Shown piece after piece: positions 1 through 64,000 of a stretch of 64,000 bases of DNA (positions are counted from its first letter, which is position 1; each line of letters opens with the position of its first letter). The notes beneath the pieces are model-generated. The model did not search any database, had not been told where the DNA came from, and saw only the letters and a list, made by a program, of their open reading frames with translations. A program made the position numbers and the translations under genes. Source of the stretch: Alphaproteobacteria bacterium (GTDB lineage: Bacteria; Pseudomonadota; Alphaproteobacteria; GCA-2731375); assembly GCA_965225945.1 (NCBI GenBank), contig CBDDBZ010000029.1, positions 64,001 through 128,000 on the forward strand, read 5' to 3'.

Positions 1-335
1 TCGCGGTGCGCTCGTGTCTCACCTTGGCGCATCAGGCCGATGGCCGCCGCATCGATACGGTCGAGGGACTGAATGACGGAAAGGCCGGTTTGAATCGCCT
101 GCAACAGGCGTTCCGCCGTCATCACGCCCTGCAATGCGGCTTTTGCACACCCGGTATCTTGATGAGCTTACACGACTTCCTGGAGCGAAACCCGGCGCCC
201 ACGGAGGCAGATGTGCGCGAAGTCCTGGGCGGGCATTTGTGCCGCTGCACCGGATATGTCGGCATCCTGCGCGCCGTCGCCGAGGTGATCGGCGATGGCG
301 ATAATGAACCATCGAGCGAAGCTGAGAGATCCTAA
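1..335 (+). CDS. (2Fe-2S)-binding small subunit of a CoxS/xanthine dehydrogenase-family molybdoenzyme, 5' truncated by the window edge
   Basis: RSCL...TVEGL, QCGFCTPG and GHLCRCTGY motifs. Confidence 0.9.
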   Translation, partial: AVRSCLTLAHQADGRRIDTVEGLNDGKAGLNRLQQAFRRHHALQCGFCTPGILMSLHDFLERNPAPTEADVREVLGGHLCRCTGYVGILRAVAEVIGDGDNEPSSEAERS

Positions 336-513
336 ATCTGGGAGTTGGAGTGCCCCTGTGCTCGAAAACCCTTTGAGAATACGTACAGTTCCCAATCGGA
401 CGGGATCACCCAGATGTAACTGCGGAGCAGTTGGAATAGTTCTCGATGAATCAATGTCTTAAATTCGATTCGGGCAATCCAAATGCTGTTTTTTAGGTTT
501 ACCGATCGACGAA

Positions 514-1308
514 TCATCGCACGGCGATGGCGTGCGCGTGGTTGATCGGGCCGTGGCCGGCGCCGAGGCCCGGCGCGGCGAGGATCGCCTGGTGGACATA
601 GCTGGTCGCACGCTCGACCGCGGCCGCCGTCGAGAGCCCCTGGGCGATGCCGGTGGCGATCGCCGAGGCCAGCGTGCAGCCGGTGCCGTGGGTGCTGGTG
701 GTCTCCACCCGCGTGGTCTCGAAGCGCGTGACGCCGTCCCGGGCGACCAGCAGATCGGCGATGTGCGGCCCCGCCATGTGGCCGCCCTTCATCAGCACCG
801 CCTCCGGCCCTTGGGCGAGGAGCGCGTGGCCCACTTCGATCATGTCGTCTTCGTCGCGGATCGTGGTCTCGGCGAGGATCTCCGCCTCGGGAACGTTCGG
901 TGTCAGCACTCGGGCGCGCGGCAGCAGCAGGCGCAGCACGTCCATGGTGTCCTCGTTCAACAGCCGGGCGCCGCCCTTGGCCACCATCACCGGATCCATC
1001 ACCAAGGGAACGCCGCGCCCCTCGTCGGCCAGCGCGCTCGCCACCACCTCCAGGATCTCGACGCGGTGCAGCATGCCGGTCTTCAGGCAGTCGGCGCCGA
1101 TGTCGGCCAGCACCACCTGGATCTGCCGGCGGACGAAATCGGGCGGCACCTCGTGGATGGCGTGGACGTCGCGGGTGTCCTGCGCGGTGAGCGCGGTGAT
1201 CGCCGTCGCCGCGTAACCGCCCAGCGCCGTAACCGTCTTGATGTCCGCCTGAATGCCCGCGCCGCCGCCGGAATCCGATCCGGCGATGATCAGGACACGT
1301 CCCTTCAC
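514..1308 (-). CDS. thiD: Hydroxymethylpyrimidine/phosphomethylpyrimidine kinase
   Basis: [40 protein letters not shown]; overlaps the glmM stop. Confidence 0.96.
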
Positions 1309-2666
1309 CTCGCCGCCCCGAGGGAAGCCGCGCGTTCGATCGCGCCGGCCAACTCCTCGACGATGTGGTTGACCTCGTCCGCGTTCTCGCCCTCGCCCAT
1401 GACCCGGATCAGCGGTTCGGTACCGGACGGGCGGATGACCAACCGGCCACGCGCGCCGAGCGCCTTCTGGCAGTTGGCGACGGCGGCTTGCACACTCTCG
1501 TCCTCCAGCGGCGAGCGGCCGCCGTAACGGACGTTCTTCAAGATTTGCGGCATCAGCTCGAAGCGATGGCAGACCTCGCTCACCGGTCGGCCGGTGGCGA
1601 CGACCAGAGCGAGAATTTGCAACGCCGCGATCAGCCCATCGCCCGAGGTGCCGAAATCCGACAGCACGATATGGCCCGACTTCTCGCCGCCGACGTTGAG
1701 GTCGTGGCGGCGCAAGAACTCGACGACGTAGCGATCGCCCACGGCCGTGCGGTGCAGGCGCAGCCCCCGGCCCGCCAGATAGCGCTCCAGGCCGAGGTTG
1801 GACATCACCGTCGCCACCACGCCGTCGCCCCGCAGCCGCGCCGCCTCCTGCCAGCTATCGGCGATCGCCGCCAACACTTGATCTCCGTCGATCAAGTGGC
1901 CGTGCTCGTCGACCAATATGACCCGGTCGGCATCGCCGTCGAGCGCGATGCCGACGTCGGCGCCGTGGGTGACGACCTGTTCGCGGAGATACTCCGGATC
2001 CGTCGAACCACTGTTCAGGTTGATGTTGCGCCCGTCCGGGCTGACCGCGACGGGCACCACCTCGGCCTCCAGCTCCCACAGCACCGTCGGCGCCACCTTG
2101 TAGGCGGCGCCGTTGGCGCAATCGACCACGATCTTCAGCCCGTCGAGCCGCCGACCGCTCGGGAAGCTCCGCTTGACGAACTCGATATAGCGCCCCATCG
2201 CATCGTCGAGGCGGCGAACCTGGCCGACCATCTCCGGCGGCACCCGGGGCGCCTCGTCGGCCTCGGCGATCCGCCGCTCGATCTCCAGCTCGATCTCGTC
2301 GGAGAGCTTGTAGCCGTCGGGACCGAACAGCTTGATGCCGTTGTCCTGATAGGGATTGTGCGAGGCGGAGAGCATCACGCCGAGATCGGCCCGCAGGCTC
2401 CGCGTCAGCATCGCCACCGCCGGCGTCGGCATCGGTCCGACCAGGACCACGTCCATGCCCACCGCCGCGAAGCCCGAGGTCATCGCCGCTTCCAGCATGT
2501 AGCCGGAGAGCCGGGTGTCCTTGCCGATCACCACCCTATGGCGATGCGCACCCCGAGTGAACTGGCGACCCGCCGCCTTGCCGACGGCGAGCGCCACCTC
2601 GGCGGTGATCGGGAAGCTGTTCGTGGTTCCACGGATTCCGTCCGTGCCGAAATATTTCCGCTGCAT
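1305..2666 (-). CDS. glmM: Phosphoglucosamine mutase
   Basis: [16 protein letters not shown] phosphoserine loop, DGDADR, RPSGTEP. Confidence 0.97.
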
Positions 2667-2737
2667 GAAATGCCACGGCCCCTAAACGTTTGCCTCTCAA
2701 CGCAAAACTAGCATTCGAGGGTTTTCGGGATCAAGTT

Positions 2738-3820
2738 TTATACGCGCGCCCTCGGCCCCTGGATGGCGCGCCACACGGCGAGCGCCTGCCGGGTTTCGGC
2801 CACGTCATGCACGCGCAACACGCGGACGCCTTGGCCCAGTGCCCAGAGCGCCCCGGCGAGCGAGCCCGCGAGGCGGCGGTCGGCGGGCTCGTCCCGGCTC
2901 ACGCGGGCGATGAAACTCTTGCGGGAAAGGCCGACCGCGATTGGTCGACCGAGGCCATGCAGGACGGATAGCCGGGCGAGCAGCGCCACGTTGTGCGCCG
3001 CCGTCTTGGCGAAGCCGAAGCCCGGATCGACGACGATCCGCTCCCGAGCGATGCCGCCCGCGACCGCCGCCTCGATGCAGGCCGCCAACTCGTCGTAAAT
3101 CTCCGCCACCACGTCGTGGTAGGTCGCATGGTCTCGCATCGTCGACGGCGTGCCTCGGCTGTGCATCAGAACGACCGGCGCCTCGGCCCGAGCCACGACC
3201 CCGACCGCGTCGGGATCGTGGCGGAGACCGCTCACGTCGTTGACGACGGCGGCACCGGCGGCGAGTGCCTGGTCCATCACGGAAGCGTTGCGCGTGTCGA
3301 TCGAAAGCGGCGCGGAAACGCCCCGCAGCGCCTCGATCACCGGAATCACGCGCGCGGCCTCGCTCTCGACCGCCAGCGCCTCGGCGCCGGGACGGGCGGA
3401 TTCGCCGCCGATGTCGACGAGGTCGGCGCCCGCCTCGATCACTCGGCGGGCCCGCGCCACGGCCGAGGACGTGTCGGCGTGGAGGCCGCCGTCGGAAAAG
3501 CTGTCCGGCGTCACGTTGACGACGCCCATTATCAGCGGTGCGTCGCCGGCGAAAAGGCAATGCGGCGGGACCGGCGCACTCGTCAGGCGCTCCCGGATCG
3601 TCTCGGCCGCCGGGCTCCCGTGCTTGCCTCGAACCTCGTCCAGCGCCGCGTCGAGCGGGCGGATGTCGGGCCTCTCACGGCGATCGTTCCAGAGCAGCTC
3701 GACCTCGCGAAAGCGCAACGGGCCGCCGACGAGCGGATGGTTGGGCTCGGCTGCATCGCCGGGGCTGAGCGGGATCGGGCGCAATAACGGCCGCCTCGGC
3801 GCCCCGGAGCCCGTGCTCAT
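2738..3820 (-). CDS. folP: Dihydropteroate synthase with N-terminal extension
   Basis: MGVVNVTPDSFSDGG, DIGGESARPG, DPGFGFAK, SRKSF, RVHDV; ftsH-folP-glmM synteny. Confidence 0.95.
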   Translation of the reverse strand: MSTGSGAPRRPLLRPIPLSPGDAAEPNHPLVGGPLRFREVELLWNDRRERPDIRPLDAALDEVRGKHGSPAAETIRERLTSAPVPPHCLFAGDAPLIMGVVNVTPDSFSDGGLHADTSSAVARARRVIEAGADLVDIGGESARPGAEALAVESEAARVIPVIEALRGVSAPLSIDTRNASVMDQALAAGAAVVNDVSGLRHDPDAVGVVARAEAPVVLMHSRGTPSTMRDHATYHDVVAEIYDELAACIEAAVAGGIARERIVVDPGFGFAKTAAHNVALLARLSVLHGLGRPIAVGLSRKSFIARVSRDEPADRRLAGSLAGALWALGQGVRVLRVHDVAETRQALAVWRAIQGPRARV

Positions 3821-3839
3821 GGCAGCCGCCGGCCGCGCG

Positions 3840-5780
3840 TCAGGACTCGGGCTGCGGCTCCGGCGAGAGGGAGCCTGGGCCCGGCTGCTCGCGGCCGTCG
3901 TTCTTGTGGCCGGAACTCGGGACCGAGGTCGCCTGCGGCGCGTCCTCCGAAGAGCCGTCGAAATCGTCGCGATGGATCGATTCGCCTCTCAGGACCACCT
4001 TCATTTCCTCGCCACTGAGCGTCTCGTATTCCAAAAGCGCCTTGGCCACCGCGTGCAGATCGTCCATGTGCGTCTCGAGCACTTCGCGCGCCGTCGCTTC
4101 CGCCTTGTTGATGATCCGGCGGATTTCCTCATCGATCAGGTTGGCGGTGGCGCCGGAGATGTTCTTGCGCTGGGCCACGGAATGGCCGAGGAAGATCTCC
4201 TCCTCGTCCGCGGTGTAGCGGAGCGGGCCGAGTTTGTCGCTCATCCCGTATTCGGTGACCATCGAGCGGGCCCAGGCGGTGGCCTGCTGGATGTCGGTGC
4301 CGCCGCCGGTGGTGACGTTCTCCTCGCCGAACACGAGCTGCTCGGCGACCCGGCCGCCATAGGACATGGCGAGCCGCGCCTCGATCTCGGTCTTCTTGTA
4401 GGTCAGGCGATCACGCTCCGGCAGGTTCATGGTGACGCCGAGGGCGCGGCCCCGGGGAATGATGGTGACCTTGTGCAGCGGATCGTTGCCCGGCACGAAG
4501 TGCGAGACCAGCGCATGGCCCGCCTCGTGATAGGCGGTGAGCTGCTTCTCGTCCTCGGTCATGACCATGGAGCGGCGTTCCGCGCCCATCATCACCCTGT
4601 CCCTGGACTCCTCGAACGCGGCCATGGTGACGACGCGCTTGTTTCTGCGGGCCGACAACAGGGCCGCCTCGTTCACCAGGTTGGCGAGGTCGGCGCCGGA
4701 GAAGCCGGGTGTGCCGCGGGCGATCACGCGGGCATCGACGTCGGGCGCCAGCGGCACCTTGCGCATGTGGATCAACAGGATTTTCTCCCGGCCCAGGATA
4801 TCCGGGTTGGGCACCACCACCTGGCGGTCGAAGCGGCCGGGCCTGAGCAGCGCCGGGTCCAGCACGTCGGGCCGGTTGGTCGCGGCGATCAGGATCACGC
4901 CCTCGTTGGTCTCGAAGCCGTCCATCTCCACCAGGAGCTGGTTCAAGGTCTGCTCGCGCTCGTCGTTGCCGCCGCCGAGCCCGGCGCCCCGATGGCGGCC
5001 GACCGCGTCGATCTCGTCGATGAAGATGATGCAAGGCGCGTTCTTCTTCGCCTGCTCGAACATGTCGCGGACCCGGCTGGCGCCGACGCCGACGAACATC
5101 TCGACGAAATCGGAGCCGGAGATGGTGAAGAACGGCACGTTGGCCTCGCCGGCGATGGCGCGGGCCAGCAGCGTCTTGCCGGTGCCGGGGGGACCCAACA
5201 GCAGCGCGCCCTTGGGGATGCGGCCGCCCAGGCGCTGGAATTTCTGTGGGTCCTTGAGGAACTCGACGATTTCCTCCAACTCCTCCTTCGCCTCGTCGAT
5301 GCCGGCCACGTCGTCGAAGGTGACCCGGCCCTGGCGCTCGGTCAGCAGCCGGGCCTTCGACTTGCCGAAGCCCATGGCCTTGCCGCCACCCGACTGCATC
5401 TGGCGCATGAAGAAGATCCAGACGCCGATCAGCAGCAGCATCGGGAACCAGTTGAGCAGGATGGCGAAGAGCGGCGGCGTGCCGTCCTCGGGCGCGGCGG
5501 CGTTGATCCTGACGCCCCGCTCGCGGAGCTTCTTGATCAGATCCGGATCGTCCGGCGCGTAGGTGGAGAACGACTTGCCGTTCATATACTTGCCGCTGAT
5601 CGCGTTGCCCTGGATGGTCACTTCGTTGACCTGGCCCGCCTCGACGTCGGCGAGGAACTCGCTATAGGCCTGGTCGCTGGACGGACCGTCCGACCTGTCC
5701 TGGTTGAAGAGGTTGACCAAGGCCAGCAGCAACAGGACGATGATGACCCAAAGGGCGATGTTTCGACCGAAATTGTTCAC
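3840..5780 (-). CDS. ftsH: ATP-dependent zinc metalloprotease FtsH
   Basis: Two TM helices, Walker A GPPGTGKT, Walker B IFIDEID, SRH region, HEAGH zinc motif. Confidence 0.98.
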
Positions 5781-5827
5781 GTTTGCAATCCCGTCCCCGG
5801 GCCCTCCACGGGCCCCGCGCGTTCAAT

Positions 5828-5855
5828 AGATAGTAACATCATTTCGCTAGGCAAC
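5828..5855 (-). promoter_or_regulatory. Candidate ftsH promoter (RpoH/RpoD-like)
   Basis: Minus strand GTTG-N17-ACTATCT in an AT-rich patch ~50 bp upstream of ftsH; resembles the alphaproteobacterial CTTG-N17-CYTATNT consensus. Confidence 0.4.
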
Positions 5856-5950
5856 GCCAAACTCCGGTGCGCCTTCGGGAGAACCGTTTGACCCGGCGTC
5901 GGGCGCCCACCTACGGTCGCCGCCGGGCGGCCCGGTGGAGAGTTTCGGCG

Positions 5951-6955
5951 ATGGCGGGAGCGGCCGAGGTGGGCGAGATGTCTGAGATCGCGCTGATCGG
6001 CGCCGGCCTGATCGGCGCCGGCTGGGCCGGGCGGATGGTCGAGAACGGCCTCGACGTGGTGGTCGCCGACACCTCGCCGGCGGCCGAGGCGCGGCTCGAC
6101 GCCATGCTGGCGCGGGCGCGGCGCGCCTGGGACGCGCTGGCCCCCGGCGTAGCGCGACGGCGAGGCCAGGTCCGCTTCACCACCGATATCGAGGCCGCCG
6201 TCGCCGGGGCCGACTTCATCCAGGAAAGCGCGCCCGAACGAGAGGCGTCGAAGGCTGAGCTGCTGGCCCGGATCACCCGGGCCTGTCCGGCCGGCGCCCT
6301 GGTCGCCTCCTCTTCCTCCGGGCTGCTGCCGAGCCGCCTGCAGGCGGACTGCGTCGGCCCGGAGCGGGTGCTGATCGGCCATCCCTTCAACCCGGTCTAT
6401 CTGCTGCCATTGGTCGAGCTGGTCGGCGGCGAGGCGACCACGGCCGAGAGCGTAGCGCGCGCCCGCCGCTTCTACGAAGGCCTCGGCATGCACGTGCTCC
6501 TGGTGCGCAGGGAGATCGAGGGCTACATCTCCGACCGCTTGCAAGAGGCGCTCTGGCGCGAGGCGCTGCATCTGGTGAACGAGGGCATCGCCACGACCGA
6601 CGAGATCGACAGGGCGATCGTCTACGGCCCGGGCCTCCGCTGGTCGGCGATGGGAACCTGCCTCGCCTTTCATCTCGCCGGCGGCGAGGCCGGCATGGCG
6701 CACATGCTGGCCCAGTTCGGTCCGGCGCCGGAACGGCCCTGGACCCGCCTGGAGGCGCCCGAGCTGAGTGCGGAGCTCATCGAGAAGCTGGTGAGCCAGA
6801 CGGCGGCGCAGGCCGAGGGGCGCGGAATCGAGGAACTGGAGCGACTCCGCGACGATTGCCTGATCGCCGTTCTGCAAGCCCTCGCCGGCCGGGATCACGG
6901 CGCCGGCCGGACGTTCGCTCGACATCTCGCCGGTCTCGAGGCGGGGATGGGGTGA
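5951..6955 (+). CDS. 3-hydroxyacyl-CoA dehydrogenase family, carnitine 3-dehydrogenase-like (start could be 5978)
   Basis: IGAGLIGAGW Rossmann fold, QESAPE, GHPFNPVYLLPLVE, DRLQEALWREALH, GPGLRWS. Confidence 0.85.
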   Translation: MAGAAEVGEMSEIALIGAGLIGAGWAGRMVENGLDVVVADTSPAAEARLDAMLARARRAWDALAPGVARRRGQVRFTTDIEAAVAGADFIQESAPEREASKAELLARITRACPAGALVASSSSGLLPSRLQADCVGPERVLIGHPFNPVYLLPLVELVGGEATTAESVARARRFYEGLGMHVLLVRREIEGYISDRLQEALWREALHLVNEGIATTDEIDRAIVYGPGLRWSAMGTCLAFHLAGGEAGMAHMLAQFGPAPERPWTRLEAPELSAELIEKLVSQTAAQAEGRGIEELERLRDDCLIAVLQALAGRDHGAGRTFARHLAGLEAGMG

Positions 6956-6965
6956 GCGGCGGCTC

Positions 6966-8153
6966 TCAAGAGACCTCGATCTGGGGCCAGAAGCGTTCGT
7001 CCTCGGTCTCGTATTCAAATTCGCCGCTGAATTCGGCGATGGTGAGCGCCAGGCGATCGATGCCGACGGCCCTCTCGTGCGTCTGCCGGCCCTCCAGGAC
7101 GGCGCGGGAGAAGGGGTTCTCCGGGGTGCCGTAGCCGATCGGGTCCCAAATCTCGCCGATACCTCGGCCGCCGAACTCGCGGATTTGGCTCACGTTGTCG
7201 AAGTTGGTCATGTCGAGGCGGGGATAGGCGGCGGTGGCGGGACTCTTGGCAGCGTCGGCAAAGACCGTGATCCGGGCATCGTTGTGGGCCATCGCGTAGC
7301 CGTAGCGATAGAACCGGCTGTTGGTATACCAAAGCGACAGGTTGACGTCGGAGCCCCAGCCCTCGAAGACGAAGGCGCCGGCCGGCTGGGTCCGCTGCAT
7401 CAGATGGCGCGACAGCAGCAGCAGGTAATAGAGGCTCCGGGGGTGCATCTCGCAGAAGGCGTGGTTGCAGGTGACGAGATCGATGCTCATCCGCGAGAGG
7501 GCGAAGCTCGGATCGTAAAACCGCCACCAGGGGATGTGCACGACCTCGCCGGACTCCGGCGTCGGCAGGCCGTGGAACGGCGTCTCCTCGCGCGCCAGCT
7601 CCCGTACCCGGCCGGGCGCCAGGGTCTCGAACAGCAGGCTCTGGTAGAGGTAGAAGCCTTGAGCCACGTCGGTCGAGACGTAGGGATAGCCTTCCAGGAT
7701 CAGCATCGCGCCGAGATAGCCGCTGCCGGCGCCGACCTCCAGGATCGGCGGGCGCGCATCGCCATAGATGTAGCGGATGTGGCGCAGCACGTTGATTGCC
7801 CGCAAGAGAGAGCCGCGCGCCACCAGACGGCAGCCGAAGGCCCGCTCCGAGAGGCTGGAGACGGCGCGGTTCACCTCGTGAAAGAGGCGGAATTCGTCCT
7901 CGTCCAGCCCTTCCAGCAGATTTACGAAGTTGTGCTCGAAGCGGCGTTCGTGCATCACGTCGACGAACTTCCAGAGCTCGCTCTCGTCCTCGACCCTGAC
8001 CGGATAGCCGACCTGTGCGAAGGTCACGGGCTGGAAGGATTCGACGATTCTGTTGGCCGTTCGGGCCCGGGCCCGGGCCTCGGCCGCATCGTATTCCCCG
8101 GCGCCGAGCGGCCCCGTGGCCACGCCTTCCAGCGCCTCGCCGGTCATGCTCAT
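6966..8153 (-). CDS. Hypothetical protein with class I SAM-dependent methyltransferase fold
   Basis: ILEVGAGSGYLG motif I, DLVTCNHAFCEM; realistic amino-acid composition. Confidence 0.65.
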   Translation of the reverse strand: MSMTGEALEGVATGPLGAGEYDAAEARARARTANRIVESFQPVTFAQVGYPVRVEDESELWKFVDVMHERRFEHNFVNLLEGLDEDEFRLFHEVNRAVSSLSERAFGCRLVARGSLLRAINVLRHIRYIYGDARPPILEVGAGSGYLGAMLILEGYPYVSTDVAQGFYLYQSLLFETLAPGRVRELAREETPFHGLPTPESGEVVHIPWWRFYDPSFALSRMSIDLVTCNHAFCEMHPRSLYYLLLLSRHLMQRTQPAGAFVFEGWGSDVNLSLWYTNSRFYRYGYAMAHNDARITVFADAAKSPATAAYPRLDMTNFDNVSQIREFGGRGIGEIWDPIGYGTPENPFSRAVLEGRQTHERAVGIDRLALTIAEFSGEFEYETEDERFWPQIEVS

Positions 8154-8261
8154 CGGCCACCTGCCTCCGCGTTATCGAAGCGGGCGAGGATCGCCGAACA
8201 TCGTTGAGAAAGCGTGAAGTCGGGGAAGAGGGCCGGCTTCGGGGACTTTCGAGACGGACAC

Positions 8262-9608
8262 TCAGGGCGTCGGCACCTCGTGGCGCTTCAGCATGCGGGT
8301 CTGGCGGCGGCGGAGGCGGGCCTCGTCGAAATCGGCGATCAGCTCGTGGAACAAGCGGTGCCAGTTGACCTCGGCGCGCAGGTGCATGAAGACCCCGCCG
8401 AGGCCGATCGCCGCTCGGTCCATGAAGACGAACTCGCCCGGCGGCGTGACACCACCCAACGCCCGCAATTTCTTGTGGACCTTCTCCGCCACCTCGCGGC
8501 CGTAGACGCCGCCAGCCTCGAATTCCTGGATGCGGCGTTTGCGATCCTCCAGCAGCGGCGCGTAAACGAAATTCGCCCACATGTTGAGGGTGTCGATCAC
8601 TTCGTTGGAGAGATCGCCGAAGCCCCATGTCTCGTAGGCATGCACGGCGAGGGCTCGGTCGTCGTTGCTGATCGCGTGATAGAGGTCGATCACGCCGCGC
8701 ACGAACTTCGCCTGAAAGATGCGGATACAGCCGAAGTCCAGGAGGTTGATGCCGTGATCGGGACGGGCCGAATAGTTGCCGAGATGCGGATCGCCGTGGA
8801 TCACGCCGTAGTTGTAGAAGGGGACGTACCAGGCGTGGAACATGTTGGTGGCGATAGCGTTGCGGACCTCCATCGCCGCCTCCTCGAAGGCCAGCAGCCG
8901 TTCGCCGTCGAGCCAGGCCATGGTCAGCAGGCGGCGGGTCGAAAGCTCGGGCATCACCTCCGGCACGTGGACGCCCGCCACGCGCTTCAGCATGTCGATG
9001 TAGAGGCGCATGTGGCGCGCCTCCAGCTCGTAGTCGAGTTCCTCGCGCAGGCGGGCGGCGATCTCCGCGTGCACCTGGCGGGTATCGATGGTGCGGTCGT
9101 AGCGGTGGTAAATGGCGAAGATCAGCTTCAACTGCCTGAGGTCCGCCTCCACCGCCGAGCTCATATCGGGATACTGCAGCTTGCAGGCCAGCACGCGACC
9201 GTCCAGGCGGGCGCGGTGCACCTGGCCGAGCGAGGCGGCGGCCCGGGCCTCGCGCTCGAAGTCGTCGAAGCGCTTTTGCCAATCCCCGCCCAGTTCCGCC
9301 GTCATCCGCCGACGGACGAAGAGCCAGCCCATCGATGGCGCGTTGGACTGGAGCTGGATCAGCTCCTGCACGTATTCCTGGGGCAGTGCCTCGGGCACGG
9401 TGGCCATGATCTGCGCCACCTTCATCAACGGTCCCTTGAGTCCGCCCAAGGCCGCTTTCAGCTCGCGCGCATGCTCGTCGCGATCGAGCTTGATGCCGAG
9501 GAAGCGTTCCCCCGCCAGCTTGGCGGCGAGGCCGCCGACCGCCGTCGAGACCCGCGCATAGCGCCTGACCCGCCCGCCGAGGGTCGAGGCCTCGTCGTCT
9601 TCCGCCAT
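8262..9608 (-). CDS. ABC1/UbiB/AarF-family atypical kinase
   Basis: LKGPLMKVAQ, AAASLGQVHRA, CKLQYP, EELDY, HGDPHLGN, LLDFGC. Confidence 0.92.
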   Translation of the reverse strand: MAEDDEASTLGGRVRRYARVSTAVGGLAAKLAGERFLGIKLDRDEHARELKAALGGLKGPLMKVAQIMATVPEALPQEYVQELIQLQSNAPSMGWLFVRRRMTAELGGDWQKRFDDFEREARAAASLGQVHRARLDGRVLACKLQYPDMSSAVEADLRQLKLIFAIYHRYDRTIDTRQVHAEIAARLREELDYELEARHMRLYIDMLKRVAGVHVPEVMPELSTRRLLTMAWLDGERLLAFEEAAMEVRNAIATNMFHAWYVPFYNYGVIHGDPHLGNYSARPDHGINLLDFGCIRIFQAKFVRGVIDLYHAISNDDRALAVHAYETWGFGDLSNEVIDTLNMWANFVYAPLLEDRKRRIQEFEAGGVYGREVAEKVHKKLRALGGVTPPGEFVFMDRAAIGLGGVFMHLRAEVNWHRLFHELIADFDEARLRRRQTRMLKRHEVPTP

Positions 9609-9690
9609 CAGTCCGAACGCTCCGTGGACATGCTTCCTACCGCTGAATCCCTAGGTGTGATTCCGGCCAACGAAGAACAAGCAGGCCTGC

Positions 9691-10494
9691 TCAGGTCGCC
9701 GTGATGCCGCCGTCGAGCACCAGCTCGGCGCCGTTCATCAGGCCGGAGTCGTCGCTCGCCAGGTAGACCACGCCCCGGGCGATATCCTCGACCGTGCCCA
9801 TGCGGCCGATCGGCTGGCGCTGGACCAGGCTCTCCCAGGCTTGCTCGTAGGTCTGGTGCCGGCCGAGCCGGATCGTCTTGTGCGCCACCTGCTTCATCAT
9901 CTCGGTGTCGATGATGCCGGGATGCACCGAGTTCACCCGGATATTGTAGCCGAGGAAGGCGCATTCGATCGCCAGCGACTTGGTGAACAGCCGCACCCCC
10001 CCCTTCGACATCGAATAGGCCGCGCTGAGCGGCGAGGCGACGATGCCGGCGATCGAGGAGGTGTTGATGATCGAGCCCGAGGGACCGCCCTCGGGGCAAC
10101 ACGCCTTCATCACCCGGACCCCGTGCTTGGCGCCCAGGAAGACACCTTCCAGGTTCACCGCCTGGATCCGCCGCCATTCCTCCAGCGTCGTCTCCTCGAC
10201 GGAGCCCGCGGCGAAAATCCCGGCGTTGTTGAAGAGGACGTGCAGCCCGCCCTCGCTGGCCACCACGTCGTCGACGATTTGGGCCCACTCGTCCTCCACC
10301 GTGACGTCGTGGCGGACGAAACGAGCCCGCCCGCCCCCGGCCTCGATCGCCGCCGCGCTCGCCGCGCCCTCCGCCTCCAGGAGGTCGGTGATGACGACGC
10401 TGGCGCCCTCCGCCGCCATCGCACTCGCCGTGGCCGCGCCGATGCCGCGCGCGCCGCCGCTGATCAGCGCCACCTTGCCGTCGAGCCTGCCCAT
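9691..10494 (-). CDS. Short-chain dehydrogenase/reductase (3alpha,20beta-HSD-like)
   Basis: SGGARGIG, NNAG, YSMSK catalytic motif, NSVHPG; ATG at 10494. Confidence 0.92.
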   Translation of the reverse strand: MGRLDGKVALISGGARGIGAATASAMAAEGASVVITDLLEAEGAASAAAIEAGGGRARFVRHDVTVEDEWAQIVDDVVASEGGLHVLFNNAGIFAAGSVEETTLEEWRRIQAVNLEGVFLGAKHGVRVMKACCPEGGPSGSIINTSSIAGIVASPLSAAYSMSKGGVRLFTKSLAIECAFLGYNIRVNSVHPGIIDTEMMKQVAHKTIRLGRHQTYEQAWESLVQRQPIGRMGTVEDIARGVVYLASDDSGLMNGAELVLDGGITAT

Positions 10495-10514
10495 GACCCT
10501 CTCCCTCGTTGCCT

Positions 10515-11660
10515 CTACCAAAGCGTTTCGCTCGCCCGCCGCGCGCCCTCGACCAGGCTCGAAAGCTTGGCCCAGACGATGTCGGGGAAGACGTTCGGAT
10601 AGCCGGCGAAGGTCGCGAAGCCGCAATCAGTGCCGGCGATCACCCGCTCGCGCCCGACCACCTCGGCGAAGCGGCAAATGCGCTGCGCCACCAGCTCCGG
10701 GTGCTCGATGAAGTTGGAGGTGGAATCGACCACGCCGGGGATCAGCACCTTGTCGTCGGGCAGCGGATGGTCCTTGAAGACCGCCCATTCGTGCTCGTGG
10801 CGGGGATTGGCCCCCTCGATCGAGAGGGCCATCGGCCGGGCCCGATAAACGATGTCGATGATCTCGGCGAGCGGCACGTCGTGGTGATGCGGCCCCTCGT
10901 AGTTGCCCCAGCAGAGATGGAGGCGGAGCTTGTCGGCCGGCAGCCCCATGGTGGCGGCGTTCAGGACCTCGACATGGCGCTGGGCGACGGCGCGAAAGCC
11001 CGCGAGGTCGAGATCGCCATGCGCCAGATGGCGGCCCATGGCGAGGTCGGGGCAGTCGATCTGCAGCACCAAGCCGGCCTCGACGATCTCGCGATACTCC
11101 GCCGCCAGGACGCCTGCCAGCGCCTCCAGATAGGCGTCGTGGCTCGGATAGTGGCGGTTGTCGAGGAATATGGTGACGACGCCCGGCGAGGCGGCGTTGA
11201 GGAAGCCCTCGAGCGGCTCGTGGCGGGCCACGGCGGCGGTGAAGAGTTCGATATCGCGCTCTAGCGCCGCCGGGTCCGCCAGCGCCACCTCGGCGATGCA
11301 GCAGGGCCCGCTGGCGGACGGGATGGTGCCGCCGATCTTCACCAGATAGCGGGCGTAGTCGCGATACTCGCGAAGGTCCTGGGCGCCCTTCAGCCGGCCT
11401 TCGCCGCCGAACCCCGAATAGCGGTCCTTGACGTAGGTGGCATAGCTGATCTTGGCTGTCTCGCCGTCGCTCACCGCATCGATGCCGATCTCGACCTGCC
11501 GGCGCACCACCTGCTCGACGGCGGCGCTCACCTGGTCGGCGAAGGCCTCGTCGTCCACCGCTTCGCCGGCCTCGCGCGCCACCAGCAATTTTCTGAGCGC
11601 CTCCGGCCGGGGCAGGCTCCCGACGTGGGTGGTCAGAATGCGGTCTCGGCTGAGCTCCAT
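10515..11660 (-). CDS. Cobalamin-independent methionine synthase II family (single-barrel MetE-like)
   Basis: TTHVGSLPRP, SDGE, HLCWGNYEGPH zinc ligands, GTDCGF. Confidence 0.9.
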   Translation of the reverse strand: MELSRDRILTTHVGSLPRPEALRKLLVAREAGEAVDDEAFADQVSAAVEQVVRRQVEIGIDAVSDGETAKISYATYVKDRYSGFGGEGRLKGAQDLREYRDYARYLVKIGGTIPSASGPCCIAEVALADPAALERDIELFTAAVARHEPLEGFLNAASPGVVTIFLDNRHYPSHDAYLEALAGVLAAEYREIVEAGLVLQIDCPDLAMGRHLAHGDLDLAGFRAVAQRHVEVLNAATMGLPADKLRLHLCWGNYEGPHHHDVPLAEIIDIVYRARPMALSIEGANPRHEHEWAVFKDHPLPDDKVLIPGVVDSTSNFIEHPELVAQRICRFAEVVGRERVIAGTDCGFATFAGYPNVFPDIVWAKLSSLVEGARRASETLW

Positions 11661-11851
11661 GCCATCCTCCCCAGGCGCCTCGGCGCCGGCATTCTAAGGC
11701 CAATCGCCTCGGTGCTCCTATAGTGCCGTACGACCCCGTGGAACCGCCGGCACGTCGCGAGGCACGGCGGACATGCGCCGTCGGTGCCGGCTCGATCAAT
11801 GCGGCGGTGGTCGGGAGAATATCGGTCGAGGTCGTCTTGTGCGATGCTGCG

Positions 11852-12934
11852 CTAGTGTACCGACTCTAACGCCTGTCGCCCACGAGCGACTTTTTCGAGT
11901 ATGGCGGTGGCGGAAGCGGTCCATACGAAGGGTTTTGGATCGGCATTGTGGTGCTCGAGGTATTCCTGAATGGCTGTTTCGAGTTCGGCGACGCTCCTGA
12001 ACACGCCGCAACGGATTTGATCGCTGGTGATCAGGCTGAAGAAGCGTTCGACCTGGCTGAGCCAGGAGGCGGATGTCGGAGTGAAGTGCATATGGAAGCG
12101 AGGATGTTTTGCCAACCACGCCTTGACCTTGGGATGCTTGTGGGTGGCGTAGTTGTCGGCGATCAGATGCAGGTCGAGCTTCTTGGGCGTCTCGGCGTCG
12201 ATACGGCGCAGGAATTTCAGCCATTCCTGATGGCGGTGCCGCTTCATGCAGTGGCCGATGACCTTGCCGGTGGCGACGTCGAGCGCGGCGAACAATGTCG
12301 TCGTGCCGTGGCGCTTGTAGTCATGCGTCATGGTGCCGGCTCGGCCCTTCTTGATCGGCAAGCCGGGCTGTGTGCGGTCGAGCGCCTGGATCTGGCTCTT
12401 CTCGTCGACCGAGAGAACCAGCGCCTTGTCCGGCGGATCGAGATAGAGACCGACGATATCGCGCACCTTCTCGACGAAGTGCTCGTCATTCGACAGCTTG
12501 AAGGTCTTCACCAGGTGCGGCTTGAGGCCGTGCGCCTTCCAGATCCGCTGCACGCTGGTGTAGCTGAGGCCGACGGCACGGGCCATCTTGCGGATGCTCC
12601 AATGCGTCGCCGCCTCCGGCGTCTCGTGCAAGGTCTTATGCACAACCCGCTCGATCACCTCGGCGCTCAGCGGCGGCTTGCGTCCCGGTCGCGTCGCATC
12701 GCGGCGCAGTCCGGCGATGCCTTTGGCAAGGTAGCGCTCCTGCCAGCGCCACACCGTCACCTTACTTTTGCCGACCAACCGGACGATCGTCATCGTGCCG
12801 ATCCCGTCAGCCGACAGCAACACTATCCGTGCCCGCCAAACCAGCTTCTGCGGCGTGTTCCGCCCAGAAACCAACCCTTCCAGCGTCGCCCGCTCCGCGG
12901 GAGACAGCCAGATGCATGCCAATGTCTTCGTCAT
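11852..12934 (-). CDS. IS630-family transposase
   Basis: N-terminal HTH, SVDEKSQIQAL, HDYKRHGTTTLFAAL, DNYATHK, SWLSQVERFF. Confidence 0.95.
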   Translation of the reverse strand: MTKTLACIWLSPAERATLEGLVSGRNTPQKLVWRARIVLLSADGIGTMTIVRLVGKSKVTVWRWQERYLAKGIAGLRRDATRPGRKPPLSAEVIERVVHKTLHETPEAATHWSIRKMARAVGLSYTSVQRIWKAHGLKPHLVKTFKLSNDEHFVEKVRDIVGLYLDPPDKALVLSVDEKSQIQALDRTQPGLPIKKGRAGTMTHDYKRHGTTTLFAALDVATGKVIGHCMKRHRHQEWLKFLRRIDAETPKKLDLHLIADNYATHKHPKVKAWLAKHPRFHMHFTPTSASWLSQVERFFSLITSDQIRCGVFRSVAELETAIQEYLEHHNADPKPFVWTASATAILEKVARGRQALESVH

Positions 12935-12993
12935 TCCCCCAGAATCGCAGAACGCAAGCCCTTTGGGAAACTTTTGTTAGGATCGGAACACTA
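11853..12993 (-). mobile_element. IS630-family insertion sequence
   Basis: Imperfect TIRs TAGTGTACCGACTCTAAC / TAGTGTTCCGATCCTAAC; CTAG (TA target) at 11852-11855 and 12991-12994; encloses the transposase. Confidence 0.92.
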
Positions 12994-13300
12994 GGTCTAG
13001 GAGGACGACTTGGCGGAAAAAAAGATCGCGCGCAAGCTGACCACGATCCTCGCCGCCGATGTCGCGGGGTATACGCGCCTCATGCGCGCGGACGAAGAAG
13101 CGACGCTCGAGACCCTCGGCGAGTATCGCAATATATTTTACGATTTGATCGCCCGCCATGACGGCCGCGTCTTCAACACGGGCGGCGACAGCGTGCTGGC
13201 CGAGTTCGCCAGCGCGGTCGAGGCGGTGCGCTGCGCCAATTCATGTCAGGAAGAGATTTCAAGCCGCAACGCCGAGCTGGCGGACGACCGAAGATTGATG

Positions 13301-14162
13301 CTTCGCCTATCCGCCGTTAGCAGGGCACTTCCACACCCAGGGCTATATGTAGCGTGCCGCACCCATTTTCAGCTGAGCTGAAAGCTCGGTCCGCAGGCCG
13401 AAGCGGAGATATCTCGCGGCGAGAGGCCGAGCAGCCTTGGACTCGGACGGCATTGTAGCGCCTTTTAGGCGCGCCCTTTAGCAGGTGGTGTCCGAAATCC
13501 TAATCATTGAGCGGATTTGGCGAAAACGCCACGTTGCATAAAGGACCGTCACTTCATTGAAATTTATCTGAAATCGGAGGTCGCAACGCCGCCGATGGAA
13601 CCGTCTTCCTTCGCCAGCGAGGAAATCAGAGCTTCATGTGGTGCAAATTGTAGGATTCGAGTGCCGGATTATTCACAAATAGCTCTGTGAACTGGTTTTC
13701 AAGCCGCAGACCCCGCGCAATACGTCATATGAAGTAAACGGATTGAGGATCACGGGTTCCACACCAAGCTGTCGGCTTCGTCTTCGCCCTGCGACTCAAA
13801 ACGCGCAGGAGACTAACAGGCGCGGACGGCCTCGCGCTTCGCTACGATTCGTGCCAGCGCGCGCGCTTTCTTCGACCTGGTGCCGTCAATCGCCCAGACG
13901 ATGACGTTTCATCAGCAGCTTCCCGTCTGGCATACGTGGGTTGAGCCTTCGTTTTTCGCGCGCAAGGTCGCCACCGTTCCGTCCCCCGATGTTAAGTACG
14001 TGACGTGCGGACGAAAAGCCGGTTCGGCGAGTATCAGAACAATCAAGAATTCGCCCGCCATGATCGCCTCCTCAACGGGCGCCTGCGCCGGCCCTTCGCC
14101 TGCAGTCCAAGGAGACACACTACATATAGTGAAGTGTGGGTCAATAACCGGATAGGCAAGAC
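13301..14162. mobile_element. Transposase-free insertion cassette (MITE/MIC-like, possibly IS1595/ISSod11-type ends)
   Basis: Flanked by direct repeat GATTGATG (13293-13300, 14163-14170); inverted GCCTATCCG near both ends; removal restores the cyclase reading frame. Confidence 0.75.
13912..14061 (-). CDS. Possible 49-aa passenger ORF inside the cassette
   Basis: ATG preceded by a strong GAGGAGG RBS; no recognisable homology. Confidence 0.3.
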   Translation of the reverse strand: MAGEFLIVLILAEPAFRPHVTYLTSGDGTVATLRAKNEGSTHVCQTGSC

Positions 14163-15229
14163 GATTGATGTTTCGCATCGGCGTCAATGTCGGCGACGTC
14201 ATGATCAAGGATGGCGATCTGTACGGCGACGGCGTCAATGTGGCGGCGCGGCTGGAAGGCCTGGCCGAGGCCGGCGGCGTCTACATCTCGGGCAGCGTGT
14301 TCGAGTAGGTCAAGCACAAGCTGTCGCTCGGCTTCGAAGACATGGGCGAGCAGAAAGTCAAGAACATTGCCGAGCCCGTCTCCGCCTACCGGCTGGTGCC
14401 GGTTCGGGTTTCAAAGTTGGCGGGGGCGACAGCAGTTACGAAGCTGAGCATCAAGAGACGTTGGCGAGGGTTGGCCATGGCCGCGGCGGCGGTGGTCGTC
14501 ATCGCCGCCGCTGGGCTAACGGTCTGGCGGCTGTGGGAGCCTGAGACAGAGCCGGCATCGGTCGAAAATATGGCTTTCCCCTTGCCGGACAAACCATCCA
14601 TCGCCGTGCTGCCCTTTACCAACATGTCCGACGACCCGGCGCAGGAATACTTTGTCGACGGCATAACCGAAGACTTGATCACGGATTTATCCAAGCTGTC
14701 CGGTTTGTTCGTCATCGCCCGGAATTCGACGTTAGTATACAAGGGCACAGCCGTGAAGGTGCGGCAGGTCGCCGAGGCGCTCGGCGTTCGCTACGTGTTG
14801 GAGGGGAGCGTACGGCGTGTCGGCGACCAGGTGCGAATTAACGCCCAACTCATCGACGCCGTGACCGGCGGGCATTTGTGGGCGGAGCGCTACGATGGGA
14901 CCTTGGCCAACGTCTTCGCGTTGCAGGACAAGGTCACCGAAAACATCGTTGCCGCATTGGCGCTGAAACTGACGGGCAGCGAACAAGCCGAGGTCGGTCG
15001 TATCGAGACCTCGAATGTCGACGCTCGTGAAGCCTTCCAGATCGGTTGGGAGCATTATCTCCGGCAAACTGTCGATGATATCGTCAAGGCAGTACCCTAT
15101 TTAGAGAAGGCGGTTCAATTCGACCCAAATTACGGCCGCGCCTATGGTGCCCTCGCTTTGGTCTATATGAACGGTTGCACATGGGGCTACAGCGAGCTGC
15201 TGGGAGTGGGTTGTGCGCAAGCACGCCTA

Positions 15230-16402
15230 ATACCAATTGGCCTTGAGGGAGACTCACTTTGAGGATTCCCATGGTGGATGATTTCTGACTCAATTCCGGT
15301 GATTCGGAGTTGAGGAGGTTCACCATGGGAGCGGCGATCGGGTTACGAGAGGATTTCGATGCGGCGGAGCTGCGTCGCTTGGCGAAGCTTTCCAAGGATG
15401 CCGGCCAGAGCCGCCGGCTCTTGGCTCTCGCGGTGATCTATGACGGTGGGCGGCGGACGGATGCGGCACGGACCGGCCACGTGGGGCTTCAGGTGATCCG
15501 AGATTGGGTGTTGCATTTCAACGCCGAGGGCCCGGACGGCTTGATCGATCGCAAGGCGCCCGGTGCGGTGGCGAAGCTCGACGATGCACAACGCCAGGCG
15601 CTGGGGGCACGCGTCGATGCGGGGCCGAACCCGGCGGTCGACGGCGTGGTGCGCTGGCGGCTGAAGGATCTGGCGGGCTGGATCCGGGATATGTTCGCGA
15701 TCTCGCTCGACGAGACCACGGTGAGCCGGGAATTGAAGGCGATGGGCTTCACGAAGATGACGGCGCGTCCGCGCCACCATGCCCAGGAGGAGGCGTCATC
15801 GAGGATTTTAAAAAAAATTCCCCGAGCTGGTGGCACAAGCCCGCCGGCGCCTGCCCGACGGCACCGAGATAGAAATCTGGTGGCAGGACGAAGCCCGTGT
15901 CGGCCAGAAGAACAAGATCACTCGGCGCTGGGCGCGGCGCGGAACCCGGCCCCGCGCACCGCATGACCAGCGCACCAAATCAGCCTATATCTTCGGCGCC
16001 ATCTGTCCCGAACGCGGCGTCGGCGCCGCCCTCGTGCTCCCCCACTGCGACACCCAGGCCATGCAGCTGCATCTGGAGGAGATCTCCTCCCGGGTAGGCG
16101 CGCGCGCGCATGCCCTCCTGCTCCTCGATCAGGCGGGTTGGCACACCACGGACAAGCTGAAGATCCCCGCCAACGTTACCCTCCTGCCCCTGCCACCACG
16201 CTCGCCGGAGCTCAATCCGACCGAAAACATCTGGCAGTTCATGCGCGACAACTGGCTGTCCAACTTGGTCTTCCAATCCGACGAGCAGATCATCACCTCC
16301 TGCTGCGAAGCCTGGAACAAGCTCATCGATCAACCATGGAACATCACGTCCATCGGGCGGCGTAAATGGGCGCATGAGTTCTGATTAATGCCGATTGGTA
16401 TA
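15230..16402 (+). mobile_element. IS630-family insertion sequence (two-ORF, frameshifting type)
   Basis: TIRs ATACCAATTGGCCTTGA / ATACCAATCGGCATTAA, TA duplicated; removing 1173 bp rejoins ...ARL|RSIEY in frame. Confidence 0.92.
15325..16384 (+). CDS. IS630 transposase split into HTH part and DDE part at a TTTTAAAAAAAA tract; possibly inactivated
   Basis: orfA RRLLALAVIYDG...DGVVRWRL; orfB WWQDEARVGQKN, LDQAGWH, SPELNPTENIW. Confidence 0.85.
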
Positions 16403-17344
16403 AGGTCGATCGAGTATCTACGAAAAGCCGAGGAATTTCCGACGTCACTTGCAAACGTGGCCGCTTCGCGATTCTATCTGTGGAACAACAGGCACGATGA
16501 TGGTTTGGCTGCCGCCGCGCGTGCCCTCGCTCTCGGTCCGAACGATCCTGAAGTTCATCTGGCGATGGCCTGGGCTCTTATAACGACCGGCAGGCCGGAG
16601 GATGGCATTACCTCCATCGAAACGGCGATGCGCCTCGACCCGCGCTACCCGAGCCATTATTCGAAAGCGCTCGGCGTGGCGCATTTTGCCGCGGGCCGCT
16701 TGGAAGAGGCTGCGCGCGTGCTGGCGAACGCTCTCGAGCGCAATCCGTCGGCAATCGCATTGGCTCCGCCGCTGGCTGCGACCTACGCTCGCCTTGGTCG
16801 GAGAAAACAGGCTCGGGCAGCGCTAGACATATGGCTAGGCAAATGGGAGGCGGACGCGACTGCCGCGACACCGGGGAGAAAAATGATACTGTACAGCCTA
16901 CCCTTCAAGTGGGCCGCCGACCACAGGAGGTTCAGGGAGCAGTTTATCGACGGCGTGAACCTGGCGTTGCTACCTCAGGATCTCACGATTGAAGTTCTCG
17001 TGGCTTCGCTGAAGAACGAAAACGTCGCAGAGCGCCGGGACGCGGCGAGGAAAATCGGGCTGTTCGGTCCTTTGGCGAAGGATGCGGTGCCGGCCCTCAT
17101 AGAAGCATTGAAAGACGGGAGCCTCTTCGTTCGCAAAGATGCCGTTTGGACGCTGGGCAAGATCGGTCCGATGGCGAAGAGTGCGGTCCCGGCGCTCGAG
17201 AACGCATTGGAGGATCCAATCGTCCGGTCACGCGCGGAAGAGGCATTGAAGAGAATTACCGGCGAGTGACAGGACAATCCGAGAGCGAATCCGGCGCTAA
17301 TTCGATACGGGAGATCGCTGACCGGCGAGACCGGAGGAGATGGC

Positions 17345-17929
17345 ATGAAACCTCGAGGCGCGTGGCGACGGCGCCTCGCCGCCTTGGTGGTGGCGATCTT
17401 TTTCGCCGGTCCGGCGACGGCGGGAGACGCCGCCGGGCCGATGCGCCCGCCCGGCGCGCACGCCGACTATCCCCTGCCGCCGCCTTCCGACAAACGGCTG
17501 TTCTTCCTGCAGCGCTCCTCCAACGCCAACACCGTGGTCTACGATGCGCGCCTCGGCGTCGACGGTGGCCTCGATCCCGAGCGCCCGGTCGAGGTCTATT
17601 GGCTCCGCTACAACACCTCGGGCGAGCGGCGAGCGCTCAGTTTCCTGGAGCGGCATTTCGCCTACGGCGTTACCTCGCGGCCGGACCCGACATGGAAGGG
17701 GGTCTATCTCGCCCGCGTCGCGGCATTGGAGGGCCGGCGCTTCCGCGTTGCCCTGGACCAGACGGGCCGACCCCGGGCCGAACTCGACATCGCCGGGCGG
17801 CCGGCGCGGCTGCAATTGGTCTATGTTGCGCTTGACGGCAAGGGCGCCTTCGCGGAGGTTCGCCACGTCGATCTCCATGGCGAGGACCTCGGCTCCGGCG
17901 CCCCGGTGCACGAGCGAATCGTGCCCTGA
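17345..17929 (+). CDS. Secreted DUF4833-like protein
   Basis: Signal peptide; LFFLQRSSNANTVVYD, PVEVYWLRY, LSFLERHFAYGV resemble DUF4833. Confidence 0.65.
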   Translation: MKPRGAWRRRLAALVVAIFFAGPATAGDAAGPMRPPGAHADYPLPPPSDKRLFFLQRSSNANTVVYDARLGVDGGLDPERPVEVYWLRYNTSGERRALSFLERHFAYGVTSRPDPTWKGVYLARVAALEGRRFRVALDQTGRPRAELDIAGRPARLQLVYVALDGKGAFAEVRHVDLHGEDLGSGAPVHERIVP

Positions 17930-17967
17930 GGCGGAGGCCGGGCCCCGCCCGATGTCCGAGCGAAGCC

Positions 17968-18717
17968 ATGTCCAGCGCCCACCCGCCCCGCCTCGCCGAC
18001 ATCGTCGCCGCCTACAAGGCCTCGAAGTCGGCCGAGGAGTTACGCGGCGAATGGGGCGCGGTGCTGCTCTACCGGCCACTCTCCTTCGTGCTGACGCCGC
18101 CGCTGATCCGCCTCGGCCTCGGCGCCACCACGGTGACCGCGATCTCCTGCCTGCTGGCGCTGGCACTGCCGTTCGTGGCGCTCGGCCTCGGGCCGATCTG
18201 GCTGGCCGTCGCGGGTTTCGTCTTCTCGGTGCTCGACTGTGTCGACGGCAACATCGCGCGGGCCACCGGCACCACCAGCCGGCGCGGCCGATACGCCGAC
18301 TTCGTCACCGACGTGGTCTACCGGGCGGCGATGTATCTCTCGATCGGCCTGCTGCTGGCGCCGGGCGCGGTGGCGGGCTGGTGGCCCTTGGGCGGCGGGC
18401 CGGGCCTCGGGCTCGCGGCGGCGCTGCTGGCGCTGGCGGCACGGCTTTCCCGGGTCTATGTCGAGCACGCGATGGGGGCCGACAATCCCTACGAGGCCCC
18501 CCTCGAGGTCTCGCTCGAGGGGCCGGCGCCGGGACCGCTCGCCCGCCTCGCCGCTTTCGCCTTTCCCGTGCTCAGCGGCATCGATCCCCTGCTGCCGGTG
18601 CTGGTGCTGGCGGCCGGTCTCCTCGGCGGCCTCGAATGGGTGCTGATCTGGCTGCTCGCTTATTCCGCCCTGGACTTTTTCTATACCCAGGTCGAGATCC
18701 TGCGCGGCCTCGAGTGA
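17968..18717 (+). CDS. CDP-alcohol phosphatidyltransferase family membrane protein
   Basis: DCVDGNIAR...SRRGRYADFVTD = DxxDGxxAR...GxxxDxxxD signature; multiple TM segments. Confidence 0.88.
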   Translation: MSSAHPPRLADIVAAYKASKSAEELRGEWGAVLLYRPLSFVLTPPLIRLGLGATTVTAISCLLALALPFVALGLGPIWLAVAGFVFSVLDCVDGNIARATGTTSRRGRYADFVTDVVYRAAMYLSIGLLLAPGAVAGWWPLGGGPGLGLAAALLALAARLSRVYVEHAMGADNPYEAPLEVSLEGPAPGPLARLAAFAFPVLSGIDPLLPVLVLAAGLLGGLEWVLIWLLAYSALDFFYTQVEILRGLE

Positions 18718-18724
18718 GGGCGCG

Positions 18725-19861
18725 GTGAAGATCGCCATCGTCTGCCCCTACGACATCCACCGCCCGGGCGGCGTGCAGGCGCATATCCTCGACTGCGCCA
18801 CGCACATGAGCGGGCTCGGCCACGCGGTCCGGATCATCGCCCCAGGCCCGGCGCCAGAGGCAAGCGACGACGCGCGAATCCTCCATTTCGGCGCCTCCCG
18901 AGGCATCACCTTCAACGAGACCTATTTCGAGCTCTCGATCGCGCGAGGGGAGCAACTCGCAGCCCTCCGGCGCATGCTCGAGCGCGAAGCTTTCGACGTC
19001 CTGCACTTCCACACCATCTGGACGCCGCTCCTGAGCTTGCAGATCCTGCGCCTGTCCAAGACGGCGAACGTCGCCACCTTCCACGACACGCCCCCCGACA
19101 GCTTCAGCGGACGGATGACGAAGCAATTCTTCCGGCTCGCCAGCCACTATCTGATGCGCAAGCTCGATCGCGCGATCGCGGTCTCCGAATCGCCGGCGCG
19201 CCACCTCGTGCCGCTGCCGGGGCGGGAGCCGGTGATCCTGCCGCCTTGCATCGACTATTCCCCCTACCTGGCCGAGCCCGCCCCGATGCCCGGCTACGAC
19301 GACGACAAGGTGGTCTTGCTGTACCTCGGTCGGCTGGAGCAGCGGAAGGGCGTCTTCGTGCTGCTGGAGGCTTACCGGCGCCTGCTGCGCGACGGTGCTC
19401 ACGTCCGGCTGATCGTCGCCGGGGCGGGCGACGATCGCCCCCGGATCGAGGCCTTCGTCGAAACCCATGCGCTGCCCGACGTCGACCTGGTCGGCCGGGT
19501 CGGGGAAGAAGACAAGCCGCGCTGGTACGCCACGGCGGATATTTTCTGTTCCCCCGCCGTCGGCGGCGAGAGCTTCGGCATCGTGCTCGTGGAGGCGATG
19601 GCGAGCGGCAAGGCGGTGGTCGCGGCCCGCAATACCGGCTACGCGAGCGTGCTGACGGGCCCCGCCGCCGCCTTTCTCGCGGCACCGGGCGACGCCGGCG
19701 ATCTGCGCGACAAGCTCGCCCGCCTGATCGGCGATTCCGGGCGCCGGGCGGAGCTCGGCGTCTGGGGCCGCGAGGAGGCCATGCGCCACGACGTCACGGC
19801 GGTGGTGCCGGAGTTGCTCGCGATCTACGAGACGGCGATAAGAAAGCGCCTCAGCGGGTGA
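18725..19861 (+). CDS. GT4 glycosyltransferase, PimA (phosphatidylinositol mannosyltransferase)-like
   Basis: MKIAIVCPYD...PGGVQAH, VATFH, GRLEQRKG, GGESFGIVLVEAMA. Confidence 0.85.
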   Translation: MKIAIVCPYDIHRPGGVQAHILDCATHMSGLGHAVRIIAPGPAPEASDDARILHFGASRGITFNETYFELSIARGEQLAALRRMLEREAFDVLHFHTIWTPLLSLQILRLSKTANVATFHDTPPDSFSGRMTKQFFRLASHYLMRKLDRAIAVSESPARHLVPLPGREPVILPPCIDYSPYLAEPAPMPGYDDDKVVLLYLGRLEQRKGVFVLLEAYRRLLRDGAHVRLIVAGAGDDRPRIEAFVETHALPDVDLVGRVGEEDKPRWYATADIFCSPAVGGESFGIVLVEAMASGKAVVAARNTGYASVLTGPAAAFLAAPGDAGDLRDKLARLIGDSGRRAELGVWGREEAMRHDVTAVVPELLAIYETAIRKRLSG

Positions 19862-21488
19862 CGCCGGCCGTCGGGGGACGGCGGACCAGGGACCAGACGT
19901 TGGGCGCCTCGCCGATCGGCACCTCGATCAGGCTCGGACGATCGTCGGCCAGGTGGCTCGCGAGCGTCGCCTCGAAGGCTTCCGGCGATTCCGCCCGATC
20001 GGCGCGTAGGCCGAAGGCCCGCGCCAGCGCCACGAAATCCGGGTTGGTCAAGTCGACGGCGATGTGCCGGCCGCCATAGGTGTTGCGCTGGATGGTCTTG
20101 ACGTTGCCGTAGGCCTTGTTGTCGAAGACGACCGCGGTGACCGCTATGTCGTGGTGCACGGCGCTCGCCATCTCCTGCACCGTGAACATGAAGCCGCCGT
20201 CGCCACAGAGCGCCACGACCTTGCGCTCGGGCCGCGCCACCTTGGCGCCGAGCGCCGCCGGATAGGACCAGCCCAGCGTCGCCTGGAAGCCCGGCATGAA
20301 GAAGCTCCGGGGCTCATGCATCGCCATGGCGAAGCGGGCGAAGACGGTGAAGCGGGTGACGTCGGCGAAGACCAGGCCGTCCTCCGGCAAGGCGCGGCGC
20401 AGCGCGCCGGCGAGCCCCGCCAGGGGCTCCAGCTCGGCGAGCTTGGCCGCCATCTCCGTGCGCGCCGCCGCCGCCTCCGGCCAGATCTCCCGCGCCTCGG
20501 GGCGCATTTCGGCGAGCGCCTGGTCGAGCGCGCGGAGCCCCAGGTCGGCCGAGGTGACGATGGCCAGGCCGGCGCGCCTGGGCTTGGTGATCTGCACCGG
20601 ATCGATGTCGATCCGGATGGTCTCCACCTCGCCCTCGCGGCCCCAGGCGAGCGCGGCATTGGTGAAGCGGGTGGCGACGACGAGGGCGACGTCGCAATGC
20701 ATCCAGGCCTCCTGCCCGCTCATCATGGTGAAGGCGAGGGGGTGGCTGTCGGGCAAGCTGCCACGCGCGTTGGGGCTCATCACCACCGGCGCGCCCAGCC
20801 GCTCGGCGACGCCTGTGAGCGGTCCTTCCGCCTCGACGATGCCGCCGCCGACGAGGATCAAGGGCCGTTTCGCCGCCGCCAGGCGCACGGCGGCCTGGGC
20901 GATTGCTTCCGCGTCGGGCACGGGTGCTGGATGGGGTGTCAGCGGGGCCACCGGTTCCACCGGCGCCTTCTGGCCCAGAATGTCGGGCGCCATCTCGAAG
21001 ACCGCCGGCGACTTGCGGCCGGAATGCATGTGCTGGAACGCATCGGCCAGCAGCGCCGGCACCGCCGCGGGATGCTCGGCCCGTCGGGTCCACTCGATCA
21101 CCCCCCGCGTCACCGCCATCTGGTCCTTGAGCTCATGCGCGATGCCGTAGCCCTGGCCGATTTGATAGGAGGGGATCTGCCCGGTGAGGCAGAGCATCGG
21201 CAGGTTGGCCGAGGCGCCGGTGGCGAGCGCGGTCAGGCTATTGAGCAAGCCCGGCCCCGGGACCACGGCGAAGACCCCGGTTCGCCCGCTCGCCTGGGCA
21301 TAGCCCATGGCCATGAAGGCGGCGCCCTGCTCGTGGCGGGTGTGAATCACGCGGAGATTGTTGCGCCGCTCGTGGAAGGCGTCGAACAGATTGTCGAGCT
21401 GGATGCCCGGAATACCGAAGACGGTGTCGACCTCGTGGTCGAGCAGCGATCGGACCACGGCCTGGCCGCCTGTGATGGTGGGGGTCAT
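19851..21488 (-). CDS. Thiamine pyrophosphate-dependent enzyme (acetolactate synthase-like)
   Basis: FGIPG, RHEQGAAFMA, GDGGFMF...FDN TPP motif. Confidence 0.9.
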   Translation of the reverse strand: MTPTITGGQAVVRSLLDHEVDTVFGIPGIQLDNLFDAFHERRNNLRVIHTRHEQGAAFMAMGYAQASGRTGVFAVVPGPGLLNSLTALATGASANLPMLCLTGQIPSYQIGQGYGIAHELKDQMAVTRGVIEWTRRAEHPAAVPALLADAFQHMHSGRKSPAVFEMAPDILGQKAPVEPVAPLTPHPAPVPDAEAIAQAAVRLAAAKRPLILVGGGIVEAEGPLTGVAERLGAPVVMSPNARGSLPDSHPLAFTMMSGQEAWMHCDVALVVATRFTNAALAWGREGEVETIRIDIDPVQITKPRRAGLAIVTSADLGLRALDQALAEMRPEAREIWPEAAAARTEMAAKLAELEPLAGLAGALRRALPEDGLVFADVTRFTVFARFAMAMHEPRSFFMPGFQATLGWSYPAALGAKVARPERKVVALCGDGGFMFTVQEMASAVHHDIAVTAVVFDNKAYGNVKTIQRNTYGGRHIAVDLTNPDFVALARAFGLRADRAESPEAFEATLASHLADDRPSLIEVPIGEAPNVWSLVRRPPTAGVTR

Positions 21489-21491
21489 GCT

Positions 21492-22694
21492 CTAATAGGA
21501 GCGCGGCATGCCGAGGACGTGCTGGCCGATATAGCCGAGAATGAGATTGGTGGAGATCGGCGCGGTCTGAAACAGCCGCACTTCGCGCCACTTGCGCTCG
21601 ATGTCGAATTCGCGGGCGAAGCCGAAACCGCCGAAGGTCTGCATGCAGGTATCGCCGGCATGCCAGGCGGCTTCCGAAGCCAGCATCTTGGCCATGTTGG
21701 CCTCCGCCCCGCAGTCGCGACCGTCGTCAAACAGGGCGGCGGCCTTGCGGATCATCAGTTCCGCCGCCTCCAGTTCCGCGTGCGCCCGGGCGATCGGGAA
21801 CTGAACGCCCTGGTTCTTGCCGATCGGCGCGCCGAACACCACGCGTTCGTTGGCATAGGCGACCGCCTTGTCGATGAACCAGCGTCCGTCGCCCAGCGCC
21901 TCCGAGGCGACCAGCACCCGCTCCGCGTTCATGCCGTCCAGGATATAGCGGAAGCCCTTGCCCTCCTCGCCGATCAGGTTCTCGGCCGGGACTTTCAGGT
22001 CGTCCATGAAGACCTGGTTGGTATTGTGGTTGATCATCGTCGGGATCGGCTGGATTTCGAGCCCCCTACCGCGCGCCTCGCGCAGATCGACCAGGAAGAC
22101 GGAAATACCATCGGTCCGCCGTTTCACCTCCTCGGCCGGCGTGGTCCGGGCCAAGAGCAGCATCAGGTCCGACTGCAGCGCCCGCGAGGTCCAGATCTTC
22201 TGGCCGTTGACGACATAGTGGTCGCCATCGCGGACCGCCCGGGTCTTGAGCTGGGTGGTGTCGGTGCCGCTCGTCGGCTCGGAGACGCCGAAGGCCTGGA
22301 GGCGCAACTCCCCGGAGGCGATCTTCGGCAGGTAGCGCCGCTTCTGGTCCTTGTTGCCGTGCCTCAGCAAGGTTCCCATGATGTACATCTGCGCGTGGCA
22401 GGCGGCGGCGGAGCAGCCGGCGTGGTGAATCGTCTCCAGGATCACCGAGGCCGCGCGAACCGGCAGGCCGGCGCCACCGTATTCCTCCGGGATCAGGGCG
22501 GCGAGCCAGCCGGCCTCGCTCAGCGCCTCGACGAACTCGGTCGGATAGTCCGAAGCCGCGTCCTTCTCCCGCCAGTATTCGCCCGGAAAGCCTGCGCAGA
22601 CCTTGCGCACGCCGTCGCGGATTTCCGCCCAGTCCTCGCCCACCGATATCGCCGTCTCGGTGCTCTCGACCGTCGTCTCCAGGTTCGCCACCAT
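21492..22694 (-). CDS. Acyl-CoA dehydrogenase
   Basis: IPEEYGGAG, SEPTSGTDT, NGQKIWTS, QTFGGFGF. Confidence 0.93.
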   Translation of the reverse strand: MVANLETTVESTETAISVGEDWAEIRDGVRKVCAGFPGEYWREKDAASDYPTEFVEALSEAGWLAALIPEEYGGAGLPVRAASVILETIHHAGCSAAACHAQMYIMGTLLRHGNKDQKRRYLPKIASGELRLQAFGVSEPTSGTDTTQLKTRAVRDGDHYVVNGQKIWTSRALQSDLMLLLARTTPAEEVKRRTDGISVFLVDLREARGRGLEIQPIPTMINHNTNQVFMDDLKVPAENLIGEEGKGFRYILDGMNAERVLVASEALGDGRWFIDKAVAYANERVVFGAPIGKNQGVQFPIARAHAELEAAELMIRKAAALFDDGRDCGAEANMAKMLASEAAWHAGDTCMQTFGGFGFAREFDIERKWREVRLFQTAPISTNLILGYIGQHVLGMPRSY

Positions 22695-22720
22695 AGTGCG
22701 TTCCACTCCTCCTCTCGACC

Positions 22721-23731
22721 TCAACCGGCGCGGGGACGACGCCCCTCCAGCGGATAGGCGGGATCGTTATAGCCGGGCGTCGAGGGATGTCCCGGCGGCA
22801 CCAGGGAATCGACCAAGGCTTCGTCTTCCGGCTCGAAGCGATGCGCGAGCGCGCCCAGATAGTCCGCCCACTGTTGTTCCGTCCGGGGCCCGGCGATGAC
22901 CGAGGTGACGAGCGCGTTGTGCAACACCCAGAGAAAGGCGAACTGGCCCGCCGTCATGCCGCGCCTCTCGGCATGGTCGCGGAGCGTGCGGGCGATGCGG
23001 AGCGATTCCGGCCGCCATTCGGTCTCCATCATCCGTCGGTCGTCGCGACCGGCACGGCTTTCCTCGGGTGGCGCCGTGTCGGGGTCGTACTTCGCCGTCA
23101 GCACGCCCCGGGCCAGCGGGCTATACGGCACGACGCCCATGCCGAAATTCTCGCAGGCCGGCAGATGCTCGCTCTCGGGGCCGCGGTTCAGGGCGTTGTA
23201 GTTGGGTTGGCTCGCCACCGGCCGGTCGATGCCGAGGGAATCGCAAATCCGGCAGACTTCCGCCATCCGCCAGACCCGATGGTTGGAGAGGGCGAAATGG
23301 CGGATCTTGCCCTGGCGCACCAGGTCCTCCATGGCACGCACCGATTCGTCGAGCGGCGTCAGATGGTCTTCCTTGTGCCAGTAATAAACCTCGATCCGGT
23401 CGGTGCCGAGGCGTCTGAGGCTCGCCTCGCAGGCGCGCATGATCCAGCTTCGCGAGAGGCCCTGGCCGTTCGGCCCCTCGCCCATGGGGTTGGCGAGCTT
23501 GGTCGCCACCACCCACCAGTCGCGATCCTTCGCGATTGCTCGGCCGACGATTTCCTCGGAGGCGCCCCGGTTGTAGGCATCGGCGGTGTCGATGAAGTTG
23601 ACGCCGGCCTCCCGGGCGCTGGCGATGATGCGCCCGCTGGTCGCCTCGTCGGTCTGGCCGCCGAACATCATCACACCGAGACAGACCGGCGAGACCCGAA
23701 GGCCGCTCCGCCCGAGCTTGCGATAGTCCAT
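22721..23731 (-). CDS. Aldo/keto reductase
   Basis: LGRSGLRVS, IDTADAY, ATK, SLRRLGTD, YSPLARG. Confidence 0.93.
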   Translation of the reverse strand: MDYRKLGRSGLRVSPVCLGVMMFGGQTDEATSGRIIASAREAGVNFIDTADAYNRGASEEIVGRAIAKDRDWWVVATKLANPMGEGPNGQGLSRSWIMRACEASLRRLGTDRIEVYYWHKEDHLTPLDESVRAMEDLVRQGKIRHFALSNHRVWRMAEVCRICDSLGIDRPVASQPNYNALNRGPESEHLPACENFGMGVVPYSPLARGVLTAKYDPDTAPPEESRAGRDDRRMMETEWRPESLRIARTLRDHAERRGMTAGQFAFLWVLHNALVTSVIAGPRTEQQWADYLGALAHRFEPEDEALVDSLVPPGHPSTPGYNDPAYPLEGRRPRAG

Positions 23732-23759
23732 GTGTCCCTTCCCCCTGTTCGCGCGCGAC

Positions 23760-24122
23760 TCAGGAGAGCGCCGCCTCCAGCTCCTCGAGTCGCAAGGGTT
23801 TCGCCAGGGTGGTGACGTCGAGTCCCTTCACGCCGCCGAGCATTTTCGCCATTTCGCGATAATGCGGATTGAAGCCGCTGACGATCAGCACGCGGGCGGC
23901 ACAGCCACGGGCGGCGAGCCAGTTGAGGAGTTCGATTCCGTCCTCCTCCGGCATCACGATGTCCAAGATCACGGTATCGGGGTCGACCTGGTCGTAGACG
24001 GACTTGAACTCGGCCCCGGAACCCACCGCCGTCGCCTCAAAGCCGAGATCTTCGGCCACCCGGGCGACGAATTCGCGGAAATCGGTCTCGTCGTCGACGA
24101 TCAGAATTCGTTTCACGTCCAT
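23760..24122 (-). CDS. Single-domain response regulator (receiver)
   Basis: ILIVDDE, LDIVMP phospho-Asp, VSG, KP. Confidence 0.9.
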   Translation of the reverse strand: MDVKRILIVDDETDFREFVARVAEDLGFEATAVGSGAEFKSVYDQVDPDTVILDIVMPEEDGIELLNWLAARGCAARVLIVSGFNPHYREMAKMLGGVKGLDVTTLAKPLRLEELEAALS

Positions 24123-24140
24123 TCCCCCTCGAGGGCAAGA

Positions 24141-25685
24141 CTACTCGGCCGCCCGCGGCTCGATCAATTGGTCGAGCGCGCGGCCTTCGGGATCCTCGCT
24201 CGCCGCGCGCCGGGCGGCCTGGACCCGGTGCCGCAATTCGGCGATTTTCCCGCCCGAGGCCAAGCCCGGCGTCACCACGGCGGCGAAAATGCGCTCGAAG
24301 CGTTCCCGGCCCCGGTCGTGGGTCTCGCCATAGCCGCGGATCAGCGCGGCGCATTCGGCGATTTCGAGGGCGAGCTCCGCATCGAGGCCGGCGGCGCGGC
24401 CGACCGCGTCCAGCCAGCGCTCGATCGCCGCTCGTTCCTGGCCGAAACGATGGCCGAGGCGGCGGAAGACCCGCATCCGGGCGAGCAGACGCAGCAGCAG
24501 GTAGCCCGGCACCGAGGTGGCGCGGATCCGCAAGCCGAGGCGCCGATCGGCGCGGCGAGGGTCGCGCCGAGCCCAGGCCAGCAAGGGACGCGCCAGGAAC
24601 GAGGGCAGCACCGCCGCCAACTCCTCCACGCCGGGGCGGAAATAGTCGGTGACGCGGAGCGGTTCGTCGGCGCCCGCTTGCGCCTCCTCGCGAATCCGCG
24701 CGAACCGATCGGGCCGGGTCTTCAGCTCGGCGACACGGATGATGTCGTCATAGGCCATCCAGTTGGCGAGGCCGCGGGCGAGGGAAACCAGGACGGCCGC
24801 CTCCGCCGTCTCGCCGGCCGCCGGCGGAAGCGCGCGGCGCACCGAGTCCAACCGCGCGAGGTAGAGCGCGCCAAAGGCCCGGTCCTGGAAGTCCACGACC
24901 TTTTCGAGGCCCGCTCGCCGCATCGCGCGCGCGGCCTCGGGCCAGCCCTCGGGCGCGGCGGCGAGCAAGGCCTCGACGGCAGCCCCGCCGCCCAGCGTCT
25001 CGGGCGCCGGCGGCGGAAACGCGGGTTCGATCAGTGGCGCCTCGTCGACCACCGCCAGCGCCGCCTCGCGCCCCCGGGCAAAGCCCCCGAGATTGGCCTC
25101 GACCGCGACGCCCCCCTCGCGGATCGCCGCCTCCAGGTGCGCTTCGTCGAACGGCAGGCGGCCGGAGGCGGCGATGGCGCCCAGCAGCACGGCGTTGACG
25201 ACGCTTCCCGCCGCCTCGGCCAGCGCGCGGAAATCGCGCAGGATCGTCTCGCGGGCGAGCGCGCGGGCCGTGCTCAGCACCACCTCGGCATCGTAGCGCC
25301 CGTCGTCCATCCGCGCCTTCTCGGCCACCGCGTAGATCCGGTGCGTGGAGGCGATCAGCGTGGTCCGCTCCGGCGACACGTAGCCGTTCTCCATCGCCCG
25401 GCCCGCCTCCAGAACCTCCGAGGCGACCATCAGATCGATGTCGCCCGGCCCGGGCGTCAGCGCGAAGACCGGCGCGCGGGCCAGCAGCTCCCAGGGCTCG
25501 GGAAAGATCTCGAGGTAATAGGTGGTGGCTCCGGTGCGCTGGGCGACGCCGGGGATCGAGGTGCTCTGTACCGGCAGGCCGGCGCCACGGGCGGCGGCGA
25601 CCAGCCAATTGGTCAGCACGCCACCGCCCTCGCCGCCGAGCGCGGCCAGCAGAATAGTGACGGGACGGAGCGTCTCGGTGGTCAC
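24141..25685 (-). CDS. iorB: Indolepyruvate:ferredoxin oxidoreductase beta-subunit family (long form)
   Basis: ALGGEGGGVL, STSIPGVAQRTGATTYY, MAYDDIIRVAELK, IRGYGETH. Confidence 0.85.
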   Translation of the reverse strand: MTTETLRPVTILLAALGGEGGGVLTNWLVAAARGAGLPVQSTSIPGVAQRTGATTYYLEIFPEPWELLARAPVFALTPGPGDIDLMVASEVLEAGRAMENGYVSPERTTLIASTHRIYAVAEKARMDDGRYDAEVVLSTARALARETILRDFRALAEAAGSVVNAVLLGAIAASGRLPFDEAHLEAAIREGGVAVEANLGGFARGREAALAVVDEAPLIEPAFPPPAPETLGGGAAVEALLAAAPEGWPEAARAMRRAGLEKVVDFQDRAFGALYLARLDSVRRALPPAAGETAEAAVLVSLARGLANWMAYDDIIRVAELKTRPDRFARIREEAQAGADEPLRVTDYFRPGVEELAAVLPSFLARPLLAWARRDPRRADRRLGLRIRATSVPGYLLLRLLARMRVFRRLGHRFGQERAAIERWLDAVGRAAGLDAELALEIAECAALIRGYGETHDRGRERFERIFAAVVTPGLASGGKIAELRHRVQAARRAASEDPEGRALDQLIEPRAAE

Positions 25686-25698
25686 GGCCGGCCTCGAC

Positions 25699-27846
25699 CT
25701 AGGCTGTTCTGGCAGCGGCCCGGCGTTCGAGCAGCCAGCCGAGCACGGCGTCGTTCAGCCGCTCGACCCAGCGCTCGAAGCGGTTGGCATTGCGCACGAT
25801 ATCCGCCCGATAGAACGAGGGGCAAAGCGCCGCCGCGTGGGCCACCTCGCCACAGACGCCGCAGCCGACGCAGCCGTTCTCGACATGCGCCACGGGGTGC
25901 GGCTTCAGCGGATCGTCGCTCGGCTTGATGGTGAGGGTCGGACAGCCGGAGAGACGAATGCAGGCGTGATCGCCGGTGCAGACCTCCTCGTCGACGCCGT
26001 AGCGGGTGCGGACCAGACGTTTGCCCTCTTGCAGCATGCGGCGCTCCAGCGGCCGCTTGCGGCGTTGCACCGCCAGCATGCACTCGCCGTCGGCGATGAT
26101 CACCTTGAGCCCCTTAGCCCTCGTGGTGAGCGCCTTGTGCAGCGTCTTCACCATGGTCGAGACCTTGTAGGTATCGACGCTGCGCACCCACTTCACGCCG
26201 ACCCCCTTCAAGGCCTTGGCGATGTCCATGTCCATCGGCTGCAGCTTGGCGTTGGAGCCGGTGGACGGAATGGCTTGCGCGCCGGTCGCCGCGGTATAGC
26301 CGTTCTTCATGATGATCAGGACGCTGTCGTCCTGGTTGAAGACGGCGTTGGCGACGCCGCTGGTGAGGCCGTTGTGCCAAAATCCTCCGTCGCCCATGAT
26401 CGAGATCACCCGCTTGTCGCCGAAGGCCGGCGCGACCCCGGTCGAACTCGCCAGACCCAAGCCGTAGCCCATCACCGTATTGCCGATGTTGAAGGGCGGC
26501 AGCGTCGCGAAGGTGTGACAGCCGATGTCGGCGGAGACGTGGAAGGGTCCGGTCGCCTTCTCGACGATCTTCATCGCCGAAAACACCGGCCGCTCGGGAC
26601 AGCCGACGCAGAAACCGGGCGGGCGGCTCGGCACCGGAGCGCCGAGCGCCTCGCGCGCGCGCGCCTCCAGGTCGTGGACCGCCGCGAGCGGCGCGCTGAT
26701 CGAGGCTCGCTCGAGGCTTGGCGGCGCGTGCGCCTCGAGAAAGCGGGTCAGCCCTTCCAGCACCACCTCGGCGGTGTATTCGCCGGCCATCGCCAGCACC
26801 GCCTTGCCGACCACCGTGGTCGCGAGATCGGCCTTGCGCAGGAAGACGTGGGTCGCCTGCTCGATGTAGTCGGGCTGGCCTTCCTCGATCACCAGGACCG
26901 CCCGCTTGTCGGCGCAGAAGTCCTGGAATTCCTCCGCGATCAACGGATAGGTGACGTTCAGGCAGTAGATCGGCACCCGGCTTTGCCCGTGGGCATCGGC
27001 GAGGCCCACCCGCTCCAGCGCGCGCAGCGCCGCGTTATAGTGGCCGCCCTGGACGATGATGCCGATATCGTCGAAGTCGCCCGGGAACATCTCGTTCAGG
27101 CGGTGCTCCTTGACGTAGGCCAGTGCCGCGGGCGCCCGGGTCTCGATCTTGTGGCGCTCCTGGGCGTAGGTCGCCGGCGGCAGGCAGATCCGCGCATAGT
27201 CGAAGTCGGGGCCGGGAAGCGCGTTGTTTCGGCTGTGCGTGGGCGGCCGGTTGTCGCGGGTCTCGAAGCTGCCGTGGAGGTGACAGGCGCGGATCCGGAG
27301 CTCCAGCATCACCGGCGTCGCGCTCGCTTCCGAGAGCTCGAAGCCGTGCTCCACCATCTCCACCATCTTGGGCAGGCTCGGCCGGGGATCCAGCAGCCAG
27401 ATCTGCGACTTCATGGCGAAGGCGTGGGTTCGCTCCTGGATGATGCTGGCGCCCTCGCCGTAATCCTCGCCGATGACGATGACGACGCCACCCTTGACCC
27501 CGGCCGAGGCGAGGTTGGAGAGCGCGTCGGAGGCGACGTTGGTGCCGACCACCGACTTCCAGGTGACCGCGCCGCGGAGCGGATAATTGATCGAGGCGCC
27601 GAGCATGGCGGCGGCGCCGGCCTCGTTGGCGCAGACCTCGGTATGGACGCCCAGGTCGTCGAGGATGTCGCCGGCGTCGGCCAGGACGTCCATCATGTGG
27701 CTGACCGGCGCGCCCTGATAGCCGCCGACATAGGCGACGCCCGACTGCAGCATCGCCTTGGTCACCGCCAGGATACCCTCGCCGTGGAAGCGCTCGCCCT
27801 GGCCGAGCTTCAGCAGCTCGACCTCTTTCTTGAAGGATCGCTCCAT
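25699..27846 (-). CDS. iorA: Indolepyruvate:ferredoxin oxidoreductase alpha subunit
   Basis: GYQGAP, FCVGCPERP, DIGCH, GDGGFWHNG TPP motif, C-terminal ferredoxin CVGCGVC. Confidence 0.9.
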   Translation of the reverse strand: MERSFKKEVELLKLGQGERFHGEGILAVTKAMLQSGVAYVGGYQGAPVSHMMDVLADAGDILDDLGVHTEVCANEAGAAAMLGASINYPLRGAVTWKSVVGTNVASDALSNLASAGVKGGVVIVIGEDYGEGASIIQERTHAFAMKSQIWLLDPRPSLPKMVEMVEHGFELSEASATPVMLELRIRACHLHGSFETRDNRPPTHSRNNALPGPDFDYARICLPPATYAQERHKIETRAPAALAYVKEHRLNEMFPGDFDDIGIIVQGGHYNAALRALERVGLADAHGQSRVPIYCLNVTYPLIAEEFQDFCADKRAVLVIEEGQPDYIEQATHVFLRKADLATTVVGKAVLAMAGEYTAEVVLEGLTRFLEAHAPPSLERASISAPLAAVHDLEARAREALGAPVPSRPPGFCVGCPERPVFSAMKIVEKATGPFHVSADIGCHTFATLPPFNIGNTVMGYGLGLASSTGVAPAFGDKRVISIMGDGGFWHNGLTSGVANAVFNQDDSVLIIMKNGYTAATGAQAIPSTGSNAKLQPMDMDIAKALKGVGVKWVRSVDTYKVSTMVKTLHKALTTRAKGLKVIIADGECMLAVQRRKRPLERRMLQEGKRLVRTRYGVDEEVCTGDHACIRLSGCPTLTIKPSDDPLKPHPVAHVENGCVGCGVCGEVAHAAALCPSFYRADIVRNANRFERWVERLNDAVLGWLLERRAAARTA

Positions 27847-27919
27847 GTGCCCCGCTCCCCAAGACGCCCCGTCGAGCCGCCTTTAAGATAAAGCCCCTTT
27901 GTCCTGGCCCGTCCAGTCC

Positions 27920-29353
27920 CTATCCGGCCCCACTCTCTCCGGGCCGCGCCAGATGCCACTCGGTTTCCGATTGATAGGTCACTCCGGCGCGCAGAAGCAA
28001 CGGCTCGCGCCACCGGGCCGCCTCGAGCTGCAGGCCAACGGGAAGTCCGGCGGCCGAGAACCCACAGGGCACCGAGAGGCCGGGGATGGCGCCGTGGGCA
28101 CCCGCGTAGGTGTTGCGGGCCGCGCTTCCGGTCGCCTCCAGGAGCGAGCGGTCGTCCACCACCGGCGGCGGGTCCGCCGGCGCCGTCGGCGAGGCCAGGA
28201 TGTCGATATCCTCGAAGAGGCCGGCGAGTGTCCGCCGCCAAGCCTCGCGGGCGCGGACCGCGCGGGATCCGCCGCCAAGCCTCGCGGGCGCGGACCGCGC
28301 GGGATCCGCCGCCAAGCCTCGCGGGCGCGGACCGCGCGGGAATAGTCGACGGCGCTGTACGACAGTCCGGTGGTCATGCGATCGTAGACGTCCTTGCTGA
28401 AACCATCCGCTCTTTCGGCCAGGCGCTCGGCGTGGAATGCGCAGGCATCGGAGAACACGATCGTGCTGGCGTGGCTCAGGGTCTCTTCGGCGCCGGGTAC
28501 GTCGACCTCCACCAATGCCGCGCCTTGACACTCCAAACTCGCGGAGCGCCGCCATCACCACTTCGGCGATGTCGTCGGGAACGCCGTCGAAGTAGTAGTT
28601 GCCGGGCACGCCGACGCGGATCCCGGATATGCCGTCGCCGAGGCTCGGCAGGAAGTTTTCGAGCGGCCGGTCGCTCGACATGGGATCACGCCGGTCGGGG
28701 CCGGCGATGGCGGCGAAAATCCGCGCGACGTCCTCCACGCGCCTGGCCATGGGTCCGATGGTGTCGTAGGTGGGACTGAGCGGCGTCGCGCCGTGATTCG
28801 GCACCCGGCCGACGGTGGGCCGGAGGCCCGAGACGCCGCAAAACGAGGCCGGGAGCCGGACCGAGCCGCCGGTATCGGAGCCGAGCGCGCCCTCGACCAT
28901 GCCGGCCGCCAGCGCCGCCCCGGAGCCGCCGCTGGAGCCGCCGGGCACCCGATCGGTGTTCCAGGGATTGCGGCACTGGCCGGAGACCGGGTTGACCGAG
29001 CGGATACCGAAGCAGAGTTCGTGCAGCGTCGCCTTGCCGACGATCACCGCGCCGGCCCGGCGCAAGCGGGCGACCACGGCGGCGTCGTCGTTCGGCACGT
29101 GGTTCTCGAAGAAGGTCGAGCCACTCGTGGTTCTGAGACCCGCGGTCTCGATGCAGTCCTTCACCGCCATGGGCATGCCGTGCAGAAGGCCGAGCCAGCG
29201 CCCCTCGGCGGTGGCGGCATCGGCCGCGTCGGCCGTCTCCCGCGCCGCCTCGCTCGCCACGGTGACAAAGGCGTTCAGCCGTCCGCCGTCCCCCTCGATG
29301 GTATCGAGCGCGCGTTCAAGCGCCGCGCGGGCGCCGCCATGTGTCGTCATCAT
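27920..29353 (-). pseudogene. Amidase-signature amidase, second tandem copy with a locally scrambled frame
   Basis: KD, GGSSGGS and GSDTGGSVR intact; extra base near 28535 and two extra 37-bp repeats restore the frame downstream. Confidence 0.8.
28231..28341. repeat. Perfect tandem repeat, 3 x 37 bp
   Basis: TCCGCCGCCAAGCCTCGCGGGCGCGGACCGCGCGGGA starting at 28231, 28268 and 28305. Confidence 0.95.
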
Positions 29354-29444
29354 ATTCTCTCCACGGGTTTTTGCGACCGCCCCCGACGGTATCACCCGGG
29401 ACGCCTTTCGAGGGAAGCGGACGCTTCGTTCGGTCGTTTCGAAC

Positions 29445-30794
29445 TCACGTCGCGCCGTCCGGCCGCGCCAGGTGCCACTCGGTTGCCGATTGATAGGCGA
29501 CGCCGGCGCGCAGCAGCAGCGGCTCGCGCCACCAGGCCGCTTCCAGTTGCAGCCCGACCGGAAGCCCCGCCGCCGAGAAGCCACAGGGCACCGATAGACC
29601 GGGTATGGCGCCGAGGCCGCCCGCATAGGTGTTGCGGGTGGCGTCGGCCGTGGCCTCCAGAAGCGTGCGCTCGTCCACCACCGGGGGCGGGTCGGCCGGC
29701 GTCGTCGGCGAGACCAGAATATCGACCCGCTCGAAGAGGTCGGCCAAGCTCCGGCACCAGGCCTCGCGGGCCCGGAGCGCGCGAGCATAATCGACGGCGC
29801 TGTAGCGCCACCCGTTGGTCATGCGGTCGTAGACGTCCTTGGAGAAACCCTCGGGCCGCTCGGACAGCCGCTCGGCGTGGTAGGCGCAAGCATCGGAGAA
29901 GATCATCACTGTAGCGTGCAGATGGGTCTCCTCGGCTCCGGGCACGTCGACCTCCACCAGTTCGGCGCCGTGGCGCTCCAGTTCGCGGACCGCCGCCATC
30001 ACCGGCTCGGCGATGTCGTCGGCGAGGTCGTCGAAATAGAAGTTCCCGGGCACGCCCATGCGCACTCGCGCGATGCCGTCGCCCAGGCCGGGCAGGAAGT
30101 TCTCCAGCGGCTGGTCGATCGAGATCGGATCGCGTCGGTCGGGGCCGGCGATGACGGCGAGAATCCGGGCCACGTCCTCGACCCGCCGGGCCATCGGACC
30201 GATGGTGTCGAAGGTCGCGCTCACCGGCGTGGCGCCATGGTTCGGCACCCGACCGACGGTCGGCCTGAGGCCGGAGACGCCGCAGATCGAGGCCGGGAGG
30301 CGGACCGAGCCGCCGGTATCGGAGCCGAGCGCGCCCTCGACCATGCCGGCCGCCAAGGCGGCGGCGGAACCGCCGCTCGAGCCGCCGGGCACCTGCTCGG
30401 TGTTCCAGGGATTGCGGCACTGGCCGGAGACCGGGTTGACCGAGCGGACACCGAAGCAGAGCTCGTGCAGCATCGCCTTGCCGACGATCACCGCGCCGGC
30501 CCGGCGCAAGCGTGCGACCACCGCCGCGTCGTCGTTCGGCACGTGGTTCTCGAAGAAGGTCGAGCCACTCGTGGTTCTGAGACCCGCGGTCTCGATGCAG
30601 TCCTTCACCGCCATGGGCATGCCGTGCAGCAGGCCGAGCCAGCGTCCCTCGGCCGCCGCCCGGTCGGCCGCCTCGGCGGCTTCACGCGCCGCCTCGGGCG
30701 CCACCGTGACGAAGGCGTTCAGCCGCTCGCCGTCCCGCTCGATCACATCGAGCGATCTCTCCAACGCCTCGCGGGCACCGCCCTTCGTGGTCAT
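29445..30794 (-). CDS. Amidase-signature (GatA-like) amidase, intact copy
   Basis: AVKDCIET, GGSSGGS, GSDTGGSVRLPA (Ser-cisSer-Lys triad); GAGG RBS before MTTKGG. Confidence 0.92.
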   Translation of the reverse strand: MTTKGGAREALERSLDVIERDGERLNAFVTVAPEAAREAAEAADRAAAEGRWLGLLHGMPMAVKDCIETAGLRTTSGSTFFENHVPNDDAAVVARLRRAGAVIVGKAMLHELCFGVRSVNPVSGQCRNPWNTEQVPGGSSGGSAAALAAGMVEGALGSDTGGSVRLPASICGVSGLRPTVGRVPNHGATPVSATFDTIGPMARRVEDVARILAVIAGPDRRDPISIDQPLENFLPGLGDGIARVRMGVPGNFYFDDLADDIAEPVMAAVRELERHGAELVEVDVPGAEETHLHATVMIFSDACAYHAERLSERPEGFSKDVYDRMTNGWRYSAVDYARALRAREAWCRSLADLFERVDILVSPTTPADPPPVVDERTLLEATADATRNTYAGGLGAIPGLSVPCGFSAAGLPVGLQLEAAWWREPLLLRAGVAYQSATEWHLARPDGAT

Positions 30795-30875
30795 CGCCTC
30801 GCCTCCCCTCGTCCTTCGATCTCCGCCTTGTGATAGCATCGCCCACGACACCCTCCAGGGGAAGCGGGGAGGATC

Positions 30876-31658
30876 ATGGAGACGGGCGACGACAGCGGCC
30901 GGGACGTGGCGAGCCACGACGACCTCACCGAGGGCGCCGAGGCCGCCGCCGCCCGAGGCGCCGGGAACGCGAGGAGGGCAACGACGTCGGAGGAAATCGA
31001 CGCCGCGTTGGAGACCGTCTTCGGCGCCAATTCCGAGCTTTACCAGGGTCGCGGCTTTCAACGGCGGATCGGCTGGGGCCAAAAGCCGGCACTGCTGGTG
31101 ATCGACATGGCGAATGCCTGGACCCGGCCCGACCACGCCTTCTCGTGCACCGGGATGGAAGAGATCATTGCGGCCCACGAGGCCCTGCTCGGAGCCTTCC
31201 GGGCCAAGGGCCTGCCGGTGATCTACACCACCACCGCCTATGAGGTGTTCGACGGCGCGGTCAGCGACGCCGGCCTCTGGCACCACAAGATCCCGGCCGA
31301 GGTGCTGCGCCTCGACAGCCCGGCGGTGGCGATCGACGATCGGATCCGACCGGCCGACGGCGAGATCGTCATCACCAAGAAGCGGGCCAGCGCCTTCCAC
31401 GGCACGCCGCTCGCCGGCATGCTCCGGGCGGCGGGCGTCGACACGGTGGTGATCACCGGGGTCACCGCGTCGGCCTGCGTGCGCAACACCGCCGAGGACG
31501 CGATCGCCGACGGCTTCCGCCCGATCGTGGTGCGTGAGGCGGTGGGCGACCGGATCGCCGGGGCCGTCGCCTGGAACCTGTTCGACATCGACGCCAAGTT
31601 CGGCGACGTCGAGCCGCTGGAGGCGGTGCTCGATCAGCTTCGCCGGAACGAAATTTGA
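30876..31658 (+). CDS. Isochorismatase-family cysteine hydrolase (N-carbamoylsarcosine amidase / maleamate amidohydrolase-like)
   Basis: PALLVIDM, KKRASAFHGT, GVTASACVRNT, LFDIDAKFGDV. Confidence 0.88.
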   Translation: METGDDSGRDVASHDDLTEGAEAAAARGAGNARRATTSEEIDAALETVFGANSELYQGRGFQRRIGWGQKPALLVIDMANAWTRPDHAFSCTGMEEIIAAHEALLGAFRAKGLPVIYTTTAYEVFDGAVSDAGLWHHKIPAEVLRLDSPAVAIDDRIRPADGEIVITKKRASAFHGTPLAGMLRAAGVDTVVITGVTASACVRNTAEDAIADGFRPIVVREAVGDRIAGAVAWNLFDIDAKFGDVEPLEAVLDQLRRNEI

Positions 31659-31677
31659 ATTCGAGAGGAGGAACCCC

Positions 31678-33009
31678 ATGGTGGCTGAAAACGGGCGGAC
31701 CAACGGCTTCTCGGCCTTCGTCGAGGACCGTCCGGGCCAGGGCATGTTCCGCATCGACCGCGCCATCTATACCGAGGACGCGGTCTTCGAGGCGGAGCTG
31801 GAGCGGATCTTCGAGCATAGCTGGCTCTATCTCTGCCACGAGAGCCAGATCGCCGAGCACGGCGACTACTACGCCAGCCATATCGGCCGACAGCCGGTCT
31901 TCGCCATCCGCCAGAAGGACGGCGCCATCGGCGCCTTCCTCAACGCCTGCGCCCATCGCGGCGCGATCCTGACCAGACGCCGGCGCGCCAATGCGACCAC
32001 GCTCGCCTGCCGCTTCCACGGCTGGTGCTACGACACCGAGGGCCGCTGCATCCGGATCAAGAACGAGAAGAGCGGCTTTCCCGACGGCGACGCCAAGGCG
32101 CGATACGGGCTGACCCCCGTTCCCCGGGTCGATAGTTACAAGGGCTTCGTCTTCGCCAGCCTCGATGCCGACGTCCCGCCCCTGATCGAGCATCTGGGTC
32201 AGGCGGCGCCCTTCATCGACCTGATGGCCGAACAGTCGCCCGACGGCATGGAGGTGGTCGCCGGCCAGCAGACCTACCTCATTCGCGGCAACTGGAAGCT
32301 CCAGGCCGAGAACGGGGTCGATGGCTACCACGTCGCCACGGTGCACCGGGTCTTCGCCGCGGCCATCGCCAAGCGCGAGAAGCTGTCCGGCGCGGCGGGC
32401 ACGACCGCCACCGACGCCGGGCGGATAGCCGGGCTCGGCCGGAACGGCTGCTACGACCTGGGCGGCGGCCACAAACTCGTCTGGTCCGAGCGCGGCAAGC
32501 CCGAGCTCGCGCCCCTCCACGCCTCGCTGGCGAAGCTGGAAACGATGCATCCCGAGGCCAAGATCGACTGGATGCTGCGGCGCGGGCGCAACTTGATGGT
32601 GTTCCCGAACCTGTTGCTGCTCGATCAGGCCTCGACCCACATTCGGGTCTTCCGCCCCATCGCCAAGGACCGAACCGAGGTTCGGGTCTACTGCATAGCG
32701 CCGGTGGGCGAAGCCCGAGAGGCGCGGGCCGCGCGGCTCCGCAAGTTCGAGGACTTCTTCATGGTCACCGGCATGGCGACGCCGGACGACCTCGCGGCGC
32801 TGGAGGACTGCCAGTCCGGCGCCATGGCCAGCGGCGCGCGCTGGACCGACATGGAGCGCGGCATCGGCCAAGCTTGCGAGGGCGCGGACGAGCTCGCCGC
32901 CGGGATCGGCGCTCGCCCGGCCGCCAGCGCCGAGAGCTGGGATCACGAGATCCTCTATCACGGCTTCTTCCGCCGCTGGGTCGAGCTGATGGACGCGGAC
33001 GCCCCATGA
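31678..33009 (+). CDS. Rieske ring-hydroxylating oxygenase alpha subunit (benzoate/anthranilate 1,2-dioxygenase-like)
   Basis: CAHRG...CRFHGW Rieske motif; NWKLQAENGVDGYH..VH; GMATPDD; GAGGAGG RBS. Confidence 0.92.
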   Translation: MVAENGRTNGFSAFVEDRPGQGMFRIDRAIYTEDAVFEAELERIFEHSWLYLCHESQIAEHGDYYASHIGRQPVFAIRQKDGAIGAFLNACAHRGAILTRRRRANATTLACRFHGWCYDTEGRCIRIKNEKSGFPDGDAKARYGLTPVPRVDSYKGFVFASLDADVPPLIEHLGQAAPFIDLMAEQSPDGMEVVAGQQTYLIRGNWKLQAENGVDGYHVATVHRVFAAAIAKREKLSGAAGTTATDAGRIAGLGRNGCYDLGGGHKLVWSERGKPELAPLHASLAKLETMHPEAKIDWMLRRGRNLMVFPNLLLLDQASTHIRVFRPIAKDRTEVRVYCIAPVGEAREARAARLRKFEDFFMVTGMATPDDLAALEDCQSGAMASGARWTDMERGIGQACEGADELAAGIGARPAASAESWDHEILYHGFFRRWVELMDADAP

Positions 33010-33506
33010 GCGCGGCCGAGGCGGCGCTGGCCGAAGTCCGGGAGCTGCTCACCCTGGAGGCCGATCTCTTGGACCGGCGGCGCTGGGCGGAATGGCTGGA
33101 GCTCTATCTCGACGACTGCGTCTACTGGGTCCCGTCGTGGCTCGACGAAGAGACCACGGGCGAGGATCCGGAGCTGCAGGTCAACATGATCTACATTACC
33201 TCCAAGGCGGGGCTGGAGGCGCGGCTGCTCAGGATCGAGTCGGGCGACGCCTATGCCGAGAGCCCGCCGGCGCGCACCAGCCACCTGGTCGATTCGATCC
33301 GTATCGTCGACGACACGGACGACGGAATCGAGGTTTCCGCCAAATGGCTGACGCTCTCCTGCAATATGCGCTGGGGCAAGCAGTTGCGTGGTGGCTGGTA
33401 CGACTATCGCTTGAAGCGCCGCGACGGCCGCCTGGCGATCGCGGAGAAGAAGATCACCCTGCTGGAGGACGTCATCGACGGCGCCATCGATATTCACCAG
33501 ATCTAG
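33006..33506 (+). CDS. Ring-hydroxylating oxygenase beta subunit
   Basis: EADLLD...WLELY...YWVPSW, RTSHL; ATGA overlap with the alpha subunit. Confidence 0.9.
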   Translation: MSAAEAALAEVRELLTLEADLLDRRRWAEWLELYLDDCVYWVPSWLDEETTGEDPELQVNMIYITSKAGLEARLLRIESGDAYAESPPARTSHLVDSIRIVDDTDDGIEVSAKWLTLSCNMRWGKQLRGGWYDYRLKRRDGRLAIAEKKITLLEDVIDGAIDIHQI

Positions 33507-33561
33507 GATTGAAGCAAATCACCGGGCCGCATCGATCCCGTCCCGGCCGAGGAGCGCGCCC

Positions 33562-36006
33562 ATGACCGCCCCCCTTCCCGATTCCGCCCGCGTCGTCATC
33601 GTCGGTGGTGGCATCGTCGGCTGTTCGATCGCCTATCACCTGGCCGAGCTCGGCTGGAAAGAGATCCTGCTGCTGGAGCAGCACCAGCTCACCGCCGGCA
33701 CCACCTGGCACGCAGCCGGCCTGGTCGGCCAGCTCAGACCCAGCGTCAACCTCACCAAGCTGATCCAATATTCGGCCCGGCTCTACGCCACGCTGGAAGC
33801 GGAGACCGGTCAGGCCACCGGCTGGAAGCAGTGTGGCTCGATCAACGTCGCCACCACCCCCGACCGGCTGATCGAGTTGAAGCGCGCCGCCGCCCAGGCG
33901 CACGCCTTCGGCGTCGAGACGGAAGTGATCGGGGCCGAGGAGGCCGGCCGATACTGGCCGGAGATGCGCACCGACGACATCGCCGGCGCGGCCTGGATTC
34001 CGGGCGACGGCAAGGCCAACCCGGCCGACCTGACCCAGGCCCTGGCGCGCGGCGCCAGGAACAGGGGTGTCACCATTCGCGAGGGTGTCGCCGTCACCGA
34101 CGTGGTGCTGGAGAAGGGCCGGGCGGTGGGCGTCGAGACCGCGCAGGGGCGGATCCGGGCCGAGGTGGTGGTCAACGCCGCCGGGCAATGGGCCCGCGAC
34201 CTCGCCGCCAAGTCCGGCGTCGTGGTGCCGCTGCATGCCGCCGAGCACATGTACATCGTAACCCGCCCGCTCGGCCTCGATCCCGATACCCCGGTGATGC
34301 GCGATCACGACAACCGGGTCTACTTCAAGGAAGAGGTCGGCGGAATTCTGATGGGCGGCTTCGAGGCCGAGTGCAAGCCCTGGGGCGGCGAGGGGGTGCC
34401 GGAGGGCTTCGCCTTCGGAATGCTGGCGGAGGACTGGGACCAGTTCCAGCCTCTGATGGAGGGCGCGCTCCGGCGTTGCCCGGTGCTGGAAACGGCGGAG
34501 ATCCGCCAGTTCATGAACGGGCCCGAGAGTTTCACCCCCGACGGCCACTTTATCTTGGGCGAGGCGCCGGGGGTGGCCAACTATTTCGTCGCCGCCGGCT
34601 TCAACTCCGCCGGTATCGCGTCGGCCGGCGGGGCCGGCAAGGCGCTCGCGGAATGGATCGTGGGCGGCATGGCGCCGATGGATCTCTGGGAGGTCGATAT
34701 TCGCCGTTACGGCGCCTTCCACGCCAACCCGACGTTCCTGCGCCAACGCACGGTGGAAAGCCTCGGCATGCATTACGCCATGCATTGGCCCCGCTTCGAG
34801 CCGGAGAGCGCGCGGGGGCTCAGGCGCTCGCCGCTGTACGACCGTCTGCGGGCCAATCGCGCCTGCTTCGGCTCGCGCTTCGGCTGGGAGCGGGCCAACT
34901 GGTTCGCCGCCGAGGGCACGGAAGCCAGGATGCAATACGCCTGGGGCCGGCAGAACTGGTTCGAGGCGACGGGCGCCGAATGCCGGGCGGCGCGGGAGGA
35001 CGTGGTGGTCTTCGACCAGACCTCCTTCGCCAAGTTCCTGCTGCAGGGCCGCGACGCCGAGGCCGCGTTGCAGCGGCTCTGCGCCAACGACGTGGCGCGG
35101 CCAGAGGGGCGCATCGTCTACACCACGATGCTGAACCCGAAGGGTGGGATCGAGTCCGATCTGACCGTGACGCGGATCGCCGAGGACGCCTTCTTGATCG
35201 TCACCGGCGCCGCCCAGGCGGTGCGCGACGCCGACTGGATCCGCCGCCGGCTGCCCGAGGACGGGCACGCGGTGCTGAGCGACGTCACCTCGCTGCTGTC
35301 GGTGTTGAGCGTGATGGGGCCGAAGGCGCGGACCCTGCTCGAGCGCCTCGGCGACGACGACCTCACCGATGCCGGCTTCCCCTTCGCCTCCAGCCGGATG
35401 ATCTCGCTCGGTCCCGCGATCGTCCGGGCGACGCGGATCAGCTTCGTGGGCGAGCTCGGCTGGGAGCTCTACTGCCCGGTCGAGATGGCGGCCGGGCTCT
35501 ATGACGCGCTGGTCGAGGCGGGTGGCGATCTCGGCTTGCGCGATGCCGGCTATTACGCCCTCGAATCGCTCCGCGCCGAGAAGGGCTACCGCGCCTGGGG
35601 GCACGACCTGACGCCGGACGACACGCCGCTCGAGGCCGGGCTCGGCTTCGCCGTGGCGCTCGAGCGCGGCGGCGACTTCATCGGCCGCGAGGCGCTTTTG
35701 CGCCAGCGCGAGGCCGGGCTGGAGAAGCGCATGGTGGTGTTCACGCTCGACGATTCGACCGCGGTGGCCTGGCACGACGAGCCGCTCTACCGGGACGGCG
35801 AGCTGGTCGGCCACGTCAGCTCGGCCGATCACGGCCACGCGCTCGGGCGCGCCGTCGCCTTCGCCTATGTCCACGGGCCCCGGGGGATGGACGCCGACTT
35901 CATCCGCGCCGGCCACTACGAGATAGACATCGCCGGCGAGCGCTTCGCCGCCAGCCCGCATCTCCGCCCGCCCTACGACCCGAAGGGCGAGAAGATGAAG
36001 GCTTGA
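33562..36006 (+). CDS. GcvT-family FAD/THF-dependent oxidoreductase (dimethylglycine/sarcosine dehydrogenase-like)
   Basis: GGGIVG, GTTWHAAG, NGPESFTPD, GWERANWF, FVGELGWEL, SLRAEKGY. Confidence 0.92.
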   Translation: MTAPLPDSARVVIVGGGIVGCSIAYHLAELGWKEILLLEQHQLTAGTTWHAAGLVGQLRPSVNLTKLIQYSARLYATLEAETGQATGWKQCGSINVATTPDRLIELKRAAAQAHAFGVETEVIGAEEAGRYWPEMRTDDIAGAAWIPGDGKANPADLTQALARGARNRGVTIREGVAVTDVVLEKGRAVGVETAQGRIRAEVVVNAAGQWARDLAAKSGVVVPLHAAEHMYIVTRPLGLDPDTPVMRDHDNRVYFKEEVGGILMGGFEAECKPWGGEGVPEGFAFGMLAEDWDQFQPLMEGALRRCPVLETAEIRQFMNGPESFTPDGHFILGEAPGVANYFVAAGFNSAGIASAGGAGKALAEWIVGGMAPMDLWEVDIRRYGAFHANPTFLRQRTVESLGMHYAMHWPRFEPESARGLRRSPLYDRLRANRACFGSRFGWERANWFAAEGTEARMQYAWGRQNWFEATGAECRAAREDVVVFDQTSFAKFLLQGRDAEAALQRLCANDVARPEGRIVYTTMLNPKGGIESDLTVTRIAEDAFLIVTGAAQAVRDADWIRRRLPEDGHAVLSDVTSLLSVLSVMGPKARTLLERLGDDDLTDAGFPFASSRMISLGPAIVRATRISFVGELGWELYCPVEMAAGLYDALVEAGGDLGLRDAGYYALESLRAEKGYRAWGHDLTPDDTPLEAGLGFAVALERGGDFIGREALLRQREAGLEKRMVVFTLDDSTAVAWHDEPLYRDGELVGHVSSADHGHALGRAVAFAYVHGPRGMDADFIRAGHYEIDIAGERFAASPHLRPPYDPKGEKMKA

Positions 36007-36046
36007 GGCCGGCCGGAGGAACCGGCGGGGAGCGGGGCGGCCCGCG

Positions 36047-36286
36047 TCAGCGTTGGCGTCGTTCCTCGGCCCGGGCCTCCCACTCGCCACACCAATCGTG
36101 ACCGAGCGTCTGCGCCCAGGAGGCCTGATTGGAGCTGGGCCGGGGGGCGTAACGACAGCAGAGACCGACGCTCGAGCGCCGGACTTCCTCGTTCTTCTCG
36201 GACTCGCGCTTGCCCACTGCCTCGTCCTGCCCGGAGAGCGTACTCGCCGAGCGCCAGAAACGGCAAAAGGCGCAAATGCTTTCCAT
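36047..36286 (-). CDS. Small cysteine-rich hypothetical protein
   Basis: CAFCRFW...GLCCRYAPRP...WAQTLGHDWCGEW pattern; GGGAGAG upstream of the ATG. Confidence 0.6.
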   Translation of the reverse strand: MESICAFCRFWRSASTLSGQDEAVGKRESEKNEEVRRSSVGLCCRYAPRPSSNQASWAQTLGHDWCGEWEARAEERRQR

Positions 36287-36441
36287 GACATTGACTCTCC
36301 CGCGACGTCGCCACGCCGACCACTCGGGCGCGCTTCGATCTCGACTCCGATACTATCGTTGCCGGACGACGCTGCAAAGGCCGGGTATCGTCTGGGCGGC
36401 CTCGGGCGGCTCGGGCCCGGCTCGAGGGCGCCGCGCCGGGC

Positions 36442-36547
36442 GACGTCGAAGATGGCGCGAAACCCGACATTCGGTGCTTGACGTCACGAATCGGGGGTAG
36501 ACTCCCCGTGGCGCCAAGCTGGCCGTTTCGGCGATTCGTAGCCAAGG
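36442..36547 (+). repeat. Dispersed intergenic repeat, copy A (empty IS110 target)
   Basis: GCGAAACCCGACATTCGG at 36457 ... TTCGGCGATTCGTAGCCAA at 36527-36545. Confidence 0.8.
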
Positions 36548-36715
36548 CACTAAATAGCTGGCGCGATATTTGTGTGGGGGTCGGGGCTACGGCAAGTCTG
36601 ACTGGCGTCGTCAGCGATATCGGTTACACTAGACTGCCATCGAAAGCCGAATGGCTACTCTGATGCTCGAAAACGACACCCATCCCGGGAATTCCGGTCA
36701 AAATAGGGGGATGAA

Positions 36716-37192
36716 ATGAGATACCAATTCAGGCTCGTCGCATTGCTGCCTGTTCTGCTGATTGTCGGCCTGATCGCCGGCTGCACTACCTTGGCCGATC
36801 AGGAGAGCGAGGCGGCCAAGATCGCCGCCATCAACAAAACATGGCTCGCGATGGTGGCACGCCATGATGCCGAAGGGATCGGTAATCTCTATACCGCCGA
36901 CGGCGTCTTCATGATGGCGAACGCAACGATCATTACCGGACCGAAAGCCATAGCCAGCGCCTGGGCGGGCCTCATGAAGCTGCCTGCGGTATCGCTAACT
37001 TTCCAGACGTCCCGTCTCGACATCGCCAAATCGGGCGACCTCGCCTCCGATCGGGGCACCTACGAGTTGGCCTTTGACGGCAAAAACGGCCGTATCCGCG
37101 ACGTTGGCAAGTACGTCATCGTTTGGAAAATGGTCAAGGGCAAGTGGATGGTCGCCGCCGATATCTTCAACTCGGACTTGAAGGCGCCGTAA
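36716..37192 (+). CDS. SnoaL/NTF2-like (DUF4440/YybH) lipoprotein
   Basis: Lipobox LIAGC; LYTADG, SGDLASDRGTY, GKYVIVWK...W. Confidence 0.85.
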   Translation: MRYQFRLVALLPVLLIVGLIAGCTTLADQESEAAKIAAINKTWLAMVARHDAEGIGNLYTADGVFMMANATIITGPKAIASAWAGLMKLPAVSLTFQTSRLDIAKSGDLASDRGTYELAFDGKNGRIRDVGKYVIVWKMVKGKWMVAADIFNSDLKAP

Positions 37193-37264
37193 CGCAGCAT
37201 CCGTTATCGGGGCCAGTCGGCCCGATGCAGCTGACCAAAAGATCGGTAGTCGTCCCCAATCCAT

Positions 37265-38341
37265 CTAGTCGCGACCGCCTTCGACCGGGCAGTGCTGGGC
37301 GCGCCAGCGCAGCATACCGCCGGCCAGGTTGGCGATCTCGGTGAAGCCGGCACGGCGCAGGATTATCGTGGCCTGCGCCGAACGCCCACCGGCGCGGCAG
37401 ACGGTAACGATCGGCCGTTCCTTGTCCAGTTCCTCCGCCCGCGCGGCGAGATCGCCCAACGGGATCAGCTTGGCACCCGGAATCTGGCCCAAAGGCCCGT
37501 CGAACTCGTCCGCTTCGCGCACGTCCAGGATTTGCGGCACGCTCAAGTGTTCTTCCAGCCAATTCGGCTGCACCTCTGGAATACCGGCGAAGGTGTAGGC
37601 CAGAATGGCCCAGGCCGGTTCGTCTTCTGGAATGTCGCCATCCTCGGGCCGGCCGCATTTCAGGTTTGCCGGCACCGCGATGTCCATCTTCTTCGGATGA
37701 TCCAGGCCCAGATTGTCCATGTAGCCGATGAAATCACTCTGGCTCAGCTGCCCGCCAAGGCGCGGGTTGAAGGCCTTCTCCTCCGCCACGCTGGTCACCG
37801 TCAGCCCGCGGTAGTCGTGGCCCGGATAGAGCAGGCAATCCGCCGGCAGGGTGAAGATCTGGGTATGCACCGACCGGTACATCTGCCCGGCATCACCGCC
37901 CTGGAAGTCGGTACGGCCGCAACCGCGGATCAATAGGCAATCGCCGGTAAACGCCATCTCTTCGGTATCGAGCACAAACGTGATGCAGCCGGCGGTGTGG
38001 CCGGGCGTCGCCCTGACGGTCAGGTAACGGTTGCCGAATTCGATTCTGTCGCCATCGCCCAGCGCCCGGTCGGCCCCCTCCGCACCGCTGACCGCCGACA
38101 CCGCAATTCTGCTGCCGGCGTCTTTCCGCAGCCGCCAGCCGCCAGTGACGTGATCGGCATGGATGTGGGTCTCGAGCGTATAGAGCAGCTCGAGGCCGAG
38201 TTCACTCAGCAGCGCGCCGTCGCGCCGGGCCTGTTCATAGACCGGATCGATCAGCACCGCCTCGCGGGCCACGGTGTCGGCCAGGAGATAGGTGTAGGCC
38301 CCCGATTGCGGATCGAATAGCTGACGAAACAGCATGGTCAC
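37265..38341 (-). CDS. Persulfide dioxygenase (ETHE1-like MBL fold)-rhodanese fusion
   Basis: ETHIHADH, TPGHT, GCGRTDFQGG, PGHDY, NPRL, PANL; C-terminal DVRE...CRAGGRS rhodanese. Confidence 0.92.
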   Translation of the reverse strand: MTMLFRQLFDPQSGAYTYLLADTVAREAVLIDPVYEQARRDGALLSELGLELLYTLETHIHADHVTGGWRLRKDAGSRIAVSAVSGAEGADRALGDGDRIEFGNRYLTVRATPGHTAGCITFVLDTEEMAFTGDCLLIRGCGRTDFQGGDAGQMYRSVHTQIFTLPADCLLYPGHDYRGLTVTSVAEEKAFNPRLGGQLSQSDFIGYMDNLGLDHPKKMDIAVPANLKCGRPEDGDIPEDEPAWAILAYTFAGIPEVQPNWLEEHLSVPQILDVREADEFDGPLGQIPGAKLIPLGDLAARAEELDKERPIVTVCRAGGRSAQATIILRRAGFTEIANLAGGMLRWRAQHCPVEGGRD

Positions 38342-38685
38342 GAAGCTCCCGAATTAGTCCCCGACGTGACCGCAATCGTGAACCCATGCCGGCAAACAGG
38401 CAATACGCCTTTTGCCGCGGATCATCGCTCCGCCACGGAATTTCCCGAAACAGCTTTCTCGGCCCGGCAGCCTCGGCCAGCAGCCGCGAGTCGCCCACCA
38501 CGTCGGCAGCCAGGATCGGCGCAAGCCTTCTCCATACGCGTTCCTCGGTCCTGGGGACCGTTCCCTCCCAGGCGCTCGCGTGGGGTGAAATTCCATGTTG
38601 TTCCGGTGGGGGCCTCGGTCGATGTCGTATGCCTGGTCGCGGTCATCAATCTCCGGTTAGCGCCTTCTAATGGATCGCCCGGTCT

Positions 38686-38799
38686 TGGGGGCACTCCTGA
38701 CGTCGATTCGGCGAAACCCGACATTCGGCTGTCAACGTCGGCTTTCGGCGGTAGACTCCTCGTCGGGCCGGGGTGGAAAATTCTGTGACTCTTAGCCAA
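38686..38799 (+). repeat. Dispersed intergenic repeat, copy B
   Basis: GCGAAACCCGACATTCGG at 38711 ... TTCTGTGACTCTTAGCCAA at 38781-38799. Confidence 0.8.
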
Positions 38800-38873
38800 C
38801 AGAAGAGATTCGAGTACTTAGGTGGTGACAAAGCCGACATCGGTGACGGCGGCGCGCAAACATTGGGGAAACG

Positions 38874-39182
38874 ATGATGGAGCGGTTGATCTATGACGAA
38901 GATGGCCAACTGATGACTGGGTCACTGATGGACTGTGCCGCACCACGCGCCAGCCAAACGCCGGAGATTACGCTCAATGTTATGGGGATCCCATTACCGT
39001 CCAATAACCATGGTATGAAGAGCGTCGCCCAATCGGCAACCATCGGCGCATCGCCAACGCTTATGAACGCGTCACTTGCAGCCTTGGTGCCACTTGGGTT
39101 TGAAAACCTGGACGTACCCTGCATGAGCGAAAGCGTTTGGCGCGCCGGACATATCGCCGAAACCACGGAGCAACAGATATGA
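38874..39182 (+). pseudogene. Decayed C-terminal fragment of a CoxL/xanthine dehydrogenase large subunit
   Basis: ERLIYDEDGQLMTGSLMD..PRA, degenerate NxxGxKG.GE, LDVP..SESVWRA; no N-terminal part. Confidence 0.8.
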
Positions 39183-40150
39183 AATACCGAAAACATGACG
39201 CCAAGGACTATGCGCGGCAGAACATGGTGGGTATTTGGGCCGCTGCGCTGACTCCATTCAAGGACGATCTAACCCTTAATGAAAGCGGCTTCCGGCACAA
39301 TATTGAGCATTGGGTTGGCGACCTCGAAATCGAGGGAGTCTTCATTTCCGGAAAACAGGGCGAGTTCTTCTCGATGTCTCTTGAGGAGAGGAAAAGGACC
39401 TTTGAAATCGGCGTCGCGGCCACCAAGGAAGCGGGCGCCACCATCATGTCATGCTCCGACCAAAACCTGGACACGGTGATCGAACTCGCGAAGCACGCTC
39501 AGAAGATCGGCGCCGACTACATCGTCGTTCATGCGCCGGTCCTGCACTTCGTTACCGACCGGGATGAGACGATCTATCAATACTACAAGTATATCAGCGA
39601 TCGGGTTGATATCGGCATCGCTATGTGGAGCCATCCCGACAGCGGCTATTTGATGGATCCCGAATTGTGCGATCGTATTGCCGATTTGCCGAATATTGTC
39701 GCCATAAAATACAGCGTTCCGCGCGACATGTACGTCAAGCTTACCGAATTTGGCGGTGATAGAATTCTGGTCAGCACGGGGTCAGAAGATGAATGGCTCG
39801 ACAACATTATCGATCTTGGCTGGCGGCTCTATCTTTGTTCGTCACCGCCTTATCTCATCCAGACCAAACACGATCGACGCATGCGCGAATACACCGAATT
39901 GGCGTTGCGTGGCGAAGTCGACAAGGCCCGGGTCATCCGCGATAGCCTCGAACCTGTCCGCCAAGCTCTGAAGTCCTCGCGCCCCGGCGGCAAACCTCAG
40001 GCGCATCTAAAATACTGGCAGGAATTATTGGGCCAGGTCGATGGGCCGGTCCGCAGCCCGATGCTGCAGTTGAGCGACGACGAGAAAGCCGTGACCCGCC
40101 GCGCATTCGAATCCTGTGGCTTGACGTTAGCCGGTATGGCAGCCGAGTAA
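39179..40150 (+). CDS. Dihydrodipicolinate synthase/N-acetylneuraminate lyase-family aldolase
   Basis: AALTPF, GKQGEFFSMSLEERK, AQKIGADY, NIVAIKYS Schiff-base Lys. Confidence 0.88.
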   Translation: MKYRKHDAKDYARQNMVGIWAAALTPFKDDLTLNESGFRHNIEHWVGDLEIEGVFISGKQGEFFSMSLEERKRTFEIGVAATKEAGATIMSCSDQNLDTVIELAKHAQKIGADYIVVHAPVLHFVTDRDETIYQYYKYISDRVDIGIAMWSHPDSGYLMDPELCDRIADLPNIVAIKYSVPRDMYVKLTEFGGDRILVSTGSEDEWLDNIIDLGWRLYLCSSPPYLIQTKHDRRMREYTELALRGEVDKARVIRDSLEPVRQALKSSRPGGKPQAHLKYWQELLGQVDGPVRSPMLQLSDDEKAVTRRAFESCGLTLAGMAAE

Positions 40151-40161
40151 GGGGGGAGGCC

Positions 40162-40725
40162 ATGACGCCGCATCCCAAATTCACGCCATTCAATTTCTTA
40201 AAATGGGTTGATGACAATCAGCAGTATTTAAAACCGCCGATCGGCAACAAACTGCTCCACGCCGGTGGCGACATGATCGTCATGGTCGTTGGCGGCCCCA
40301 ATACGCGCGTCGATTTTCACGACGATCCTGTCGAGGAATGGTTCTATCAGATACGCGGCGACATGATCCTTAAGATCGCCCAGGACGGGGAGATTTACGA
40401 CGTGCCCATTCGGGAGGGCGGGGGTTTTTTGTTACCGCCGCACACACCGCACGCTCCCCAACGACCACAACCGGATTCGGTTGGCCTTGTGGTCGAATCG
40501 CCCCGCATGCCCGGCATGAAAGACGCCTTCGAATGGTACTGTTTTAATTGCAACGCGCGCGTCCACCGGGCCGAATTGTCATTGCTGGACCCGAGCGGCA
40601 TCGTCACTGAGTTGCCAAAACTCTTCAATGATTTCAACGACAATTCGGAGGCACGCAAGTGCCAGAACTGCGGTACGGTTCATCCCGGAAAAGGCGCCCC
40701 ACCGGACGGCTGGGTCAATTTATAA
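40162..40725 (+). CDS. nbaC: 3-hydroxyanthranilate 3,4-dioxygenase
   Basis: LKPPIGNK, VGGPNTRVDFHDDPVEEWFYQ, PHAPQRP, CxxC...CxxC rubredoxin-like site. Confidence 0.93.
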   Translation: MTPHPKFTPFNFLKWVDDNQQYLKPPIGNKLLHAGGDMIVMVVGGPNTRVDFHDDPVEEWFYQIRGDMILKIAQDGEIYDVPIREGGGFLLPPHTPHAPQRPQPDSVGLVVESPRMPGMKDAFEWYCFNCNARVHRAELSLLDPSGIVTELPKLFNDFNDNSEARKCQNCGTVHPGKGAPPDGWVNL

Positions 40726-40760
40726 AGCCGTCAGTCCTGTGAAAAAGAGTGTGCGTCGGA

Positions 40761-42032
40761 TTAGCTTTTGTCGCGCCGTGATCGCTCTTCGTGGACAAAC
40801 CCGAAAGCGCGCAATTGCCGTGGGGTGAAGATAGTCGCGGCTTCTTCATGGCTGAGCATGAACGACCGCGCATCCCAGATCTCCGGGAAGACCCGTTTGT
40901 GCAAGGTCCCTCTAAGGTACAGCAGCCCTGAACCGGCACTCCCAAGCGTGGAGATCCTGCCGCCGCCGAGCACCCGCGCCACCATTGCAATGTGCCGGTC
41001 GCGCCAGTTGGCGAATGCCTGGTCCAGCTCAAGCAAGGCTTCGATCAGTGACGCCGGCCATGCCAGCAACGGCTGGCTCGCAAACTGGACCACGAAGACA
41101 ATCGCACGGCGGTGCGGTGCCTTGAGGAAAAATTCGACCTTCTGTCCGGCCTCGCGATTCAGCCGCTTTATCGCCGACCGCTTCAATCCCTGCAGATCGC
41201 CAAGGATGCGTGAATCGTCGGCATGTGCGGCCACATATGCGTCGCGGTATTTCTTGGCGAACAATTCGCTGTGTTTGGCGTGCGGCCGGGCGCCGCGCAA
41301 CGAGGGAAAGGTTGTGCGCTGTAGCCATTCGGTGGCCTTGTCGCGTAGTGTGCCATTCTCACGTATATCGAGCAGCCGTCGTTGCAGTGCTTCGCGCGAC
41401 GCGTCCATGCCCTCGAACTCTTGAATGTCGAACTGCTCACGCTTCGCGTTCCTACGGGAATTCCACTGCGCTTGATACTGCGTCAGTGAGTCATATTCAC
41501 GCTCGTTGGGGCTCCTCTCGCGCGGCTTCGCGTGTTCTCCCCCTGAACCCCGCTTCAAGAATTTAGCATCGAGTTCGCATTTCTGTTCGGCGTAATCGAG
41601 AAGCCCGCCATCGAGGAGACCCATCAGCCATTCGACTTCGCGAAACCTGAAAGACTGGGTGCCGCTGGCGCCGAACAGATATTTTCTGAAATTGTAGAAG
41701 CTGGTGGTATCCAGCGTTTCGAGTAGCGGCAGATGCTGGTTGATCAAATCGAAGATGGCAGCCGCGCGCCTCACATGGCCTTCGATCACGGGAACATCGG
41801 ATTCGGGCACATAGGCAGGCGGCGGCTGGGAGAGCAACATGCGCGCGTATTCCAGTTCGCTCAGAATTTGCGCAAACCAAATTTCGAATGCCTGATGGGT
41901 CCGAATGAAGAATTGCTCGTCCGGATCATCCCGCAGCGAATCGTCATGCGGTTCCCGGGGGCAAACATCCGGCAACAGATGCGGCAAAATGTAATGTTCG
42001 TAATTCATTGGTTGCTTGTGTTCGGCCGTCAT
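40761..42032 (-). CDS. kynA: Tryptophan 2,3-dioxygenase-like protein (long form)
   Basis: EQFFIRTHQAFEIWF, LETL...FRKYLFGASGTQSFRFREVE, WRDRHIAMVARVLG, FPEIWDARS; GAGGAG RBS before 42032. Confidence 0.8.
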   Translation of the reverse strand: MTAEHKQPMNYEHYILPHLLPDVCPREPHDDSLRDDPDEQFFIRTHQAFEIWFAQILSELEYARMLLSQPPPAYVPESDVPVIEGHVRRAAAIFDLINQHLPLLETLDTTSFYNFRKYLFGASGTQSFRFREVEWLMGLLDGGLLDYAEQKCELDAKFLKRGSGGEHAKPRERSPNEREYDSLTQYQAQWNSRRNAKREQFDIQEFEGMDASREALQRRLLDIRENGTLRDKATEWLQRTTFPSLRGARPHAKHSELFAKKYRDAYVAAHADDSRILGDLQGLKRSAIKRLNREAGQKVEFFLKAPHRRAIVFVVQFASQPLLAWPASLIEALLELDQAFANWRDRHIAMVARVLGGGRISTLGSAGSGLLYLRGTLHKRVFPEIWDARSFMLSHEEAATIFTPRQLRAFGFVHEERSRRDKS

Positions 42033-42081
42033 CTTGTTCTCCTCGTGCCAGAGCATTGTCCGGCCTAATGCAGTATCGAGA

Positions 42082-43425
42082 TCACATTAGATTTTTTATG
42101 AGATTTTCCGCCTGATGGAAATCGACATCGTCGACCGACGTCACGGACTCGATCAGCTCGTCCAATATCGCCGACTGAACCTTGCCGCGCCTGTAAGCTT
42201 CGGCGTAGGGCAGTAGGTGAAACATGACCATGACGTAACGCGGTATGAAAATATCCGGGTGGCGTTCTTCCAATTTCCAAGCCAGCTCTTTCTTGAGCAG
42301 GAATTTCGGATCCCGGACAGAGTCCCTCATTTCGACGTAATTCTCCAGCGCCATATCGGCGATGGCTTCGGCGTCCGGCTTGCGGTTTTCCTCGAATTCG
42401 GCAAAGACCTTGATCCAATTGCTGCCATGGCGCTCAATGCACGCGTCGAACGCCACGCAGTCCTCGAACCCAGCGTTCATGCCCTGGCCGTGAAACGGCA
42501 CGATCGCGTGCGCGGCATCCCCCATCACCACCGCATTGCCCCGGTGGCGCCATGGAAAACAGCGGATCGTGCCGAGCATCCCGGTGGGACTTTCGAAGAA
42601 GCTGCTGGTCAGGTTCGCCACCAGGGGAACGGTATCGGCGAAACGCCGGTTGAAGAAGGTCTCGACTTCCGCAGTGGATTGCAGGTCCGCAAAGCCGTCT
42701 TCGCCTTCATTCGGTAAGAAAAGGGTGGCCGTGAAGCTGCCGTCGGGGTTGGGCAGGGCGATCAGCATAAAGCCGCCGCGCGGCCAGATATGCAGCGCGT
42801 TCTTGTCCATCGCGAACCCGCCGCCGGGATCGGGTGGGATGACTAACTCCTTGTAGCCGTGATCGAGTATGTCCTCGCTCAACTCTCCGCCGGTTGCCGT
42901 GATGATGGCTTCGCGGACCACCGAACCGCCGCCGTCGGTGCCGACGATCGCGCCACCGGACATTTCGCGCCTCTCGCCGCTGATCTCATCGACGAGCGCG
43001 AGTTTCCCGGCGGCGATATCCAGGCCCTCGCAACGCTGGTTGAAATGAATCGAGACGCCCCTGGCTTCGGCGGCGTTGATAAGGGACTTGTTCAGATCCG
43101 CGCGGGAGACGGAGTAGATAACCTCTTCGGGTTTGTTGCCGTAGGGTTGCAGGTCCAACTCGCCGGATTCGTGGTGGACCATTCGGCCACGCATGGGGAT
43201 CAGACGCCGGTTCAACTCATCCATGAGACCGACCTTTTCCAGGGCATTGATGCCCCGATTTGCGAGTGCCAAATTGATCGAGCGTCCAGCGGAAATCGCC
43301 GCCCGCCGCATATCCGGCTGGCGCTCGTAGACGGTGACGTCGAACCCGCGTCTGGCGAGATAGGTACTCATCAACGCGCCGACCGGGCCGGCGCCGATGA
43401 GGGTTATCGCGGTGTCGGCAGTCAC
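42082..43425 (-). CDS. kmo: Kynurenine 3-monooxygenase
   Basis: GAGPVG, GRSINLALANRG, HGYKEL, ALHIWPRG, GDAAHAIVPFHGQGMNAGFED, ENYVEMRD. Confidence 0.94.
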   Translation of the reverse strand: MTADTAITLIGAGPVGALMSTYLARRGFDVTVYERQPDMRRAAISAGRSINLALANRGINALEKVGLMDELNRRLIPMRGRMVHHESGELDLQPYGNKPEEVIYSVSRADLNKSLINAAEARGVSIHFNQRCEGLDIAAGKLALVDEISGERREMSGGAIVGTDGGGSVVREAIITATGGELSEDILDHGYKELVIPPDPGGGFAMDKNALHIWPRGGFMLIALPNPDGSFTATLFLPNEGEDGFADLQSTAEVETFFNRRFADTVPLVANLTSSFFESPTGMLGTIRCFPWRHRGNAVVMGDAAHAIVPFHGQGMNAGFEDCVAFDACIERHGSNWIKVFAEFEENRKPDAEAIADMALENYVEMRDSVRDPKFLLKKELAWKLEERHPDIFIPRYVMVMFHLLPYAEAYRRGKVQSAILDELIESVTSVDDVDFHQAENLIKNLM

Positions 43426-44741
43426 GGCGCCCGACCGGGCCGGTCCCGTTCGAGCGTCTTGAGAATCTCCACGAAGCGGTAGCAGTCCTCAAACCGGTTG
43501 TAGAGCGGCGTCGGCGCGACCCGGATCACATCGGGTTCGCGCCAATCGCCGGTAACGCCGGCCGCCTCGAGACGTTTGAACATGCTTTTGCCGTAACCGC
43601 TTTCGCCCTTCAGCCTAACGGAGAGCTGGCAACCCCGCCGGTACGAATCACGTGGTGAGATCATCTCGACCGTTTCGCCCAACTCCTCGGTCAATAGCCA
43701 ATCCAGATATCCCGTCAGGTCCATCGATTTCTTGCGCAGGGGCGCCATGTGCCCGGCATCGGCGAACACCTCAAGGGACGCGCGAATGGCCGCCAGTGAC
43801 AGGATCGGCGGGTTGGACAGCTGCCAGCCCTCGGCCCCGGCGATGGGTTTGAAATGCGGTCCCATCTCGAATCGGGTCGCCTTGTCGTGTCCCCACCAAC
43901 CGCAGAAACGGGACAGGTCCGCATCGTCGCCGTGACGCGCATGAACGAAGCAGCCGGCTACGGCTCCCGGTCCGGCATTCAGATATTTGTAGGTGCACCA
44001 GACGGCGAAATCCGCACCCCAATCGTGCAGGCGCAACGGAATATTGCCGGCGGCATGGGCGAGGTCGAAGCCGACCACGCAACCATTTTTGTGGCCAAGG
44101 CGGGTGATCTCGGCTATGTCGAAAACCTGGCCGGTGTAGTACTGCACGCCCGGCACCATGATGAGGGCGATCGACTCGCCTTCCCTTTCGATTATGTCGC
44201 AAACGTCCTCGTCGCGGATCAGCTCTTCACCGTCGCGGGGCGTGAGCAGCCGCATTGACCGCGCCGGGTCGTAGCCATGGAACTTGATCTGAGATTCCAC
44301 GGCGTAGTGATCGGAGGGGAAGGCGTGGCTCTCGATCAGGATTCCGTGGCGCGCTCGGGTCGGCCGATAAAAGCTCACCATCATCAGATGCAGGTTGGCG
44401 GTCAGCGAATTCATGGTGACGACTTCCCCCTCCTCGCCGCCCACCAGTTCGGCCATGGTCGGAGTGAGAAATTCATGGTAGGGCATCCAAGGGAACTCTC
44501 CCTCGAAATGGCCCTTGACGCCTACGCGCCGCCAGCTGTCCAGCTCAGCGGCAACATAGTCCGCAGCGGATCTGGGCTGGAGCCCGAGAGAATTGCCGCA
44601 GAGATAGATCTCATCATCGCCATCGGCCGTCTTCGGGATATGGAACCGGTTGCGGAAACCAGCGAGCGTGTCCCGCCGGTCCATTTGCCTGGCGAAGTCC
44701 AGGCCCTTCCTATAAGGGGGCGCCTCGACTGCGCCGTTCAT
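43422..44741 (-). CDS. kynU: Kynureninase
   Basis: YLCGNSLGLQP, FPSDHYA, FDLAHAAGN, WCTYKYLNAGPG PLP Lys, GWWGH. Confidence 0.96.
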   Translation of the reverse strand: MNGAVEAPPYRKGLDFARQMDRRDTLAGFRNRFHIPKTADGDDEIYLCGNSLGLQPRSAADYVAAELDSWRRVGVKGHFEGEFPWMPYHEFLTPTMAELVGGEEGEVVTMNSLTANLHLMMVSFYRPTRARHGILIESHAFPSDHYAVESQIKFHGYDPARSMRLLTPRDGEELIRDEDVCDIIEREGESIALIMVPGVQYYTGQVFDIAEITRLGHKNGCVVGFDLAHAAGNIPLRLHDWGADFAVWCTYKYLNAGPGAVAGCFVHARHGDDADLSRFCGWWGHDKATRFEMGPHFKPIAGAEGWQLSNPPILSLAAIRASLEVFADAGHMAPLRKKSMDLTGYLDWLLTEELGETVEMISPRDSYRRGCQLSVRLKGESGYGKSMFKRLEAAGVTGDWREPDVIRVAPTPLYNRFEDCYRFVEILKTLERDRPGRAP

Positions 44742-44880
44742 GTCAGCGCATAGATCACCGGCCGGCAAGGGGCCGCGTCGGTGTGGAAAGCGGGCATTTG
44801 GAGATTCAGCAGATACAGGCCGTCGCGGATTTCATCGTCGACGAAGATCATTTCGGTGATGGTCTTGTCTCCATCGCAAT
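44738..44880 (-). pseudogene. C-terminal remnant of a cyclase-family kynurenine formamidase (KynB-like)
   Basis: TITEMIFV...DGLYLLNLQMPAFHTDAAPCRPVIY; ATGA-coupled to kynU; upstream part missing. Confidence 0.7.
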
Positions 44881-45003
44881 AACCGCCCAGCAAGATCGTC
44901 CGTCCAGTTCTTAACATGATTGGAACCGCCAGATACACCCGCTACCGCTCCCACCGGCGCGATCAAGCCCAGTTTTCGTATCATGTACGACATCCGAAGC
45001 GGG

Positions 45004-45644
45004 TCATCTGTGGACGGCGCCTTCTTGGCAAGGGTTTTCTCGGTGTCGATGCAGGGCCGGTCGGGTGCCCTCATCTGTACGGCCTGTTTGTGCGGCACGT
45101 CTGTTCTGGCCGCCGGCGGTCGCCGGGCGCGAATTCCTATGCGGCCTGCGCGACCGGATCCCGGTAGCGCTCTCCACGTGACATGATCACCCAGGCGATC
45201 CGCGCGATCCGCTTCGCCAGTGCCACAGCGGCCAGCTCGAGCGGCCGATTGGCGACCAGCTTCGCCAACCAAGGCCGTCGCCTGAAGCCGGTCCGGATCC
45301 CCTGACGGATCACCGCCATGGCTCCGGTGACCAGCAGCCACCGAAGGTAGCGGTTGCCCTGTTTGGAGATCGGCCCGAGCCGGTGCTTGCCGCCGGTCGA
45401 GTCCTCCTTCGCCACCAGGCACGGCGGCAAGTGTTCGAAGAACGACATCACCCGGCTGCGGCGCAGCTGCTTGCGAACAACGACCTCGCCGGCCTCGTCG
45501 ACGCCATGAACCTGGAAGACGTTCTTCGCTATATCCAATCCGATCGTGCCAACCTTCATCTGGACGGCTCCTCTTTCAAGTGGTCCGAGACGACTACCAC
45601 TTTGGCACCTAGATGCCGGGTGCGGCGCCGTCCACAGCATCACT
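45004..45644 (-). mobile_element. Internally deleted IS110/IS1111-family element (ends approximate)
   Basis: Perfect 14-bp sub-terminal IRs CTGTGGACGGCGCC (45008-45021 / 45624-45637). Confidence 0.85.
45137..45559 (-). pseudogene. IS110/IS1111 transposase with an in-frame internal deletion
   Basis: TIGLDIAKNVFQVHG...PPCLVA fused directly to KEDSTGGK..LGPISKQGNRYLR. Confidence 0.88.
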
Positions 45645-45683
45645 TCCCACCCGTTGGAAGGTGCTCATATTAGGGTGAGTCTC

Positions 45684-45787
45684 GGGGGTACATCAGATGT
45701 CGATTCGGCGAAACCCGATATTCGGCCACCGATCTCGGGAATTAGGGGAGACGCCCCGTCGGGGAGGGTCGATTCGGTGATTCGTAG
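45684..45787 (+). repeat. Dispersed intergenic repeat, copy C (interrupted by IS110)
   Basis: GCGAAACCCGATATTCGG at 45708 ... TTCGGTGATTCGTAG, continuing as CCAA at 47332. Confidence 0.8.
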
Positions 45788-45895
45788 ACCCTATGTCCGT
45801 TGAGGTTTCGACGCCGGGACCAGGTGTCCGCCTCAGCATGTAGTTTCGAGGGTTGCACGCGTTTGCGTGCCTATCCTCATACATGGGAGACGGAC

Positions 45896-47011
45896 ATGAC
45901 GGACGATATCACCTTTGTTGGCTTGGATGTTTCGAAGGAGACGATTTCGGTCGGGATCGCGCCGGGTGATCCGCGAGAGGCGGTTCATTATTTCGGCACC
46001 ATCGTGTACCGACCGACGGCGCTCTATTCGCTCTGCAAGAAGCTGTCGCGGGACGGCGCGCGTCTTCACTTCTGCTATGAGGCTGGCCCGTTCGGCTATT
46101 CCCTGCATCGCCGGCTTTTGGACTGGGGCCACACCTGCGATGTGGTGGCGCCCTCGCTGATCCCCAAGCGGCCCGGTGACCGGGTCAAGACGGACCGGCG
46201 GGACGCGCTGAGCCTGGCTTCGTTGTTGCGTGCCGGACAGTTGACCGCGGTCTGGGTGCCCGACGCGAGCCACGAGGCGGTTCGCGCGCTGGTGCGCCTG
46301 CGCCACCTGGCGGCGGGCGACGTGCGCCGGGCCAAGCAGCAGATCCTGGGCTTCTGCCTGATGCATGATCGGGTGTATCGGGCGGGTACGACGCATTGGA
46401 CGAAGACCCACCGGAACTGGCTGGTGGATCAGAAGTTCGAGCACGGCGCTCTGGCGCTGACCTATTCGGAATTGCTTGGCCGTCTCGAACGGGCGGAAGA
46501 GATGCTGGCGCGAGCGCGCCTGGAGTTGCGGGAACACCTTGGCGGCTGGGCCTTGTATCCGGTCATGGACGCCCTTCAGGCGTTACGCGGCTTCGATTGG
46601 GAGAATGCCGCCATGGTCGCGGCGGAGATCGGCGACTTCCAGCGCTTCCCCACGGCGGGCCATCTGATGGCCTACGTCGGCTTGGTGCCGTCGGAATATT
46701 CCAGCGGTGATCGACGCAAGCGGGGCAAGATCACCAAGTCGGGCAACGCCATGGTTCGCCGTGTCCTGGTGGAGGCAGCCTGGACCTATCGTCACCCGGC
46801 GCGCCAGTCGAGCCCGATCCGCGCCCGTTCAGCCCATCTGCCGGAGCCGATCCGCGACAAGGCCTGGCAGGCGCAGATACGATTGTGTCGTCGCATGCGC
46901 GATCTGCGCGGGCGCGGCAAACACCAGAACACCGTGCTGACCGCGGTGGCCCGGGAGCTGGCGGGGCACGTCTGGGCCATCGCCCGCATGGTGCCCCCGC
47001 CGATGGCATAA
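45896..47011 (+). CDS. IS110-family DEDD recombinase/transposase
   Basis: VGLDVSKE, CYEAGP, KTDRRDA, AEIGDFQRF, GLVPSEYSSG (catalytic Ser), LVEAAW. Confidence 0.95.
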   Translation: MTDDITFVGLDVSKETISVGIAPGDPREAVHYFGTIVYRPTALYSLCKKLSRDGARLHFCYEAGPFGYSLHRRLLDWGHTCDVVAPSLIPKRPGDRVKTDRRDALSLASLLRAGQLTAVWVPDASHEAVRALVRLRHLAAGDVRRAKQQILGFCLMHDRVYRAGTTHWTKTHRNWLVDQKFEHGALALTYSELLGRLERAEEMLARARLELREHLGGWALYPVMDALQALRGFDWENAAMVAAEIGDFQRFPTAGHLMAYVGLVPSEYSSGDRRKRGKITKSGNAMVRRVLVEAAWTYRHPARQSSPIRARSAHLPEPIRDKAWQAQIRLCRRMRDLRGRGKHQNTVLTAVARELAGHVWAIARMVPPPMA

Positions 47012-47059
47012 ATCGCCGCGCGCCGAGCGGCGAATACCAACACGCCCGCTTGCGTGGGC

Positions 47060-47235
47060 AGCGGCGGTGGCGGCCACTTGGGGAACTCCCGTTCCTTGGC
47101 TATGGGCAGGATTGCATCCGATGCCCGTCTGTAGAGTCAGGACAGCCCCATCGGACATAGGGACATGCGGTAGTCGATCCGCGGATAAGAGCTTGATGGA
47201 CCGTCGATCAAAGCCGTCCCGCCGCTGCCTTCCAA
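47060..47235 (+). ncRNA. Putative bridge/seek RNA of the IS110 element (boundaries approximate)
   Basis: Contains CCTTGGCTA and CTGTAG (target matches) and CGGACATAGGG and ATAAGAG (element-end matches). Confidence 0.65.
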
Positions 47236-47405
47236 AGCGGGCGTCAGATACCCAGCACCCGGTGACGAGCCGGGTGAAAGGCCGCGTTCGTGCTTGACAG
47301 GGAGGACATAAGAGAGGAGAGGACATAAGAGCCAATAGTTTCCGTTTAGAGATCTCTAATGTTATGGATGCCGAGGCCATCGGCAAGACCTCTTCCCGAT
47401 TTTAA

Positions 47406-47502
47406 AAAAAGGTCATTCTATTTTTTCGCCTCCGCTGGCGCTGGCGACACGAGCCACGAAGAGGCCCGCCGCAGCGACCGATAAAGTAGAATGACTCCTT
47501 TT
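47406..47502. repeat. AT-rich REP-like inverted repeat pair
   Basis: AAAAAGGTCATTCTATTTTTTCG ... CGATAAAGTAGAATGACTCCTTTT. Confidence 0.6.
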
Positions 47503-47568
47503 CTGAGTTCATCTCGCTCGCCCGCGGTCGCACTTGTTGCGTCTCATCGGCTTCGTTAGACTTCGTTT

Positions 47569-47628
47569 ATGTCCGAAAGCGCTCAGCGCAGGCTGGCTGC
47601 GATTGTCGCCGCCGACGTGGTCGACTTC
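47569..47628 (+). pseudogene. N-terminal relic of a second class III adenylate cyclase
   Basis: MSESAQRRLAAIVAADVV, then similarity is lost. Confidence 0.6.
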
Positions 47629-47723
47629 GGTTTCATTGCCACCGTTTGCCGAACCTGCCACCCATCGCCGCTCCCGCCCGATCATCCGAACGCCGGCGTA
47701 GAGCTCGTTGAAAGGTCAATCAT

Positions 47724-48146
47724 ATGAACAGCGCTATCCTCACCGGAAGTTGCCTTTGCGGCGCGGTCTCGTTCGAGTTCGAACTGCCGACGCTTTTCGC
47801 CGGACATTGCCACTGCACGATGTGTCGGCGCGCCCATGGTGCAGGCTTCGTGACCTGGGTTGGTGTCCGCGAAGATGGTTTTCGGATCACGGCGGGCGAG
47901 GAAGACGTCGTGCATTACCGAAGCTCGGGTCACACGACGCGAAGCTTCTGCGGACGCTGCGGCAGCTCCATGTTTTGCAATGGCGACAACCACGAAAATG
48001 TCATCGATATCACCGTGGCCAACCTGCATGGTGACATCGACCGCGAAGTGAAAGCACACGTCTACTATGACTGCCGCGCCAGTTGGCTGACGATCAATGA
48101 CGACCTCAAGAAGCTGGGAGGCGACAGCGGCACGGAGCCGCTATAG
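47724..48146 (+). CDS. GFA/CENP-V family zinc protein
   Basis: GSCLCGAV, CHCTMCRRAHG, RSFCGRCGS. Confidence 0.92.
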   Translation: MNSAILTGSCLCGAVSFEFELPTLFAGHCHCTMCRRAHGAGFVTWVGVREDGFRITAGEEDVVHYRSSGHTTRSFCGRCGSSMFCNGDNHENVIDITVANLHGDIDREVKAHVYYDCRASWLTINDDLKKLGGDSGTEPL

Positions 48147-48352
48147 AAAGCCGCGCGGGAAAGCACGACACGCGAGGTGGTGCCGCCCAGGGCGAGGCCG
48201 CCTCAGGCATCGGGGGGGAGACGACCGCCGCCGCCTCGACGGGGGGAAGGGCGAGGGCGGCGGCGGCCGGAGAGGACGGCCTCTCTCGGTCCAATCTGGG
48301 AGACCAAACGGGCGCCAAAGGGGCTGAAATGAGGCGATTTGGTGGCGCCGGC

Positions 48353-49420
48353 TCAAGCCGTCGCCGAGAGCGGTAAATGAACGGACTCGCCGCTCTGGAG
48401 CGAGTGCGCGACCGCGTCGGTGAATTCCATATAGGCGACCCCGGTGGCGAAATCGGTGTGGCTCACCGCTTCCAGGCCTCGCACGGCGTTGACGAATTCC
48501 TCCTCGACCCGCCAGGCGCCGCGATTCTCCTCGGCGACCCTGACCGGGCGGAGGCCCTCCTCGCCCCGCTCGCCGGCGGCAAGCACCATCGCCTCGCCCT
48601 TGGCCTGCGACAGCAGGAGCGTGCCCATGGACCCGAAGATCCAGACCTCGGCGGCGGCGGGCGCGTGGCCGAGCACGGTGGAGACGTTGAAGCGCATCTG
48701 CCCGCCCGCCGCCAACCGGCCGATGACGTCGACATGGTCGGGAATGGTCATCGCCACCCGCCGGCCGGTCGCGTCCCGGCGGTGCGCCACCACGGCGCGG
48801 CCCACGGCATGGACGCTGGCTGCCGGGCCGACCCAGCGCATCATCGCCTCGTACCAGATTCCCATGCTCATGGTGTTGTTGCCGGAGAGCTCGCGGTCGT
48901 GGCGCCAGTGAAGGGTTGAATCGGGGTCGGGAAAGCCGCCGCCGGCGGTGATCCGGGCATCCAGCGCGATCAGCTCGCCGATCTCGCCGGCGCCGATCAT
49001 CTGGGCGATGGTGGCATCGAAGGCCAGCGTGTGCGGCGCCGGCACGAGCTGCGCCACCAGCCTCGGGTGGCGGCGCGAGGCCGCCAGCATCGCCCGCGCC
49101 TCCACCGAATCGCGCGCCATTCGCGCCTCGCACAGGACATGCTTGCCGTGCTCCAGCGCGGCGATCGTCATGGCCGCGTGCATGTAGGGCCAGGTGCCGA
49201 TACAGACGGCGTCGACCGACGCGTCCTCCAGCACCGCCATCCAATCCTCGGCGACGTTCGCGATGTCGAACTCCGCCGCCACGCGGGACGCCGAGCCGGT
49301 CGTGCGGTTGGAGACGGTGACGAGCTCGACCCCCGCTTGCTCCCGAAAGCCTGGAATATGCCGGGATCTGGTGTTGCCGCCGGCCCCGATCAGGCCGACG
49401 CGGATGACCTCCGCGCTCAT
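48353..49420 (-). CDS. Gfo/Idh/MocA-family oxidoreductase
   Basis: VGLIGAGG, VDAVCIGTWPYMH, GKHVLCEARMA; GGAGG RBS before 49420. Confidence 0.9.
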   Translation of the reverse strand: MSAEVIRVGLIGAGGNTRSRHIPGFREQAGVELVTVSNRTTGSASRVAAEFDIANVAEDWMAVLEDASVDAVCIGTWPYMHAAMTIAALEHGKHVLCEARMARDSVEARAMLAASRRHPRLVAQLVPAPHTLAFDATIAQMIGAGEIGELIALDARITAGGGFPDPDSTLHWRHDRELSGNNTMSMGIWYEAMMRWVGPAASVHAVGRAVVAHRRDATGRRVAMTIPDHVDVIGRLAAGGQMRFNVSTVLGHAPAAAEVWIFGSMGTLLLSQAKGEAMVLAAGERGEEGLRPVRVAEENRGAWRVEEEFVNAVRGLEAVSHTDFATGVAYMEFTDAVAHSLQSGESVHLPLSATA

Positions 49421-49517
49421 GGTGCGTTCCTCCCACCCTGATGTGTCTCTCGGGCCATGCTTGGCATGACGGGCCGGCCCGGGCAACAGGTAGGACAATC
49501 GCATGAAGTGACGGCCA

Positions 49518-49661
49518 CGGCCTTGATACCGCGTCAACCGCCGCCAATGGGCCATTGAGGCCCCGCGAGCTGATGGGAGCGAAGCCAAGCGCCCGAATGG
49601 GTGCGCCCGGCGTCTGAGGGAACGACAAGAACCCAGGGCAATCGCGTTTACTCGATTGCCC
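49518..49661 (+). ncRNA. Candidate alphaproteobacterial sRNA (recalled resemblance to the CC2171 family, unverified)
   Basis: GGCCTTGATACC...CCGCCG...GAGGCCC..AGCTG...GCGAAG, internal hairpins, terminal GGGCAATCG/CGATTGCCC stem in a 330-bp intergenic gap. Confidence 0.4.
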
Positions 49662-49750
49662 TCGGGCAACACGGCCGGCCGCGCTTTTCAGTTTTTTCGA
49701 ACCCGTGTTAGAATTGTCGCGTTATCCAGGGATCGAAGCGGGGAAGCGGA

Positions 49751-50602
49751 ATGCAATACCGGAGCATCGAGGTCGAGCCACTGGCCGGCGCGCTGGGCGC
49801 GGAGATCGCGGGTGTCGATATCTCGAGGCCGTTGGCGAACCGCGCGGCCGCCGAGATCCACCGGGCCTTCCTCGACCATCACGTCATCGTCTTCCGCGAC
49901 CAGCGACTGACCCCGCCTCAGCAGCTCGCCTTCGGCCGGCATTTCGGAACGCCGAACGAGTACCCCTTTGTCGAGGGGCTGGCCGAAGCCCCCGAGGTGA
50001 TCGAGATCCTCAAGGTGGAGACGGACGCCAAGAATTTCGGCGGCCTCTGGCATTCCGACACCAGCTACCTGGAGCGCCCGCCGCTCGCCACCCTGCTCTA
50101 TGCCCGCGAGGTACCGCCGGCCGGTGGTGATACCCTCTTCGCCAACACCCGGCTCGCCTACGGGCGGCTGTCGGAGGGCATGAAGGCGATGCTCGCCGGC
50201 CTCCAGGGCGTCAACAGCGCGGCCTTGCGCCATGCCGGCGGGCGGCAAGATACGGCCAAGGGCAATACCCGCATGAAGGCCAAGAACGTCGAGCGGGCCG
50301 ACGATCTGGAAGCGGTGCATCCGATCGTGCGCACCCATCCAGAGACCGGCGACAAGTCGCTCTATCTCAACACCGCGCACACGGTCCGATTCGCGGACAT
50401 GACGGAGGCCGAGAGCACGCCGCTGATCGATTATCTGACCGACCACATCCGACGCCCGGAGTTCACCTGCCGGGTTCGCTGGGAGGTCGACACCCTCGTC
50501 GTCTGGGACAACCGCTCGACCCACCACTACGCCGTGAACGACTACCAGGGCCATCGCCGCCGCATGCACCGCGTGACGATCGAAGGCGACGTCCCGCACT
50601 GA
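49751..50602 (+). CDS. TauD/TfdA-family Fe(II)/2-oxoglutarate dioxygenase
   Basis: WHSDTSY, GGDTLFAN, HPIVRTHPETG, WDNRSTHH, RRMHR. Confidence 0.94.
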   Translation: MQYRSIEVEPLAGALGAEIAGVDISRPLANRAAAEIHRAFLDHHVIVFRDQRLTPPQQLAFGRHFGTPNEYPFVEGLAEAPEVIEILKVETDAKNFGGLWHSDTSYLERPPLATLLYAREVPPAGGDTLFANTRLAYGRLSEGMKAMLAGLQGVNSAALRHAGGRQDTAKGNTRMKAKNVERADDLEAVHPIVRTHPETGDKSLYLNTAHTVRFADMTEAESTPLIDYLTDHIRRPEFTCRVRWEVDTLVVWDNRSTHHYAVNDYQGHRRRMHRVTIEGDVPH

Positions 50603-50645
50603 AGCTCGGTTCGGCCCTCGCAATTTCCGAAGGCTTCCGCGCCTC

Positions 50646-50703
50646 AGGATAAAGGGACACAATACATAACCTCATGAAGATAAGTATTGTGTCACTTTAT
50701 CCT
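50646..50703. repeat. AT-rich 23-bp inverted repeat (REP-like / possible bidirectional terminator)
   Basis: AGGATAAAGGGACACAATACATA vs reverse complement AGGATAAAGTGACACAATACTTA (21/23), between convergent genes. Confidence 0.75.
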
Positions 50704-50757
50704 CAATTATCCTCTCATCACCTGGACCGCGGCGCTGGCGACGAGGAAACGACCTAG

Positions 50758-51627
50758 CTAGCCCGGCGCCGTGCCCCGCAGGCAGGTGCGGTGCATGACC
50801 CGGGCGTGGCGCGCGGCGTCGAAATTTTGGTCGGCTCGGTGCAACAGGCAGCGATTGTCCCACATCACCACGTCGCCCGGCCGCCAGCGGTGGCGGAAGA
50901 CGAAGCGTTTTGCCGTCGCATGCGCCTCCAGCTCGGCGAGGCGGGCGCGGCCTTCGGCGATTCGCCGGCCCTCGAAATGGGAGGCGTGCTCGCCCATGAA
51001 AAGGCATTCGCGGTCCGTGTCCGGGTGGCGACGGACCAAGGGATGGACCCTCGCCGGGGCGTCGCGGATCTCCGCTTCGCTCGCCCGTTCGCCGAACTTG
51101 AGGCGCGATTGCTCCCAACTGTGCACGACGCGGAGCTTGCCGAGTTCCGCCCGTTCCGCCTCGCCCAGCTCCTCCCAGGCGAGATGCATGTTGGCGAAGA
51201 GGGTATCGCCGCCCGCCGGCGGCAGGCGGATCGCGTGCAGGATGGTGGCGAGCGAGGGCTGGGGCCGGAAGGACTTGTCGGTATGCCAGCGGGTCGAGGC
51301 GACCCGTCCGCTCGGCCGGCCCGCGCCGTCGAGGTTGGTGACGGTGTGGACCAGCGGATGGTCGGCGCCGCGATTGCGGATCGTGTGCCGCTCCAACGCG
51401 CCGAACTGTTCCGAAAAGGCGACCTGGCGGGTCTTGTCGAGCCGTTGATCGCGGAACGCGAGCACGTGGTGGCGGACGAAGGCGTCGTAGACCGCCGCGC
51501 GCGTGCCCACATCGAGGGGCAGCGCGAGATCGAGCCCGATCACCTCCGCGCCCGCGACCGCGGACAGGGGCCGAATCTCGAAGTTCGCCGCGCCGCGCGG
51601 GCTCGAGTCATCCATCGCCACGGTCAT
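50758..51627 (-). CDS. TauD/TfdA-family dioxygenase (second, divergent paralog)
   Basis: WHTDKSF, GGDTLFAN, HPLVRRHPDT, WDNRCLLHR, RVMHRT. Confidence 0.92.
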   Translation of the reverse strand: MTVAMDDSSPRGAANFEIRPLSAVAGAEVIGLDLALPLDVGTRAAVYDAFVRHHVLAFRDQRLDKTRQVAFSEQFGALERHTIRNRGADHPLVHTVTNLDGAGRPSGRVASTRWHTDKSFRPQPSLATILHAIRLPPAGGDTLFANMHLAWEELGEAERAELGKLRVVHSWEQSRLKFGERASEAEIRDAPARVHPLVRRHPDTDRECLFMGEHASHFEGRRIAEGRARLAELEAHATAKRFVFRHRWRPGDVVMWDNRCLLHRADQNFDAARHARVMHRTCLRGTAPG

Positions 51628-51744
51628 GATCCACATCCTCCCGAAGCCGGAATTTAATCCCTCGCCGGGGCCAGCGCAAAACGGCCGTTCACGCGACATT
51701 CCGAACGCCTCCCTTCGAGGTGCCCGTGGTATGATGCGGTTGCT

Positions 51745-53022
51745 ATGACGTTTCGCCCCTTCGCCCTCGCCCTCGCCCTTGCCCTCGCGGTGCTTCTGTC
51801 GATGCCTCTCGCCGCCAAGGCCGATTTCCAGGCTGGCGTCCGGGCTTATGACAAGGGCGACTATCGGGCGGCCTACGAGGCCTGGCTGCCGCTGGCGCGA
51901 AGCGGCGACCCGGCGGCTCAGCGCAACCTCGGCCACCTCTTCCGCTTCGGTCATGGCGTGGGGCAGGATTTCGCCCAGGCGGCCGACTGGTACGAGCGCG
52001 CGGCCACCACCGGCCTCGCCAGCGCACAGGTCAACCTGGCGATGATGCGGCTCAGAGGGCAGGGCGTGGCCCGCGCCGCCACCGAGGCCGCCTATTGGCT
52101 CGAGCTGGCGGCACGCCAGGGCCATATCCTGGCACAATACAATCTGGGGCTCCTCTATCTGCGCGGCAACGGCGTCGCCGCCGACGAAGGTCGCGCTCTC
52201 GGCTGGCTCAACTTGGCGGCCAAGGGGGGACATCGCGGCGCGCTCGAGCTGTTGAGCCACCTGGTCTGGCAATCGCCGCCGTCCGACCGGCCGAACGAGG
52301 CCACGCGCGGCGCCACCGGACACGCCGTACCCCGGGCCCGGGCCGCGAAGAGCGAGGTCGAAGCGGAACGGCCCCTGGTCTCGGCCCGCAGCCTCGCGGA
52401 GGAGGCCGATGTCCGCGACGGGGAGCCTACCCGGGCCGCGCCAGCGCCGGTCCGCACGAGGCCGGCGGCGGCGGCTGCCTCGAATGCACCGGCCAGGCCG
52501 GGTCCCTTGGCGCCCGATCCGGAGAACCCCGAGGGCGCGGTGATTGGTCTGTTGCAGGCGGCCATCCTCGGCGCGTCGGAGGAAGCGGGCACCCCTAACG
52601 CCGCGCCCGGCGCCACGGGCGAAGGGGCGGCGGAGACCGATCGCGTCCGCGCGGAGGTGGCGCGGCTGGAGGCGTCGGTACTCGAGGATCCGACGGAAAC
52701 CCGCCGGCGCGAAAAGCGGGAGAAGGTGGCCGAGGCGATGCTCGTCTTCAACGGCGGCGATCTCGAGGGCGCGCGGGCAATCCTGGAGCCACTGGCGCTT
52801 TCCGACGGGGCCGACGCGCAATATCGCCTCGGCGAGATGCATGCGAAGACCCCCGGGGCTGAGAATATGGGGGAGGCTTATGTCTGGTTGGCGCTGGCCG
52901 CGGAAAACGGCCACCCCAAGGCCCGACGCGCCCAGTGGGCCGTGTTGGACGCGATGGGCGAGGCCGAGCGGCGGTCGGCCCGGCGATTGTTGAGTGAGCG
53001 TCGCGGCCGGCTGACGCGCTGA
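51745..53022 (+). CDS. Secreted Sel1-like repeat protein with Pro/Ala-rich linker
   Basis: Signal peptide; AQRNLG..GHGVGQD, AQVNLA, AQYNLG..GNGV, AQYRLG repeats. Confidence 0.88.
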   Translation: MTFRPFALALALALAVLLSMPLAAKADFQAGVRAYDKGDYRAAYEAWLPLARSGDPAAQRNLGHLFRFGHGVGQDFAQAADWYERAATTGLASAQVNLAMMRLRGQGVARAATEAAYWLELAARQGHILAQYNLGLLYLRGNGVAADEGRALGWLNLAAKGGHRGALELLSHLVWQSPPSDRPNEATRGATGHAVPRARAAKSEVEAERPLVSARSLAEEADVRDGEPTRAAPAPVRTRPAAAAASNAPARPGPLAPDPENPEGAVIGLLQAAILGASEEAGTPNAAPGATGEGAAETDRVRAEVARLEASVLEDPTETRRREKREKVAEAMLVFNGGDLEGARAILEPLALSDGADAQYRLGEMHAKTPGAENMGEAYVWLALAAENGHPKARRAQWAVLDAMGEAERRSARRLLSERRGRLTR

Positions 53023-53236
53023 AGCATGATCCGCATCCGCCCAATCACCAGGCCACCCGCTCCCCCGCTCCCCCACCCTCGCGGCTACCATTGCCGCGTG
53101 GATTGGAGGCGGAGCGGGGCGCGACGTAAGTCGCCTGTTAAGGCGCTTGGCCTTACAATCTCGCCGGCACGATCCCACCTTTGGGGCGGGCCGGGCGTCT
53201 CGTCGCGGGGCCGGGGCGAGGAGGATTGTCGAGATC

Positions 53237-54142
53237 ATGCGTGATCCCTACGAGGTCCTGGGCGTCGCCACAGGCGCCGAGGAGGACGAGATCAAGCGCT
53301 CCTACCGACGACTCGCCAAGGAGCTGCATCCCGACGTCAACGACAACGATCCCAAGGTGGCGGAGCGCTTCAAGGAGGTTTCGGCCGCCTACGGGCTGCT
53401 GGGCGACGGCGCCCAACGGGGCCGCTTCGATCGCGGTGAAATCGACGCCGGCGGGCAGGAAAAGAGGCGCTTCCGCTACGCATATGCGGGCGGCCCCCGG
53501 CGCGGCGGCGGCGGGTTCCGCTTCGGTGGCGGCGGCGCCGACGATGTCTTTCGCGAGTTCGCCGACATCTTTTCGCGCCGCGGCGAGCGCGACGGCGGCC
53601 GGATCCGCCAGGGCGGCGATCGGACCTTCAAGATCACGGTCGATTTTCTTGACGCCGCTCTCGGCACCACGCGACGCGTCAGCTTGCCGACCGGCAAGAC
53701 CCTGGACGTCCGAATCCCAGCGGGAATCGAGGAGGGCAAGACCATTCGCCTCAAGGGCCAGGGCGATCCCGGTCCCCCCGGCGCGACCGCGGGCGATGCC
53801 CTGGTCGAGGTCCAGATCCGGCCGCACCCCCACTTCGAGCGCGAGGGCGGGGAGATCCGGCTGAAGCTGCCGGTCACCGTCTACGAGGCCATGCTCGGCG
53901 CCCGGATCGCCGTGCCGACGATCCACGGGCCGGTCACCGTGACGGTGCCCAAGGGCTCGAGCGCCGGGCGCAAGCTTCGCCTCAAGGGGCGCGGCATCCC
54001 CGGGGAGGACGGCATGGGCGATCAGATCGTCACGCTCGAGATCGTGCTTCCCGAGACGGCGGACGACGCATTGACGGATCTGGTCGAGCGTTGGCGGGCC
54101 GAGCACGCCTACGACGTTCGCCGCAAGGCCGGCCTCGAGTAG
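53237..54142 (+). CDS. DnaJ-class (CbpA-like, type II) chaperone
   Basis: RDPYEVLGV, HPD motif, G/F region, C-terminal domain, no zinc finger. Confidence 0.93.
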   Translation: MRDPYEVLGVATGAEEDEIKRSYRRLAKELHPDVNDNDPKVAERFKEVSAAYGLLGDGAQRGRFDRGEIDAGGQEKRRFRYAYAGGPRRGGGGFRFGGGGADDVFREFADIFSRRGERDGGRIRQGGDRTFKITVDFLDAALGTTRRVSLPTGKTLDVRIPAGIEEGKTIRLKGQGDPGPPGATAGDALVEVQIRPHPHFEREGGEIRLKLPVTVYEAMLGARIAVPTIHGPVTVTVPKGSSAGRKLRLKGRGIPGEDGMGDQIVTLEIVLPETADDALTDLVERWRAEHAYDVRRKAGLE

Positions 54143-54158
54143 CGCGCCCGTCGAGGTC

Positions 54159-55025
54159 ATGGACGAGGAGCCGGCGCCCAGGGAGTCGAGAGGTCTCGTC
54201 GCCGCCGTCGGCCACGGTCTGCTGGAGGCGCTGCAACGCTTTCTCGCCAACGATGGTCACGTGGTGGCCGGCCACCTGGCGTTTTTCGGCCTGCTGTCGC
54301 TGTTTCCGTTCCTGATCTTCCTGACGGCGCTCGCCGGCTTTTTCGGGCAGACCGAGCTCGGCATCGAGTTCGTGGTCTTTCTCCTCGACAGCATTCCCGA
54401 GGATGTCTCGGATGTGCTGAGCGTGCCGATCATCGAAGTGGTGCAAGACACTCGCGGAGAGCTGCTGACGATCGGCATCTTGCTCAGCCTGTGGACCGCC
54501 TCGACCGGCCTGGAGGCAATCCGGGGCGCCCTCGACCGCGCCTACGGCGTCACCCGTCGCCGGCCGCACTGGCGCAATCGACTGGAGAGCGTGCTGCTCG
54601 TCGTGGTCGCCGCCAGCTGTTTCATCGTCGCCATGCTGACCCTGATTGTGGGGCCGATCGTGTGGGCCGAAATGGAGGCGATGTTGCAGCTGCCGGAAGG
54701 GCTGCGCGCGGTCTGGACTCTGCTCCGCTACGCGGCCGGCGCGCTGTTGATCGTGCTTGCCGTCTCGGCGCTCTATTTTCTGCTGCCGGCGCGGCGGCTC
54801 AGAGGTCGCGGCGTGTTTCCGGGCGCCTTCGCCGTCCTGGTGCTCTGGCTCCTGGCGGCTACCGCCTTCTCCCTCTACCTCGAACAATTCGGCGACTACA
54901 CGGTGACCTACGGCAGCCTCGGCGGCGTTATCGTTACCCTGTTGTTCTTCTATATCCTGGCGGTGATCTTCGTCCTCGGCGCGGAAATCAACGCCATGGT
55001 CCTGCGTCGCTACGGCGCCGATTGA
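54159..55025 (+). CDS. YihY/BrkB-family membrane protein
   Basis: LLSLFPFLIFL, TYGSLGGVI, GAEINA. Confidence 0.92.
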   Translation: MDEEPAPRESRGLVAAVGHGLLEALQRFLANDGHVVAGHLAFFGLLSLFPFLIFLTALAGFFGQTELGIEFVVFLLDSIPEDVSDVLSVPIIEVVQDTRGELLTIGILLSLWTASTGLEAIRGALDRAYGVTRRRPHWRNRLESVLLVVVAASCFIVAMLTLIVGPIVWAEMEAMLQLPEGLRAVWTLLRYAAGALLIVLAVSALYFLLPARRLRGRGVFPGAFAVLVLWLLAATAFSLYLEQFGDYTVTYGSLGGVIVTLLFFYILAVIFVLGAEINAMVLRRYGAD

Positions 55026-55095
55026 CCTCATGCGCATTTCGTGTAGGATGGTGCCAAGTTATTGAACCTAAAGCGCTAATAGTGACGGCAAGCTG

Positions 55096-55920
55096 ATGGA
55101 GACGGCAATGGGCGAGCCTCGAGAGCTGCTCGCCGGCAAGCGCGGGCTGGTCATGGGCGTCGCCAACGATCGCTCGATCGCCTGGGGGATCGCCCGGCGC
55201 GCGGCCGAGGCGGGGGCGAGCCTCGCCTTCAGCTATCAGGGGGAAGCGCTGGCCAAGCGGGTCCGCCCGCTCGCGGCGTCCGTCGGCGGTAGTCTGATCA
55301 TGGACTGCGACGTCACCGATGACGCCAGCATGGACGCCGCGTTCGGCGCGATCGAGCGCGAATGGGGCGGGCTCGACTTCGTGGTTCACGCCATCGCCTT
55401 TTCCGACAAGGAACAGTTGAAGGGCCGCTATGTCGATTCGACCGCCGACAACTTCGCCATGTCGCTCGACATCTCGTGTTATTCCTTCACTGCCGTGGCG
55501 CGCCGCGCCGCGCCGTTGATGACGGCGGGCGGCAGCCTGTTGACGCTCACCTATTACGGCGCCGAGAAGGTGGTGCCACACTACAACGTCATGGGCATCG
55601 CCAAGGCGGCGCTGGAGGCGAGCGTCAGGTATCTGGCCGCCGATCTGGGGAACGACGGAATTCGCGTCAACGCCGTCTCGGCCGGGCCGATCCGCACGCT
55701 GGCGTCCTCGGGCATCGGGGATTTCCGCTATATCCTGAAGTGGAACGAGTACAACTCGCCGCTCCGGCGCAATACGACGACCGACGAGGTGGGCGGGGCC
55801 GCGCTCTATCTCTTGAGCGATCTCGCCACCGGCGTCACCGGCGAGGTGCATCACGTCGACAGCGGCTATCACGTGATCGGAATGAAGGCGGAGGACGCGC
55901 CGGACATCGCAACGGTCTAG
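55096..55920 (+). CDS. fabI: Enoyl-ACP reductase
   Basis: [38 protein letters not shown]. Confidence 0.96.
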
Positions 55921-55973
55921 AGAGGTTCGATGTCCGGCACATCGGGCGCCGGGCGAACCGGCGGCGGAGTGAC

Positions 55974-57089
55974 ATGTCGCACAATACCTACGGTCACCTG
56001 TTCCGGGTCACCACCTGGGGCGAAAGCCACGGGCCTGCGATCGGCTGCGTCGTCGACGGCACGCCGCCGCTGCTGCCGCTGGCCGAGGCGGACATCCAGA
56101 AATGGCTCGACCTGCGTCGGCCCGGCACCTCGCGTCACGTCACCCAACGGCGCGAGCCGGACAAGGTCGAGATCCTCTCCGGCATCTTCGAGGGGCTGAC
56201 GACGGGGACGCCGATCGCGCTCCAGATCGACAATGTCGACGCGCGATCCAAGGACTACGGACCGATTCGGGAGAGCTATCGGCCGGGTCATTCCGACTTC
56301 ACCTATGATCGCAAGTACGGCATCCGCGACTATCGCGGCGGCGGCCGCGCCTCGGCCAGGGAGACGGCGAACCGCGTCGCGGCGGGCGCCATCGCGCGCC
56401 TAGTGCTCGGGGCCGAGGTGCGGATCCGGGGCGCGCTGGTCCGGATCGGCGAGAAGGCGATCGATCGCGACAACTGGGACTGGGGCGAGGTCTCGCGCAA
56501 TGACTTCTGGTGCCCGGACAAGACGGCGGCGGGCGAGTGGGAGGACTATCTCGACGAGGCGCGCAAGGCCGGCTCCTCCCTCGGCGCGGTGATCGAGGTC
56601 CGCGCGAGCGGCGTTCCGGTCGGCCTCGGCGCGCCGATCTACGGTAAGCTCGATGCCGAATTGGCGGCGGCGCTGATGAGCATCAACGCGGTCAAAGGGG
56701 TCGAGATCGGCGCCGGCTTCGAGGCCGCCCGCCTGACCGGCGAGGCCAACACGGACGAGATGCGCATCGAGGAGGGCGCGCCGCGCTTCCTCACCAACAA
56801 CGCCGGCGGCATCCTGGCCGGCATCTCCACCGGTCAGGAGGTCGTCGCCCGCTTCGCGGTGAAACCCACCTCGTCGATCCCGACCCCGCGCCGCACCATC
56901 GACCGCGCCGGCAACGAGACCATGATCCGCACCACCGGGCGGCATGATCCCTGCGTCGGTATCCGCGCGGTGCCGGTCGGCGAGGCGATGATGGCTTGCG
57001 TGCTGGCCGACCACCTGTTGCGCCACCGGGCGCAAGTCGGCGTGGATGACTCCCAGAGCGTTTCCGTGGACACCGATGCCGGCTCTTGA
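55974..57089 (+). CDS. aroC: Chorismate synthase
   Basis: MSHNTYG...[33 protein letters not shown]. Confidence 0.97.
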
Positions 57090-57102
57090 TACAAGGCGCG
57101 CC

Positions 57103-57170
57103 ATGCGAGCGAACGGCAGACTCGGCGGCACCGCGCGAATTACCGGCCCGGCCCTCGGCTGAGGGTCGGG
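57103..57170 (+). promoter_or_regulatory. Candidate ileS leader (19-aa uORF plus hairpin)
   Basis: MRANGRLGGTARITGPALG* (57103-57162) with hairpin CCCGGCCCTC-GGCT-GAGGGTCGGG over the stop. Confidence 0.35.
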
Positions 57171-57321
57171 ATCGGGCGCCTCGCGTCTCACCCCTCGAAC
57201 GACGTGGCGCCACCCGCGACAACGAAGCAAAACCCACGATTACTCATACCTTTGGAGATGAGTCTCGACCGCCGGGGCGTTTGGTATGAGACCATCGAGA
57301 CGATCACAGTGAGCGCCGATC

Positions 57322-60141
57322 ATGGCTACCGACTATAAAGCCACCCTGCAGCTGCCCAAGACCGACTTCCCGATGCGCGCCGGGCTGCCGAAGCTGGAGC
57401 CCGAGCTGCTGGCGCGTTGGGCCGAGATGCGCCTGTTCGACCGCCTGCGCGCGGAAAGCGCCGGGCGCGAGAAGTTCATTCTTCACGACGGTCCCCCCTA
57501 CGCCAACGGCAACATCCATATCGGCCACGCCCTCAACAAGATCCTGAAGGACGTCATCAATCGCTCGCAGCAGATGATGGGCAAGGACGCCAACTACGTC
57601 CCCGGCTGGGACTGTCACGGCCTGCCGATCGAGTGGCGGATCGAGGAGCGCTACCGGGCCGAGGGCCGCAACAAGGACGAGGTGTCGATCGCCGAGTTCC
57701 GCAACGAGTGCCGGGAATTCGCCGCCCATTGGATCGAGGTGCAGACGGAGGAATTCAAGCGCCTGGGCGTCGAGGGCGACTGGGACAATCCCTACACCAC
57801 GATGACGCACCGAGCCGAGGCGCGGATCGCCGGTGAGTTGATGAAGTTCCTGATGGACGGCTCGCTCTATCGCGGCGCCAAGCCGGTGATGTGGTCGGTG
57901 GTCGAGAAGACGGCGCTGGCCGAAGCCGAGATCGAGTATCACGACCACGTCTCGACCACGGTGCACGTGCGCTTCCCCGTGGTCCGGGCCGGCGCGCCCG
58001 AGCTGGAGGGCGCCTCGGTGGTGATCTGGACGACGACGCCCTGGACGCTGCCGGGAAACCGCTGCATCTGCTTCGGCCCGACGATCGAGTATGACCTGAT
58101 CGAGGTGATGGCGTGCGCCAACGACAGCCTCGCCCGCCTCGGCGAGCGGCTGTTGCTGGCCCGCGATCTGGTCGAAACGGTCGCGGCCGAAGTGGGCATC
58201 ACCGGCCACCGCGTGGTTGGGCCGGTGAGCGGACAAGAGCTTGCGGCGAGCACGGCGGCGCATCCCTGGCACGGGCGAGGCTACGATTTCGAAGTGCCGC
58301 TCTTTCCCGGCGATCACGTCACCACCGAACAGGGCACCGGTTTCGTCCACACCGCCCCCGGCCACGGCGCCGAGGACTTCGAGATCGCCGTCGCCCACGC
58401 CATCGAAGTGCCGCAAACGGTCGACGCCGACGGCAACTATTTCGACCATGTGCCGCTCTTCGCCGGCCAGAACGTCTTCGAGTGCAACGCGGGCCTGCTC
58501 ACTGCCTTGCGCGAGGGCGACATGCTGCTGGCCCACGGCAGGCTCCGGCACAGCTATCCCCATTCCTGGCGCTCCAAGGCGCCGCTGATCTTCCGCAACA
58601 CGCCACAGTGGTTCATCTCGATGACGACGACGGGACTGCGCGAGACGGCGCTGAAGGCGATCGACGCGACGCGGTGGGTGCCGCGCCAGGGGCGCAACCG
58701 GATCCACGCCATGATCGCCGAGCGGCCGGACTGGGTGCTGTCGCGCCAGCGGGCCTGGGGCGTGCCGATCACCGTCTTCGTCGAGAAGGCGACGGGCGAG
58801 CCGCTGCGCGATCCGGCGGTCAACGCCCGGATCCTGGAGGCGATCGAGGCGGACGGCGCCGACGCCTGGTTCGAGAGCGACCGGAGCCGCTTTCTCGGGG
58901 ACGAGTACCAATCCGCGGACTACGAGAAGGTCGACGATATTCTCGACGTCTGGTTCGAATCCGGCGCGACCCACAGCTTCGTCCTGGAAGACCGGCCGGA
59001 GCTCGGCTGGCCCGCCTCGCTCTATCTCGAGGGCACGGACCAGCATCGCGGCTGGTTCCATTCCTCGCTGCTGGAATCCTGCGGCACCCGGGGCAGGGCG
59101 CCCTACGATGCGGTGCTGACGCACGGCTTCACGCTCGACGAGCGGGGCCTCAAGATGTCCAAGTCGCTCGGCAACGTCGTCGCGCCGCAGGAGGTCTGCG
59201 ACGCCTGGGGTGCCGACATCCTGCGCCAATGGGTGGTCGGTTCCGACTATTCGATGGATCTCCGGATCGGCCCGGATATCATCAAGTCGCAGGTCGATTC
59301 CTATCGCCGGCTGCGCAACACGCTGCGCTTTCTTCTGGGCAATCTCGACGGCTTCCAGGAGTCCGAGCGCGTGGAGGTTGCGGCGATGCCGGAGCTCGAG
59401 CGCTGGGTCCTGCATCGGCTCTGGGAACTCGATTCGTTGGTCCGCGAGTGCTGCGAGGCATTCGAATTCCACCGGCTCTTCGTCAACCTTTACAACTTCT
59501 GCACCGTCGATCTTTCGGCCTTCTATCTCGACATCCGCAAGGACGTGCTCTACTGCGACGATGTCGGCTCGGCCAGGCGCCGGGCCGCGCGGACGACGAT
59601 CGATCGCGTGTTCGACTGTCTGGTGACCTGGCTCGCGCCGTTGCTCTGCTTCACCGCCGAGGAGGCCTGGCTGCAGCGTGGCAACGATGCCGACGGCAGC
59701 GTGCACCTGCAATTGTTCCCGGCGATCCCCCACGACTGGCGAGACGAGGCGCTGGCCGCGAAGTGGGAGAAGGTGCGGCGCCTGCGCCGGGTGGTGACGG
59801 GCGCGCTGGAGATCGAGCGGCGCGAGAAGCGGATCGGCGCCAGCCTCCAGGCCCATCCCGTGGTCCATGCGCGGGCGGATACCCTCGCGGCGATGGCCGG
59901 CGTCGACCTGGCGGAAATCGCCATCACCTCGGAGGCGACGCTGGTCGAGGGCGAGATTCCCGACGGCGCCTTCACGCTCGAGGGCATCGACGACATCGGC
60001 GTCGTCGTCGGCGCGGCCGAGGGCGGGCGCTGCGGGCGCTGTTGGCGGGTGCTGGTGGAGGTGAGCGCGGAGAGCCCCGAGGAGGCCCTCTGCGGGCGCT
60101 GCGCCGACGTGGTCGAGGCGGTAGGGGCCCGGGCCGAATAA
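57322..60141 (+). CDS. ileS: Isoleucine-tRNA ligase
   Basis: HDGPPYANG, HIGH, GWDCHGLP, WTTTPWT, KMSKS, C-terminal Zn finger. Confidence 0.98.
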   Translation: MATDYKATLQLPKTDFPMRAGLPKLEPELLARWAEMRLFDRLRAESAGREKFILHDGPPYANGNIHIGHALNKILKDVINRSQQMMGKDANYVPGWDCHGLPIEWRIEERYRAEGRNKDEVSIAEFRNECREFAAHWIEVQTEEFKRLGVEGDWDNPYTTMTHRAEARIAGELMKFLMDGSLYRGAKPVMWSVVEKTALAEAEIEYHDHVSTTVHVRFPVVRAGAPELEGASVVIWTTTPWTLPGNRCICFGPTIEYDLIEVMACANDSLARLGERLLLARDLVETVAAEVGITGHRVVGPVSGQELAASTAAHPWHGRGYDFEVPLFPGDHVTTEQGTGFVHTAPGHGAEDFEIAVAHAIEVPQTVDADGNYFDHVPLFAGQNVFECNAGLLTALREGDMLLAHGRLRHSYPHSWRSKAPLIFRNTPQWFISMTTTGLRETALKAIDATRWVPRQGRNRIHAMIAERPDWVLSRQRAWGVPITVFVEKATGEPLRDPAVNARILEAIEADGADAWFESDRSRFLGDEYQSADYEKVDDILDVWFESGATHSFVLEDRPELGWPASLYLEGTDQHRGWFHSSLLESCGTRGRAPYDAVLTHGFTLDERGLKMSKSLGNVVAPQEVCDAWGADILRQWVVGSDYSMDLRIGPDIIKSQVDSYRRLRNTLRFLLGNLDGFQESERVEVAAMPELERWVLHRLWELDSLVRECCEAFEFHRLFVNLYNFCTVDLSAFYLDIRKDVLYCDDVGSARRRAARTTIDRVFDCLVTWLAPLLCFTAEEAWLQRGNDADGSVHLQLFPAIPHDWRDEALAAKWEKVRRLRRVVTGALEIERREKRIGASLQAHPVVHARADTLAAMAGVDLAEIAITSEATLVEGEIPDGAFTLEGIDDIGVVVGAAEGGRCGRCWRVLVEVSAESPEEALCGRCADVVEAVGARAE

Positions 60142-60145
60142 CGCC

Positions 60146-60649
60146 ATGCGCCGTCTCGCCATCGCCGTGGCCCTCGCCGTCCTGATCGTCGACCAGGCGA
60201 GCAAGGCCTGGCTGATCGATGCTCTGGCGGCGGCCGAGGGGGCGATCCGCGTCACCGGTTTCTTCAATTTGGTGATGGTCTGGAACACCGGCGTCAGTTT
60301 CGGCCTCTTCGCCGGCGCCAACCTCGGCCCCTGGCCCTTCGTCGCCTTGTCTGGCGCCATCGTCGTCGCCCTCGCGGTCTGGCTCCGGCGGGCCGAGACC
60401 GGCTGGCTCGCCGCCGCGATCGGTGCCGTCGTCGGCGGCGCGATCGGCAACGTCGTCGACCGAGTGCTCCGGGGCGCGGTCGCCGACTTCTTCGATGTTC
60501 ACCTCGCCGGTCAGCACTGGCCGGCCTTCAACGTCGCCGACATGGCGATCGTCGGCGGGGTCGGCGTCATGCTGTTGGACGCTTTACGTCGGCGTCGCGA
60601 ACCGGATAATGGCGAATCGCCTCGAAAGCGAGGAGACCCACATGAATAG
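60146..60649 (+). CDS. lspA: Lipoprotein signal peptidase
   Basis: DQASK, WNTGVSFG, GAIGNVVDR, VADFFD, FNVAD. Confidence 0.96.
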   Translation: MRRLAIAVALAVLIVDQASKAWLIDALAAAEGAIRVTGFFNLVMVWNTGVSFGLFAGANLGPWPFVALSGAIVVALAVWLRRAETGWLAAAIGAVVGGAIGNVVDRVLRGAVADFFDVHLAGQHWPAFNVADMAIVGGVGVMLLDALRRRREPDNGESPRKRGDPHE

Positions 60650-61232
60650 ATCTAATATCGTTTCCTTCGCACGTGCCGCGTCGGCGGCCCTCCTTCTGCT
60701 GACCATGGCCGGGTGCGGTGCATTTCGCGAGGGGTTGGGATTGAACAAGAAGGCGCCGGACGAGTTCGCGGTGGTGAGCCGCGCCCCCCTGGTGCTGCCG
60801 CCCGACTATCAATTGCGCCCACCGCGCCCCGGCGCGCCCAGGCCGCAGCGGGCGCAACCGTCGAGTACGGCGCGGACGGCGCTGTTCAGCTCCGGTCGAC
60901 GTCCGCCGGGCACGGCCCGCGCGGTCACCGGCACGGGGGGGGTCGAGTCGGTCGGCGAGTCGGCGCTGTTGGATCGCGCCGGCAGCAAGGGCATCGATCC
61001 CAATATTCGCCGGGTGATCGAGGAGGAGACGGCCTCGATCACCGAGAAGGATCGGACGCTGGCGGAGCAGCTGATCTTCTGGCGCGAGCGCGAGAGGCCG
61101 GGCCAAGTGATCGACGCGCGGCGCGAAGCCACGCGGATCCGGGAGAACCAAGCGACCGGCCAGCCGGTCACGGCCGGCTCGACACCGATCATCGAGCGGC
61201 GCGAGAAGGGCTTCCTCGAGGGAATCTTCTGA
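60642..61232 (+). CDS. DUF3035-like lipoprotein
   Basis: Lipobox MAGC; APDEFAVVSRAPLVLPPDY; typical position after lspA. Confidence 0.8.
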   Translation: MNRSNIVSFARAASAALLLLTMAGCGAFREGLGLNKKAPDEFAVVSRAPLVLPPDYQLRPPRPGAPRPQRAQPSSTARTALFSSGRRPPGTARAVTGTGGVESVGESALLDRAGSKGIDPNIRRVIEEETASITEKDRTLAEQLIFWRERERPGQVIDARREATRIRENQATGQPVTAGSTPIIERREKGFLEGIF

Positions 61233-61322
61233 TCCGCCCGTCACGCGGCCGTGAGCACCGGCGGCTTGCGCGTGCCGGCCGGAGCCACATATGAGTATCC
61301 GGCAGTGGCGGCGCGGGATGGC

Positions 61323-62696
61323 ATGGGGCGCATGAAGCTTGGCGTAAAGTCGACGTGTTTGGTATTCGGACTGCTCGCCTCGGCCGCGCTCGCCGCGCCG
61401 GGGAACGCGGCCGGGGGTCTGTTCAATCCCGAGGTCTATACCCTGGAGAACGGCCTTCGCCTGCTGGTGATCCCCGATCACCGCGCGCCCGTGGTCAATC
61501 ACATGGTCTGGTATCCCGTGGGCTCGGGCGACGAGGTGGCCGGCAAGTCCGGTCTGTCGCATTTCCTCGAGCATCTGATGTTCAAGGGAACCGAGAAGAT
61601 TCCGCCCGCCGCCTTCTCCAAGATCATTCAGAAGAACGGCGGCGAAGACAACGCCTTTACCAGCCTCGACTACACGGCCTATTACCAGAACGTGGCCCGC
61701 GACAAGCTGGGCCTGGTGATGTCGATGGAAGCGGACCGCATGGTCAATCTCCGCCTCGACGAGGAGGTCGTTCGCACCGAGCGCGAGGTGGTGCTGGAGG
61801 AACGGCGCATGCGGGTCGAGAACGATCCGGGCGCGATCCTCCGCGAGAACATGCGGGCGCTGCAGTACATGTCGCATCCCTACGGCCTGCCGCTGGTCGG
61901 CTGGGAGGAAGAAATCGCCGGTCTGACGATGGCGGACGCGCTCGCCTTCTATCGCCGGCACTACGCGCCCAACAACGCCATCGTCATCGTCGCCGGCGAC
62001 GTCACCGGAGCGGAGGCGCTGGCCCTCTCGGAGCAGCACTACGGCCCCCTGAAGCGCCGCACGATCCCACCCCGCAAGCGCCCGCCGATGCCGCCGCAGC
62101 GTGCCGCCCGCCGCGTCGTGCTGGAGGACCAGCGGGTGCGCCAGCCGAGCTTTCGCCGCATCTATCTGGCGCCGAGCCGGCATGCGGGCGAGACCCGGCA
62201 CGCAACGCCGCTCCGCTTCCTCTCGCAGATCCTGGGTAGCGGCAGCACCAGCCGGCTCTCCCGCAAGCTCGTGCGGGAGCAAAAGATCGCCACCGGCGCC
62301 GGCAGTTGGTATCACGCCTTCAGCTACGACGGTTCGAGTTTCGGCGTCTGGGCCTCGCCGGTTCCCGGCGGCGGTCTCGAGGCACTGGAGACGGCGGTCG
62401 ACGAGGTCTTGGCGGATCTGCTGGCCGGCGGGATCGAGAGCGGTGAATTGGAGCGGACGCGGAACGAATTGCTCGCCTCGACGATTTACGCCCGCGACGA
62501 TCTGGGCTCCGGACCGCGTTTCCTCGGCGCCGCGCTCACCAGCGGCGCTACCGTCGAGGACGTGGAGAGCTGGCCCGACCGGGTTCAGGAGGTCACCGCC
62601 GAGGACATCGTGGAGGCGGCCCGGGCGGTGCTCGACATCCGCCGCTCGGTCACCGGATACCTGTTGCCCAAGGCCGAGGCGGGAGGCGCCAAATGA
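61323..62696 (+). CDS. M16 zinc peptidase, catalytic subunit (start uncertain)
   Basis: HFLEHLMFKGT (HxxEH), NAFTSLDYTAY, YAPNNA. Confidence 0.93.
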   Translation: MGRMKLGVKSTCLVFGLLASAALAAPGNAAGGLFNPEVYTLENGLRLLVIPDHRAPVVNHMVWYPVGSGDEVAGKSGLSHFLEHLMFKGTEKIPPAAFSKIIQKNGGEDNAFTSLDYTAYYQNVARDKLGLVMSMEADRMVNLRLDEEVVRTEREVVLEERRMRVENDPGAILRENMRALQYMSHPYGLPLVGWEEEIAGLTMADALAFYRRHYAPNNAIVIVAGDVTGAEALALSEQHYGPLKRRTIPPRKRPPMPPQRAARRVVLEDQRVRQPSFRRIYLAPSRHAGETRHATPLRFLSQILGSGSTSRLSRKLVREQKIATGAGSWYHAFSYDGSSFGVWASPVPGGGLEALETAVDEVLADLLAGGIESGELERTRNELLASTIYARDDLGSGPRFLGAALTSGATVEDVESWPDRVQEVTAEDIVEAARAVLDIRRSVTGYLLPKAEAGGAK

Positions 62697-64000
62697 CGCA
62701 TCCGATCCCCTTCGCCGCCGCCTTGGTGGTGTTCGCGACCCTCTCGGCGGGCGCCGTCGATGCCGCCACCGAGATCCAGGAGGTCGAAAGCCCCGGCGGC
62801 ATCACCGCCTGGCTGGTGCGCGAGCCGTCGATCCCGGTGATCGCCCTCAACTTCGCCTTTCGTGGTGGCGGCGCGCTCGATCCGCAAGGCCGCGAGGGGC
62901 TGGCCAACATGGTCTCGGGCCTGATCGACGAAGGCGCGGGGGAGCTGGATTCGCTGGCCTTCCAGACCCGCATCGAGGAGTTGGCGATCAGCTTGAGCTT
63001 CAGTGCCGATCGCGACGGTTTCTTCGGCAATCTCCGCACTCTGAGCCGCAATCGCGACGCCGCCTTCGAGCTGATGCGCCTGGCGCTGACCCAGCCCCGC
63101 TTCGATGCCGAGCCGATCGAGCGGATCCGCCGACAGATCGTCGTGGGCCTCAATCGCGACCAGGAGGATCCCGGCACCGTCGCGGCGCGCACGCTGTTCA
63201 AGGGCGTCTTCGCGTCCCACCCCTATTGGCACACCGTCAACGGCACCATCGAGGGCGTGAAGGCGATCGGGGCCGAGGATCTGAAGGGTTTCGTCCGCCG
63301 GCGCTTCGCCCTCAACAATCTGCTGGTGGCGGTGGTGGGCGACGTGACACCCGAGGAACTGGGCAAATTGCTCGATCGGACCTTCGGCGAGCTGCAGGCG
63401 AACTCGGAACCGTTCCGAATTCCGGAGGCCGAGCCGGTGTTCGACGGGCGCCTCCGGGTGGTCCGTCGCCCGGTGCCGCAGAGTAGCATATATTTCGCCC
63501 TGCCCGGCGTGAAGCGCAACGATGCGGACTGGTACGCGGCGCTGGTGATGAACCACGTGCTGGGGCGCGGCCAATCCTCGCGGCTGTTCGAGGAGGTGCG
63601 CGAGAAACGGGGCCTCGCCTATTCGACCTACAGTTATTTGGCGCCGTTCGAACGCGCCGCCATTTTGGCCGGCGGCGCCGGCACCCAGAACGCCCGGGTG
63701 GCGGAGGCGCTGGCGACCATTCGCCGGGAATTGGAGCGGCTTCGCGACGAGGGCATCAGCGAGGAGGAGCTGCGGGACGCCGTCACCTACATCAACGGCT
63801 CGTTCCCGCTCAAGCTCACCAGCGGCCCACGAATCTCGCGGATCCTGTTGGGCATGCGGTTGAACGGATTGGCGATCGACTATCTGGAGGCGCGGCCCGG
63901 GATCTTCGAGGCGGTCACGCGGGAGGACGTCCAGCGCGTCGCCCGCCGTCTCGTCAGACCCGAGCGGATGGTGACCGTGGTCGTCGGAGATCCCGAGGGG
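62693..64000 (+). CDS. M16 peptidase, non-catalytic partner subunit, 3' truncated by the window edge
   Basis: ATG overlaps the previous stop; IQEVESPGGITAWLV, GLANM (no HxxEH), SRLFEEVREKRGLAYS. Confidence 0.9.
   Translation, partial: MTHPIPFAAALVVFATLSAGAVDAATEIQEVESPGGITAWLVREPSIPVIALNFAFRGGGALDPQGREGLANMVSGLIDEGAGELDSLAFQTRIEELAISLSFSADRDGFFGNLRTLSRNRDAAFELMRLALTQPRFDAEPIERIRRQIVVGLNRDQEDPGTVAARTLFKGVFASHPYWHTVNGTIEGVKAIGAEDLKGFVRRRFALNNLLVAVVGDVTPEELGKLLDRTFGELQANSEPFRIPEAEPVFDGRLRVVRRPVPQSSIYFALPGVKRNDADWYAALVMNHVLGRGQSSRLFEEVREKRGLAYSTYSYLAPFERAAILAGGAGTQNARVAEALATIRRELERLRDEGISEEELRDAVTYINGSFPLKLTSGPRISRILLGMRLNGLAIDYLEARPGIFEAVTREDVQRVARRLVRPERMVTVVVGDPEG

What the first reader, a model, noticed from the sequence alone, without database searches (positions are those of the whole stretch)
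45773..47335. IS110 recombinase with a readable bridge/seek RNA aimed at a chromosomal repeat whose empty copies lie in the same window
Seen: deleting 45788-47331 (keeping one AG core) rebuilds TTCGGTGATTCGTAGCCAA. This is 18/19 identical to 36527-36545 and 16/19 to 38781-38799, the ends of two uninterrupted copies of a dispersed repeat. The 3' non-coding region holds four short segments in order: CCTTGGCTA (47094-47102; reverse complement of TAGCCAAGG, 9/9 with copy A and 7 bp with the occupied site), CTGTAG (47129-47134; partial match to the left target half ..GTAG), CGGACATAGGG (47152-47162; exact reverse complement of the element's left end 45789-45799) and ATAAGAG (47185-47191; identical to the right end). 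Established: IS110/IS1111 recombinases use an element-encoded RNA with target- and donor-binding loops. Inference: this is an apparently intact natural RNA-guided recombinase whose guide, donor and repeat target can all be read here. The mechanism class is known; this target specificity may not be.
Basis: partly seen in the sequence, partly recalled or inferred. Interest (0 to 1): 0.8.

Follow-up and report, generated by a model that had tools for sequence, protein, structure and literature searches.

The report
IS1111-type insertion sequence with readable guide RNA
This is an apparently intact RNA-guided insertion sequence of the IS110/IS1111 family whose guide RNA, own ends and repeated chromosomal target can all be read from the sequence; the mechanism is already known, so it is a clear new example, not a new kind of system.

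Summary
The element is 45788-47331: a 371-aa DEDD transposase (Pfam PF01548 + PF02371; NCBIfam "IS110 family RNA-guided transposase"), a 108-nt left and a 320-nt right non-coding end, 7-bp subterminal inverted repeats and an AG core at both junctions.

All junctions in the host genome, six left and four right, lie at ..(G/A)TAG|CCA(A/G).. of a repeat with 48 copies. Thirty-two copies keep the site without this element. Two of them are in the window.

The right end holds a conserved RNA of about 190 nt (about 47051-47239). On 33 relatives, 92.5% of cells pair, against 37-44% in slid controls. Across 23 relatives with different guides, the guides covary with the flanks (0 of 10,000 permutations reach the observed match).

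This matches the published IS1111-type bridge/seek RNA architecture, and repeat targeting is known, so it is a new member of a known kind.

Caveats: the left target guide matches only 4 nt. This copy carries a 14-nt right-end duplication. RNA evidence is only contigs from two RNA libraries. Activity is untested.

The parts
45680..45787 (+). Left part of the occupied copy of the dispersed mosaic repeat; it ends ..GATTCGTAG. Its last two bases (45786-45787, AG) are the core dinucleotide.
   Evidence: Similar to the other repeat copies. The flank ends in GTAG next to the element's first base.
45788..47331 (+). The insertion sequence, 1544 bp (1530 bp in the other full copy).
   Evidence: Ends were defined by comparing genomic copies with uninterrupted repeat copies.
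45788..45895 (+). Short left non-coding end (108 nt). The left subterminal inverted repeat TATGTCC lies at 45792-45798, 4 nt from the tip.
   Evidence: Read. The left-end motif AC..(C/T)ATGT.. is shared with relatives.
45896..47011 (+). DEDD transposase/recombinase gene, 371 aa plus stop.
   Evidence: Pfam PF01548 (E 3.6e-12) and PF02371 (E 1.2e-21). NCBIfam NF033542, 235.7 bits against a cut-off of 140. PDB ISCro4 and IS621 transposases at E about 1e-13, with the D, E, D..D and SG motif positions aligned.
47051..47239 (+). Predicted bridge/seek RNA. Outer stem 47051-47068 with 47223-47239; second stem 47072-47074 with 47216-47218.
   Evidence: RNAalifold and pair counts on 33 relatives. 14 of the 16 outer-stem pairs show compensatory changes. 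A 26-nt inverted repeat, 47042-47067 / 47219-47244, is reported (I1).
47080..47149 (+). Target-binding arm. Stem GGGG 47080-83 with CCCC 47146-49. Inner stem GGGCA 47104-08 with TGCCC 47122-26. Hairpin 47109-12 with 47116-19.
   Evidence: WIN coordinates checked for complementarity.
47094..47102 (+). Right target guide CCTTGGCTA, on the 5' strand of the target loop. It is the reverse complement of TAG+CCAAGG.
   Evidence: The homologous segment matches the right flank in relatives: positions +1 to +3 in 23 of 23, +4 in 19 of 23.
47129..47134 (+). Left target guide CTGTAG, on the 3' strand of the target loop. It has the same sense as the left flank ..GTAG.
   Evidence: The homologous segment matches the left flank in relatives: position -4 in 21 of 23, -5 in 15 of 23.
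47150..47208 (+). Donor-binding arm. Stem ATCG 47150-53 with CGAT 47205-08. Invariant hairpin GCGG 47167-70 with CCGC 47179-82.
   Evidence: In the L010 group the stem reads GGACG with CGTCC in the same register (read).
47152..47164 (+). Right donor guide CGGACATAGGG(AC), complementary to left-end positions 2-12 (45789-45799). One A-A mismatch faces left-end base 1, and C47164 faces the core G.
   Evidence: The three bases before the conserved (A/U)C-AU-GCGG covary with left-end positions 2-4 in four groups (read).
47185..47191 (+). Left donor guide ATAAGAG, identical to the last 7 nt of the element including the AG core.
   Evidence: In relatives this segment changes together with the right end: CATATCAG, CATCAGAG, GATAAGAG.
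47294..47331 (+). Right terminus. TTGACA (-35-like) at 47294-47299. The 13-nt terminal motif GAGGACATAAGAG occurs twice (47302-47314, 47319-47331) because of a 14-nt insertion private to this copy. Right subterminal inverted repeat GGACATA at 47321-47327. Core AG at 47330-47331.
   Evidence: (D4), (table 4: 14 nt left out at 47302 in DNA runs X1 and X6).
47332..47365 (+). Right part of the occupied repeat copy, CCAATAGTTTCCGTTTAGAGATCTCTAATG...
   Evidence: An uninterrupted paralogue with the same right flank lies at G000:C31:136507-136561.
36491..36547 (+). Unoccupied repeat copy A. Its site TTCGTAG|CCAAGG matches the right target guide 9 of 9 and the left guide over GTAG.
38745..38799 (+). 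Unoccupied repeat copy B. Its site is CTCTTAG|CCAACA.

Best explanation
An IS1111-type member of the IS110 family lies at 45788-47331. Its DEDD recombinase (45896-47011) is aimed by an RNA of about 190 nt encoded in the long right end (about 47051-47239).

The RNA folds into a long outer stem carrying two arms, each with an internal loop.
- Target loop: the 5' strand (CCUUGGCUA) pairs with the top strand of core plus right flank (TAG CCAAGG). The 3' strand (CUGUAG) has the sense of left flank plus core, so it pairs with the bottom strand.
- Donor loop: the 5' strand (CGGACAUAGGG-A-C) pairs with the element's left end. The 3' strand (AUAAGAG) has the sense of the right end plus core.

Recombination at the AG core between the joined ends of an excised circle and the site ..GTAG|CCAA.. 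places the element in one module of a dispersed 48-copy repeat.

Shown here: element anatomy, site specificity within the genome, conservation and covariation of the RNA structure, and covariation of guides with flanks across the family.

Inferred from the published family mechanism: RNA expression and processing, circle formation, strand exchange at AG, and present-day activity of this copy.
For: Protein: PF01548 plus PF02371. NF033542 'IS110 family RNA-guided transposase', 235.7 bits against a cut-off of 140. It aligns to the ISCro4 and IS621 transposases with the D, E, D..D and SG motifs in place. The frame is open in both full copies.

Site specificity: BLAST of the element finds 9 pieces in the genome.
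- 6 of 6 left junctions follow ..TAG (3 GTAG, 3 ATAG, two of the ATAG ones being duplicates of each other).
- 4 of 4 right junctions precede CCA (3 CCAA, 1 CCAG).
- All lie within one repeat family.

The repeat: 48 copies by iterated nhmmer. 6 are occupied by this element, 32 keep an ..AG|CC.. site without it, and 10 have a diverged or missing site.

RNA: the right-end non-coding region is conserved at nucleotide level in 55 of 73 related loci, although the proteins are at most 56% identical. For the comparative structure on 33 sequences:
- 41 pairs, 92.5% of cells paired, against 36.8-44.4% when partners are slid.
- 24 pairs have changes on both sides.
- Covariation score 0.351, against at most 0.102 slid and 0.141 shuffled (0 of 500 shuffles reach it).

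Guides, over 23 elements with distinct right target guides:
- 109 of 138 right-flank positions match the guide's reverse complement. Permuted pairings give a mean of 43.4 and a maximum of 77 (0 of 10,000 reach 109).
- Left-flank positions -4 and -5 match in 36 of 46. Permuted mean 15.2, maximum 29 (0 of 10,000).
- This element's matches (4 right, 4 left) are typical of the family.

The donor guide on the 3' strand changes together with the right end in all four lineages.

The order of guides, top-strand match 5' of bottom-strand match, is the one reported for the IS1111 family (PMC11187229, section 9 read). The short left end, long right end, subterminal repeats and RNA in the right end match the IS1111 description in PMC11208160 (passages read).

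RNA-library contigs cover 47044-47228 (X15) and 47069-47251 (X16) with no differences.
Against: The left target guide matches the occupied site over GTAG only. Three of the six occupied sites have ATAG, a mismatch at -4.

The minimum-free-energy fold of this sequence alone pairs the right target guide with 47072-47083 (mean probability unpaired 0.23). It is 3.3 kcal/mol better than the fold forced to the comparative helices (-81.6 against -78.3).

The z-score of the whole non-coding region is only -2.45.

The consensus scan finds no sigma-70-type promoter anywhere in 45700-47420. Rfam 15 gives no hit at gathering thresholds.

The RNA evidence is contigs only, from one study, in libraries that may contain DNA. 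It shows no ends, strand or level.

This copy has a 14-nt duplication between the TTGACA and the terminus, which could affect excision or a junction promoter.

The 11-nt donor match is much longer than in relatives (about 3-5 nt next to the core), so part of it may reflect the inverted-repeat relationship rather than guide function.
Confidence: 0.87

Rival explanations
1. The element belongs to the family, but this particular copy is inactive. The 14-nt right-end duplication displaces the -35-like TTGACA and creates two candidate right termini, so the copy no longer excises or no longer makes a junction promoter.
For: The duplication is absent from the three other right ends in the genome. It is also absent from contigs of two DNA runs (table 4). 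Five of the seven element copies or fragments in the genome are truncated or interrupted.
Against: The last 16 nt, the gene and the whole RNA are unchanged relative to the other full copy (99.8% identity over the element's first 1527 positions, i.e. up to the first copy of the duplicated motif). Locus L053 in an unrelated genome has a similar 25-nt right-end duplication, so such duplications may be tolerated. No canonical junction promoter is evident even without the duplication (my reading).
Confidence: 0.2
2. The four matches are by-products of the terminal inverted repeats and chance. The protein alone recognises the target, and the conserved right-end structure has another role such as mRNA stability.
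For: GGACATA is shared by the right end and the internal segment. The left target guide match is only 4-6 nt. The single-sequence fold buries one segment.
Against: Guide-flank covariation across 23 elements with different targets: 0 of 10,000 permutations reach the observed match on either side. The variable blocks of an otherwise conserved RNA coincide with the segments. Published experiments on family members show that the RNA determines the target (PMC11187229, abstract and sections read; PMC11208160, passages read).
Confidence: 0.03
3. The boundaries are wrong. The 'repeat' is part of a longer mobile unit, and the flanks travel with the element.
For: All copies share similar flanks for tens of bases.
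Against: 32 repeat copies carry the uninterrupted site without the element, and flanks differ between copies beyond the short site. An uninterrupted paralogue (G000:C31:136507) has the same right flank as the window copy. Element identity is 99.6-100% between copies, whereas repeat copies are about 70-87% alike.
Confidence: 0.02

Closest known systems
IS1111-family elements with a seekRNA (ISEc11, ISPa11, ISKpn4, ISPst6; Siddiquee et al. 2024, PMC11187229)
   Same: DEDD transposase. Long non-coding region downstream of the gene. Subterminal inverted repeats. An RNA from that region carries a top-strand match 5' of a bottom-strand match to the target. The GL-P----SG motif is present (GLVPSEYSSG).
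   Different: The protein is 371 aa, against the 330-350 aa quoted for the family. No sequence comparison with those elements could be made here. The subterminal repeat is at the short end of the range (7 bp). The target is different. Here a donor loop is also readable.
IS621 / IS110-group bridge RNA (Durrant et al. 2024, PMC11208160; Hiraizumi et al. 2024, PMC11208158; PDB 8wt6)
   Same: Two internal loops, each with a left and a right guide around a 2-nt core. The recombinase has RuvC-like DEDD and Tnp (PF02371) domains.
   Different: The IS621 RNA lies in the left end and its guide order is reversed. Protein similarity is remote (E 1.5e-12, two stretches). The core here is AG.
Repeat-targeting IS110-family elements such as ISPpu9 of Pseudomonas putida, with its downstream Ssr9 RNA (PMC12288879; Tobes and Pareja 2006, as cited in PMC11208160)
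   Same: Multiple copies inserted at one position of a dispersed extragenic repeat. A small RNA gene lies downstream of the transposase.
   Different: Different host lineage and a different repeat. The repeat here shows no convincing palindromic consensus fold. Only the search listing and abstract of PMC12288879 were seen.

Membership tests
IS110 family (DEDD RNA-guided transposases) | Transposase with an N-terminal DEDD/RuvC-like domain and a C-terminal PF02371 domain | tested here: met
   PF01548 E 3.6e-12 and PF02371 E 1.2e-21. NF033542 235.7 bits against a cut-off of 140.
IS110 family (DEDD RNA-guided transposases) | Catalytic D, E, D, D and the conserved Ser-Gly of the C-terminal domain | tested here: met
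   The alignment to the ISCro4 transposase keeps GLDVSK, CYEAG, KTDRRDA and PSEYSSG opposite the corresponding motifs. That these are the catalytic residues is recalled from the literature, not tested.
IS110 family (DEDD RNA-guided transposases) | Site-specific insertion with no duplication other than a shared 2-nt core | tested here: met
   AG occurs at both junctions. One AG is left when the element is removed, as in uninterrupted copies.
IS1111 subgroup | Long non-coding end downstream of the gene, short upstream end | tested here: met
   108 nt upstream against 320 nt downstream. Criterion from PMC11187229 section 6 and PMC11208160 passages.
IS1111 subgroup | Subterminal inverted repeats of 7-17 bp | tested here: met
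   TATGTCC at 45792-45798 and GGACATA at 47321-47327, each 4 nt from the tip (read). 7 bp is the lower bound of the range.
IS1111 subgroup | Transposase clusters with IS1111-type proteins in a phylogeny | not tested
   No ISfinder reference sequences were available. Only the GL-P----SG motif was checked.
Bridge/seek RNA systems | Conserved structured RNA in the long non-coding end, with internal loops | tested here: met
Bridge/seek RNA systems | Loop segments complementary to both strands of the target and covarying with it | tested here: met
   23 distinct elements; 0 of 10,000 permutations reach the observed match.
Bridge/seek RNA systems | Loop segments matching the element's own ends (donor) | tested here: met
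   The 3' strand equals the right end in all four lineages. For the 5' strand, 11 of 11 match here but only 3-5 nt match in relatives, read by eye.
Bridge/seek RNA systems | The RNA is expressed, binds the recombinase and is needed for transposition | tested here: inconclusive
   Only RNA-library contigs over 47044-47251. Binding and requirement are not testable with these tools.

The most novel reading that the evidence does not exclude
The mosaic repeat may be a shared landing pad on which guide RNAs diversify.

Two different IS1111-type elements of this genome carry readable guides for homologous positions of two related modules of the same repeat. This element targets ..GATTCGTAG|CCAAG..GACATT. 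A second, roughly 1.47-kb element ('group B') targets ..GATTCGGCGAAA|CCGACATT, with AATGTCGG and GCGAAA in its own right end.

An IS91-like element and a group II intron also sit immediately after ..AGCCA(A/T).

This element's donor guide has 11-15 nt of complementarity to its left end, against 3-5 nt in relatives. That could mark a variant mode of donor recognition.
Probability: 0.25. Interest if true: 0.5.

Novelty: new member of a known kind. Interest (0 to 1): 0.33.

Why it matters
The element adds a divergent lineage to the catalogue of RNA-guided recombinases: it is at most 56% identical in protein to anything in 185,579 species-representative genomes. Recombinase, RNA scaffold, all four guides, donor ends, and both occupied and empty targets can be read from one genome. 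That makes it a convenient natural test case for guide length rules in IS1111-type systems, which here are about 4-5 nt on each side of an AG core. It does not change the picture of how these elements work. It also illustrates how an IS-rich genome channels several kinds of mobile elements into one repeat.

Tried and rejected
Rfam 15 at gathering thresholds over the whole window gave 0 hits, so no curated family covers this RNA or the repeat.

The sigma-70 promoter scan of 45700-47420 gave 0 sites. It found two terminator-like sites on the minus strand, which is no more than in shuffles.

A longest-exact-match search for the left end using the reverse complement of the donor-loop 5' strand worked only for the window element (11 nt). 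In relatives it gave 4-8-nt matches at scattered places. I therefore located the left ends from the shared motif instead.

RNAalifold on the 33 near-full-length rows of the 48 repeat copies found only a 3-bp stem (-2.9 kcal/mol) on the plus strand and nothing on the minus strand. The repeat is therefore not shown to be a structured RNA or a REP-like palindrome, and its nature is left open.

RNAalifold's own consensus pairs CGGU (columns 40-43) with ACCG (170-173), and CCUC (52-55) with GAGG (69-72). I preferred GAGG with the downstream CCUC, and the donor-arm stem 118-123 with 172-177. The reasons are the nested covarying hairpin and 7 compensatory changes at 118:177. One compensatory change in L067 supports the RNAalifold stem, so an alternative or pseudoknotted pairing is not excluded.

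The distant DNA search of plasmids gave 202 records at 60-80% identity over at most 39% of the element, all in the coding part. No named close relative turned up.

No covariance model was built. No structure or complex prediction, homologue search in the large protein collections, or atlas search was run, because none was needed for the question.

Rows dropped before the covariation count:
- 15 of 81 sequences lacked the hairpin anchor.
- 14 of the remaining 66 failed my target-loop pattern (L001-L009, L030, L047, L057, L069, L071).
- Of the 52 parsed rows, 12 failed the left-end pattern.
- Four more had no right-end candidate or too short a flank (L028, L061, L065, L052).
- That left 36 rows, and identical guide-and-flank combinations were counted once (none had to be merged).
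- One row per distinct right guide gave 23.

The L001-L009 group, the closest relatives by protein, was inspected by eye only. Its right flanks begin CC(C/T)G and its guide reads ..CGGG without the core complement. It fits more loosely than the counted groups.

Supplementary files of the two 2024 papers could not be opened. These are the target logos and the ISfinder-wide bridge RNA table, and they may already list this element or this target.
Full report
**What is there**

The stretch 45788-47331 is a 1544-bp insertion sequence.
- It holds one long open frame. From the ATG at 45896, behind GGGAGA, it gives a 371-aa protein.
- The protein matches Pfam DEDD_Tnp_IS110 (residues 8-151, E 3.6e-12) and Transposase_20 (226-299, E 1.2e-21).
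- It matches NCBIfam NF033542 'IS110 family RNA-guided transposase' at 235.7 bits, against a cut-off of 140.
- Among solved structures it aligns to the ISCro4 (9t56) and IS621 (8wt6) transposases at E about 1e-13. The motifs GLDVSK, CYEAG, KTDRRDA and PSEYSSG stand opposite their counterparts.
- The upstream non-coding end is 108 nt and the downstream one 320 nt.
- TATGTCC (45792-45798) and GGACATA (47321-47327) form a 7-bp inverted repeat, 4 nt inside each tip.
- AG stands on both sides: 45786-87 in the flank and 47330-31 at the element's end.

**The observation**

- The rebuilt empty site occurs at 36527-36545 (1 mismatch) and 38781-38799 (3 mismatches). Expected 0.02 per shuffled window.
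- TAGCCAAGG occurs only at 36539-36547 and, in reverse complement, at 47094-47102.
- CGGACATAGGG occurs only at 47152-47162 and, in reverse complement, at the left end 45789-45799. The complementarity extends to 15 of 17 nt (I4).
- ATAAGAG at 47185-47191 equals the element's last 7 nt.
- CTGTAG at 47129-47134 shares GTAG with the flank.

**Site specificity in the host genome**

The window is G000:C29:64001-128000 of a 6.27-Mb, 39-contig assembly. BLAST finds nine pieces of the element:
- the window copy;
- one other full copy (C37:331461-332990, 99.8% identical);
- one copy interrupted by another insertion;
- several truncated copies.

All six left junctions follow ..TAG: GTAG three times and ATAG three times. 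Two of the ATAG cases share flanks and are duplicates. All four right junctions precede CCA: CCAA three times and CCAG once.

The flanks belong to one repeat family. Iterated nhmmer finds 48 copies of a 56-nt core, with consensus TCGGGGGTAgAcTCCCCGTCGGGCCGgGGTGGCCGATTCGGTsATTsnTAGCCAA. Of these, 6 are occupied by this element, 32 keep an ..AG|CC.. site without it, and 10 have lost or diverged from the site.

Window copy A (36491-36547) has TTCGTAG|CCAAGG. That is a perfect 9-of-9 match to the right target guide and matches the left guide over GTAG. An uninterrupted copy at C31:136507 has the same right flank (CCAATAGTTTCCGTT) as the occupied window copy.

**The RNA**

The search for related loci returned 80 loci from species-representative genomes. 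The best is only 56% identical in protein. They come from alpha- and betaproteobacterial MAGs, Paraburkholderia, Caballeronia, Cupriavidus, Polaromonas and others.

Despite this distance, the non-coding region downstream of the gene matches the window's at nucleotide level in 55 of 73 loci with enough downstream sequence.

An alignment of 33 non-redundant sequences (A1) shows a conserved scaffold broken by short variable blocks.

RNAalifold gives a long outer stem with abundant compensatory change. I then tested a structure with seven helices:
- 41 pairs, with 92.5% of 1345 cells paired, against 36.8-44.4% when the 3' partners are slid by 1-3 columns.
- 24 pairs have changes on both sides.
- Covariation score 0.351, against at most 0.102 slid and 0.141 shuffled (0 of 500 shuffles).

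In window coordinates:

| Feature | Position |
|---|---|
| Outer stem | 47051-47068 with 47223-47239 |
| Second stem | 47072-74 with 47216-18 |
| Target arm, outer stem | 47080-83 with 47146-49 |
| Target arm, inner stem | 47104-08 with 47122-26 |
| Target arm, hairpin | 47109-12 with 47116-19 |
| Donor arm, stem | 47150-53 with 47205-08 |
| Donor arm, invariant hairpin | 47167-70 with 47179-82 |

CCTTGGCTA lies on the 5' strand and CTGTAG on the 3' strand of the target arm's internal loop. CGGACATAGGG lies on the 5' strand of the donor arm's internal loop, with its first two bases in the stem. ATAAGAG lies on the 3' strand of that loop.

The minimum-free-energy fold of the window sequence alone pairs CCTTGGC with 47072-47083 (probability unpaired 0.23). 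It is 3.3 kcal/mol better than a fold forced to the comparative helices. RNAalifold also prefers two alternative short stems, one of which has a single compensatory change. The junction between the arms is therefore not settled.

**Guides covary with flanks**

For each relative I extracted the segments homologous to the two target guides. I located the right end from the donor guide and the left end from the shared end motif, and read the flanks.

After the drop-outs listed under Tried and rejected, 36 rows remained, and 23 elements had distinct right guides. For these 23:

| Measure | Observed | Permuted mean | Permuted maximum | Permutations reaching observed |
|---|---|---|---|---|
| First six right-flank bases matching the guide's reverse complement | 109 of 138 | 43.4 | 77 | 0 of 10,000 |
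| Left-flank positions -4 and -5 matching the left guide | 36 of 46 | 15.2 | 29 | 0 of 10,000 |

| Right-flank position | Matches (of 23) | Left-flank position | Matches (of 23) |
|---|---|---|---|
| +1 to +3 | 23 each | -1 | 23 |
| +4 | 19 | -2 | 22 |
| +5 | 12 | -3 | 23 |
| +6 | 9 | -4 | 21 |
| +7 | 3 | -5 | 15 |
| | | -6 | 7 |

The family thus reads about 4-5 nt on each side of the AG core. The window element, with 4 on each side, is typical.

The donor guide on the 3' strand changes with the right end:

| Lineage | Donor guide | Right end |
|---|---|---|
| This element and the L001-L009 group | (G)ATAAGAG | ..ACATAAGAG |
| L010 group | CATCAGAG | ..GACATCAGAG |
| Betaproteobacterial group | CATATCAG | ..ACATATCAG |

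The three bases of the 5' strand that precede the conserved (A/U)C-AU-GCGG follow left-end positions 2-4: GGG with CCC here, CGG with CCG, UGG with CCA, and UUG with CAT (two of three). These were read by eye. The 11-nt match of the window element is unusually long for the family.

**Expression**

Near-identical sequence is held by 20 public runs from 8 studies, among them sponge metagenomes. Two metatranscriptomic libraries of one study yield contigs at 47044-47228 and 47069-47251, and over parts of the gene.

Contigs show neither ends, strand nor level, and DNA may be present in such libraries. This is a hint only. No sigma-70-type promoter is found by the consensus scan, so the RNA may be processed from the transposase transcript. 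That last point is inference.

**Peculiarity of this copy**

Between the -35-like TTGACA (47294-99) and the terminus there are 14 extra nt, so GAGGACATAAGAG occurs twice (D4). The three other right ends in the genome lack them, as do contigs of two DNA runs. An unrelated relative (L053) has a 25-nt right-end duplication. Whether this impairs the copy is unknown.

**Comparison with what is known**

Siddiquee et al. 2024 (PMC11187229; outline and sections 6, 9 and 13 read) describe IS1111-family elements. These have a downstream non-coding region, subterminal repeats and a seekRNA whose top-strand match lies 5' of the bottom-strand match.

Durrant et al. 2024 (PMC11208160; passages around 'IS1111' read) describe short left ends, long right ends, 7-17-bp subterminal repeats and a bridge RNA in the right end. 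They cite repeat targeting by such elements.

ISPpu9 of Pseudomonas putida sits in REP sequences with a downstream small RNA (PMC12288879; search listing and abstract only).

The window element meets every family feature that could be tested. Phylogenetic placement and biochemical features were not tested. It is a new member of a known kind. I could not check whether ISfinder or the papers' supplements already list it.

**Verdict**

- Confidence that this is an IS1111-type RNA-guided element whose guides specify ..GTAG|CCAA.. of the repeat: about 0.87.
- That this very copy is active: perhaps 0.6.
- Interest is modest (0.33). It is a clean, fully readable natural example from a divergent lineage, in a genome where several mobile elements share one landing pad, but it reveals no new mechanism.

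Noticed in passing
G000:C34:289594-291065 and about 10 other places, e.g. G000:C29:43154-44622, just upstream of the window: A second IS110-family element ('group B') of about 1.47 kb, with a 350-aa transposase and a 306-nt right end. In 6 of the 10 copies listed it is inserted at ..GAGC/GGC GAAA|CCGACATT CGG.. of the upstream module of the same mosaic repeat. Its right end holds AATGTCGG (the reverse complement of CCGACATT) about 40 nt before GCGAAA, which is the same guide order as in the window element. The two target sites look like homologous positions of two related repeat modules.
   Followed up: partly
G000:C38:115391-117990 (locus L081) and 21 other copies: A 2.6-kb element encodes a phage-integrase-family protein and an IS91-type Y2 transposase (PF04986, PF14319). 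Its left end lies directly after ..AGCCA(A/T/C)A, ..GGTCAA(A/C/T) or similar. Six of the 22 copies follow ..TAGCCA(A/T/C)A, four of them within nhmmer-detected repeat copies, a few bases from the site used by the IS1111-type element. A related 2.6-kb element (locus L082) does the same.
   Followed up: partly
G000:C9:30132-32000 (locus L083); also C38:209781, C36:320110, C39:98772: A group II intron (reverse transcriptase plus maturase, PF00078 and PF08388, on the opposite strand) abuts ..TAGCCA(T/A) of the repeat in 3 of its 4 copies.
   Followed up: partly
window 45137-45643 (-): A 168-aa open frame with the N-terminal start and a partial C-terminal PF02371 domain (E 2.3e-08) of another IS110-family transposase. 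It looks like an internally deleted remnant and sits directly upstream of the occupied repeat copy.
   Followed up: no
window 36491-36545, 38745-38799, 45680-45787; 48 copies genome-wide: The repeat core contains a hexamer that varies as TAnAnT (TAGACT, TATAGT, TACAGT, TATAAT) behind GGGGG. Some copies have a TTGAC-like hexamer upstream, so the repeat might carry a promoter. No consensus RNA fold was found. Its nature is unexplained.
   Followed up: partly
locus L053, about 86-135 nt after the donor guide: An unrelated relative has a 25-nt tandem duplication of its right end (ACCTTGACGGGTCAATACATATCAG, twice). This resembles the 14-nt right-end duplication of the window copy, so right-end duplication may be a recurrent by-product of this kind of recombination.
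   Followed up: no
locus L056 (the relative with the highest protein identity, 56%): This locus lacks the conserved RNA downstream of the gene. Instead, the sequence after the stop codon contains the reverse complement of the element's own left flank, which suggests an inversion or deletion at that copy.
   Followed up: no
relatives L019-L079 (betaproteobacterial group) and L001-L008: Joining right end to left end in these relatives would place TTGACA 17 nt before CATCAT, a junction promoter as described for the family. In the window element's lineage the spacing is 18 nt or more to the tip and no good -10 follows.
   Followed up: no
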